In this document: one piece after another, positions 1-64,000 of the stretch
How the letters are laid out: every line of letters begins with the position of its first letter
Position numbering within the stretch: position 1 is the first letter of the stretch
Origin: Spironucleus salmonicida
Taxonomy: Eukaryota
Reading direction: 5' to 3'
DNA: 64,000 nucleotides
Assembly: GCF_000497125.1 (NCBI RefSeq)
Contig: NC_090600.1
Coordinates: forward strand, 1,509,197-1,573,196
Notes under the pieces: generated by a model
Told to the model about the DNA's origin: nothing
The model's input: only the letters and a program-made list of their open reading frames with translations
Database searches by the model: none
Program-made: the position numbers and the translations under genes

Positions 1-294
1 GTCAAAAACATAAATTATTAATTTAGCTCCGGACGCATATGTTTTAAGCATTTTAGACCCAACAGACTAACCACCAATATCAAATAAATTGAAAGATATC
101 TCTTAATCAGTTGGTAACTGAATCGTTCTCGAAAAAAAATCTACTCCAAGAGTTTATTTATATTATTCCGCAAAAAAATCTTAACAAAATCTATTACAAA
201 TGGATGATTTTCCAACAGAGCCATCACCTACTATTGCAACTTTAAATGATAAGGGTTAAGAATCTTAACCTGAAGAAGTGCTCTCATCTAGCAT
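1..294 (-). CDS. RAB28: Rab28-like small GTPase (3' end runs off the window)
   Basis: Code-6 translation MLDESTSSGQDSQPLSFKVAIVGDGSVGKSSICNRFCQDFFAEQYKQTLGVDFF...FDIGGQSVGSKMLKTY. It has a G1 P-loop and the DIGGQxxGxKML G3 region typical of Rab28. Confidence 0.9.
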
Positions 295-327
295 TTTAAT
301 ATATTACTATTATATGTAAATTAAAAA

Positions 328-1977
328 TCAAAATTCATTCTCTTCAGTTTCTAATTGTCCATCCAAATTATTATGATACTCCAACTCATTTTGAAGCGCT
401 AGACATTCTTATACTTTTTATAAATATCTTTATTTACAAGCCTACGTCTAGACTTCTAGCAATTTTCCCCGCTCTTCAATAGAACTTCCTCTTGCACGGA
501 GTAAATTAATCTGACTCACAGATAATTAATTATAATCTTAATATTCTAATTATAACCTATTATAATCATTTTCAATTAAACTGGCTCTTTAAGCTGTATT
601 TCTTAAGAACTCTAACTCATTTTTATCAATTTAAACATACTCAATTTTTTATTAAAATTTCCAATTTTATACCTTAGCTATCTTAAGACTCTAAGACATC
701 ATTTTGACGATTCGTAAACTATCACTATCTGAATCTGTTATATTACAAAATTAGTACATATACAATGGAACTTATCCTGTAAATGATGATTTCAATTCTG
801 AAATGAACGGATTCGACAAGTTTGGATTTCCATTTCTGTCACTAGATAAAACTGCAACTACTTGTTTAATTTAGTTGAAAATTTAGTTGTTGGTATATTA
901 TATGACTTTTGTGTACTACTAATAGGCATATTTTCGATCCGCATTCACCCATGCTGACTTTCCAACATCCTTAATAAGAAGCTGTTAATTAACCGATTTT
1001 TGTAAACAGGAACATTTCTACTCCTTTATCTTCTCTGCTAACGTTTACCCATTCGCCGAAATTCCTGATCTAGTCGACCTGAACATCGTCTTGTTGAGCT
1101 GCTCGAAAACATTTTAATTTCGTGATTTTGATAGTTCTACTGAGTTGCTCGGATACATCATTTGGCCTTTAATCGGGCCATTCTAAAGGAAAGAAAACTC
1201 ATTAGTTCCCTGCGTCAGTTGAATTTTGTAGTCGGTGCAGATTTTGGGAATTATTGCAATTTGGAAAAATGCCGTTTTCGAACAAAGTTGGTACTAATCT
1301 GTAGATACAATTTTAAGCTTCAAAATTGACGGTGTAGAAACACTGTATTTAACGACTTTTGGCATTATTTCTTAAAGAATTACATCGGGATGGGCTGGTT
1401 GGTTGAAAATGATATTTCTGGTTGTTATGCTTGTATCTATAAGAAGTATTGGTTCATATTGTTTATTCGCTAATGGGTTGCGTCTTTCCGTTTTTTATGT
1501 CTCGAAAATGTTGAATTCAATATTAATCTACTCAATTTTGTTGTATTATAGCGTAAGATATTCCAGTAATTTTGTAATTATTGACGGTCCATGGGGGCAA
1601 AATGCAAGTTCTACCGCCTCAGGAACTCTTTAATTTGGGGATGCATCTGGAATACGCTTCCGCTTCTATCCCATAACTGAATTATAGGTTGAAAAAAGCA
1701 GAATATTCTGGTCCTGGCCATCTGTTAGTTTTTCGAAAATTGGTGTCAAATCTTTTAATACTTAGATCGACTCTGTTGTTTCAGCATAAACATGTTTGAA
1801 CTTGTAAATTTCAGCTTCTTTTTCGGCTATTTTAGTATTTAGGGATTTTATATTTGAAGTTTTCTTGACTATTGCCAAATGCTCATCGTCTTATCTAAAT
1901 AAATTTATCATTTGGTTATTAAGCGCTCTAGAGGTAGAGGCAAAATCATCAGGAAGTAGTCTAATATTTGGGTGCAT
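328..1977 (-). CDS. 549-aa protein, probable degenerate kinesin motor domain plus C-terminal coiled coil
   Basis: Open in code 6. YKFKHVY..LTPIFEKLTDGQDQNILLF and NQIKQVVAVLS..P..NPFISELKSSFTG..M..DSLRIVKM follow kinesin motor spacing, but the GQTGSGKT P-loop is replaced by STYNSVMG. Confidence 0.5.
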
Positions 1978-2059
1978 TTTAGATTTTACGAAATATAAAA
2001 ATACTATACTCTATATATTAATTATATACATTATCTTGCATCTCACTTTTTATTTATTT

Positions 2060-2551
2060 ATGGAAGAATTAATCGAATTGTTAACAAATACAAATATCAG
2101 AATATTAAGATCTTAAATTGTAATAGAAGAGTTGGTAAATGTAATAGAGGCTTATACATTTATACACTAGTAATATATTTACATGAAAATATGCTAAAAT
2201 CCAACTACAAATTAAACTACCGTAGTTGTTAGCACATAACAAGATTTAAAAGAAAACACATATTAATTAAGTTGTAGTAACAGTATTATAAGATAAAAAT
2301 TGCATTAGTTCTTAGAGTTTATTCCAATTCTTTTATTAAATAAACCTTTTCCAAATAAGCTTACAACTCAGAAAAATAAGGAATCTGTGAAATATATTCC
2401 TGTCAGTGGTTTTCCAGGGTAATACGTAAATTTGCATTCATAGGTAATGCATGATATAAACTCGTATTCACCATAATATTATAATAATTCAGACGATCAA
2501 TCTAGTAGTTTAAATAGTGAATTCTAATACAAATAAGTTTGGAACGTATGA
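2060..2551 (+). CDS. hypothetical protein (163 aa)
   Basis: ATG..TGA ORF in code 6 (MEELIELLTNTNIRILRSQ...VWNV) that fills the gap between its neighbours. Confidence 0.65.
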
Positions 2552-2563
2552 GAATTACTTTAG

Positions 2564-3880
2564 TCACTTAATAAAAACTAAATCAGGAAAACCCTCTGAT
2601 TGTTTTAGTTATCTAAATCCTGCTAAGAATAAAATACAAATACCCTAAAATACAACAATTGAAATATCGTTTTTGTTGACCAGATCACCTTTGAAACATG
2701 GAAATTTAAAAATTTCTTCTCTATTTAACTATACAAATTTATAACTATCATAATTTGTTACTTATTTATGCCATTAATATACTATATAATCATTCAAATA
2801 AAATTCAAAATCAGGATTCTATGTTGAGAATTTATATAATAATTTACCAAACTTATTTATATATAATTCACTGCATTCAAACGGCAGAGTAAGAGATTTA
2901 GCAAATTACTAGAGTTCAATAAAATTATAAAATGCATTTTTACATACTTAAAAACATTTTTTCACCAGTTACGAAAACATATTTTTTTATATTTTCATTT
3001 ATAAGTATTACATTTGTTGATAGAATTCTTTAAAATCGTTAGGTGGTTAGAATTAGTAGGATAAAACCTAATCAGTTGTATAAAAATCATGAAGGATCTT
3101 AATATTTTCAGGTTTTATAAATTTAATATTAACTGGATTAAATTGCTACTCAGGTGTGAAAGTGTCTAGCTTTTGTTGTGTTTCATATAATTTTTATTCC
3201 AATATTTTCTTATATATTTTCTAATTTTTCTGATTTAAAATGTTCTCGTCTATATCTGTTTAGTTTGATTATGCCAATACATTTATATCATCTAAAAGAT
3301 TAGAAATTTCAGCAAGGTTAACCTATGTTTTAACTTAGTTTTTAAGTAGTTTTGGATTTTAAGTATTATTAATATATTTTAAATAAGAGTGACTTTAACT
3401 AATTGATTCTTCCAGATTTTCTTTTATTTTCTACATTTTTATCTCCGTTTCCTACTTAATTAAAATTTTTGAGGCTTGAACTTAAGATTTGTTCCATCCA
3501 TTGCTAATAAAACAATCTAAAATCTATGCAGATAAATGATACATATCTTATGCAATCAAAGAAAAATCTGCATAATATCCGCCTTTATTTTTTAAGGTAT
3601 AGCTTATTTCTTTACTCATTTTTCCGCAAAGCCTGACGTGTAATGATAGTGCAGAATCCAAATTGATTATAGAACACTAAAGCTAATAAAATTAAATACG
3701 AATATAAGATATAGTTTTTGATAGATTTTAAATTTTAGTAATTTGTGATTAAATAGAATGAAATTAGTTTGTATTTTTCATTTGTAACAATTAACTTTAC
3801 TTTTGCACCATGTTTGTAAATAAAAAATAAGATTTTTTAAGTTAAGAAGATTCATCCATCAATTTCTATAATTTGAGCAT
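2564..3880 (-). CDS. hypothetical protein (438 aa)
   Basis: Code-6 ORF MLKLQKLMDESS...GFPDLVFIK ending AAG-TGA (AGTGA motif). Confidence 0.7.
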
Positions 3881-3920
3881 TTTGGAAAATAACTATATAT
3901 TATATATTAACTTAATAATT

Positions 3921-4250
3921 TCACATCTGCTCTCCGTCAATATAAACTTAATTTCTGTTAGTTTCAATAAAATTAATATAGATAAGCTCTCCTAAAATGT
4001 TATATTTATATACCAGCTTTTAACACAAATATTGTAATGTTTTTTATGTTCTATAAACATCCGCAGCTCCAACAAAATTTACTTTAATAAAAATTCCTTC
4101 TTTAGAAGTTCCAAATTTAAAAGATTGTAACCTATTCAATGACACAAAAACTGTTGGCTCTTACCTTCCAGTGGAATCTGCTACACAGTTTTTAATAAAA
4201 TCTAATATACCTGGAAGTTCTAAATTTGTATATACAGCAACTTATGCCAT
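3921..4250 (-). CDS. MIF: macrophage migration inhibitory factor (MIF)/tautomerase-like protein lacking Pro1 (109 aa)
   Basis: MAQVAVYTNLELPGILDFIKNCVADSTGRQEPTVFVSLNRLQSFKFGTSKEGIFIKVNFVG...ELIYINFIETNRNQVYIDGEQM. Length and the motifs TN, TG[KR], FG.S and YINF match the MIF family. Confidence 0.7.
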
Positions 4251-4271
4251 TTTAAAACTTATCTTCTTCGA

Positions 4272-4302
4272 TATATAATAATAATGTTATCGCCCTTCCA
4301 TC
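4272..4302 (+). promoter_or_regulatory. minimal promoter: TA-rich box followed by a C-rich tract before the ATG (example)
   Basis: tatataata..cgcccttccatc-ATG. Similar tracts precede 16818 (ttccattcctta), 33957 (ttccgttccac), 43088 minus (ttccactcctatatata), 44454 minus (ttcctttaccctta) and 62744. Confidence 0.55.
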
Positions 4303-4773
4303 ATGTATTCTTTAGAAACTTCAGATTCTCAGTCCTCAAATTTCAGTAAATAAACCCTACGAAAAACTGATGTTTCAAATATCATTAAAATTACTTTTCC
4401 AGTACCCTGTACGCTTTGCAAGAGCAAATTTGATTCCCGTTCAGAATAGCTTTCGCATTATCGTTCTGAATCTCATTTGGCTAAATTGATAATAACAGTT
4501 AGAGAACATTCTTAGGAATTTTTCGGGCCTCAAAAACCCAGAAGCCGATTCATAGATGATGTCCAGAAAGTATACTTGGAATGCGATGACTCATTCTCAT
4601 AGCAGTGCTCGCAGCTAATTTTTTTGTGTGCTGACTGTAACGTTGAGTTTAACACTGAAAATGGGTATTTAGCACATCTGCGATCAAAAAGACATTTTAA
4701 GAGTAGTTTTTAGTAAGCGGAAATAGAGGTCAAACAGGAAAAGGTAATCATAGAATTTGAATGCATTGAATGA
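4303..4773 (+). CDS. two-finger C2H2 zinc-finger protein (Rei1/ZNF622 N-terminal type), paralog 1
   Basis: Fingers CTLCKSKFDSRSEQLSHYRSESH and CADCNVEFNTENGYLAHLRSKRH. Confidence 0.8.
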
Positions 4774-4810
4774 ATATATGGTATATGTAACATATTTTCC
4801 ACTTTATTTA

Positions 4811-5275
4811 ATGACGAGTTTAGAGACCTCTACATCCCAGTCATCATACAATGGAAATCATGCCATACAAAGCAGCATTAGCTCTATTGTTACAATTTAT
4901 AAACCAGTGAAGTGTACTCTGTGCAATGTCAATTTTGTAACTAGATAAGAACAATTAGATCACTATCACACTGAATATCATATTTAAAAGGCATAGAAGT
5001 CCATCCAAACTAAATTCGAAGATACAGTCAGTAAATATGTGTCCAAGCAACCACAAAATATATATACACAAAATGTTCTTATTGACATAGATGCATCTAA
5101 TATGTAATCCGGAGACTTTCTTGTGTTTTTTTGTGACGACTGCAAGATGGAATTCACAAAGGAAAGTGGTTACCTAGCGCATTTGAAGAGCAAGAAGCAT
5201 TTCAAAAACTGTCTAAAAAGCGAAATTTAAATATAAAGTAGTAAAGATCTACACGAAACAGAAGACATCGAGTGA
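4811..5275 (+). CDS. two-finger C2H2 zinc-finger protein (Rei1/ZNF622 N-terminal type), paralog 2
   Basis: Fingers CTLCNVNFVTRQEQLDHYHTEYH and CDDCKMEFTKESGYLAHLKSKKH. Shares the N-terminal SLETSxSQSS with the upstream gene. Confidence 0.8.
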
Positions 5276-5277
5276 GC

Positions 5278-5784
5278 TCAAATGTTGTATATTATACCAT
5301 TCTCAATTTCGTATGGGTCTCCTTCAATTTATAACCAAGGACAGTAAACAATTCTACCTTGGTAAATCACACATCTTTCTGAATTGGTCTCAGATTTAAA
5401 ATTGCATACAGTTTCCTTATAACCACCAATAAATGATCCCATTGTAAGATCATCTATTTTAAAGTTATTTTACTATTGTGATAATTTTCGCATTCCACAA
5501 CTTACACAACATTTTGATATTATCGCCGGCGGTTATTTTTCCATCCTTAACACGGTGCGCACGAACTCTTCTGTAATTTAATGTCCAAAAGAATACAAAG
5601 CCCCTAACTGCTTTGATTTGATATAGATTTCATTAAATTCCCCTCCATCGAGCGCGCAAAGCTGCACGATATCCTCTGCAGTGTTAATCTGCTCTACACT
5701 GCATTTTAAATTACTTTTAGAATCAAAAACATTAACAAATTAGCCAAACTCCTTACCATAAAATCTAACTGAAAATTGTCGCAT
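5278..5784 (-). CDS. hypothetical protein (168 aa)
   Basis: Code-6 ORF MRQFSVRFYGKEFGQ...ENGIIYNI, convergent with zinc-finger paralog 2 (2-bp gap). Confidence 0.7.
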
Positions 5785-5830
5785 AGAAACCCCGAAATCT
5801 ATAGAAAATTTGGAATTTTTTGCCACGTAA

Positions 5831-6010
5831 ATGCGTGCCTAAATCGAATCTGTTGTAGAAAAAATAATATCATATATCGATATATTAATCTGTTGAACAT
5901 AATTTTAGTAGCTTTTTGTAGAGTATTATGGAGAAAGAAAATCAGCCAGAACTTACGATTTTGGGCCGTCTGTGAATAGTTAATTTATAGAATTTCTTTA
6001 ACAAAAATGA
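5831..6010 (+). pseudogene. TGA-interrupted reading frame (pseudogene remnant or TGA read-through candidate)
   Basis: MRAQIESVVEKIISYIDILIC-TGA(5894-5896)-TQFQQLFVEYYGERKSARTYDFGPSVNSQFIEFLQQK-TGA. The ATG sits 46 bp from the divergent neighbour, as for real genes here. Confidence 0.3.
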
Positions 6011-7006
6011 TCAAAATCAACAGTATGAACTTCTGCATACTTCTAAGGATGTTAGATTAGGTATAACGCTAATTCACAACCGAGTGTCCCGCATCCTGAA
6101 ATTAATACTTTCATTAAGCTAATTATATAATATACATAATATATAATTATTATTAATTAATAATATTAAAAATAAAAAAGTTACACGAATTTGAATAAAT
6201 AATAGAGAATTAAATATAATAAAGAGCCATAATTATAATTAATAGGGATAAATAACTTACAAAATACATCGCCATAATATAAATATACTATATGTAGTTT
6301 TAAATCTCAATAGCTTAGAGTATTTTTATAATTATAATTATTTTAAAATTAAAAAATAGTAGGTTTAATTATGAATGAGTATATTAATTTTAAGATCAAT
6401 ATATGTCTTAATATTAAAAAAATGATAATATATGTTTAAATTTTTTGAGATACAGCGCTAAATAATTTTAGTATAAATTCAGATTATTATTTCTCGATTT
6501 TTATGTATTTGCTTTAATTATAAATCGGTATTGTGAAATGATAATATTTTAGTAAACATATTATATTATTTTTATATATAAACAACCCAATAAATGTATA
6601 TATCAGTGTGCTTTAATTATTTTATAGTACTAATTATATCCGTTTATTCATTGTATAATATAATGGATGAACAATGATCTTCTTTTAAGTATTTTAATAA
6701 TCCTTAGATTTTATGCATCATGAAATATGTATCAGTCACGAAAAATTACACTTTATATTTATCGTAAATATATTATTCTGTCAATATAAAGAGTAAATAC
6801 AATTATTAACATTATATCACTAAACATTCAAGATTTTTTTTGAGAGGTGGATATATTTTAGTAATTTTTACTATTAAGCCTTCATTAGATTCCTCATATT
6901 TTAATATAAATTTATTTTGTATTTAATTTTAATATTCATTACTGATTAATGAATGTTGTTATTTAAAAGTAAATTTTTTACTATAATAACAATTTAAACA
7001 TATATA

Positions 7007-8491
7007 TCACTCGTGCTTCCTGTCATATAGAGCAGCTCTCGCTAATTTCTTTTCCTTTTCGATCTTATCAAATTTATCATATGACTCTGCTTTTTACCCC
7101 AAATTAGTGAATCTTGATGTTAAACCAGTAAGCATTTATGCCAAGGCTTCATTTGATTTCCTAAGCTCTTCAAATTCTTCAATATGTACTTAACTAAGTT
7201 CTGATTTCATCGATAATTCTGCTTCTAAAAATTAGATTCTTGCTAACTATTTCTCAATAATATCTGTATTCTCATCTATAACGTTAATCTTGTCCGATAG
7301 TTCGTTGTCTAAAGCTTAAAGTTTAAGATTAAGTTATTAGTTAAGTGAATTTTTATTTAAGACGTCTGCATTTTATGTATTAATTTTATCATTAAGTTTA
7401 TTTATATTAGATGCCTATTAATCTATTTATACAAGTTATTATTCATCTTTTAGTATATATTTCTTTGACTCATCTACATGTCTTTGAATTTCTTATTTTA
7501 ATGCTTAAATATCCATATTTAAATCATCTATTAAACGCTTGTTAGAATAACAGTCAATAACCTTTTATACATCAACAGTGTAATCCTATAATACCTTGTT
7601 TCTCTAATTTAGTATTTTATTATCCGATTCTAATTACTAATTTTAAGATCTACAAGAAGTTAAAGACTTAGTATTATCCCTGAGCTCATTTTATAAATTT
7701 GTAATTTAATTTTATAATGTTCTAACTTCTACCTGATACAAATCATTAGTTTATTATAATTAAAATTTACTTTAATTAATTTCTTACAAATTCTTCTTCT
7801 AGCTAATAATCTCTACTTACTATTCCCGTAATTTAGCCTATAATTCTTATATTTCAAAAGTTGCCTTACTTAGTTACTCTTCTAGTATTTCAGGTACATT
7901 TTTCTTTAAATAACTAATTTACTAATGCAAAGCTTTAATTTCACCATTACTGCTTGTAAGTTTTTAGGACTGCTCATTAACAACTTAGTTAACATTTTAA
8001 AGTTATTCATCGAGCATTTCGTATTATAATTTTTAAAGTTTCATTTACTCTTTAAGATCTGAATTTTCATTACATTATAGCTCTAAAACATGATCAAAAT
8101 TCTATCTTTCAAGAAGTTTTCGCTCTTTTTCTTAAAGTTTGTATTAATTATATAACTCATTTTGTAGTTATAGTTCATTGTTAAGTTCTTTAATACTGTC
8201 AATTTAAGCTTATAAATTATCTTCTTTTTGCTTAAATTCATGTTATTATTACATAAATTAAGTTCTTAATCTTTCAAATAGTTATGTCAATGGAAGTGCT
8301 TCATCAAGAGCAGAGTCAAAAGCTGGATTTGCTTCAACACCTCTTGATTTTTATTTCTTTTCCTCTGTCATTTTCTCTCTTAATAATCTACCCTAAAGCT
8401 CTAAAAAGTATACTTACTGTTATAAATTATAAATGAATTCTTTTTCTATAGCTTTATCTGGTAATGGTTACTATGGTATATTTCCTGACAT
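7007..8491 (-). CDS. long coiled-coil protein (494 aa)
   Basis: MSGNIPQQPLPDKAIEKEFIYNLQQQVYFLELQGRLLREK..., Q/E/K/L heptad-rich, ends GAG-TGA. Confidence 0.8.
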
Positions 8492-8549
8492 TTATTAAAA
8501 TTTTAGGATTTAGTAATAATAGATATAATAATATAAGTAAAAGTTTTAC

Positions 8550-10667
8550 TCAACAGAAAATGCACTCCCAAATGCTAAAGTCTAAATCCGCATCAATCAG
8601 AGAATAACGAGTATCTATTGTTCTATTTAAAACTCCATCATTTACTTGCTCTATTTTATCAATTATGTTAGATGTAAAATAATGAGAAAAAATATTAATA
8701 TTGCTAAGGAGGCTAATACTTTTTGTGCAAGCGAAATTGTAAATGTCCTACCTAGGATCATTAATCATATATACAAGAATTTGTAGACATACATAAAATG
8801 ATTTAGAGTACGTTAGAAACATATCATTAACTCCATTCTTAATTTACTATTCTGTCACTTTTTTGAATAACGTACTAGCATGTTTCTTACCAGAATTAGG
8901 TTATTATCTGAAATCATTGTTAAGTTATATAGCCAATATTGTGAAATAGGTAACATATTTTTTCATAATATCCATAACGTCAATTTTATTAGCACTTTAA
9001 AAGATGTATTCTCTAATAGCTTGGGTAATATGAAACCAATTTAGTTAACGCAAACCTATACAAGGAGGTTATATCTTGTCAATTATACCTAGTTAAACTA
9101 AACTAATGAATTCATTTTGATCTGCTGATTCATTTTAAAATAATGAATGTACGTCTAAAATATAGAAACTAGCATCCTCAGAGAACATTCCAGGAAATAT
9201 TGATAATGTAGATAACACATGGCATTATGTTTATGATAACCCAGATAATAGTTTTCCTAAACCAGGTGACAGTTTCTCTAATCTAACTGTTGAATGCCCT
9301 AATGATCTGAGTGTTTGTAATGGCTAAACACCATAAAGTTTTGAATTTTAGCATACTAGTCGTAATACTTGCGGTAACCCTGCACAAAGCCTTGAAATCT
9401 CCCTACCTTCTTCTAAACTAACACCTAACTACCCTATAACTAATATAGCACCCTCGTCTTCTGAGAGTGGGGGAACTGATAACTCTAACGAATTAACAGC
9501 AGGGCCTTAATATTCTAGTTAAAGTTAAGACCTTGATGTAAGGATAATATAACAATCTATACCAGCCGGAATTATCTGCTCAATATATTAACAGTTTCCT
9601 ACATTTTCGAGTATCAACACAAATGGTGAAGTTTCTGCAGCTACATTTTTAAATATATTAAGTAATATTTCTGTATTGGTTGATATGTTTTCTTTCTAAT
9701 CTATAATTCCTTCCTTCATTATCGCTGATATATTATTTTTAGCGTGCTCACTAGGGTTAAGTAAATGTGAAACTAGTTATTTATTTACAAATGTTAAATC
9801 TTATTCTGGCTTCATACTTCTGATAAGTTAAACTAAAATATCATCAATTTTTTTAAACTTTTCGTTAACTCCTTTTAAATTTGCTTAAAAGGCTTTTCTT
9901 TATATAGGAAACTGTGCTTTGTCACTGATAATTATTTATTTTAGATGTTCCGCTAGTTTCGATTTTCCTACTGATACTAAGCCAAATAAAATTATTAATT
10001 TAGTTGGAGGCTCATCATTAGCTAAAAATTGTATACATTGTGCTATTATATCCTTTCTGATATTAAAGCTTAATTCATTGTTAATCGCCTTCTAACTAAA
10101 GAATGGCCTGCCTTCTTACATTCGCTACACAATAGTGTCAGTCGTCATTTTTGTTATTCCTCCATCACGCCTAAAGAAAGCTGCTTCATGTTACTTTGTA
10201 GTAAAATATACTGGGGCAGTACCAGGATGTATTGTCGCAACTATTACAACCATTTAAAAAATTTCTTATGACTCTTTGTTTACTAGCTCCCATGGTTTTA
10301 TTCTTGATAGAGTGTATATTTCACTTTCATAATCATCTGGTAGAGTTACATTAATAAAATGAACCTCAGATAGATCTGCATCAACTTGTGGAATAAATTA
10401 TGCGACAGCTGCATCTATAGATAATCTTATTGAATCACGAATTTTACTATCTGTTAATATTCCCTTAACGCGGGAATCATCTTCGATACCAAACCAAAGC
10501 TATCCACCGTGAGAATTCAAAAAGGCATTTAGATATTCACGGGAATATCTACCAATAACATCTGGGAATCTTTTAACATCTTATATACCTTTAAATTCTA
10601 TTAAATTGTTTTCTTCGACTGGTAAAATTTCATTATAAACAAGCTGATTTGGCAATGGTATTATCAT
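8550..10667 (-). CDS. Schlafen/AlbA_2 domain - NB-ARC-type STAND NTPase fusion protein (705 aa)
   Basis: Translated in full in code 6. AlbA_2 motifs: EENNLIEFK, AFLNSHGGQLWFGIEDD..VKGI, FFRRDGGITKM. NTPase motifs: Walker A GLVSVGKS (229-236), Walker B FVLILENV (349-356), sensor-1 YIILTSR, VPPLSEDEGAIL, ISRLCAGLPQVLR, LSIFPGMFS, WFHITQAIREY. Confidence 0.85.
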
Positions 10668-11001
10668 TATGAATCTGTAAATTTGTATATAATTATATAT
10701 AATATTCCTTTGATATAATTTACAAAATACTATATATCATTAATTCTAATTATTAATACTATTCCTACTTTATTTCCTTTTAAATTTTATAAAAACTTGA
10801 CGATTATAGTTTTACCATAACTAGTATTATTTATTCGACAATATATTAAAATTATAAATTGCTTTACATGATTTCTTTTGTTTGAAATAAGGAATTACTG
10901 TATCTCAAATGTTGTAAATATTTTTAATATAAATTATATTTTATTGTATTGTATTTTGAGCAGTTAAAACAAATTTTATTAAATTATATATGAAAATTAT
11001 A

Positions 11002-11898
11002 TCACTTGTCATAATATTAGAGTAATAATCTTATTTACTCTAACACTCCAGGATTTGGTTGATCTTTACTTAACTCTTAGATAAAATAGTCATATAATTA
11101 AGAAATCTTATTAGAACATTTATTGTCTAATAACACTTTACTTTCTTTGCTTTACTCGCATTCTAATAGTTCTTATGCTTTTTCAAAGAATTCCTTATTA
11201 AGGTCGTTAGGAAATTCTGTTCTTGTAGTTAATATTTATTCTTTTTATATAACATCTAATTATTTGCAATTTGTATCTGTGTCTAATATTATTTCTTCTT
11301 TTTAATTAATTTTATCTTATACAATAATTTCAGTAATCTAGCACTCGCTACTAAATTAAAGTACATGAACATGCCCACTGGTTATTCCACCTTAAGATCC
11401 ATAGTATCCACCAGGAAATCTAATAGCAGTCAATACCAATGCAATGAATTAAGTAGTTTATTATAAAATAATGCAAAAATATATAGGCTCGTATAAATCA
11501 ATTTTAATTAGGGTTTCGAGCTATTAACTTTTTAAATATAAACATTTATCAGCTTTTTTAAAAAGTAAATTAAAATAAGGCGACGTAATAATTATATTTT
11601 TAAGTATTTAAGGCCCTGGGATAAAAACATCAGTATCGAATCGCCATTCTGAGATTTATTAATACTATGATGAAAAAAGATCACCACTACTTTTAGAAGC
11701 TACAATATCTGGAGTATCAATAGAAATATTCATTAATTTTTATAATTGGGTTTGCTATATTATTTTAAGATCACCGTTATATATTTTTATTTTCATATCA
11801 GATATAATAATTTCTTATTATTAAGAATCAAATTTCATCGGGACCCCTTGTAAACATGATTCAGAAAATGAAATAGGTATAACTTATTTCACTTCCAT
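11002..11898 (-). CDS. hypothetical protein (298 aa)
   Basis: Code-6 ORF MEVKQVIPISFSESCLQG..., ends AAG-TGA. Confidence 0.7.
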
Positions 11899-11945
11899 TT
11901 ATTATTATTTTATATGATACTATTTAATAGAATTAAAATATAAAA

Positions 11946-13931
11946 ATGGCAGATATATATTCTGATGATGCATTAGAGTTCATCTAAAGCCAAGTGGTTG
12001 ACCTATAATCTAAAAATACAGATTTATTCACATAATCATTAAAAAAGGACAAAACTATTATTGATTTACAAAATACCATTAGTGTTTTAAAGACGGATCA
12101 AAAATAATAAAAAATTCTGATTGAAACATATAAGAAATAGTTCATTTCCCTAGGAATCTGCAATTTTGATAAAGATGGATTAATCGATCTGTAAAAATAC
12201 TAAGACGAAAATATAGATATTAACCAGAGACTTTTAGACCTTTAAATTAAATATGATAATTTAGTAATTGAGCATAGAAATACATTGGAAACTATAACAC
12301 GTACCACTGATACCTTAAGTAATAAAGAATTACAATACTAGGATGAGGTTTTTATGCTCACAAATTAAGTTTGCGATTTGGAATAGAACCTTTCTGAAAT
12401 TAAGATTGAGCTTCAGTTGGCAAATACGCTAATCGATAGTTAAATGGACCAAATCCAAACCATCAAGACTAAGAAACAAACCCTAAAAACTGAAATGAAT
12501 CAAATAACTATATCATTTAACAATAATAAGTTGGCTTTGAGCTCCTTAATAGATACCTTATCTGAAGTTCAGTTTAATATAGACGATATAAGAAATTCTG
12601 TAATTAATATAAAATTTTATTTGCAAACTTAGCTGTCTTAGTTTGATCAGTATTTCAGCTCATAATTTTAGGAACTAGCAACATTAAGTGGTAAGTTCGT
12701 GATAAATTTTTTTAACAAAGGTCAATAAATAAAATTAGAAAAAGATAACTTAATAATGAAAAATGAAGCTCTTTAAGAGTATATCGAAGAGCTCAAAACC
12801 TCTAATTCTGACCTTAATCGGCTTAAAAATTGCGAAAAATAAGCGAATTAATAAATAGAAAATCTGAAAATCGAAATTATCGCGTAGGATCAAGTATTTA
12901 AACTCGAATAATAAGAATTTGAACGAATTATCAGCAAATAAATTACTGAATTAAAAGATTTACGAGATACAGAAGTCCTTTAACAGTAATTATACTAGAA
13001 GTTAACTGCTGAAAATTTAATTTTATAATAAGAGCAAGAAAAATCTGAACGTATAGCAATAGCTAAAACACAAGAGAACTAGGTGCTGAATTAGAAGTTT
13101 ACCAACTAAATTTCTGCATTAAAAGGGCTCTTTAACACTTAGTCTATAACCTTAAACGAGAAAAATAGACAGCTAGACCAGTAGATTAAGTTAAGCAAAA
13201 TTACAATATCTAACCAGCGCAACTAAATTTAGGCAGCCGCAAACTATAACTTGAACTAAAAATCAAGAAATTACGAATTTCAGGGAACGTAAACGGAAAA
13301 TAACGAAGAACGGGATGTCATAAATTCCGAGCTTTCAGTGTCTGTGGAAAAGTTCAAAATATTTACTAGTGATAATTTTAAGAATCTGCTCCTTGAAATT
13401 GACACTGAACAATTACTTGGATGCTATAATCTTGAAAAGTCGTTTTTATAAGCAGTTTTAGACATCAAGGTTTAACACGGGTAGATTGATACAACAATGG
13501 CAAAACATATCATTTATCAGAGGGAAAATACCAAATTAGCTTAAAGTGGGAACGATAATTATACTAGTTTGTTGAGTATTTAGAAGCAGTTCATGAAAGG
13601 AGAATAGGCATCGAAACTGATATAGCTTGATTTTAGTGAATTGATGAAACAAAAAAGTTTTACGAAAGCATAGTTATAACTGATAAAGCTTATATTTAGT
13701 AATGTAGAAGAGTACATGCGGGATTATATTTAAGATCTTAATAGGTAGATTTTGTCGCTTACAAACGAACTTAGGTTTCATGAAATATTAGCAGATAAAG
13801 ATAAATTAAAAAAAGTCAATTAAGTATGTAAAATATTTCAAGAACAGGATATTCCAAAAACTATTTTATAATATAGAAAGACTATAGATGCGTTACGGTT
13901 AGAAATAATTATGATGAAGTCGCACCAGTGA
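11946..13931 (+). CDS. coiled-coil protein (661 aa)
   Basis: MADIYSDDALEFIQSQVVDLQSKN... heptad-rich, ends CAG-TGA. Includes track fragment 12444..12632. Confidence 0.8.
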
Positions 13932-13940
13932 AAAAAAATA

Positions 13941-14069
13941 TCATTCAATTCTTTATTAAATATAATCTTTAATATCTTTAAGTTATTGCTTTAGTGTATC
14001 GCATTATAATTACATATGCTGGTTATTTTCACCTAATTATAGAAGAATACTATGAAGCTGACCTTCCAT
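13941..14069 (-). CDS. small coiled-coil peptide (42 aa), possibly HSBP1-like
   Basis: MEGQLHSILLQLGENNQHMQLQCDTLKQQLKDIKDYIQQRIE. Typical TTTTAA-ATG start context and GAA-TGA end, abutting the convergent gene. Confidence 0.35.
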
Positions 14070-14265
14070 TTAAAATTCTATATCGTAATAAATATTATAT
14101 ATTAGTTAAGAATTAATTTGATTTTAATAAGAGTTGAAAAATGATTGACTGTCATCTCTATGAATGCTGAAAATTAGATAACATACTAATCAATATCAGT
14201 TATATCATATGAAAGTGATATTTTTAGTATCCTAATTTGATAAATAAAATATTATATTATATCAT

Positions 14266-16689
14266 TCATTATGTTGTTTGGAATAGATTTTTCTATTTAA
14301 ATACATATTTAGGTTCTATTTATTCCTGCTTAAAGTTAAACATAACTTGTTTTTAGATTTAATTAGCGTACTAACATTTCACAGTTAGGATCTCCTTTGG
14401 TTAATTTTATTATTTTCTAAATGATTATTTTGGATTTTAGCATGAATTATTAAGCTTAGATTTTGTTTATATCCAATCTAGCTAATTTTAACTAATTGGT
14501 AAATTTTATTTTACACCCTCTTTAAAATATTAATGAAATTCATTAGTTTCTGCTATTAATGCTAAATTAAATAATAATTTATTTCTTAAAAGCTGTTGAT
14601 AATTTCTTTAATTTCCTTATAGCATTTTTTCTGTTTTACAATTTTCATATTATTTCCATTTATCTATTGTTATTTACCTACGTTACAGCATTTATTAGAT
14701 GTGATCGAATATATTTTTAAACTATGATTCATCTAGCATTATTCCAAATTCATTAAATATGTTTGTAAATGTTTCTTACGCTGAAATAATACCTTAATGT
14801 TATTAAGACTTTTTGCCTTTACTAATTAAAAATTCGTTGTAATTTTTGATTTCCTCGTTCCATTAGTTCTCAATAATAGACTAATCTGTAATTTTACAAC
14901 CATATAGATCTACTAACATATTATTTTTAAAATACCAGTCATTAATTTATATGATGTTGTTATTTTAATCAATATATTATCCTAGGGAATTTTTTCGCAA
15001 AGGTATTTGTTTACCATTTATATAAAGCTTACCATCTACGTCTACAACATTATTAATTGTAATTTTATCACTTTAAATAATATTTAATGCAACTTGTTAT
15101 CCGATTAAGTCTGCTATTTCCGCTATAAAGAAATTATCTATTCCATCAGTAACCTATATTTATATATTTCTAGTTAATAGCTGTTCTTACGCTTTTAATA
15201 GAGCATATTTACTAATATCAAGGGTTTTTTCGTCTTCTAAAAATTATTTGAATTCATTATATTCCGCATCACATTAAGGACGCAGTTAACGCTAGTTAGA
15301 TTTATTAGAAGATTAAGTTGAACTATTTATTTAGTTTTATTTTTAACTATTAACATTAATAATAGATAATTCAAATGAATTTTTATTACGCAGTGCACTA
15401 TTTTATTATGGTATTAACTTTTATGAACTTTATTTACTAGCATACTTTTTATTATTTATTTCGGTGCTTTTGATGTCTCGTTTTTACAATATTTTTTCTT
15501 GTATTTACAATTTTTAAAGTAATATCCTAATTTATTCTGATTCTGGTAACAATTTTAATTTTTCAACAAAAGAATCATTAAATGATCCTGAGAATTAGCT
15601 ACTATTATTAACTGGCTACAACTACCCACTATTATTATTTATTGCTTCTAAAATCTATTAATTTTCAATAACCATTTTTTAAAATTCCATATTTATTATA
15701 TTTTCATCATATCCATCGCTCTTATTGTCTATTTCTTGGTCGAGTCCATCTTTAAATACTGTTTTTTTAGCTGACTTACTTTCCATTTATTATTTAAATT
15801 TTGATTCCATAATTTATTTTTGATTACCTTTATTCTCATCTTATAGTCTTTAATAATTCACCTAATAAGCTTCACCTTCTTATCTCAACCTATCAATTAT
15901 CGCATCCTTCTCTTAAACTTCACTCTCTAGTTAAAGCCGTCTAATTTAATTTTCTTCACGCAGTTTTAACTCTTTCATATATGATTTTTCAATTTATTCT
16001 TTAACCATTATGAGTCTTTAAATTTCTTCTTCTAAATCTTCAATCCTATCACCTTATGTTTTCCGTGGGTTAATTTTAGATGAATTTTAACTATCAAAAT
16101 CTGTCTTAAAAAGCATTGTTATGCGTCGTTTTTGATGCATTTGTTCTCTTAAAACAATAATTTCTTTACGAAGCTTAATTTTTTCATCTATCGAAAGCTT
16201 CTAAAGTTTTGTCATAATTTTCTACATATCTACGTTTTCTTACGACGCAATAACTAAAGCTAGACCAAAAGAGTCAGCTAAATTGATCAAGTCTCCTAAA
16301 TTTTAGGACAATTTACTTTCTATTTTAGGAATCAGAAATTCAATCTATTATGCCAGTTCTTCATTAAAAAGTGTTTGCTATAATTTCAAAATTTTGGCGA
16401 TTTATGTTTAGAAAATTGGAAAAACATCTTTTGGTATAAGATGATCAGTAGTAGGATTGCAATTGAGATCTTATTCAAAAAGAACAAATAATTTGCGTTT
16501 AGCAAAAAGTTATTATTGTGTGTTAGAAATTTATTTTAGCGAAGAATTTAAAAAGTTTGAAATTTTTTGACTAAATACAGTGAAAGTTGGCTATAATATA
16601 TATTTTATTGATTACGTGATATTAAGATGTGTTTAAGAAGATTAAAGCGTAGATAAAGAGAGATCATATTTTTCGATTTCATCTGTCAT
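14266..16689 (-). CDS. Q-rich coiled-coil hypothetical protein (807 aa)
   Basis: MTDEIEKYDLSLSTLQSS...; frame checked open at several points, with a TGA at 14266. Confidence 0.7.
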
Positions 16690-16817
16690 TAGTTTCAGAA
16701 TATATAGCATTATATAAAATAATGGGATATATTAAGTATAGCAATATTTCTAATATTAATATTATGTAGCTTCTATATTGAATAATTTTTAATAATCCCT
16801 AATATTTCCATTCCTTA

Positions 16818-17360
16818 ATGTCTAATAATCCGTATGATCCCTACTATAATTAGTATTAGTCTTATCAGAACACATACTAGACTATTAACACTAATTATTA
16901 ATATTCACAAAGCTATAGCATGAATCGTCCAGTCTATTCCAAATCTGGGGAGAGACCTTCTCGCTAATATATTGGAATGGGCGATTTTGTTGTTTCTGAT
17001 GAAGAAGAAGCAATCCGAGTTCATGTTGATAAAGAAAAAGATTTCTCTATTTCATCTGATGTTAAGTCAGATACTCCTATACATGAGTATACTGATTAGG
17101 AGTATGATAGAGACTCTTTTAAATATATTCAAGCTTTCAAAGAAGACAACACGATTCGTGTGGTTAAGAGAGTACGTATTAATGATAGCATTAAAAATTT
17201 TGAAATTGCAATTGGAAATGATAATTATTTATTTTGGGCTCAGAAATACAATGAAAAATTTGGGTTAGGTGAGGCAACTCTCACCAAAAGAAGAGGAAGA
17301 CCCAAAAAGGATTCTGTCCTTAATCTTTTAAATGCATGCAAGAAAGATTCAGATAAGTGA
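16818..17360 (+). CDS. AT-hook protein with Y/Q/N-rich N-terminus (180 aa)
   Basis: MSNNPYDPYYNQYQSYQ...LTKRRGRPKKDS. Contains the RGRP AT-hook core, has a C-rich tract upstream and ends AAG-TGA. Confidence 0.75.
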
Positions 17361-17374
17361 AAAATATTTTACGT

Positions 17375-18379
17375 TCATTTCTTAATAAGCCAATACCCAA
17401 CAATAGATATTGCTACGACTAAAGTCAGTATCAATGATATTACTAAATAAATTATACCATTATCAACAGTTTCCTTACCAAAGAATGTACTCCATAATAC
17501 AAACAATGATATTAAAATAATCCAAAATCCAATAAATGGAGCTTATCTGGCTGGAACTGAAGCTGTTTAAAACTTAACATCCTCTACACATATTGGCTCT
17601 TTTGTCACACCACATAACTATCTATCATTTCCATTAAATGTAAACGGAGTTTTTTCATAAATTTGTACTAAGTCATTGGGGTTTTCAACCTAATAAATTA
17701 AACCTTAATTTGTTTATCTAACAAAATCAGGTTAAACCCCTGTAGCTCGATAAATTTCTTATTGCACCTCTAATTAAGATGAGATTTTAGGATGGCCGAA
17801 AACTAAAAATTCATAAAATGTTTTAGATTTTATATTGTAAAATTCTTCCTATTACGATTTTGTAGCATTTAAAACAGATGGTATATATTTATCTTATATA
17901 TTTTATATAGGTTGTTATATTTTAAATGGTTAGTTTTGTTAATTTGGAATATATTCAGGAGCATGGTGTGTCACTTAGGTTTAGTATTAAAGTTGTTAAT
18001 TATTTGTATTTTGATTTATTTATGGTTAATATAATACGGGCTGTTACATATGTTGTTAATTAAACTGAGGTGGTTATTATTAGTATTATTATTGATATTA
18101 AATTTACTGCTAGACTGGTTATTAAATTTATGGTTAATATTATTAAAATGTTTATGGTTATGGTGCATAATTTAGCTATGAAAACTAGACTTATGGATAT
18201 TAATCTTATTACACAATTTGTTATTGTACTTATGGAACGTACGATGGTTCATACTGAGATTAAGAAGGCATCAGTCTCATTTATTATTATCCATTTGATT
18301 AAACATTATATTAGGCTGGTTATTAGGTTAAAATATGAGGTGTATTTGTATGATTTCCTGGTGTTCTAGCAGGTAACAT
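17375..18379 (-). CDS. Q/P-rich protein with two C-terminal transmembrane helices (334 aa)
   Basis: Low-complexity QP/YQ N-half. C-terminal hydrophobic segments FIGFWIILISLFVLWSTFF and GIIYLVISLILTLVVAISIVGYWLIKK. Confidence 0.75.
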
Positions 18380-18433
18380 TTTCAAATTTTAACTATATAT
18401 AAAATACGATATATAAATATTATTATTAACAAA

Positions 18434-19513
18434 ATGAAACGAAACAAAGTAGAGCTATACTGTTCTATACATGCATTATAAAGGTCAATTGCGGCAACAA
18501 AACTAGCATGTGCATATGATATGGATATACCACGAAAAAATAATACAATACTTACGGATTAATCATATCAACGGTTAACTAAATTTAAATGGTTAGATGA
18601 TGAAATTTTATGCTAATTTACATAAAATTATTCTACACTGTCATCACATTTTTTCAGGTTAGTGTAAAATTAGAATTTTCCATCTGCTCTTAGATGGTTT
18701 AATGCATAAACATAGTATTTCAATAAAAACTATTTTAATATTATTATTAATTAATCTAATAGCCATTGGTATGGTGTACATGTCAACTTATAGTTTAAAA
18801 TTGTATTGGTTAGTGATTCAATAGGAGATGGACAAAATTGTATTAGTGCATTACGAGCTTTTATTAATGAAAATTATTATTAAATTATTATTAATTTTAA
18901 TAACTTTGATGCATATTAAGTTTTACTACGAAATGGTAACATTAAATATGTTAAAGATTACCCATATTAGATAAAAGGAAAAATTATATAATAATCACTT
19001 GAGATTATAGATTTAGAGTGTAGTTCAGATGAATAAGAGATTTAAGATTAAGATGAGAGTTCATATAGATGTTAAAATAACTTATAGAATAAGATCGATT
19101 ATTAAATTACCTATACATAGGATTCTGAAATAGAGAATCAGATTTATTTCAATTTACCACAAATAATAAACTTTATGAAATCTTAAAATGATATTTCTTA
19201 GCAAATAATTAATTTATCATGTTAACTTAAAAATCTTTAAATTAGTAGTAATAATCATATCATAGACTTTATTTATATTCCATAATTAGAGTTCAAATTA
19301 TAGCAGTTAATTGAAGCAAACTTCTCGAATTCAGAGCTATACTTTCTAAAGCTATGTTTTTATGCATGTTATATGCCAGTTTAAGATAACGGATTTGATT
19401 GTGGTGTGTATACTATTGCATTTATTTTATTTTGCAATTAAGGTAATGATGAAATTTGCGGTCAAAACTCATCAACATGGCGAAAAAAGATTATATAGAT
19501 TTTAACAAATTGA
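18434..19513 (+). CDS. ULP1: Ulp1/SENP-family SUMO protease (peptidase C48)
   Basis: KWLDDEIL, SHFF, NSHWYGV, VSDSIG and PVQDNGFDCGVY give the His-Asp-Gln-Cys catalytic set. Confidence 0.85.
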
Positions 19514-19567
19514 ATATTTTTAATTTTATTAATTATATTATAATTATATTAGGATTAAAATATTTTA

Positions 19568-20134
19568 ATGCAATTAAGTAAATTAGTGTCAACACTGCGC
19601 ATTTTTAATTTATCGACGTCTGAAAAAGCTAAAACATAGCAATAAAGTAATTTTAACCTGTCAAAACTATAAGACTCTAAAATATTACCAAATGAGATAA
19701 TTATAAATTAGAATATGGAGATTTATCTTGATTATATGATACTATTCTTCAATCGTAAGATGAACACTATTACAAAAAGTGTTTTTTTAGATAAAAACTG
19801 TAGCAATGATACAAATTTTTCAGAATTTTCTAAATTTTAAATTATTTGTTTGGATTAATAATTATCAATCAATTATTAGCACGATTTAACTTAGTGGCAA
19901 GGTCTTGTTTATCTCCTTTAGACATCTAAAAATGATAATAGAGGCTACATTATACTTATTTTAACTTTTAAAACTTTTATACGAGATAACAAAAATTCTA
20001 TTCAAGACCATCCCGATTTGATTAAAAATACGATAGACTTAATAGTTTTTGCAGCAAAATTTATTGTTGCTTGGGAGTCAGAGTTTGTCTAATAAACCTG
20101 TATAACATAATTAAACAACTTATTAATTTTCTGA
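19568..20134 (+). CDS. hypothetical protein (188 aa), weak resemblance to MOB kinase activators
   Basis: Code-6 ORF. EIYLDYMILFFNRKMN and the C-terminal helix pattern loosely recall Mob1; not established. Confidence 0.55.
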
Positions 20135-20182
20135 TATTTTTATTATTATACATTTAATATATAGTCTTTCCTTTTCTGAAAT

Positions 20183-21139
20183 ATGCACGCCTCTGGTAGA
20201 ATCTTTTAATACAAAACACAGTCATAACTTTTTGCTCACGCTTGGTCACTACGCGAAGATTAATAAATGCGTCTAGCTATATGCTCGTGTGATTTGGAAC
20301 ACAAAAACTTTGTTGAAGTAATCTAATTTAATAAATAGTCCCAGCAACTTTTAAAACTTGACTCATTTAATCTACAATTTCCAGTTACTAAAGCAATGTT
20401 CTATCCTAATTACTAAACGAGTAACTAAGACTTACTAATTTGTGCAAATGATATGCTGCGAATTTTCTCAATAAACTAGGATTAGCGTAAGCAGAAACTG
20501 ACATAGAAATCATTTCTTCGTCATGAAAAGCGGCGTTAAGCACCAGTTACTGCATTTGACTGGTCAACGATCCAGCCTCATCTTGTGATTTAGTCATCTT
20601 ATGATACCGCGATTTCACTCTGGGATATTAACCGAGAGGAACTTGAGTTCACATTTCAAGCACATGAGAAATCTATAAATGATGTTTCATTTTCACCTGC
20701 TGATCCTTCTATATTTGCTTCTTGTGCGTCAGATGGTACTGTTCGTGTTTTTGATAGGCGAAAGATAGAAATTTCATAATAAATAACTTAATTAGATAAT
20801 CAAGCACTGCGAGTCTAATTCAATAAATTCGACCCGCATTAACTGGCGATTATCAGTAATAACAATAATCAAATACATATATACGATTTACGAAATGTCT
20901 AGCATGTTTTAAACTTAGAAAAGCATGAAAAAGAGGTAAACGGCATAGCTTGGAACCCAACTTGTGCTAATCAACTTTTAAGCGTTGGTGAGGATGGTAA
21001 TGCACTAATTTGGGAGGGGGGAAAAGCAATCATGGGTTACAACTGTGGTGAACCAGCGGACAATTGTGGGTGGAGCGAGTTAAATAAGGAGTGGTGCAGC
21101 TTGATTCATGGGGATATTCTAGAAATTTTACATGTATGA
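20183..21139 (+). CDS. DCAF7: WD40 protein of the DCAF7/WDR68/AN11 family
   Basis: FPVTKAMFYP, DMLRIF, APVTAFDWS, SSYDTAISLWD, AHEKSINDVSF, FASCASDGTVRVFDRR, VNGIAWNP, SVGEDGNALIWE. Confidence 0.85.
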
Positions 21140-21395
21140 TGATCATGATGATTATTTAAAACATCAAGCAGGAATTGATTGATAGTAATTATTTATGTGC
21201 TGTAAAAAACTTAGTAAATAGAGAGAAATAAAAACCATTGACAGGATTAACAGTATAAATAATAATATTTTTAAAGTTAAATAACATGTAATATAAATTT
21301 TTAAAATATACTTAATACATTTCTTAGAGGATAATGATAAATTTAAAGTATGATTTATAGTTATATATAATATTTTCTGATCAGAATAACTTAAA

Positions 21396-21935
21396 ATGGG
21401 AGCTTAAGATTCCTAAACCTAATAATCTCAACCCCTAAGCAGCATTGACATTACTTTGTTGAAACTTAAGAAGGTCAGAGATCTCTTAAAATAAGAAGTC
21501 AAGCTATAGTCAATTCTCATAGCTCAGTTAGATCAATAAGTGGTGTAATCAGTTCCAACTGATTTGGATAAAGCATAAATCTTAATTGTTCGTAAGAAAA
21601 TTCAGTAAAAAATTGAAACAACATTTACAAATATGACCATTGAGATAGAAAAATAAGTATTTAAAGTCGAAAACTTCATTCGCCAAAATCAGACTATTGA
21701 AATATTAAATAGTTTAAGTGATGAACTCAAAAAGTATGATTATGATGAAATGGTTTTAGAGTTGCAAGAAATTAAGTAAAGCTTAGAATTTAATGATTTA
21801 ACAATTTAGAATATAAACTAGGTGCTAGAAGATTAAAATATATCTTTGGATTTAGCTTTTGAGATTGATAGTTACAAAAATTCGACGTGTTAGTAGGATT
21901 TTAATAGTCAACAAATTGATTAAGTAGTGATGTGA
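21396..21935 (+). CDS. ESCRT-III Vps20/Snf7-like protein
   Basis: MG N-terminus (myristoylation-type), DITLLKLKKVRDLLKQ and AQILIVRKK..Q follow the Snf7 helical pattern; 179 aa. Confidence 0.6.
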
Positions 21936-21944
21936 TAGGCTCAA

Positions 21945-22331
21945 TCATAATTTTTTGTAACCATACAGAAGTGATGGATCTCTTTCATTAACTTATTATT
22001 CGGCTTGAGGTTGTAAAGAAAAATTTGAAGGTTAAATAAGGGCATTCTCTGCATTAACTTTGCAAACTCCATCTGCTATCGATAAACTTAATGATTGGTT
22101 TGGGTCATTGTTTATTGTAAAACTAATCGAAAAGGTCTTATTAGGGCCTGGAATAATCTACACTGTTCCTGTTGCCCCAACTTGCATATTAATAGTAGAA
22201 TCTTATGAGAACTGGACTCGTGATTAGTTTGTTTCAGTTCGTTTCTCACTAATATGTGATTATTCTTCTGACTAATTGTCCGAATAATCAGAATAATTAT
22301 TGTAACCATCTGATGAGTAATTTTCGGACAT
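21945..22331 (-). CDS. hypothetical protein (128 aa)
   Basis: MSENYSSDGYNNYSDYSD...LLYGYKKL; code-6 ORF. Confidence 0.7.
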
Positions 22332-22434
22332 TTTAATATATTGCTATCGGTTTATTATAATATTATAATATATTTTATGATTATACTTAGATATAAATTT
22401 TATATATAATTATTAATATTTATTTTTCTTTAAA

Positions 22435-23121
22435 ATGGACTCTGATCTACTTCCACCAATACCTGATTAAATGAGCGATTCTGTTGATGATAATACTGTT
22501 AATTTATTTAGTAACAAAAATTCAAAAAAGGATGATCAAACCTATATCGAATTTGAGAATAAAGGAAATCGACTTTCTCCTCATAAAATTCCAGAAACAC
22601 TTTTTGATTTAATTAATGATGATAGTGAAACTGTAATTCCAACTGAAGCCAAATAGACGAAATTTTGCTTAATGGAATATAATGAGGAAGTTCATGGTAG
22701 CTATTGTGGTGAAGAAAATAATGTAGTTGAAAATGCTTATTAAGGTCTTTATGATTAAAATACTATTATAATGACAATTAGAACCAAGTTTTTATAGACT
22801 ATGATAGATATTGACGAAAATATTAAAACCGTAAACGATAAATTAGATGATTTTGATGAATCAAGTGCAGAATAAGTTTAAATTGAGGATAATATTGATA
22901 GTAACATGAATATAGGAGATGCAAGGGTGATGATTAAAAATTAATTAAAAAATAATTTAATTATAGAAAGTTTAAAGTTACAAAACATTAACGTAAATAT
23001 GATATTATAGTCTATAAATTTACTAGAATTATAAGAAATTCTTGTTCTATATAATATTTTGAAGACATAAAACAACGATTCTTATAATTTACTTAAAAAA
23101 TTATTAAATAATCTATAGTGA
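22435..23121 (+). CDS. acidic protein (228 aa), paralogous to an internal segment of the downstream gene
   Basis: RLSPHKIPETLFDLIN, QTKFCLMEYNEEVHGSYCGE and IIESLKLQNI..LYNILK each have counterparts in 23159..27337. Confidence 0.75.
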
Positions 23122-23158
23122 TATATTTATATAATATTATAAATACTGTATAAATTTA

Positions 23159-26100
23159 ATGTCAGATCCAGAAGAGCTGAAGCCAATGGCATATCAATAG
23201 TAAACTCCAAGTACAAAATCAAGAGCACTTGTCTAACACTAATAGTACTTATAAAAGTTGTCGGAGAAATCTAGAGCACTAAAACAGCAAAGAGAAGCAG
23301 AAGAGTAAACTAAGGAGAAGTAATTAGAAAAATAATTTTCTGTTTACAATAGCGGGGCTAATAGAAAATTAATTGATAAGGAATAAAAGGTTAAGAATAT
23401 TAAAAAATGGGATGAGACAGCTAACTTGAACACTGCTATTTAACCTGTCTACGCTGTACAGTAAAATATATCTCCTACAGTCTAGAACTAATATGGTTAG
23501 GAAAACTACGAAGATACACTTATAGATTTAGCAAATTAGTATAAGATTTAAGACCAGTAAACTGGCATAGGCACATTAAAATAATAGGAGATATATTCTG
23601 ATTAAAACAATCAAAATAATTATTAAGATTAGAGTTTCATTGACTAGAAGACTCTAAACTAACACCAATTTCAGCCTGACAAAGACCAAAATTAACCAGA
23701 TTAACACTATTAGTAAGTGAACGACTAAACCTTGGCCCCGAAAGCGTCACTTTTTACTCTAGACAATTTAGGAAATGAAATTTCTTTGGAATAGGCTATG
23801 CACAACCCACCAAATGCGTTTGCACCAATGCAGCAACCAGAGGAACAGAAAAGCCATTTTGATGCCAATTTAGACGACACTGAGTTCGGGATCACGAAGG
23901 AAATCAACGAATCTGATGATAATTTGGCGCAAACTGGTGACCTGAACGCATTCCCGGACTTGGCAGACGACAAACAAAAGCCAGAGGACAACTACGCGCA
24001 GTCGTTCAAAATGCTATCTCTAGCAAACCAGCAAGATTACGATTACAGGCTTTCGCCGGCGCAAATACCAGAGACACTCTTTATGCTGCTTAACGCTATG
24101 GACTAGCTCCCAGATAGCAATTTTGGTGGAACAGGAGAGGTTGAGCCCAAAACGCAGACGCAAATGATTCTATGCGATGAAGAAGAATAAATTGAGGGGG
24201 ATTATGTGGGTGAGTGCAAAATTGAAAATATGGCTGAAGATGGTTAGTTGGGAGTCGAAAATGCAGATAAAGAAGTTATTTTGGATGAGAAAAACGAAAT
24301 TATATTTTAGAATTAGGGTGTTGACATTATTTAAGAGTAGGAGGACCTGGAGGGCAATCAAACTAGTTTGCAGAAAAAATAACATAATTTGTCGAAAATT
24401 AAGAAACTCCCAAAACCCGCAAGATAAAATAGCTAGGCAACAATTTATTAGTAGGAAGCTGATAACAATTTATTAAGTTTGAATCAGCATACATAAAATG
24501 ATATTAATAGATGCGAGTAATTGTATGAGTCGTTAAAAGGTAACGGTATTGAAATAATATCACTAGTTTAGCAAATGCAGGTTATGTCACCTAAAGAAAA
24601 ATAAGAAGTACTTTTTGTGCTAAAAGATGCTTAATTAGGAGAATAATCAGGACTTTAATCACTAAAAGTATCAATTGATTACTCAAAATAAATTTAGTAA
24701 TATTAGTCTAACTTATCAAATCATGTGGAAGAACCACGAAGACTATTATCAGCTAAACGCCCATTATCTGGCGAAAGAGTTAAAAATAGAGTTCCATCTG
24801 CTACACCTAAGCCATTATTACATTAAGGTGAGCATTAAATTACTGGACTCCCTACTCAGCTGCCAAAAATTATGAAAATTAATGATTAGAGTAGAAATTT
24901 AGATGATTCTTTGAAGATTTCATTATCAACAAGTTAATTGCAGACCATGAAATCAATTAAATAGTAAGAAACTTTAAGCTTACTCAATGTTATCATTATA
25001 GAGATTTTAAATGTTTACCCAATTTAAGATGCAATGGGTACAATTGTTCCTAATCTACTATCTGCAGATAAAAATCCGGTTTATATCGTTCATAAAAGTA
25101 TTTAAGATAAATAAGAAGTACAAAAACAAGAAAATTAGAGAATAATAATTGAGTAAATACCTCAAAATAGTAATCCGTTCTTTATATTTACTCTATATAA
25201 TGAAAAAATGAAATATGTGTTATCTTAAGATTAACGCAAAGGAAGAATGAGAGTAGGATTGCCAAAAGATTTTAAAGCAAAAATTTGGTAGATTAATATT
25301 CCTTCAACAAAACCATTCGAGGATGTAATATTGGACTACTGTATAACAAGAAGATTTAGATACTAAAGTAGTTGCATTTTAGAATGTATTAGTTATTTGC
25401 CTATTAGTTTGAATTAAATTACACCGGATAATTCTCTTGTATTTAAAAAACCAACCATATCTATTGTTTCTAAGACGCCTAGACTGGGTACCCCTAAATT
25501 AGAAAAAAGTATCAGATTAAGAAAATCCAAAGATTAAATTGAAATTGATATTCTTAGCAACTATGGTGGCAATTAATCTGGTTTAAATTCTATTTTACTA
25601 TTTGATTCTTAAGGGCACTAAATTCTTTTACCTAATGATGATGTTAGTATTAGCTCAACAGATAGACCGGAAGCTATATTGAATTTATTTCTATACTAAA
25701 ATTTAGGGAACTAAGATTCAAGAAAATAATGGACTACTGCGAATACAGTCACCTCTTCTATTATTATTACTTCTTCATAGCATTTGCGTGTTACTGCAAT
25801 GAAAATTTTAAATTACAATTGCCCAAAAGAGCAAACCAAGTGTACAAAAGATATACAGATTAAGTTCAATAATGAAGTAGTTAAAAATTCAGAATTAGGT
25901 TAGTTTAACAATAAATTAGACTAAATTGACTTTATTTTGTTGCGATAGGATATGGATTTGTAAGATATATTAGAAAAGTTAATTTATCAAAACTAAGATA
26001 CTTAATAACCAGTTACTTACTAAACCCCATAGTTATCGAAGTAAGAAACACCACTTACTAAAAAACTAACACCAAATTCGTTAAAATTGCAAAACAATGG

Positions 26101-27337
26101 ATTTTTAGTTGAAGATTACTCAACTTTTAGCATTACTTTACTACTTTTAGACACATTCAGTTACAATTCAACTGGCTATTCTATAGGTGATATTTAGCTA
26201 TAAACTCAAAATAAAAATTTTCTTCAAGTTAACATGGTATAACCATCTGGCCAAGATTTTGAATTTTTCAGTCGTGGTGAGAAAGTTGAACAGAATTAAA
26301 CTACAATAATTGGTTAAAACCTTTCATAACCATTGCTTTTTGCCTAAAGACTGAATGGAAAGCAGAGAAATACACTATGCAAAGCTACTTTATGGTTCAA
26401 ACACGACTAAACCGATACCATAACACACTTAATGATTAACAATTTCGCATAATCACTGGACAACACGTTGAGACAGTTTTTAATTTTTGTCAATGGTGTA
26501 ATATAGTAGCCATTTCCTGGTGTGATATTACCACAATGTGTATTTAGTCCTGATATGACAAATGAATATTTATAATAGTACACTGGATTCTCAGAATAAG
26601 GAAATATAACTCAAATTCAGTAAAATTTTATTCAGGATGTGTGTGTTTATACTCCTATTTTAATTAAGCAGGGTATCTCTAAAGCATCATAAGAATTGTA
26701 GCGACATGCATAACAATCAGGCAACTTTTATGAATTCATTCAGTCAAAATTTTAACCAGTTGAAATTAGGTTATCTAGAGGAAATAATCAAATACAACTT
26801 ATTCATTAGAAAATAAATAGTGAAAATTTAACGTATATAACTTCTTATTAACCTTAAGGCAATACGTTATAAATTGATATACTATCATACTATCGTGAAA
26901 CTAAATAGGTTGGAGTCTCGCTTATTTAATTATTTTAAAATGGCAAAGATTAGATTAATTTCTAAAAGTATTCTGCATAGATTTATTCCAACCTTATGAC
27001 GTCTTAAATTTTTATCAACGAATCTACAATTTCTGACTCATAAAATCCGGCATATGAATTATTATAGAATAAACCCTGGATTGTAATCATGAAAAATATA
27101 AGTGGTTAATACATCCAAGGTTACTCTAGTTGTGCTAGTATTAGCACATTATATATCACATTTCCAGATAAATAAGAGATTAGTGGAATATCATTAATTT
27201 CAGATAATATAGCAGAAATTTGTATATCTTTTGACGGAAAATTATTATTTGAGGGATTATTATCAGATAATGGTAATATATAATAAATTTCGTTTAGTAA
27301 GCATAAGCTATTAGGAGATTAATTATTGATTCAGTGA
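23159..27337 (+). CDS. 1392-aa protein with C-terminal KATNIP/KIAA0556 (DUF4457)-like repeats
   Basis: Long Q-rich N-half. IEIDILSNYGGNQSGLNSILLFDSQG and AMKILNYNCPKEQTKCTKDIQI resemble the KATNIP repeat (L.ILSTWG...GL.GIE.FD..G; LRIWNYN). Two further degenerate repeats follow. Confidence 0.6.
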
Positions 27338-27352
27338 AATATAAATATCACT
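27333..27352. terminator. back-to-back AGTGA stop/polyadenylation motifs of two convergent genes (example)
   Basis: AGTGA-aatataaata-TCACT. About 20 genes in the window end in NAG-TGA. Confidence 0.6.
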
Positions 27353-29090
27353 ATAATATCCAAAGTGTAAAGTGTTTAATGAAACTAATTACAAAAGCTG
27401 CTATAAGTACCAAAATCCAAAATACTTAACTTTTTAGAGCATCTGCGATGACAAGCCAATTTTCCGTTAATGTAGGCTAACTTAGCTTATATTTAGGTGT
27501 ATTTTCTATACCACTTGCTAACAGTCTATTATTATAGTTAGAATAGCGTAAATTCTTAGCTTCTCTCATCTCTGGTGGTTATGACCCGAAAAATTTATTT
27601 AATACATCATAATCTATTTACATTATTCCAAAAAAGTTTAAATATCGCTTTTGTTAAATTTTCTCTTCAATATGTTACACTGAAGGTTTAATTAACTATA
27701 TAATTGATGAGATATAAAATGACTTTAATTCACCAAGATTTGAAGCCTTTTTATATAAAGTGCGAACATTAGTGGTGTTAATATGAACTTATGTTACAGT
27801 ATTATCAAACAATTATTATATTCTATGTGAAACTTTTTATGCATTAACCCAGATATCTTCCTCTCTAAAATCATCTATAGATTTACTTTTATAAAGATTT
27901 TAGTAAATAATATTTACCTATGTACCTTTTACAATGCTTTAGAAACTTAGTATACACTCTAACAACTCATTTTTAGAAGCGTATACTTTTTGAAATGCTT
28001 CATAGTTAAGAATCAGCCGCCATTCATTAATAAATAACAAGATTTAATCTAAACTAGAAATAATCATTGTATTTATCTTAAAATAAACCTTATCTGGGGT
28101 GTCAAATTTTTATTTTCCATTGTTGCTTACAGCATAAGCTCTCTTTAATCTATATATATAATTTTCTAAAAATGCTGTAATTTACTCAAAAAATAAACTA
28201 AAAATTTAATTTCCTACATTATTTTTCATTAATAAATTCATATTTTTGATTAATTATAAAAATATTGGTAATTTTACTATATGTCGAAAATGTTGCATTT
28301 AAATCAGTAAATAAAAAGCTGCCTATCGCATGTAATAATCCATAGCATCAGAATTATCTTTATTTGAAGATAAGAAAATTTCTAGAATAGCATTTCTATT
28401 GCTGGAGTAAAGGTTGGCTTAAAACTGTTAACATTCTTATATTTCCATATTCTCTATATTTTAATTTACGCATCTGCATTAATTACATTAGCATATTTCA
28501 ATATCATTCAGAATAGTTTAAATGCATAGAATATTTACAAATTCTTTGCTTTTGACAATTACAACTTTTCTCACGCCATTACCAGTGGAAATACATTACA
28601 GTCCTTAAGAATTTAAATCATCTCCATTCCATTTACTCCAATTTTCTAAAATTTAGAGTGCACCATTTCGATAGCTTTTCAACTCAAAATTATCAGACCT
28701 AACACTGAAACGTGCATTTTTGGAACATTCTATTAGAAGCTAAATAAAATCTCCGAATAAAGAGGATGATACACAACCTGCATAAATCGAGTGAAAATAA
28801 GAAGTTGAATCCGCTAATGGTGCAGTAAAATGCTGAGATGAGTAATTTTAGTGAAGAATTAATTGGGAATGAAATTATGATGATGGTGAAAAGAATAAAA
28901 TTGATTCTTTTATAAAAGATTTGGGAGGTGAAGTCAGCAAATTAGGAACTTTGTAGAAATATCCTTATGGGGCGAAGAAGGAATTAATAAGCTATTTAGT
29001 AATTTATTCAAAATTGGATTGTTTATAAAAATGTGGTGCTAAGTATCTATCCATATTTTAATGTAATAATGAGGAAGCAAATTCTGTCAT
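27348..29090 (-). CDS. hypothetical protein (580 aa), helical C-terminal half
   Basis: MTEFASSLLHQNMDRYLAPHF...; start and stop are in frame, ends TAG-TGA. Confidence 0.7.
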
Positions 29091-29317
29091 TATTTTAAAT
29101 TTTTCACCAATTGATTCAATAATTATATAATACCTAATATTAAAAAATTAAAATATAATATATGAAAAATTATTAGTATCAAATTTTGTAAATATTTTGC
29201 GTAATTGATTGCATAAGTAAACTTTAAATATAATATAACAAAATAATAAATTATAGATTAAAATTTAAATATCTAAAAGGATTATAAATAAGATATATTA
29301 CCTGATTGCGAAATTGA

Positions 29318-30022
29318 ATGAATAGGGACATGGCGAAAGCAATAAACTTGTTAAAGTCAATTGATGTCAAAGATATCCCATCATTATCAGAAATTTATGT
29401 GTAATCTCACTAGGTTAGAGGACGATTTTTTATTCCGAATCTAACTCATACTCATGGGAAAACGAAAAAAAGTAATTCAACGTTATCTAAGGTAAATGAT
29501 AGGGAATAATAACGTACATAAACATAAATAGTAAAACCTGTAATTTAATCAGATCCTAAATTTGATGTTCCATTGTATGATTAGGTTTTTGAAATGGATA
29601 ATATGGAGCAGTAGAACAATGTAATTAACGAAGAGCTACGATTGCTTAAAAGCTTATAGGACAAGTATAAGGTATTAAAAAATAAATTACGAACAAATAT
29701 TATAGAACTAAAGGCTATACGAATGACAGTTGATGGAGCAAACGCACAATTGGATAAAATGTAAATTAAAATAGATCTTATAGAGTCATAAGTTTATATT
29801 TTTCAAGATGAATATATGCTAGAGTTACAAAAATAAGAGAATTCTATAGATGTTGATTCTAATGTTGAATCATTACCGTAATAATTTCTTACCACTTTAG
29901 ATTAGTTAGAAGGAAAAATTACTACTTCTACTAAGTCACTTACAGATACACATTAATAATTAAAAAGATACAGGCATAAAAGAAAACATGAGAACTAAAA
30001 TAACAATAAATAAAAATAATGA
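29318..30022 (+). CDS. coiled-coil hypothetical protein (234 aa)
   Basis: MNRDMAKAINLLKSIDVKDIPSL...; code-6 ORF. Confidence 0.7.
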
Positions 30023-30028
30023 GTTCTT

Positions 30029-30376
30029 TCACAATACCATGGAGCTATCTTTTTCTCTAATAATATCCTCAAGTGTTCTAGTTGGAGCCCTAGCTCTAGA
30101 AAAATAAGTATCGCAAATATAATTATCATAACCTAACAATATCTTTTGTGAGTGAGTAAGTACCTAAGTTTATGAATGAGAAGCTAAATCTAATTCGAGC
30201 GCTAACTATTATGCTAAAATAGGACGTATAGATTGTTCAAATTCAATACGTTTATTAAAATGGCTTTATACTGAGGTTTTATCTTTCAAATCTTTAATAG
30301 CCTAAGGTAAATTATAAAGGGAATTGTAAGAGATAGGTGCTGATAAATCTGTTGGATGTGTAAAAGGAACCTACAT
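30029..30376 (-). CDS. 115-aa protein, possible proteasome maturation factor UMP1/POMP
   Basis: PILAQQLALELDLAS...HSQKILLGYDNYI resembles the POMP pattern APLxLxME...LxLDILxGxDETI, and the size fits; weak call. Confidence 0.45.
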
Positions 30377-30423
30377 TTAGAGGTTAAAAAGTAAAATATG
30401 ATAATATCATATAATATTAATAT

Positions 30424-30741
30424 TCAGTGAATGCACTCTTCGAAATTTTTTAGATCAGTGCATAATTCGGATATACCTTGATAAAGTCGTATTACACTTG
30501 GCAACTATACTATATTATATCGATCACAAATATCTTGATTTTCTACACAATAAATTTAGCTAAAAATAATATGTTTGTATTCATTTTGAAAAGATAAATT
30601 ATTGTATAATGAGTTAAAATTTTCGCAACCAATACACCACGAAGGTGCAAACTTTATTAATAAGATCTTATTTTAAACGTCTTCTATTTACATATCATGA
30701 TACCTAGAGAAATCTAGAACAATAGATAGAGTAATTAACAT
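30424..30741 (-). CDS. single-domain thioredoxin/PDI-like protein (105 aa)
   Basis: LIKFAPSWCIGCENF...IYCVENQDICDRYNIVQLPSVIRL, with a short hydrophobic N-terminus. Confidence 0.8.
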
Positions 30742-30784
30742 TTTAACTATATATTTAATATTAATTATTAATTATTATTTATTA

Positions 30785-32365
30785 ATGCGTGCTACATAGT
30801 TTATTTCAAAGCCTTCTGCTAAATAAATATAACAGCTGATAGCTGCATAGAATGCAAAATTTATGATAATGGCATAACATGGACCTTTATCATTTTCCTT
30901 ACAAGAAATTCCATAAGTAGATACAACAACCCCAATTGAAGAACTTATGGAACTATTAAAACGTAAACGTTCTTTTAAGATAATTTTAGGTTCACCTCAC
31001 CAGTGTACTTGTCCTCAAGGTAAGTAAGATTGTTTTTGCGAACATATAGCATTCTTAAATATCCGAAAATTTAAAATTCCAATCAAAGATTAACTATGCT
31101 TTTAGACATCTTGGACTGATTTAGAGCTGGATAGAATTCTATAATGTAAATTTTTGAAATAATCTAGTCAAAAGACGAAAAAACTTGTTAAAGATGAATC
31201 TATACACGAAACGACAAGGTTCACGCCCAGAAATGAGATAACAGAAGAGACATATTGTGCAATATGCTTAGAAAATATTGATTCTGATGATCCCGCGACT
31301 CTCCCATTTTGTGGGACTTGTGGAAATTCACTACATGAAAGATGTCTCTACATATATTTAGCAAATGCGAAATAATAGAAAACTAAAGAAACTTGTATTT
31401 ACTGTCGTTAAGAGTGGAAAGATGGCAGAGATAAAATTTATCAAGGAGGAAAAGCTCAAAAAAATTCTACAAATGCTATAAGTAAAATTGACACAAATAA
31501 TCTAGATTAATGTTGTTGCTGCCATTCTAAACTTGGAAAGCACTATGCACTAAAATAATTTTCAGCAGATAAATTTTGCTACCAGTGTTTATGCTAGCTT
31601 GAAAAAGGGACATATGTAATAAACAAACGCAATTTGATCCTTAAAAGGCTGCAAGTTAAACCTTTACAAACACATAGAGCTTAAATTGTTTAAAATTTCT
31701 ACAATAGAGAAATTACTGCTTTAGATTATGATCTTTTATTAAGGCTTGATGATTAAAAAACTGACTAGCGTGCAATGCAGCTTAAACTGCCAACTTTTCT
31801 AGTTCCTTTTATTTTTAAGGAGAATGTTTCTGGCCAATAATTTGAATGTTAGCTCTGCTAAAATGCAGAAGTTAACCCATATAACCTGCTTTCAGTTGAC
31901 TCGCTTACAGACATAGATAATTTAGACCTAGATTTAAATAAGCTTCATGACTGTTTGAAGGAGTAAGAAGTTCGTGTTTCTGTTTAACTTATTGAATCAT
32001 ACTTAGCTAACAACACATAATTCTTCCTTCCTTGTGGTTAGCATGCCGTGCATGGATTCTGTGCACTCGTTTGTGCTGCAGAAAAAACAGTTTTCAGATA
32101 GGGTGAGCAATATTTAGGTTCAAAAATTCTTTCTGACTATTGTGAGATTTGCAAAATTCCTTATTTGAAAGAGTGGCTACGTGAGGCTAGACTTTAAAGA
32201 GCGGTAAGTCAGAATGGGGGTAAACGGGAGCCGATAGTACTAGAGAAGACTGGGAAAAAGACTGTAACTCCACGAAACAGGGAACCAGCTTTTAACCTCG
32301 ACCAGGGAGTGGATTTATTAGGGTGTATTTAAGTTAATAACGTTTAAACCATTAATAGGAAGTGA
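30785..32365 (+). CDS. ZSWIM2: ZSWIM2-like E3 ubiquitin ligase (SWIM + RING + further Cys-rich domains)
   Basis: HGPLSFSL, FKIILGSPHQCTC..CFCEHIAF (SWIM), DICAICLE..FCGTCGNSLHERC..CIYCRQEW (RING), REITALDYDLLLRLDD, LPCGQHAVHGFC. Confidence 0.8.
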
Positions 32366-32403
32366 ATTTGATATTTTTATGTAATTATTTAACGATATAT
32401 AAA

Positions 32404-33834
32404 ATGGAGAGACTTCCATAGATTTAAATCTCGCATTGCCGCTTCCAACGTGCACTGCAGTCGCAAATTTAAATCTAAAAAGCTAATAAAATAACAGATT
32501 TACCGTTATTTTTTCCTGAAATTAAAGACGAACATCAGGCAATTTAGTAAATTTCAGTTAAATCTGAAAAAGTCAAACGGAAAGGTTGCAATTTAAAGAT
32601 ATGCTCTTCTTCATTCTTTCAGTCACAGGTATCTAGGTTTAATGTGAAAAATGACACTCCTGGGCCGTACGCATTATCGCGGGAAATTAATGGCACAAAA
32701 ATATAATTTTCAAAACAGGCTAGGTTTTAAAAAATATAAAATAGCGTAGATTATCCACTATTTGATCTTTAACGTGACCAAATCAGCCATGTGCTATATA
32801 AAGCTGGAGTTAAGAAGTGGAAAAAAGAACTCAGTTTATGGACAGATATTATACTAAAGAATATTGATAATTAAGAAAAAGAATAGTAAATAGTTTATTT
32901 TTAGTCTGATGATAAATTGGAATTAGAGTGACAAGCGAATAACATTATTACTATATAATATTGTTAGTTACGAGTAAGATAAATGACTTTACCACGAAAT
33001 TTAGATATTATTGAAACTAAGAGTCTAAATTATGTGGAGAATGGTATCTCATTTGAGATATTAATTCGTACTAATTAGGCTCTTAAACATAAATCAACAA
33101 TGTAATAATACTGCGCAGATGCATTTTAAGATATTAAATATTTTGATACTGTGGTTGAATTAAAAAATAAAAATTATCGACTAATCTTTAATAAGTTTAA
33201 CCTAGTATAACGACACTACTTATTAGTAAGTATTGATTTCTGTCATTAGAAAGAAATCTTAACTTAGTTATCATTTGAGGCATTAGCTGAAGCCATTTAA
33301 ATTACAAATTTCTATGCATTTTATAACGGTGGTTAAAAATCAGGATCATCTTAACCAAGGTAACATTTTTAACTCGTAGAATTAGATAAGATTCCAATAG
33401 AAAATTTAATTATAAATGATAAACTAAGATATTTAGATGATTTATAGTGCTTTGTGGAGACTTTTCCTGTTTGTGATAGTATGTCATTATACAAAGCATA
33501 CATTAATCTAATTAAAAAGTGTCGCATATAACTATCAGAGCCTATTATATCAGATGATATTGCACATAACTATTTTGATGTATCTAAACTTCCTACTTAT
33601 CACCAAATTTATACATAAGAAGAGGACCAATCCACACTGACTTAGCTTACAATAGATGACTATAGTTTAATAATCGCTAATGGTTATATGATTATGTTCA
33701 AGCGGAGTTAAGATAATTTTATTAATTCAATATCATTAACAGGGTAGATATTTGTTTAAGATGAATAATCAGCATAGTTACTTATGTAAACAGGTATTCT
33801 AAATACTTTTAGAACTTGTATACCTACGGAATGA
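32404..33834 (+). CDS. hypothetical protein (476 aa) with one TPGP motif
   Basis: MERLPQIQISHCRFQR...; DTPGPYA motif near 32652. Confidence 0.7.
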
Positions 33835-33956
33835 TTTTAATTTAAGTTCAATTTTATATAATAAAGTAGATTTTTTATTTAAAGTATGATTTTGTATAAT
33901 ATTATTATATTAATATACACCTATAAAACTAATTCCGTTCCACGAATTTTTATAAA

Positions 33957-34883
33957 ATGCCTAACTTCCTACCAGATTCTATTCTTTGCCGCTTACTCTC
34001 TGTCAGAGGTATGAAGCCAGGTACATAAATAGATATACCAGAGCATGAAATTGTTGAAATAGCTGAAAAAGCATACGAAGTTTTTCTATCTTAACCATCT
34101 TTACTCGAATTGGCTGCACCAGTAAAAATTTGTGGAGATATACATGGATAGTATTATGATTTACTGAGATTGTTGGAATATTCTGGATTCCCTCCTTCTG
34201 TTAACTATTTATTCTTAGGAGACTATGTGGATCGAGGACAATAATCTTTAGAATGTATTATTTTGCTTTTATGTTATAAGATAAAATATCCAGAATCATT
34301 TTTCTTATTGAGAGGTAATCATGAGTGCTCATCGATTAATAGAATTTATGGATTTTATTAAGAATGTCGTCAGCGTTATTCAGTAAATCTATGGAAAGTT
34401 TTTAAAAAGACCTTTGATGCATTACCTATTGCTGCGACTATCGAAGATAAAATATTCTGTGTACATGGTGGTTTAAGTCCAGAGCTTAACTCTTTCAAAT
34501 AGCTTGCCAATATTGTCAGACCTACATGTGTACCTGACTAGGGTCTTCTCTGTGATGTCCTTTGGTCTGATCCAGATACAACCATATAAGGATTTTAGGA
34601 AAACGATCGTGGTGTTTCTTTTACTTTTGGACAGGACGTAGTTATGAAGTTCCTTAAAAAGTTTGATTATGACCTTATTGTAAGGGCTCATTAGGTCATT
34701 TAGGATGGCTACGAATTTTTCGCAAAACGTCGCTTAGTTACTATTTTTTCAGCACCAAATTATTGTGGAGAATATGATAACTCAGGTGCGATTATGTCAG
34801 TAGATGATTCTCTTATGTGTTCATTCTAAATTTTAAAAGCGTAAACTAGAAGTGAATAAGCTGCATGTGGCGGTAGATATTGA
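33957..34883 (+). CDS. PP1: serine/threonine protein phosphatase PP1 catalytic subunit
   Basis: [68 protein letters not shown]. The conserved Gln in GDIHGQ and RAHQ is encoded by TAG. Confidence 0.97.
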
Positions 34884-34973
34884 TTGATTTTGCTTATTTT
34901 ATATTTTTAAATATCTGTTAATATACATATACAATACAATATTTAGATTTCATATAAATTTTACATTCCACAA

Positions 34974-35648
34974 ATGGATTATTCATAAAATTCCGATCGT
35001 GCTCTTCAAATGCGTGTACATTAACTTGAAGAATAGCTTGCTATCCGTAATTCTGAGTATCACCAGCTTTCTTCGTAAGCCTTAAGTACCACTTAAAAGT
35101 TGGAATAACATATTGCTAACTTAGAATCAGAAAAAGCTTAAATGATAAATAAGTTTGCTTCGTCTCAATAATATGGATCGGATGAAACTCAAGTAGAAGA
35201 GCTCAAGCAAACAATCTAGATTCTTAATGAGTAGCTTATTGATACCAATAATGAGCTTCTTGAGGTTCATGAACAATAGGAAGAAACTAGAAAAACTCAA
35301 ATGTTTAATGAAAATTAAGGTGATGGCTAAGATTTTGATATTGATCAGCCTTTCGGCAAATCTTAAGTCTAAACTCTTGAAGAAGATATTTAATTAATGA
35401 GAAACGCAATGGCTGACGAAGAATAAAAAAAATTAGATGATAAAGATGAATTAAATATGCTTCGTGATGATAATTAAGAGTTACGCTAAAAATTAACCTT
35501 TTTAGAGGCTTAAATTCGTCAAATCAATAAACTTTTTGGTGGCCTCGGCAACATTTGTACTGGTGCTTAAGATCGTTTAGAATCTCTTTTGTCTGATGGA
35601 AATGAAATGAATCTTACAATTGGGTAGTCACACTTTGCATGGAAATGA
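34974..35648 (+). CDS. coiled-coil hypothetical protein (224 aa)
   Basis: MDYSQNSDRALQMRVHQLEEQLAIRNSE...HFAWK. Confidence 0.75.
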
Positions 35649-35658
35649 TCTTTATCTC

Positions 35659-36633
35659 TCACTCTTCAAGTAACTTCATCTAATTTTAGATTTTTCTCTT
35701 TAATATACCAATTTTCCTGTTCACATCTTCCACTGCTTTTTCCATGGTATTTTGCATAGCTTTTAAACTTAAATAGTCAATACTATAGGGCCCATCAGAA
35801 GCAGATATTTCTTTCTATTTTAATTTTTCAAGTTATAATACATCAGTTTTTAGTTCCTTTTCTGTATAATCAATTTTTTCCTTAATTTACTTTGTTTGAA
35901 TTTATTTACTAATTATTTCACTATCAATATATTTTTTCTAATCAAGTATTTTATTCAAATCCTACTTAAGTTGATTCATTTATAATAAACAATTTCCAGC
36001 ACTTAGTTTAATTCTTAATAATTCTTAATTTCTAATAGCAATCTTATCTAATAATTTGCTATTTTCAATCTTAAGTTAGTCAAAGTCAACTTAGTTTAAT
36101 CCTTATTGCTAATTAATACCAGAGTTATTTTATTCCTTAATTTTATTGAGCTATTTTTTAAATTACAATTCTTTTTCAGAGAATTGCTAAGTTTGATTCT
36201 TTAATTTTTATGTTTAAATGTTATAAAAAGATTCAATTGCATTAGCATTTACCGATTTTGGCAGCCTATGAATGATTTCCTAGTTAGATTCTTCAATTGA
36301 AAATCCAGTATCACCTAATACTTCTCTCTAATAAATAAAAGTCAATCGGCGAATAGTAGCCAAATTTTATTCATACGCTAAAATAAGTGACTTTAAGCGA
36401 CATGCAGCATCTAGTGAGATTTATGATAGGTATTCATTGTGTGTTTTTAGTTCAGATGATTCAGATAGCGCAATAAGTAATAAATCTGCATTTTCTAATT
36501 ACTAAGGGTTTTCAATATCTGAAATTTCAGGATCATCTATATATCTCTCCTCAAATGCTGATAGAAAGTCATTTTCCTTTAATAATAGTTCATTTTATTA
36601 GATAAGTTCATCAATCTATACGTTTAGGGACAT
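35659..36633 (-). CDS. CCDC113: ciliary coiled-coil protein CCDC113/CFAP263 (DUF4201)
   Basis: LNQVDFDQLKIENSKLLDKIAIRNQELLRIKLSAG, plus N-terminal LLKENDFLSAF. Confidence 0.75.
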
Positions 36634-36702
36634 TTTTTTGCGGAATTAAACATTGTATTTCATATATATTATGAATATAATTTATTGTATTTTGAAAAAT
36701 AA

Positions 36703-37164
36703 ATGCAATAAAAATAAAGAATAACTAATAGTAATGGACTCATTGACCCACCATAATCTTTCTTAACAAAGACAATATTTTTAGATACGACGCCATTGAA
36801 ATAATAAGATAGATGGAAAAAACCAGTTGCATAAAAGTACGAATTTCTTATATAAAGAGAAAGAAAATTAGTTACTTAAAAGTAAACAACTCAAAATGAC
36901 GATTTTTTCTATGATAAGAAAACATATCAAAATATTAAAAGATTTCTACATCAGGATAAATTGCCGACCATCTAAAAATAGAATAACCTTATCAATAGAA
37001 GTAGTGCAATCAATCGATCTGAAAGATTCAAATAACTAAAACCCTGGGATATTACACCAGGTCCCACGGAATATTAAATAAATATCGAATACTTTCGTCC
37101 AAAAACTAGTTGCATTATGGCAGAATCAGCAAGATTTCGAGATTCCGAATTTATTAGCAAGTGA
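36703..37164 (+). CDS. 153-aa protein with SHIPPO/ODF3-type PGP motif
   Basis: RSERFKQLKPWDITPGPTEYQI...SARF; ends AAG-TGA. Confidence 0.65.
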
Positions 37165-37212
37165 TAATTAGTTTATATTATTTTATAACATATATTCGCT
37201 TGCCTTAATAAA

Positions 37213-37587
37213 ATGAAATAATACAGTATGCCATAATTGAATGAATTTATAGTACATGATTTCAAGATACAACCTGTATAAAGTATTAATAAGTTAACTA
37301 AGACAACTATACCTAGATAATATTACCATAGAGTATTACCTAAATAATAGTTCACAACTCCAACGTTTATGAGAAGTTCATTTGGAAAATTTTAGATTTA
37401 GTCTCAAAATAAACCTATATATCAATAGTATATATCAGATGACTATATTAGGCCTATTATAATTAACGAAATTAATGTTATTCATCATGTTTAGTTGTAA
37501 TCGTCTCAAACTAATCGAAAATATTATTCTGGTTATAAGAAATTTAGATGTAATAACTCAAATGATAATATAGAAATTAATTTTTGA
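37213..37587 (+). CDS. hypothetical protein (124 aa)
   Basis: MKQYSMPQLNEFIVHDFKIQP...; code-6 ORF. Confidence 0.55.
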
Positions 37588-37856
37588 GAATATATTTTAC
37601 AAAATATAGATAGTTTAGAAATAAGTCGTTTCATTACAGATTACACAATAAGTCTCAATCCTATACTAGTGATATTTTTAGTTATTATTAATGCTTATAT
37701 TTTTAATTCAAGTATATTTTGAGAAAAAATGCTCGAACTCGAAATATCTAAACTAAATTAAATTATTTAAAATTATATCAGTATATGCATAAATTATTAA
37801 CAGAGCTTTTACGCCTATACTAAACTATATACAATTATAACATCATTACAATTAAA

Positions 37857-38465
37857 ATGGGTTGCATATCGTCAAAAAGCAAAATGACCAACTAACAGAA
37901 AGTAGATAGCCAAATTATTAAAATGCATTCAGAATTTGATATCTAGAATATAAAAATCAAGCGTTTGCAACGAGCTATCCAGACATAAATTGACTAGCTC
38001 GAAGCACTCTAAACAGATCAAATCTAAAGCGCAAGGCGTAATTTAGCAGAAAATAAACCAGAATCAGCTGAGAATAATTTGAAGCTTAAGGCCATTTTCT
38101 GCACACAAATCTCTTCCTTGCAAAAGCAAAATCTACAGTTACAAAAAGTGTTAAACGACCTCAGAGTTGCTCAAGGTACGACAGCATTTCTGGACGTATC
38201 CAAAGATGTAAATTCTCTACTCAGTGATGAGGTTATGACTGCATAAAATGACAAACTTTAGGAAATTTTACGCCTCAGTACGGAAGTGGAAAAGAAGTAG
38301 GCCGTTATCGACACGTTATATCAGGGAGGAACCTAGGATATTTAATATGAAATGGATATCTTGATGGCAGAAATAGCTCGTGAAAATGGAGAAAATGTAG
38401 TCGTCGAGTAGGGACAACATATTGAAGATTAACGATAAGAATGCGAGGTAATGGTCATATTGTGA
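37857..38465 (+). CDS. ESCRT-III Vps20/Snf7-like protein (202 aa)
   Basis: MGCISSK (myristoyl/palmitoyl-type N-terminus), DIQNIKIKRLQRAIQ, ARRNLAENKPESAENNLKLK, acidic tail. Confidence 0.7.
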
Positions 38466-38513
38466 TATTTACAATATAATATTTCATATAAATCAATAAT
38501 TAAAATTATTTAA

Positions 38514-41042
38514 TCATCCCTCCAATTATTTTTTCTCAATGTCTATTAAGACTCCATTGCTATCGTAGTTAGCCTTGTAAGCACCTAAAAAACTAACACT
38601 ATTCAAAAATTCGCTATTGAGCTCAATCCCACTATTTTAGCACTCTCCCATTAAATATTTTGCACTAACTTTGCTCTCTTTCACACTACTGTTCTAATTG
38701 TATATTTCTAAAGCTTAGAAACATTTTCCCAATATTCCAGCAACTACATCACCTCCTCGTCTTACTAACTATAACAATTCTACTTCTGCCCGTCTCTAAT
38801 GTGCTCCTTTAAGCTATCCAACTAGCTGTCTAACAAATAGTTAACACGAGAAATCAGCATCATCCATGGTACACATTTTTCTAAAGTGAAGCTTTGCATG
38901 GGCTTCTGTAATTCGTAATAAGCATCCAAATTGTCGAGCAGTAACCGGACTGCCATATCGGTGAGTAATTTGCCTAATCTTGACATAAAAATCACGTAAT
39001 TTAGCAGCTACTATTTCTGTGATTTGAGGCTAAACAAGCCTCGCATGCATAATATATTTCTTGATAAATGATTATGGTAATGGTTATCTTTTTACAAGCA
39101 GCTAGGCTGTAACTTGAGCACAATCTAGTGTCTCTGGGAGTCCTTCTTAATTGCCCAATTTTTGCAGTTCATATTCGTATATTTATATCTATTCATTTGT
39201 CAAATTCTCTTTATTTTACAGCATTTTGCGAGCGTAAATTGCCTATTCGCTCGATAACGCTCTCCTGTTAAGTATGAACTACCCAATCCGCTTGTCATTC
39301 TCATGGTCATCCGTTACAATGTAAACAAGGTCAAAACGAGATAACAAAGCGTCCCCAACGTTTAAATTACTGTTTAGCGGCAGATTTCTGTTATAAACTT
39401 AACCCACTGGATTACAAGCCGCTATAACACTGCATTTGGCAGGTAAAGTTGCGATAATCCCCGCTTTTGCGATAGATACTTCCTACTATTCCATTGCTTA
39501 ATGCATAGCCACACGGTCGATCTCGGTCATTTTGTCCAGCTCATCAATGCAGCAAATCCCGTTATTCGACAGCACCATCTGTCCCGCTTACAGTGTGAAT
39601 TCACCACCTCTTTTGACGACTGAAACTGTCAAACCAGCAGCAGACGATGACTTTCCTGAAGAAAATGTGTAGTTTTGAGTATAGTTTTTCAAGTATTTAA
39701 GGAACTAAGATTTTGCAGTTCCAGGATCGCCAATAATAAGTAAGTGAATGTTCTCACGAGTTCCAGCTGAAGGGGTTCCAGAAAGGAGCGAAATTAAGAT
39801 CATCTGCTTCAGGAGTTCGTGGCCGTAAATTGATGGGAAAATAGACGAAATTATGAGGTTGTCGAGATCTGTTGATTTATAGCGTGATAAGAGGGCTTGA
39901 AATGCCGTTATATCTTCTGCATTAAAGGACTCTTCATTGTTGTTCGTTATCGCACCATACACTCTGAAATTGATTTTACAAATGTTGTTTTGGATGTCTT
40001 GAATCTCCCAGATTCCTGTTAAATCTACAGTCATTCCAGGCTTCAGATCAGTAATAAGGTCACCATAAATGATTCCGCTTCGTTTTTCACCATTTTCCAT
40101 TTGCATGACTATATTAACATAAGATGAATAAAGACAGCCTTTAGGGTAAAGTCTAAGCCGAGTTGAACCGCAATCACATTTCTTAGGGACTGCGTTTACT
40201 TCGAATAAACCCATGATAGTGTTGCAGCTTAGGCACTGGATCGAAACTGACTCTAACTATATAAATAAACGTGACTAGCTGATAATTTATGTGTGGATAG
40301 TAGCAATTTTATTAACATCATTAGTGGAAAAAGAATTTACAATATGTAAAGGATTTACTAATTTTAATTAAAATTCATCTGCATGCCTTTCAATTTCATT
40401 AATAAATTAATTTAGTCCTTCCTATAAAACTTCAATGAATTTTTTTGGATGACTTATAATCTCTGTAACAAATAAAGTACTCTCTTCTCGTAAATGTGCT
40501 AAGTTAATAGTCAATGATTTTTTTCCTCGTTAAAATTATTATTTTAACTGGTAAATGTATGTTGGTTCGGAAAATTCGGTACGGAATGTTTTTAAAAAAT
40601 AAATAAATTTGGTCTTAATATGTGGCTTTGACGTACTAGTAGGATTCTTAACAAAGTCAATTAAATGTTACTTAAATATTTCTTCTGATACTGGTTTAAC
40701 TGCAGCTAAGTTATAATCAAGAACAGGTAAAAAGTTTTATTCGCTTACTACTTCAGATTCTGATTCAAATCCTAAAGTTTTAAGCCTTTCGGTAATATTC
40801 TCATTATCAGATATCCTTCTTTTATATTCTGGCTATTCTAACCCATCACGAGCAGCTAAAGCCCTTTCGGCTGCTCTAATTTAAGCAGGCAGTAACGGAT
40901 TTTCGAAAGCTTCTTTTTCAGCTGATAAATCTGTTGAAATCTCTGATTGATCTTATAACTCCATATTATCTCTCATAACCAGATTGATATCATCCAGTTC
41001 TGTTGCTGAAGATGGTTCGGAATTTGTAGATGAGTCTGACAT
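38514..41042 (-). CDS. MCM2: DNA replication licensing factor MCM2 (842 aa)
   Basis: N-terminal RAAERALAARD, C4 zinc finger, IHLLIIGDPGTAKSQFLKY, IDELDKM, SIAKAGI, LLSRFD, PVTARQ..RITEAHAKLH. Confidence 0.93.
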
Positions 41043-41095
41043 TTTAAAATTTTGTTCACATCAATTTATATATAGAATAGATTATTATAATTATA

Positions 41096-41881
41096 ATGAA
41101 AATATTGAGTTAACAATTCTTTTAAATTTAATCTAAATTCATTCTATCTTCACCTATGTTATTTAGCTATAAGAATTAAATTCTTATAGTTTGTGAATTT
41201 TAATTCTAAATAGATAAACATAAGCTGATCAAGATAAACTAATAAAAATTAATCACCATTGAAACATTCAGCTAAATATCATATTCATCTACAAATGATA
41301 CAGTTATTATTCCAGGTAATTAGATATTATAAAATATTGTTGTATAAACTGATGAGTTTTAATTACTGTTTAAACGGGGAAGTAATATTATTTTTGTGAA
41401 TCTCAATAATACGGAGTAGCTGGACTTTGATGAAAAAATAATTCTAGACAATCCTATCTACTAGGTAGAGGTATTGAGATCTTGTAGTGGGGTTATTTTA
41501 TTGGTATTGACAAAAGTAGTTAATTACTAAAATATAATGTTCTCAGAAACCATGGATGTTTGCGTTAATATAATATAGTTTAATTCTTAAGATTACTTTA
41601 AATATAAAAACTTGGGTTTCCATGAATATAAAACAGCTTTCGAGGAGTCAAGAGTATTTGATAGTATTTAAAAAGATTATTTAGGTGACTTTGAAAAGAA
41701 GATTTAAAATATAATGAAATTAAAAGATTAGTTAAATATAAATTAATTAAGCTTTTAATGTAATTAATTCGTGTTATTAAGTAATGATTAATTAAGTAAC
41801 ATTATTGAAAAAGAACTTAAATCTGATAAGCCAGATATTTATAAAATACGTTAATGTTAAAAATTAATAAATAAAGATTGA
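41096..41881 (+). CDS. hypothetical protein (261 aa)
   Basis: Code-6 ORF that fills the MCM2-OLA1 gap. Confidence 0.6.
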
Positions 41882-41885
41882 AATA

Positions 41886-43088
41886 TCACTTTTTCTTAGT
41901 AGCACCACCTCTAGCATTGTGCTTGAAAAACATAATATCCCCATCTTCAACAATATATTCTTTTCCTTGCATCATAAGCTTACCTTATGCCTTAACTTCC
42001 TATTCAGAGCCTAATTTTTTAAGGTCTTTATACTTGAATACGTCAGCACAGATAAAATGCTCTTTAAAGTCAGTATGAATTACACCAGCTGCATCAGGGG
42101 CTTTAGTATATTTACGAACAGTCCAACAACGCACTTCATCAGCACCTGATGTAAAGTAATGGATTAAATTAAGATCCTTATATCCAGTTTTTATTATCTT
42201 ATCAAGATGGGATTCACATGTTTCTGAAAGGGTTTTTAAATATTCCTGACGCGCGTCATTGTTACCTAAAGCAAGAAGCTTAGCTTCCAATGACGCGGAG
42301 TAAATGATGACAGAAGCATTTGGTGTTCTATCTTTAATAAACTCCATTATTTTTGGAACATACTTATTTTTCTACCTAACATAATCTTTTTCAGACATAT
42401 TAAGCAAATATACAACGGGCTTACAAGTAAGTAGTAAAAGTTCGTTTAATACTTTTATTTCAAGAATACTCCAATCTTAGGTAAATAAGTCTTTCTTTTC
42501 TTCTAACAAAAGTTTGATTTTTTCTAAAACAGGTACTGTTAATTATAATTCTTTCTCAGGTTTGCGCTCTAGCTTTTTTTTAGTATCATCCAACAAAGCT
42601 ACTACCTATTATAAATCTTTTGCAATAAGTTCGTTATTAATAATAACACAATCGCGAACAGGATCGATATCACCTTCTACATGAGTAATAGTATCGTCAT
42701 CAAAAACACGAATAATATGATAAATACCATCGCATGCTTTAATATTGGATAAGAAAGCATTTCCAAGACCTTAACCTTCAGAAGCACCCTTGATTAAACC
42801 AGCAATATCACATACATCTAAATAAGTAGGAACTTTAGACTTAGGTTTATACAAGTCGCACATCCAGTCAAACCTTTTATCAGGAACTGCAACTCTAGCA
42901 GTATTAGGGTCAATAGTGCAGAAAGGATAATTTTCAGATGGAACTTAGACCTATGTTAATACAGTAAAAGTAAGAGATTTACCAACATTAGGTAAACCAA
43001 CTAATCCCATAGATAAACTGTTTTTTGCTCTTCCTAATAAAGCTAACTTAGCGGATGGATCCTCTTCTATATTTTTCTTAGGAGGCAT
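41886..43088 (-). CDS. OLA1: Obg-like ATPase OLA1/YchF
   Basis: [77 protein letters not shown]. Confidence 0.97.
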
Positions 43089-43272
43089 TATATATAGGAG
43101 TGGAATAATTTCATGTTAATATATTTATAAATATATATTATAATTTAATTAATTTTCAAAGATTATAAGTTTTCATAGATACTAATTGCTGTTATTAATA
43201 TTAAACCACAGTCAAAATAAAGCAATAATCATTGCCACTAAGACGCTAAACGAGTTAAAACAATCTCAAAGC

Positions 43273-43626
43273 TCACTCATTTTATGCTGGAATTGGAACT
43301 TCACCGTGGTCTTCCAAAACTTAACTTGCCAGCTTTAAACAATTAGCGCAACCAAACTTACCATCACCTCTTAAGTCAGCACATTTCCAAGAACCTGCAA
43401 CCTCTTAAAATTTATTAAGTAAATTATCTTCTAAATCAGGTCTAACCAACTTTGCAGCAGAAATAGCCCCACATTCGTTATTTGGTGCATTACCACCTCT
43501 CAAGTGCATAGTTCCCTAAACCTAAGCATCTCTAGCACCTTTATATGTTGCCATAATAGCCGAGCTACACGGTAAGTTCATGGGGGCAATATGAAAATAT
43601 TACATAGCTACATCACCTGCTGACAT
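43273..43626 (-). CDS. C_GCAxxG_C_C family putative redox protein, bacterial type (117 aa)
   Basis: AMQYFHIAPMNLPCSSAIM..RGGNAPNNECGAISAAKLVRPD..KFQEVAGSWKCADLR..KFGCANCLKLA matches the C..CGA..C..C spacing of this prokaryotic family. Confidence 0.7.
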
Positions 43627-43722
43627 TTTTAGAAGCGAAAAGTTTAATAAGTGGATATTAATATCAATATATTATAGTATAGTGATGATGTTTACAAATA
43701 AAATTGAATTTATACAAAATAA

Positions 43723-44454
43723 TCATAGCTACTTCCTGGTCTGTAAAAGTTTTTTAAACTCCATTTCTTTATACTTGCTTTCTAAATAATTAACCCAATT
43801 ATTTTGTTTAATTAAATCTGCACTTAGAGTAGCATAATCTTACTAAAACATAGACCCCATCTCACGAAGAGTTTTCACTATATTTCCTTGTTTTAAGTCT
43901 TATCTATTCCATTTTCGTTCTAAAGTAACTTTTTCAGAATCTAATTTTTACTCTTCGTGAACTAAATCGTAAATGATGCTATTATCTTATTAGGAATATG
44001 CATAAAAATCTCCTAAATCAAATTTTTTATAATTTACACCATTTTTCCCTTACTTTCCCCATTTTGTACCTGGACAAAATTGCTTCTTTGATATCTAAGC
44101 ATTAAAATCTCGCAAGATATCTTGTGCTGCTTTTTATATTTGCTTATCTTTAGCTCCCAAACTTTCTATTTCATTAGAGCAAATCCGCTGGAAATTTAAC
44201 TGGTTACGCTCCTATGTTTTAAGCTAAACTAATAGTAATTTAAGCTGGTTTAATTTAGGCTGGTATGAATCCGAAGATGAAGGTCTTATTCCTCGTATTC
44301 TAATAGTTTGATCTGTTAATATGTTATCAATACCACTAATTTCGTATGCTATATTTTCTAGATCTTATAACTTAGATAATATATATGAATGAAGCACCCT
44401 AGGATTATCTTCATGTAGAAGGGCTGATGGTAGATCAATTTGTTTACCGCGCAT
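43723..44454 (-). CDS. hypothetical protein (243 aa)
   Basis: MRGKQIDLPSALLHEDNPRVLH...; C-rich tract immediately upstream. Confidence 0.75.
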
Positions 44455-44933
44455 TAAGGGTAAAGGAATTTAGGTATATGTATTTTATAATATATATTTA
44501 TATTATTAATTCTCAGAGTGGTTTAATATTTTATATTGATAAGATATAGTAGATGGTTTCTATGCTTAATAATAATTATCTTTATATACTTTAAAGATAT
44601 GATAATAAACGATTGTAATTTTAAAAGTTAATATATTCTCTGAAAAGAAGTAGTAAGTTGTAAAAATAATGCAAATTTAAATATCATAATAATACTAATA
44701 ATTCTATAAAATAAACATATCAACAAAAAAGTCAAACTTTATCTATAGTCTGAGTAAAGTTTATTAAACATAGATTAGAATTAATTAGGTATTTGGCATA
44801 GTGCTTACCTGTATTTCTTTTATTAAATAATTTCAAATCTACTATATTTATAAATTAAACTGCATAAATATTATAACATCAAGAAGATTAATCCTATCTT
44901 ATTCATAATTGAATAAATCAGTATTTATCATTA

Positions 44934-45701
44934 TCACTCATTCTCATATATCATCTAAATTTATTCTTCTTCATTACCTCCCATACACCAATATAATCCA
45001 TCTTCTAATTCACTCTTATTCCCTCCATTTTCAATAATCTTAAATCCTCCAAATTCGCATTTATTAAGTCCGAAAAATTTTATCTTCTACTTTTATTCAA
45101 AAACCCAGCCTTCATAATTTACATGCATATGGCTGGCTATCCAAACTAATTGTTGGTTTATTTAAGAAACCTTAAATACTTGTTGGCTATTCTCCCCTTT
45201 TAATTTTCCAAATTTTTTTATAAGCTTACGGTCAAACTTACCAACTCCACTAGGCCACTCATGAGAAATAATATAATGTGGGGTCATACTTGAAGATAGA
45301 TTAGAAATATTAGATGTAGATAAGAAAAATGGGTTGTATTAAGCGGTTGAAGTAATACCAGATATACAATGAAAAATTATTTACCGAGAATTTTTAACAA
45401 ATTTTATAGTTGAGCATCCCGCGACTAGGAAATGCTGTTAGATAAAATGTGGGTGCACTTAACAGTGTTCCGGCAGTTCATGATTCCCAAAAATAGATAA
45501 TATTGGAGTAGTTGATGAGAATTAATTAAATGATCCCTGTTTTTAGTACTTTTAAGGAAGTTTCGCTAGTTTCATTTATTCCATAGAACTAAAAGCCTAC
45601 AAGTCCCCAAGTAATACCAGTAAATCAGGTTATATCTTTTCGATCTATTTTTACACTATATCAAATCGCCCATGTACGCACCCAATAAATAATAATTTCA
45701 T
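44934..45701 (-). CDS. DBR1: RNA lariat debranching enzyme DBR1 (compact, 255 aa)
   Basis: MKLLFIGCVHG, DLLVLLGDLQA, LPQKY, IFGNHE, ISGI, ISHEWP, WIASHMH, KFFGLNKC. The Cys of GCxHG, PxKY and the LxKC end distinguish Dbr1 from other metallophosphoesterases. Confidence 0.8.
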
Positions 45702-45747
45702 TTTGCATTAGTATAAATATTATACTTATTATTATATAAAAATTGAA

Positions 45748-46278
45748 ATGAACGAACAGATAAAAAATGTATATTAAAAAATTAATTAGGGCCTTAAAAA
45801 CGGTGTTAAGTTGATAAATATTTACTCGCCTATGTCTGTTGATATTTCACCTTTGGTGCTCTTTATTTAAGCATAAATTCCAAATATATAAAATTATTAA
45901 TCTAGCTAAAATTATATATCAGGGAGCATAGTCATTTTTTAAAAATTCAGATAGTCTAAGTAGTTAAATCAGCTTTAGTAAAATATTCAATATATCTTAT
46001 TCTCCTCATTTCCGCTATATATTGCTACCATAAGACTCTCATATTCATATGGTTAAACAAATCATCCTATTGTGTACCTTACAAATTAAAAAATATAGAA
46101 CTAGCTCAATTTGATGCACCCAAAATTTAAAGAAGCTATTTTATCAATTCACCGTAAAGAGAATTTAGAATCTTAGTATGTAGATGAAATAAATATACTA
46201 CGATTAAAAGGAATTATTGTGGGAAAGCTAAAAATCAATCTTTCATTAGCCGAGCTGAATGAAATTTTGTCTTAGTGA
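45748..46278 (+). CDS. hypothetical protein (176 aa)
   Basis: MNEQIKNVYQKINQGLKNG...; ends TAG-TGA. Confidence 0.65.
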
Positions 46279-46707
46279 TGAAAACTCATTGCATTGCCCT
46301 TATCCGTACCGTATTTTACCGAACATGTTCTATCCTTTTATCTATTATATTTTTTCAACTTATTATCTAATAATCGCTATTTTGGTCTTAAAGTAAATCG
46401 ATTCTTCACATTCTGACAGTGAAATTAATGATTTCACTTACTGTTTATTTTTCAAGGTATACCTATAAAGAATTTACGACTTATCATATAAATCCTAATT
46501 ACGTGTCGGAATTTTATTGGACACTTCGGAAATTGTTTATTTTTACTTAACTAAAGCTAACTCTAGTGATTATTACTAAAACTAAGAAATATCGTAAATA
46601 GTTGGAGAATTTGTTTCTATTTATTACATTTACTAATCTTTGTATTAAATCAGTGAAGTATAATACATAGTTGAAAAATTTAAAGACGAGTAAACGTTCC
46701 TTTTCAT
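46243..46707 (-). CDS. hypothetical protein (154 aa), overlapping the convergent gene by 36 bp
   Basis: MKRNVYSSLNFSTMYY...RQNFIQLGQ. An open, Q-rich frame across the gap, with its ATG 51 bp from the divergent ESF2 start. Confidence 0.5.
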
Positions 46708-46758
46708 ATGATTCAAAACTCTATAATTATATAGTAAATATAAATTGGTATTAAGTAA

Positions 46759-47292
46759 ATGCCAGTAATAATGATTCATTAAATACCAGCAAATATAAAG
46801 CCTCATATGTTAAGAACTATTATTGAATAGCATATTAAATGTATAAGATTTTATCTTAGGCCTAGAGAACTTAAAGCTGATAATTAGTATGAAAAGGACG
46901 GATAATACGAATGTGGATTCTTTGAGACACCTGACATCTATGAAGCTAGAGATTTTGTCTAAAAATTCAATGGAAAACATATTACAGCATCATCAAAGTC
47001 AAATACCCTTATTAGAGGTTATGTTTGGTCTATTGAGTTGTTAAATTAAGGTTGGGAAGCTGTCACGTAAAAAACAAAAGATAGGTAATAATAAAGAGAT
47101 ATGATATTATAAACAGAAATGTAGTAGCTTGGAAATTTGAGTAGATAATACTTAGAAAAGTTATAGGCGGATAGAAATAGGAATAAAGACTAAATGTCTT
47201 GTGAATGGATAAGAAAAACAGTTCCCTAAAAAGCAATTCCTTAGAAAGTAGAATTATCACTAGAATAAATTAAATGGACTAAATTTTTGTGA
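46759..47292 (+). CDS. ESF2: pre-rRNA processing factor ESF2/ABT1-like
   Basis: VIMIHQIPANIKPHMLRTII..RFYLRPRE..YECGFFE..FNGKHI..VWSIELL..WEAVTQ..R...LQTEMQQ follows the Esf2 RRM plus helix pattern. Confidence 0.7.
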
Positions 47293-47308
47293 AATTATTT
47301 TATGTTAC

Positions 47309-48589
47309 TCACTCTCCAACGTTAAGCTGGAATTAATCATCTAAAAGTATTTATCCATCTTCATATATGGCTTAAATATGATCTTCAAATATTCTAAAAT
47401 TATTACTTAGTGAAATATGACTGAAAGTGGCATTGTATTTTATTAAATCAAATTCAAAATTAACTAAGTACTAATCTTTTGTCGTAAAATGTTTTTATTT
47501 AATAATTAAAAGTTTATTCATAGATTATAAATAATGTTTTAGATTCATAAGATATTATAAACACTAACACTAATTCCATGCAAAATTCATCATAAAATCT
47601 TGTTATTTCTATGTAATTTGTTTATTACGATTCCAAAATAAATCTCTAAGTAGTTTTTAATTAATTTATGGGTTGTTAGTATTGAATAGATCATATCTAA
47701 ATGTCTATATAATATATCTTTTCAGAAACATATATGTTGATGAACTAATGATTACAGAATCAACTAGATCATTGCTAAAAATTGAATCTAATTGTTCTTA
47801 TATATCTGTTGGTGATTTAAGCCTATAATTATATTTAAACACCACTTAAGAATCAGGAATAAATGGGTCAATAATATAGAAATCTTAAGCACTATTTCCT
47901 AAAATTTTTTCTTTAAGTTCTTCTATTTCACCTATATAACTTAAGTCTACTCCATTGTAATAAAATTTCTACCTTTTAGTATGGTTAAAAAACATATTAT
48001 GCCAGCTAGGCGGCTCACCTCTAAGTATTCTATTAAACATTCCTTCCCATTCATACTAATCAGTCATATCCTTAAGACAAAATTTAAACTCACCTATATT
48101 TTAATCGAGTTGTACCCCAAAAAACCTATGGCCAAAATGTTATAACATGATACTCTAAGTCCAGTTCATTTTTTCACAATGAATACATGGTCTCACATTT
48201 GGAGGTAAAAAAGGAATAAAAACAAATATACAGAAAGATTTTGTCTAGATGAAATTAAGAGGATTTATTTCTATTGGATAATTTTTTGTTAATAAAATGT
48301 CTATTGGTTCTGAGTATGCGAGTTAATCAGGTGACGTTTTCTCTTCATCGATTAATGCTAGTTCATTCTAGACCACACAAAACCGCACTAAATTTGGTGG
48401 ATTTGCATAAGAAATATACTTGTAGAATAAATATTATGTATCTAGTTTTGTGTTTAAATGCCACCCATCACCAGAGTATATTAAAGGAACCGATTAGCCG
48501 TAATTAAAATCACCTAATTTTGGATCATTTCCTGTGATATGTAGTGTTGGATGATTGATTTACGAAGGAACAAGAATCTAAATATTCAT
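47309..48589 (-). CDS. protein with N-terminal CBM20 (starch/glycogen-binding)-like domains (426 aa)
   Basis: LHITGNDPKLGDF..PL..W..FYKY, and a second unit NWT..EFKF..YEWEGMFNR. Confidence 0.55.
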
Positions 48590-48692
48590 TCTAAAAACAA
48601 TTTATGAACTACTTATTTAACATATATTATTTAATAAATCCGTTTTTAATTTTATATAATAAAATATAATACATTTAAAATAAAATGGACAA

Positions 48693-49484
48693 ATGCTTCA
48701 TACAGATTATATTTAAAATAATTTAGAAAACGAGTAGCGTAAAATTAATTTATTTAACATGATGGTAGTGGATGTAACTGCTTTAGGCGAGTTTGCAAGT
48801 ATAAAATGTATTATTTTAACATCAAATAGAGTTGAAAACTTAGAATTTGTTAAAAATCTTCCTTACCTATAAGAATTATATGCAGCATCTAATAATATTA
48901 AAGATATACGTTAAATTTTATACTTATAATAATCTTGGAGATTATTCAATGTATCATTTCATTCTAATCCATGCTCGTTATCAAAAAATTATAGGTAATA
49001 TATAATAAAAGCCCTACCTCAGATAGTTGTTCTCGATGGGCAAAATATATCAACCCAAGATCGTGCTAAATCTTTAAAGCTATAGTACGATCAAAGGTTT
49101 GATTTTTTTGAAGAGCCGACAGATTTAAAATAGATCCTTAAAGAGCATTCATTACTTAAAAACACTGTATCAAGTATATATAAAGAAGAGCAAAAATTCA
49201 ACATAAATGCACAAAAAATACTTAACAGAATGATTATAAAAGAGAAAGAATTAGAGCATGAAAAATATCTAAATTAAAACATTACGATTTAATAGAAAAG
49301 ATCAGAAATTTCCAATACTTTTGATATTAGTTAATTACAAGATGTAATTTTAAAATAGGAATCTCATATCAGTGAATCAACTAACCGAATAATGATAACT
49401 GTTTATATGCTGATTTAAGTTTTGGGTCAAGACGACTTAAATTATATTTTATAGTATATTTAAAATAAATGCTAATAAGAATGA
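48693..49484 (+). CDS. CFAP410: leucine-rich-repeat protein, CFAP410/C21orf2-like
   Basis: LTSNRVENLEFVKNLPYLQELYAASNNIKDIRQILYL..FHSNPC..YRQYIIKALPQIVVLDGQNISTQDR (LRRs plus LRRcap). Confidence 0.65.
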
Positions 49485-49514
49485 TATATAAATAGTGATT
49501 ATTATTTATTAAAA

Positions 49515-49928
49515 ATGAATCCTTATTCTATTGTATGGGCACCTATTCCATGTATTTCAATTATACCAATTATAGGCCATATGGGTATAACTGATTCAAA
49601 TGGTATAATTTATGATTTTGGTGGTAGTTATTTTATTAATATAGATTAATAAAATACTTCATTCGGTGCACCTACTCGGCACTATTCTCTTGGGTTAGAA
49701 TTATTATAAGATCAGATAGAGCGATGGGACGGTTGTATATAAAAATATTCATAGTAGTATAAAGTTATGTAATATAGTCTATTTACTAATAACTGTCATC
49801 ATTTTATTATAAATATATTATATGATCTCAAAATTATAAATAGCCTCTCTGTATTACGCTTTACATTAAAATATCGACCTTATATGATAAAATTTAAATC
49901 TGTTAAAGTATAATAGTTATATGATTGA
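49515..49928 (+). CDS. TMEM222: TMEM222/RTE1 (DUF778) family protein
   Basis: PYSIVWAPIP..PIIGHMGITDSNGIIYDFGGSY..FGAPTR..WD..YSLFTNNCHHF. Confidence 0.88.
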
Positions 49929-49954
49929 TTACAAATTTACTTTTCCATTTTAAA

Positions 49955-64000: not shown

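Follow-up and report, generated by a model that had tools for sequence, protein, structure and literature searches.

A gene in the 64-kb window, the whole stretch of DNA analysed here, encodes an N-terminal Schlafen/AlbA_2 domain joined to an NB-ARC-type STAND module. The catalytic and nucleotide-binding residues of the two domains are conserved, and the fusion is found in other eukaryotes. The AlbA_2-plus-STAND design is known in animals and bacteria; what is new is the protist lineage, where none has been reported. By analogy with SLFN11/13, SAMD9, Avs9 and the STANDs of the apoptosome and resistosome, we predict a nuclease activity with its substrate, oligomerisation, a trigger and an immune role. 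The native two-module protein probably acts as an oligomerisation-activated RNase in defence or suicide. Taken as a whole, the best explanation, held with moderate confidence, is that this nuclear gene is intact and native to a code-6 hexamitid diplomonad and that its product lacks a repeat sensor.

A native gene read in code 6

The initial annotation described a 705-aa code-6 ORF, and translation with table 6 reproduced it (Table 1). The frame runs from the first ATG to TGA and contains 36 in-frame TAA or TAG codons, which make up 36/48 of its Gln codons (TAA 28, TAG 8, CAA 9, CAG 3). With table 11, no ORF of at least 80 aa overlaps positions 7500–12000. ORF length is only moderate evidence for a gene, as the DNA is AT-rich and only TGA acts as a stop. 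The stop-to-stop frame is 728 codons; when the window was shuffled 100 times by mononucleotide, the longest TGA-free frame had a mean of 453 codons and a maximum of 689. GC content at codon positions 1, 2 and 3 is 0.398, 0.310 and 0.211, a coding periodicity. That the gene is real is settled by Pfam, homology and fold, and a chance ORF was rejected on the latter two.

Table 1. Features of the Schlafen/NB-ARC gene, in window positions
Feature	Residues	Position	Strand	Basis or remark
Whole gene		8550..10667	minus	705 codons plus TGA stop; TAA/TAG = Gln; no intron
Single-lobe Schlafen/AlbA_2 domain	1-186	10110..10667	minus	Pfam, phmmer, fold; predicted RNase effector
Ex4ExK catalytic motif, E-NNLI-E-F-K	19-26	10590..10613	minus	Alignment to SLFN11
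Third catalytic acidic residue D63 (with D64), GIEDD	60-64	10476..10490	minus	Alignment to SLFN11
NB-ARC-type STAND module (NBD, HD1, winged helix)	200-565	8973..10070	minus	Relatives, profile, fold
Walker A / P-loop, GLVSVGKS	229-236	9960..9983	minus	Aligns with bacterial NB-ARC GxxGxGKT
Walker B, LILENV	351-356	9600..9617	minus	hmmalign with LVLDDV/LVLDNA/LILDDM (AfsR-type and plant rows)
Sensor-1 arginine strand (RNBS-B), IILTSR	374-379	9531..9548	minus	Aligns with VLVTSR/VITTR
GLPL motif of HD1 (ARC1), CAGLPQVL	428-435	9363..9386	minus	hmmalign
Winged-helix strand and helix at MHD position, FHITQAIREY	545-554	9006..9035	minus	hmmalign
Five-helix HD2-like tail	566-705	8553..8972	minus	AF2 model, superposition; 680-705 low confidence

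The annotation also suggested a code-6 host of diplomonad type. This fits the nearest named relative, a Hexamita inflata protein, and the other genes of the window that carry in-frame TAA or TAG codons, which encode the eukaryotic housekeeping proteins MCM, YchF, TTL and the flagellar protein CCDC113/96. Bacterial contamination or recent transfer was rejected because the 36 in-frame TAA/TAG codons and the host-like composition mark the gene as native. Its neighbours encode coiled-coil proteins and a ThiF-family protein; the locus is eukaryotic and thus offers no defence-island context. No second copy of the gene was found within the 64-kb window.

A 2067-nt contig of run X5, from a second study of the same organism, covers positions 8588–10653 with no differences and no joints. 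Runs X5–X7 are only guessed to be RNA, as no run is on record as RNA. Their contigs leave positions 10674–11007 uncovered, and these are spanned by DNA run X1. Seen in one study, the gap hints at best weakly at a transcript whose ends match those of the gene.

The N-terminal domain is a single Schlafen lobe

All motifs quoted in the initial annotation lie about where it placed them: EENNLIEFK at residues 18–26, AFLNSHGG at 48–55, PPLSEDE at 399–405, LSIFPGMF at 488–495, and the remainder (GIEDD, GLVSVGKS, LILENV, IILTSR, CAGLPQVL, FHITQAIREY) as listed in Table 1. Its reading of the N-terminus as a Schlafen/AlbA_2 domain with an intact Ex4ExK plus Asp site was upheld by Pfam, by alignment to SLFN11 and by the fold search. 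Pfam SLFN_AlbA_2 (PF04326) matches residues 19–174 over profile positions 1–117 of 118 (E 1.2e-11; score 45.6 bits, cut-off 25.3). A phmmer search of the PDB returned 9 sequences in all at E ≤ 1; every one is a Schlafen (SLFN11, 2.3e-8), and SAMD9 is absent among them.

The model of the domain (pLDDT 85.9) was compared with 48,161 chains. Only 7 reached Z ≥ 8, all of them Schlafen, SAMD9 or AlbA_2 structures, and the next unrelated chain had Z 5.8. The top match is pig SLFN11 (Z 15.1, rmsd 2.6, 134 residues aligned); SLFN13 gave Z 14.7 with rmsd 2.2, and SAMD9 gave Z 14.3. The Schlafen matches span chain residues ~168–330, which is the C-lobe, and a counterpart of the N-lobe is absent.

The Ex4(E/D)xK catalytic motif of Schlafen/AlbA_2 proteins is defined in PMC13056530. 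Aligned with PDB chain 7zel_A, the window protein has E19 and E24 at the positions of E237 and E242, and D63 at that of D280. We take E237/E242 to be E209/E214 of SLFN11 and D280 to be D252, given a chain of 929 residues and the 901 of the native protein. E19, E24, F25, K26, D63 and D64 are invariant in 8/8 fusion proteins. Profile, catalytic motif and fold confirm that the domain belongs to the Schlafen/AlbA_2 superfamily. By analogy, it is predicted to act as a ribonuclease on tRNA or rRNA. Complex prediction with two copies of residues 1–195, run without a supplied alignment, gave scores of 0.00 and 0.00, which speak neither for nor against self-association.

A divergent NB-ARC-type STAND module follows

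An NB-ARC/AP-ATPase-type STAND module had been proposed for the central region, and it was recovered through relatives, the family profile, Foldseek and VIA-align; the direct Pfam NB-ARC check missed it. The Pfam NB-ARC model did not match the protein at E ≤ 1. Over the NTPase part Pfam matched only AAA_16 (0.0087, below its cut-off), and over the NBD NCBIfam gave only far sub-threshold matches to FxSxx_TPR and HaaT. A single-sequence search of the PDB with residues 195–705 gave 0 matches at E ≤ 10. Since there is no direct Pfam NB-ARC or PDB sequence match, the assignment is based on intermediates, profiles and the predicted model.

Residues 195–705 were searched as a single sequence against 1.84 billion proteins, of which 52 matched at E ≤ 1e-3. 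Pfam NB-ARC is present in 35/42 long relatives of this region, and many of the NB-ARC relatives also carry TPR, BTAD, EAD1 or PNP_UDP domains, which are typical of conflict-type STANDs. The family profile matches AfsR (8.9e-28), Sr35 (1.7e-11) and Apaf-1 (2.1e-11), and also ZAR1, NRC and Roq1. The AF2 model of the protein has pLDDT 84.1 and pTM 0.68; an insert at ~300–330 is variable in the family and poorly modelled. With this model Foldseek found Apaf-1 (4.9e-10) and CED-4 (1.4e-9), and VIA-align gave Z 20.3 for RPP1, 20.0 for CED-4 and 17.2 for Apaf-1. The model superposes on the NBD-HD1-WHD of RPP1, CED-4, NRC4 and Apaf-1 with Z 17–20 and 300–394 residues aligned. Judged by these relatives and the predicted fold, residues 200–565 are confirmed as a divergent NB-ARC-type STAND module.

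G229, G234 and K235 of the P-loop are invariant in 8/8 fusion proteins. Walker B reads Glu-Asn, in contrast to Asp-Asp in plant and animal NB-ARC proteins, and E-N is found in 5/8 fusion proteins. Within the sensor-1 strand, T469, S470 and R471 are nearly invariant in the 42-row alignment. CAGLPQVL aligns with CAGLPLAI and CNGLPLAA of plant NLR rows and with CARLPLAL of one bacterial row. The annotation was right to place the winged-helix end at FHITQAIREY, but the MHD His-Asp column holds Thr548-Gln549, and H546 lies two residues upstream. Only 1/8 fusion proteins, P0025, keeps the MHD His, a residue that is characteristic of STANDs and not universal among them. Given the Thr-Gln MHD column and the Glu-Asn Walker B, the protein may not handle nucleotide in the way that Apaf-1 and plant NLRs do. 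Nucleotide-dependent oligomerisation of the module would be expected by analogy.

The C-terminal tail resembles HD2

Helical sequence had been noted after the STAND module, and the model contains five helices there (564–587, 606–619, 621–635, 640–663 and 666–679). Superposition on CED-4 (4m9s_A) pairs model residues 194..705 with chain residues 126..542 and sets the tail on HD2. On Apaf-1 (5juy_A) model residues 185..683 pair with 114..540. As modelled, the tail is similar to HD2, the helical domain of CED-4 and Apaf-1. Pfam found no family over the tail and no LRR, TPR or WD40 sensor, and it found no CARD, TIR or Death adaptor domain in the protein. An Atlas search with the tail yielded only weak HEAT-like leads, below 0.9.

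The fusion is conserved among eukaryotes

Whether queried with the whole protein or with residues 1–195, the word index returned only the query and a Hexamita inflata protein. This closest named relative, P0002, shares 41% identity over 53% of the query. It is named 'AAA-4 domain protein', much as the annotation had guessed in expecting a database listing under AlbA_2 or AAA. Beyond Walker B the sequence of P0002 diverges, and the protein stops at 480 aa. It looks truncated, and the family may be decaying in places.

Both domains are present in seven further proteins besides the window protein. One is P0053 of Blattamonas nauphoetae (1,533 aa), named 'putative NLR Family CARD Domain Containing protein', which matches the family profile at E 3.7e-98 and has the layout AlbA_2, NOD and C-terminal LRRs (LRR_6, 2.8e-23). 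Another, P0025, carries TPR_12 (2.2e-53). P0003, P0004, P0015, P0023, P0025 and P0046 are probably eukaryotic, judging only from their low-complexity inserts and from the intron-bearing locus L005. The fusion is thus conserved, by sequence comparison, in Hexamita, Blattamonas and intron-bearing environmental contigs.

The annotation had also proposed a survey of the architecture and a tree for each domain. On a quick NOD tree all 8 fusions fall within one 16-row set (SH-aLRT 96), and 23 bacterial-type NB-ARC proteins lie apart from it. In 5/6 metagenome loci AlbA_2 is followed by NOD on one strand; one locus, L005, has a GTAAGT...TAG intron. A scan of genome contigs with the family alignment gave 20 pattern matches, 0 of them confirmed, and recovered no bacterial relative. 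This does not mean that bacteria lack the fusion, since the Atlas lists bacterial AlbA_2 plus NB-ARC clusters: in clusters of ~840 aa, AlbA_2 is present in 85–96% of members and NB-ARC in 22–56%. The sole match of a viral-contig scan, L001, is an AlbA_2 protein of bacterial type with an HsdS-like gene as its neighbour, and was rejected as unrelated to the fusion. PADLOC-DB 2.0 (2023), which predates Avs9, gave 0 families at E ≤ 0.01 for P0001, P0003, P0015 and P0053.

Literature searches for Schlafen proteins in diplomonads and for NB-ARC in metamonads found no report, although supplements of PMC13056530 and PMC12680541 may list AlbA_2 fusions to NB-ARC/STAND or from protists; Supplementary Table 2 of the former covers 55 pSlfn architectures. 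A search joining AlbA_2 and NB-ARC found only an irrelevant plant genome paper. The Hexamita inflata genome paper does not mention Schlafen, AAA-4, NB-ARC or NLR.

A possible mechanism and its alternatives

In the model that we find most likely, the NB-ARC module would hold the protein as an inactive monomer. A trigger would then allow nucleotide exchange and oligomerisation, clustering the N-terminal RNase lobes so that tRNA or rRNA is cut and translation arrested. In this way the cell would mount a cell-autonomous response, either defence or suicide, to viruses or other selfish elements. Ligand-triggered oligomerisation leading to RNase shut-off of translation, as the initial annotation had it, is plausible by analogy. 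No ligand-sensing repeat domain is recognisable and the tail is HD2-like, so that 'ligand-triggered' has no visible receptor. The trigger might be that a bound inhibitor or guardee is released, as with CED-4/CED-9, or that the AlbA_2 domain itself binds foreign nucleic acid.

More tentatively, the window gene may belong to a protist family of Schlafen-effector NB-ARC receptors, a third AlbA_2 plus STAND origin, separate from those of SAMD9/9L in animals and Avs9 in bacteria. In that case it would be the first cell-autonomous antiviral or abortive-infection system of NLR type in metamonads, in an inhibitor-held, sensor-less form. Members would range from sensor-less and CED-4-like (the window gene) through TPR-bearing to LRR-bearing (Blattamonas). 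The diplomonad form, once freed from its inhibitor or guardee, would kill translation through tRNA cleavage, for example on infection by a dsRNA virus.

The same architecture and switch could instead serve physiology, with tRNA or rRNA cut in starvation, oxygen stress or encystation-type differentiation so that translation slows. The domain evidence for such a role is identical to that for the immune one, and the single copy in the window, without sensor repeats, is unlike the expanded, repeat-bearing families of immune receptors. Stress-induced tRNA halves have reportedly been seen in Giardia. Among prokaryotic Schlafen genes, ~30% lie outside defence neighbourhoods (PMC13056530). We nevertheless regard a purely physiological role as unlikely, since all characterised AlbA_2 plus STAND proteins, namely SAMD9/9L and Avs9, are defence or cell-death factors, and the conflict-type domains LRR, TPR, EAD1 or PNP_UDP occur in relatives that share its NOD clade or came from the same search.

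Two other readings are less probable still. AlbA_2 might mainly sense foreign RNA or DNA, the NB-ARC oligomer signalling to a downstream partner or scaffolding it. The protein has no other candidate sensor, solved AlbA_2/Schlafen structures include DNA- and RNA-bound forms, and SAMD9 is described as binding double-stranded nucleic acids directly (PMC12015307). Yet the invariance of E19, E24, K26 and D63 in 8/8 fusion proteins argues for retained catalysis, and STAND effectors are usually N-terminal, with CARD, TIR and Death adaptors absent here; we give the sensing role little weight. Least credible of all is a relic that is decaying or without function, or else a transcription-type regulator that depends on nucleotide, as AfsR and MalT do, and has AlbA_2 as its DNA-binding head. 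In its favour, the family profile has AfsR as its top PDB sequence match, AlbA_2 often bears a DNA-binding annotation (PMC5445408), the Hexamita relative seems to be cut short and the MHD His is lost. The 705-aa frame is nonetheless intact with all catalytic and P-loop residues conserved, Pfam detects neither the BTAD nor the Trans_reg_C DNA-binding domain of AfsR, the fusion clade is separate from SARP-type proteins on the NOD tree, and the fusion is kept across distant eukaryotes. The oligomerisation-activated defence or suicide RNase remains our preferred explanation.

Significance

AlbA_2/Schlafen on a STAND is an established antiviral design in animals (SAMD9/9L) and a proposed one in bacteria (Avs9, bNACHT34). 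A 2025 cross-kingdom survey states that plants, fungi, algae and protozoa yielded no proteins of this design (PMC12680541). Protists, including deep-branching anaerobic metamonads, also join a Schlafen lobe, catalytically intact by sequence, to a STAND. These fusions use an NB-ARC/apoptosome-type NTPase and have variable C-termini with no repeats, TPR or LRR. This bears on a question of the ancestral-immunity field: which modules of immunity are shared by bacteria, protists, plants and animals. Translation-arresting tRNase immunity can now be tested in diplomonads, a group that includes animal and human parasites, as can the way in which a CED-4-like STAND without a sensor is set off. Should the protein be a stress-regulated RNase instead, it would remain a candidate for the source of regulated tRNA cleavage in diplomonads.

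Comparison with known systems

The initial annotation contrasted the protein only with mammalian Schlafens fused to helicases. SLFN11, SLFN13 and SLFN14 (group III) share with it the Ex4ExK plus Asp site and the C-lobe fold. The window protein has one lobe only, and NB-ARC stands in place of the linker domain and SF1 helicase. Without the two-lobed core, linker and helicase, it falls outside the animal Schlafen family proper (SLFN5/11/12/13/14). Prokaryotic Schlafens are reported to cleave tRNA in phage defence (PMC13056530).

The STAND module has the NBD-HD1-WHD-HD2 order and fold of CED-4, Apaf-1, Dark and plant NLR NB-ARC proteins. VIA-align matches 339 residues of CED-4 and 394 of Apaf-1, at a sequence identity of 12–17%. 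Like CED-4, the window protein has no repeat sensor. Its effector is a predicted RNase, whereas theirs is a CARD, CC or TIR adaptor, and, unlike CED-4, Apaf-1 and plant NLRs, it does not conserve the MHD His and has Glu-Asn in Walker B. Pfam and superposition found no C-terminal repeat sensor, which sets it apart from NLRs (NOD plus LRR); Blattamonas P0053, by contrast, has a complete layout of NLR-like type.

The annotation had left out precedents for AlbA_2/Schlafen with a STAND, namely SAMD9/9L, Avs9 (PMC12680541) and bNACHT34 (bioRxiv 10.1101/2022.07.19.500537). The domains of SAMD9/9L are set out in PMC5445408 and PMC12680541. The window protein shares with SAMD9/SAMD9L the AlbA_2 domain, a translation-arresting tRNase in SAMD9, and its N-domain model matches SAMD9 AlbA_2 with Z 14.3–14.7. 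SAMD9 is described as a tRNA-Phe anticodon nuclease (PMC10246899). By sequence, however, the window AlbA_2 is closer to Schlafen C-lobes (25–27% identity, E 2e-8) than to SAMD9 (15%). The window protein is also shorter (705 aa, SAMD9 about 1,590), Pfam finds no SAM, SIR2, TPR or OB-fold in it, and its NTPase is of NB-ARC/AP-ATPase type. Of the SAMD9/9L–Avs9 order AlbA_2, SIR2-like, STAND NTPase, TPR and OB-fold, Pfam and the model recover only AlbA_2 and the NTPase.

In bNACHT34 a Schlafen RNase is likewise the N-terminal effector of a STAND switch, but the NTPase is a NACHT and the protein is bacterial; it is biochemically uncharacterised according to the same preprint (bioRxiv 10.1101/2022.07.19.500537). 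Avs9 of Pseudomonas fluorescens differs in its long SAMD9-like SIR2-NTPase-TPR-OB body, whereas the family described here is eukaryotic, with code 6 in the window gene and introns in L005. As PMC12680541 describes it, Avs9 resembles the window protein in setting an N-terminal AlbA_2 with acidic catalytic residues on a STAND NTPase, and mutants of its AlbA_2 nuclease site abolish the toxicity of this bacterial STAND.

The Schlafen-NB-ARC gene and its locus

The Schlafen-NB-ARC protein is encoded by a single open reading frame of 705 codons, from the first ATG to TGA under NCBI table 6. The frame contains 36 in-frame TAA/TAG codons, which make up 36/48 of its glutamine codons. Under table 11, no ORF of at least 80 aa overlaps window 7500-12000. 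Because TGA is the sole stop and the DNA is ~28% G+C, long frames are common. The 4.5-kb stretch around the gene holds 17 overlapping ORFs of at least 100 aa, and across the whole window every frame contains spurious overlapping ORFs several hundred codons long, so ORF length is a weak guide to genes in this genome. The longest frame in 100 shuffles of the window had a mean of 453 and a maximum of 689 codons, compared with 728 codons stop-to-stop at the Schlafen-NB-ARC gene, so frame length alone is only moderate evidence for a gene. The G+C content at codon positions 1/2/3 (0.398/0.310/0.211) and the glutamine codon use mark a native coding frame. Since the N-terminus of the protein agrees with the starts of its relatives, translation plausibly begins at the ATG at 10667. 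The initial annotation had listed 12 motifs, and a motif check of the translated ORF recovered 12/12 at about the places given.

Eight sequencing runs of the same organism contain the stretch. Four are possible assembly sources, and the other 4/8 come from a second study whose material is guessed to be RNA. A single 2,067-nt contig from second-study run X5 covers 8588-10653 and spans both domains, while runs X6 and X7 each span both domains with two overlapping contigs. The contigs from X5-X7 showed no differences, indels or joints relative to the window gene, which confirms the frame in independent data and without an intron.

Among named proteins, only one from Hexamita inflata is closely related (41% identity). 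Together with housekeeping genes that carry in-frame TAA/TAG codons, this relative marks the stretch as chromosomal DNA from a flagellated, code-6 eukaryote of hexamitid-diplomonad type, in line with the diplomonad-type protist proposed in the initial annotation. The adjoining genes encode lineage-specific coiled-coil proteins with no match in Pfam. The downstream ORF, whose product is a Gln-rich coiled-coil protein without a Pfam match, shares 44 nt as listed with the 3' end of the Schlafen-NB-ARC gene. Its true start is likely the ATG near 8491 (MSGNIPQQ...), ~58 nt past the Schlafen-NB-ARC stop, which points to very short intergenic spacers. No second Schlafen-NB-ARC copy was found within the 64-kb window, and ARAGORN found no tRNA gene in the 64 kb.

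Features of the window, in order of position
Feature	Position	Strand	E value	Remark
ThiF-family protein	5281-6114	-	1.7e-8	in-frame TAA/TAG
Downstream ORF, as listed	7007-8593	-		
Schlafen-NB-ARC gene	8550-10667	-		
CCDC113/CCDC96 flagellar coiled-coil protein	35662-36951	-	1.1e-11	in-frame TAA/TAG
MCM	38517-41042	-	2.5e-73	in-frame TAA/TAG
YchF-type GTPase	41889-43088	-	4.1e-36	in-frame TAA/TAG
Tubulin-tyrosine-ligase family protein	51388-52647	-	1.1e-66	in-frame TAA/TAG

The N-terminal domain is a single Schlafen lobe

Pfam SLFN_AlbA_2 matched residues 19-174 with 45.6 bits (cut-off 25.3), and 9/9 PDB sequence matches at E<=1 were Schlafens (SLFN11, 2.3e-8). E19, E24 and D63 align with E237, E242 and D280 of chain 7zel_A, which we take to be SLFN11 E209, E214 and D252, as the chain exceeds the native protein by 28 residues. 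E19, E24, F25, K26, D63 and D64 are invariant in 8/8 aligned fusion proteins. E19-x4-E24-x-K26 corresponds to the Ex4ExK motif, which PMC13056530 describes for SLFN11 and 5,930 prokaryotic Schlafens.

Residues 1-195 were modelled with AlphaFold (pLDDT 85.9), and the model was searched against 48,161 representative chains. Seven chains reached Z>=8, namely pig SLFN11 (Z 15.1, rmsd 2.6, 134 aligned, 25% identity), human SAMD9 (Z 14.3, 163 aligned), SLFN12, SLFN5, human SLFN11 and two bacterial AlbA_2 proteins. The best of the remaining chains scored Z 5.8. The Schlafen matches are limited to chain residues ~170-330, the catalytic C-lobe, and therefore the protein has one lobe. In this it resembles SAMD9 and the prokaryotic Schlafens, whereas animal Schlafens have a two-lobed core.

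The central region is an NB-ARC-type module

Direct support for the NB-ARC assignment is weak and indirect support is strong. Pfam NB-ARC did not match the protein at E<=1, and the sole Pfam match at that threshold in the central part was AAA_16 (0.0087), under its cut-off. As a single sequence, residues 195-705 retrieved nothing from the PDB at E<=10. A search of 1.84 billion representatives with these 511 residues alone yielded 52 proteins at E<=1e-3, and among the 42 long matches Pfam NB-ARC was present in 35/42, TPR_12 in 19/42 and BTAD in 11/42. Other relatives of this region have EAD1 or PNP_UDP heads. Two of the NB-ARC relatives, P0028 (an EAD1 effector-associated domain and a second NTPase) and P0051 (a PNP_UDP phosphorylase head and TPRs), have architectures typical of conflict systems.

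A family profile built from 8 fusion proteins matched AfsR (8.9e-28, profile 192-556) and Apaf-1 (2.1e-11) in the PDB, as well as Sr35, ADR2, the archaeal STAND PH0952, ZAR1, NRC proteins and Roq1. In a profile alignment, the protein's FxxR lead-in, its Walker A (GLVSVGKS) and Walker B (LILEN) motifs, sensor 1 (TSR), PLSxxE, GLPL (CAGLPQVL) and FPG matched the corresponding positions of AfsR-type and plant NB-ARC rows. Walker B deviates with Glu-Asn, the MHD His-Asp column reads Thr548-Gln549, and the MHD histidine is kept in 1/8 fusion proteins.

The full-length AlphaFold model (mean pLDDT 84.1, pTM 0.68) had Apaf-1, NRC3, CED-4, NRC4 and ZAR1 as best Foldseek matches (E 5e-10 to 2e-9). VIA-align gave Z 20.3 for RPP1 (300 aligned, rmsd 4.0), Z 20.0 for CED-4 (339 aligned) and Z 17.2 for the active form of Apaf-1 (394 aligned, model 185-683). 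Over residues 178-705, the nucleotide-binding module (NOD) of the model aligned with oligomeric active RPP1, CED-4 and NRC4 through 300-340 residues, compared with only 217-225, ending near residue 467, for ADP-bound Apaf-1 and resting NRC2. The winged helix is thus modelled in an open-like position. This longer predicted match to active forms and the absent MHD histidine hint, with little weight, at a weakly autoinhibited switch.

In the model, the tail (residues 566-705) consists of five helices predicted with confidence and an end of low confidence. In apoptosome proteins an HD2 helical domain follows the winged helix. Because the CED-4 alignment reaches model residue 705 (chain 126-542) and that of Apaf-1 reaches 683 (chain 114-540), the tail is assigned to HD2. 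Pfam found no repeat family in the protein, and an Atlas search of the tail returned only weak HEAT-like leads. The layout is effector-NBD-HD1-WHD-HD2, as in CED-4, without a visible sensor.

The fusion is conserved among eukaryotes

In seven further proteins, the same NOD is found together with a closely similar AlbA_2 domain. P0002, the Hexamita inflata "AAA-4 domain protein", aligns as far as Walker B, continues in unrelated sequence and ends at 480 aa, probably as the product of a frameshifted, truncated or mis-modelled gene. P0053 of Blattamonas nauphoetae (1,533 aa; family profile 3.7e-98) carries AlbA_2, NOD and LRR_6 repeats, and P0025 is a fusion with TPRs.

A quick maximum-likelihood tree was built from 39 NOD regions. 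In it, 8/8 fusions fell inside one 16-row set (SH-aLRT 96), and the remaining 23 rows were SARP/TPR bacterial-type NB-ARC proteins. The 8 unlabelled rows of the set start inside or just ahead of the NOD, and 3/8 retain an AlbA_2 remnant at the N-terminus. The fusion label needs 6 changes on this tree, so the tree does not formally establish the complete fusion as monophyletic; the changes probably stem from gene models truncated at the N-terminus.

A metagenome scan gave 6 loci, and in 5/6 of them AlbA_2 precedes the NOD on the same strand, the two lying in different frames. At contig locus L005:900-3900 (G+C 0.48) both are spread over exons in different frames. The GTAAGT...TAG canonical intron within its AlbA_2 region and its long acidic and poly-Q low-complexity runs identify L005 as eukaryotic; its neighbours are poly-Q/His-rich. 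Scanning genome contigs with the family confirmed no bacterial relative. Pseudomonadota clusters of ~840 aa, with AlbA_2 in 85-96% and NB-ARC in 22-56% of members, are Atlas leads only. On a viral-collection contig (L001:3698-6650), an HsdS-like specificity subunit of 429 aa comes immediately before a bacterial-type AlbA_2 protein of 553 aa. This pairing recalls a defence island and has no relation to the NB-ARC fusion.

Proposed mechanism

As shown by sequence comparison and modelling, a Schlafen lobe carrying the predicted catalytic residues is joined to a complete NB-ARC NOD. From this arrangement we infer a function by analogy only. Most likely, as in apoptosome and resistosome STANDs, a nucleotide switch would control oligomerisation and so bring RNase lobes together. 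A lone lobe may require a partner lobe for the RNA clamp, which two-lobed Schlafens form within one chain. As a result, tRNA or rRNA would be cleaved and translation arrested. The absent sensor suggests that a bound partner controls the protein, as CED-9 does CED-4, or that the AlbA_2 domain may itself sense nucleic acid. A tRNase effector is supported by three precedents: SAMD9 is a tRNA-Phe anticodon nuclease (PMC10246899), Avs9 toxicity is lost on AlbA_2 site mutation (PMC12680541), and phage-activated bacterial Schlafens cleave tRNA in its anticodon arm (PMC13056530) and assemble into hexamers.

Comparison with known systems

By its two domains, the protein falls in both the AlbA_2 superfamily and the NB-ARC clade of STANDs. 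It differs from animal-type Schlafens in having one lobe and no helicase, from strict NLRs in having no repeats, and from the SAMD9/Avs9 family in having no SIR2, TPR or OB domain. The PADLOC defence models, a 2023 library that predates Avs9, gave no match. Among the main texts searched, no paper paired Schlafen with a diplomonad or NB-ARC with a metamonad. AlbA_2 nucleases on STANDs are already described for SAMD9/9L (PMC5445408), Avs9 (PMC12680541) and bNACHT34 (bioRxiv 2022.07.19.500537); the Avs9 paper reports none such in plants, fungi, algae or protozoa. The AlbA_2-on-STAND design itself is known, and the new part is an NB-ARC-based protist family that is partly sensor-less.
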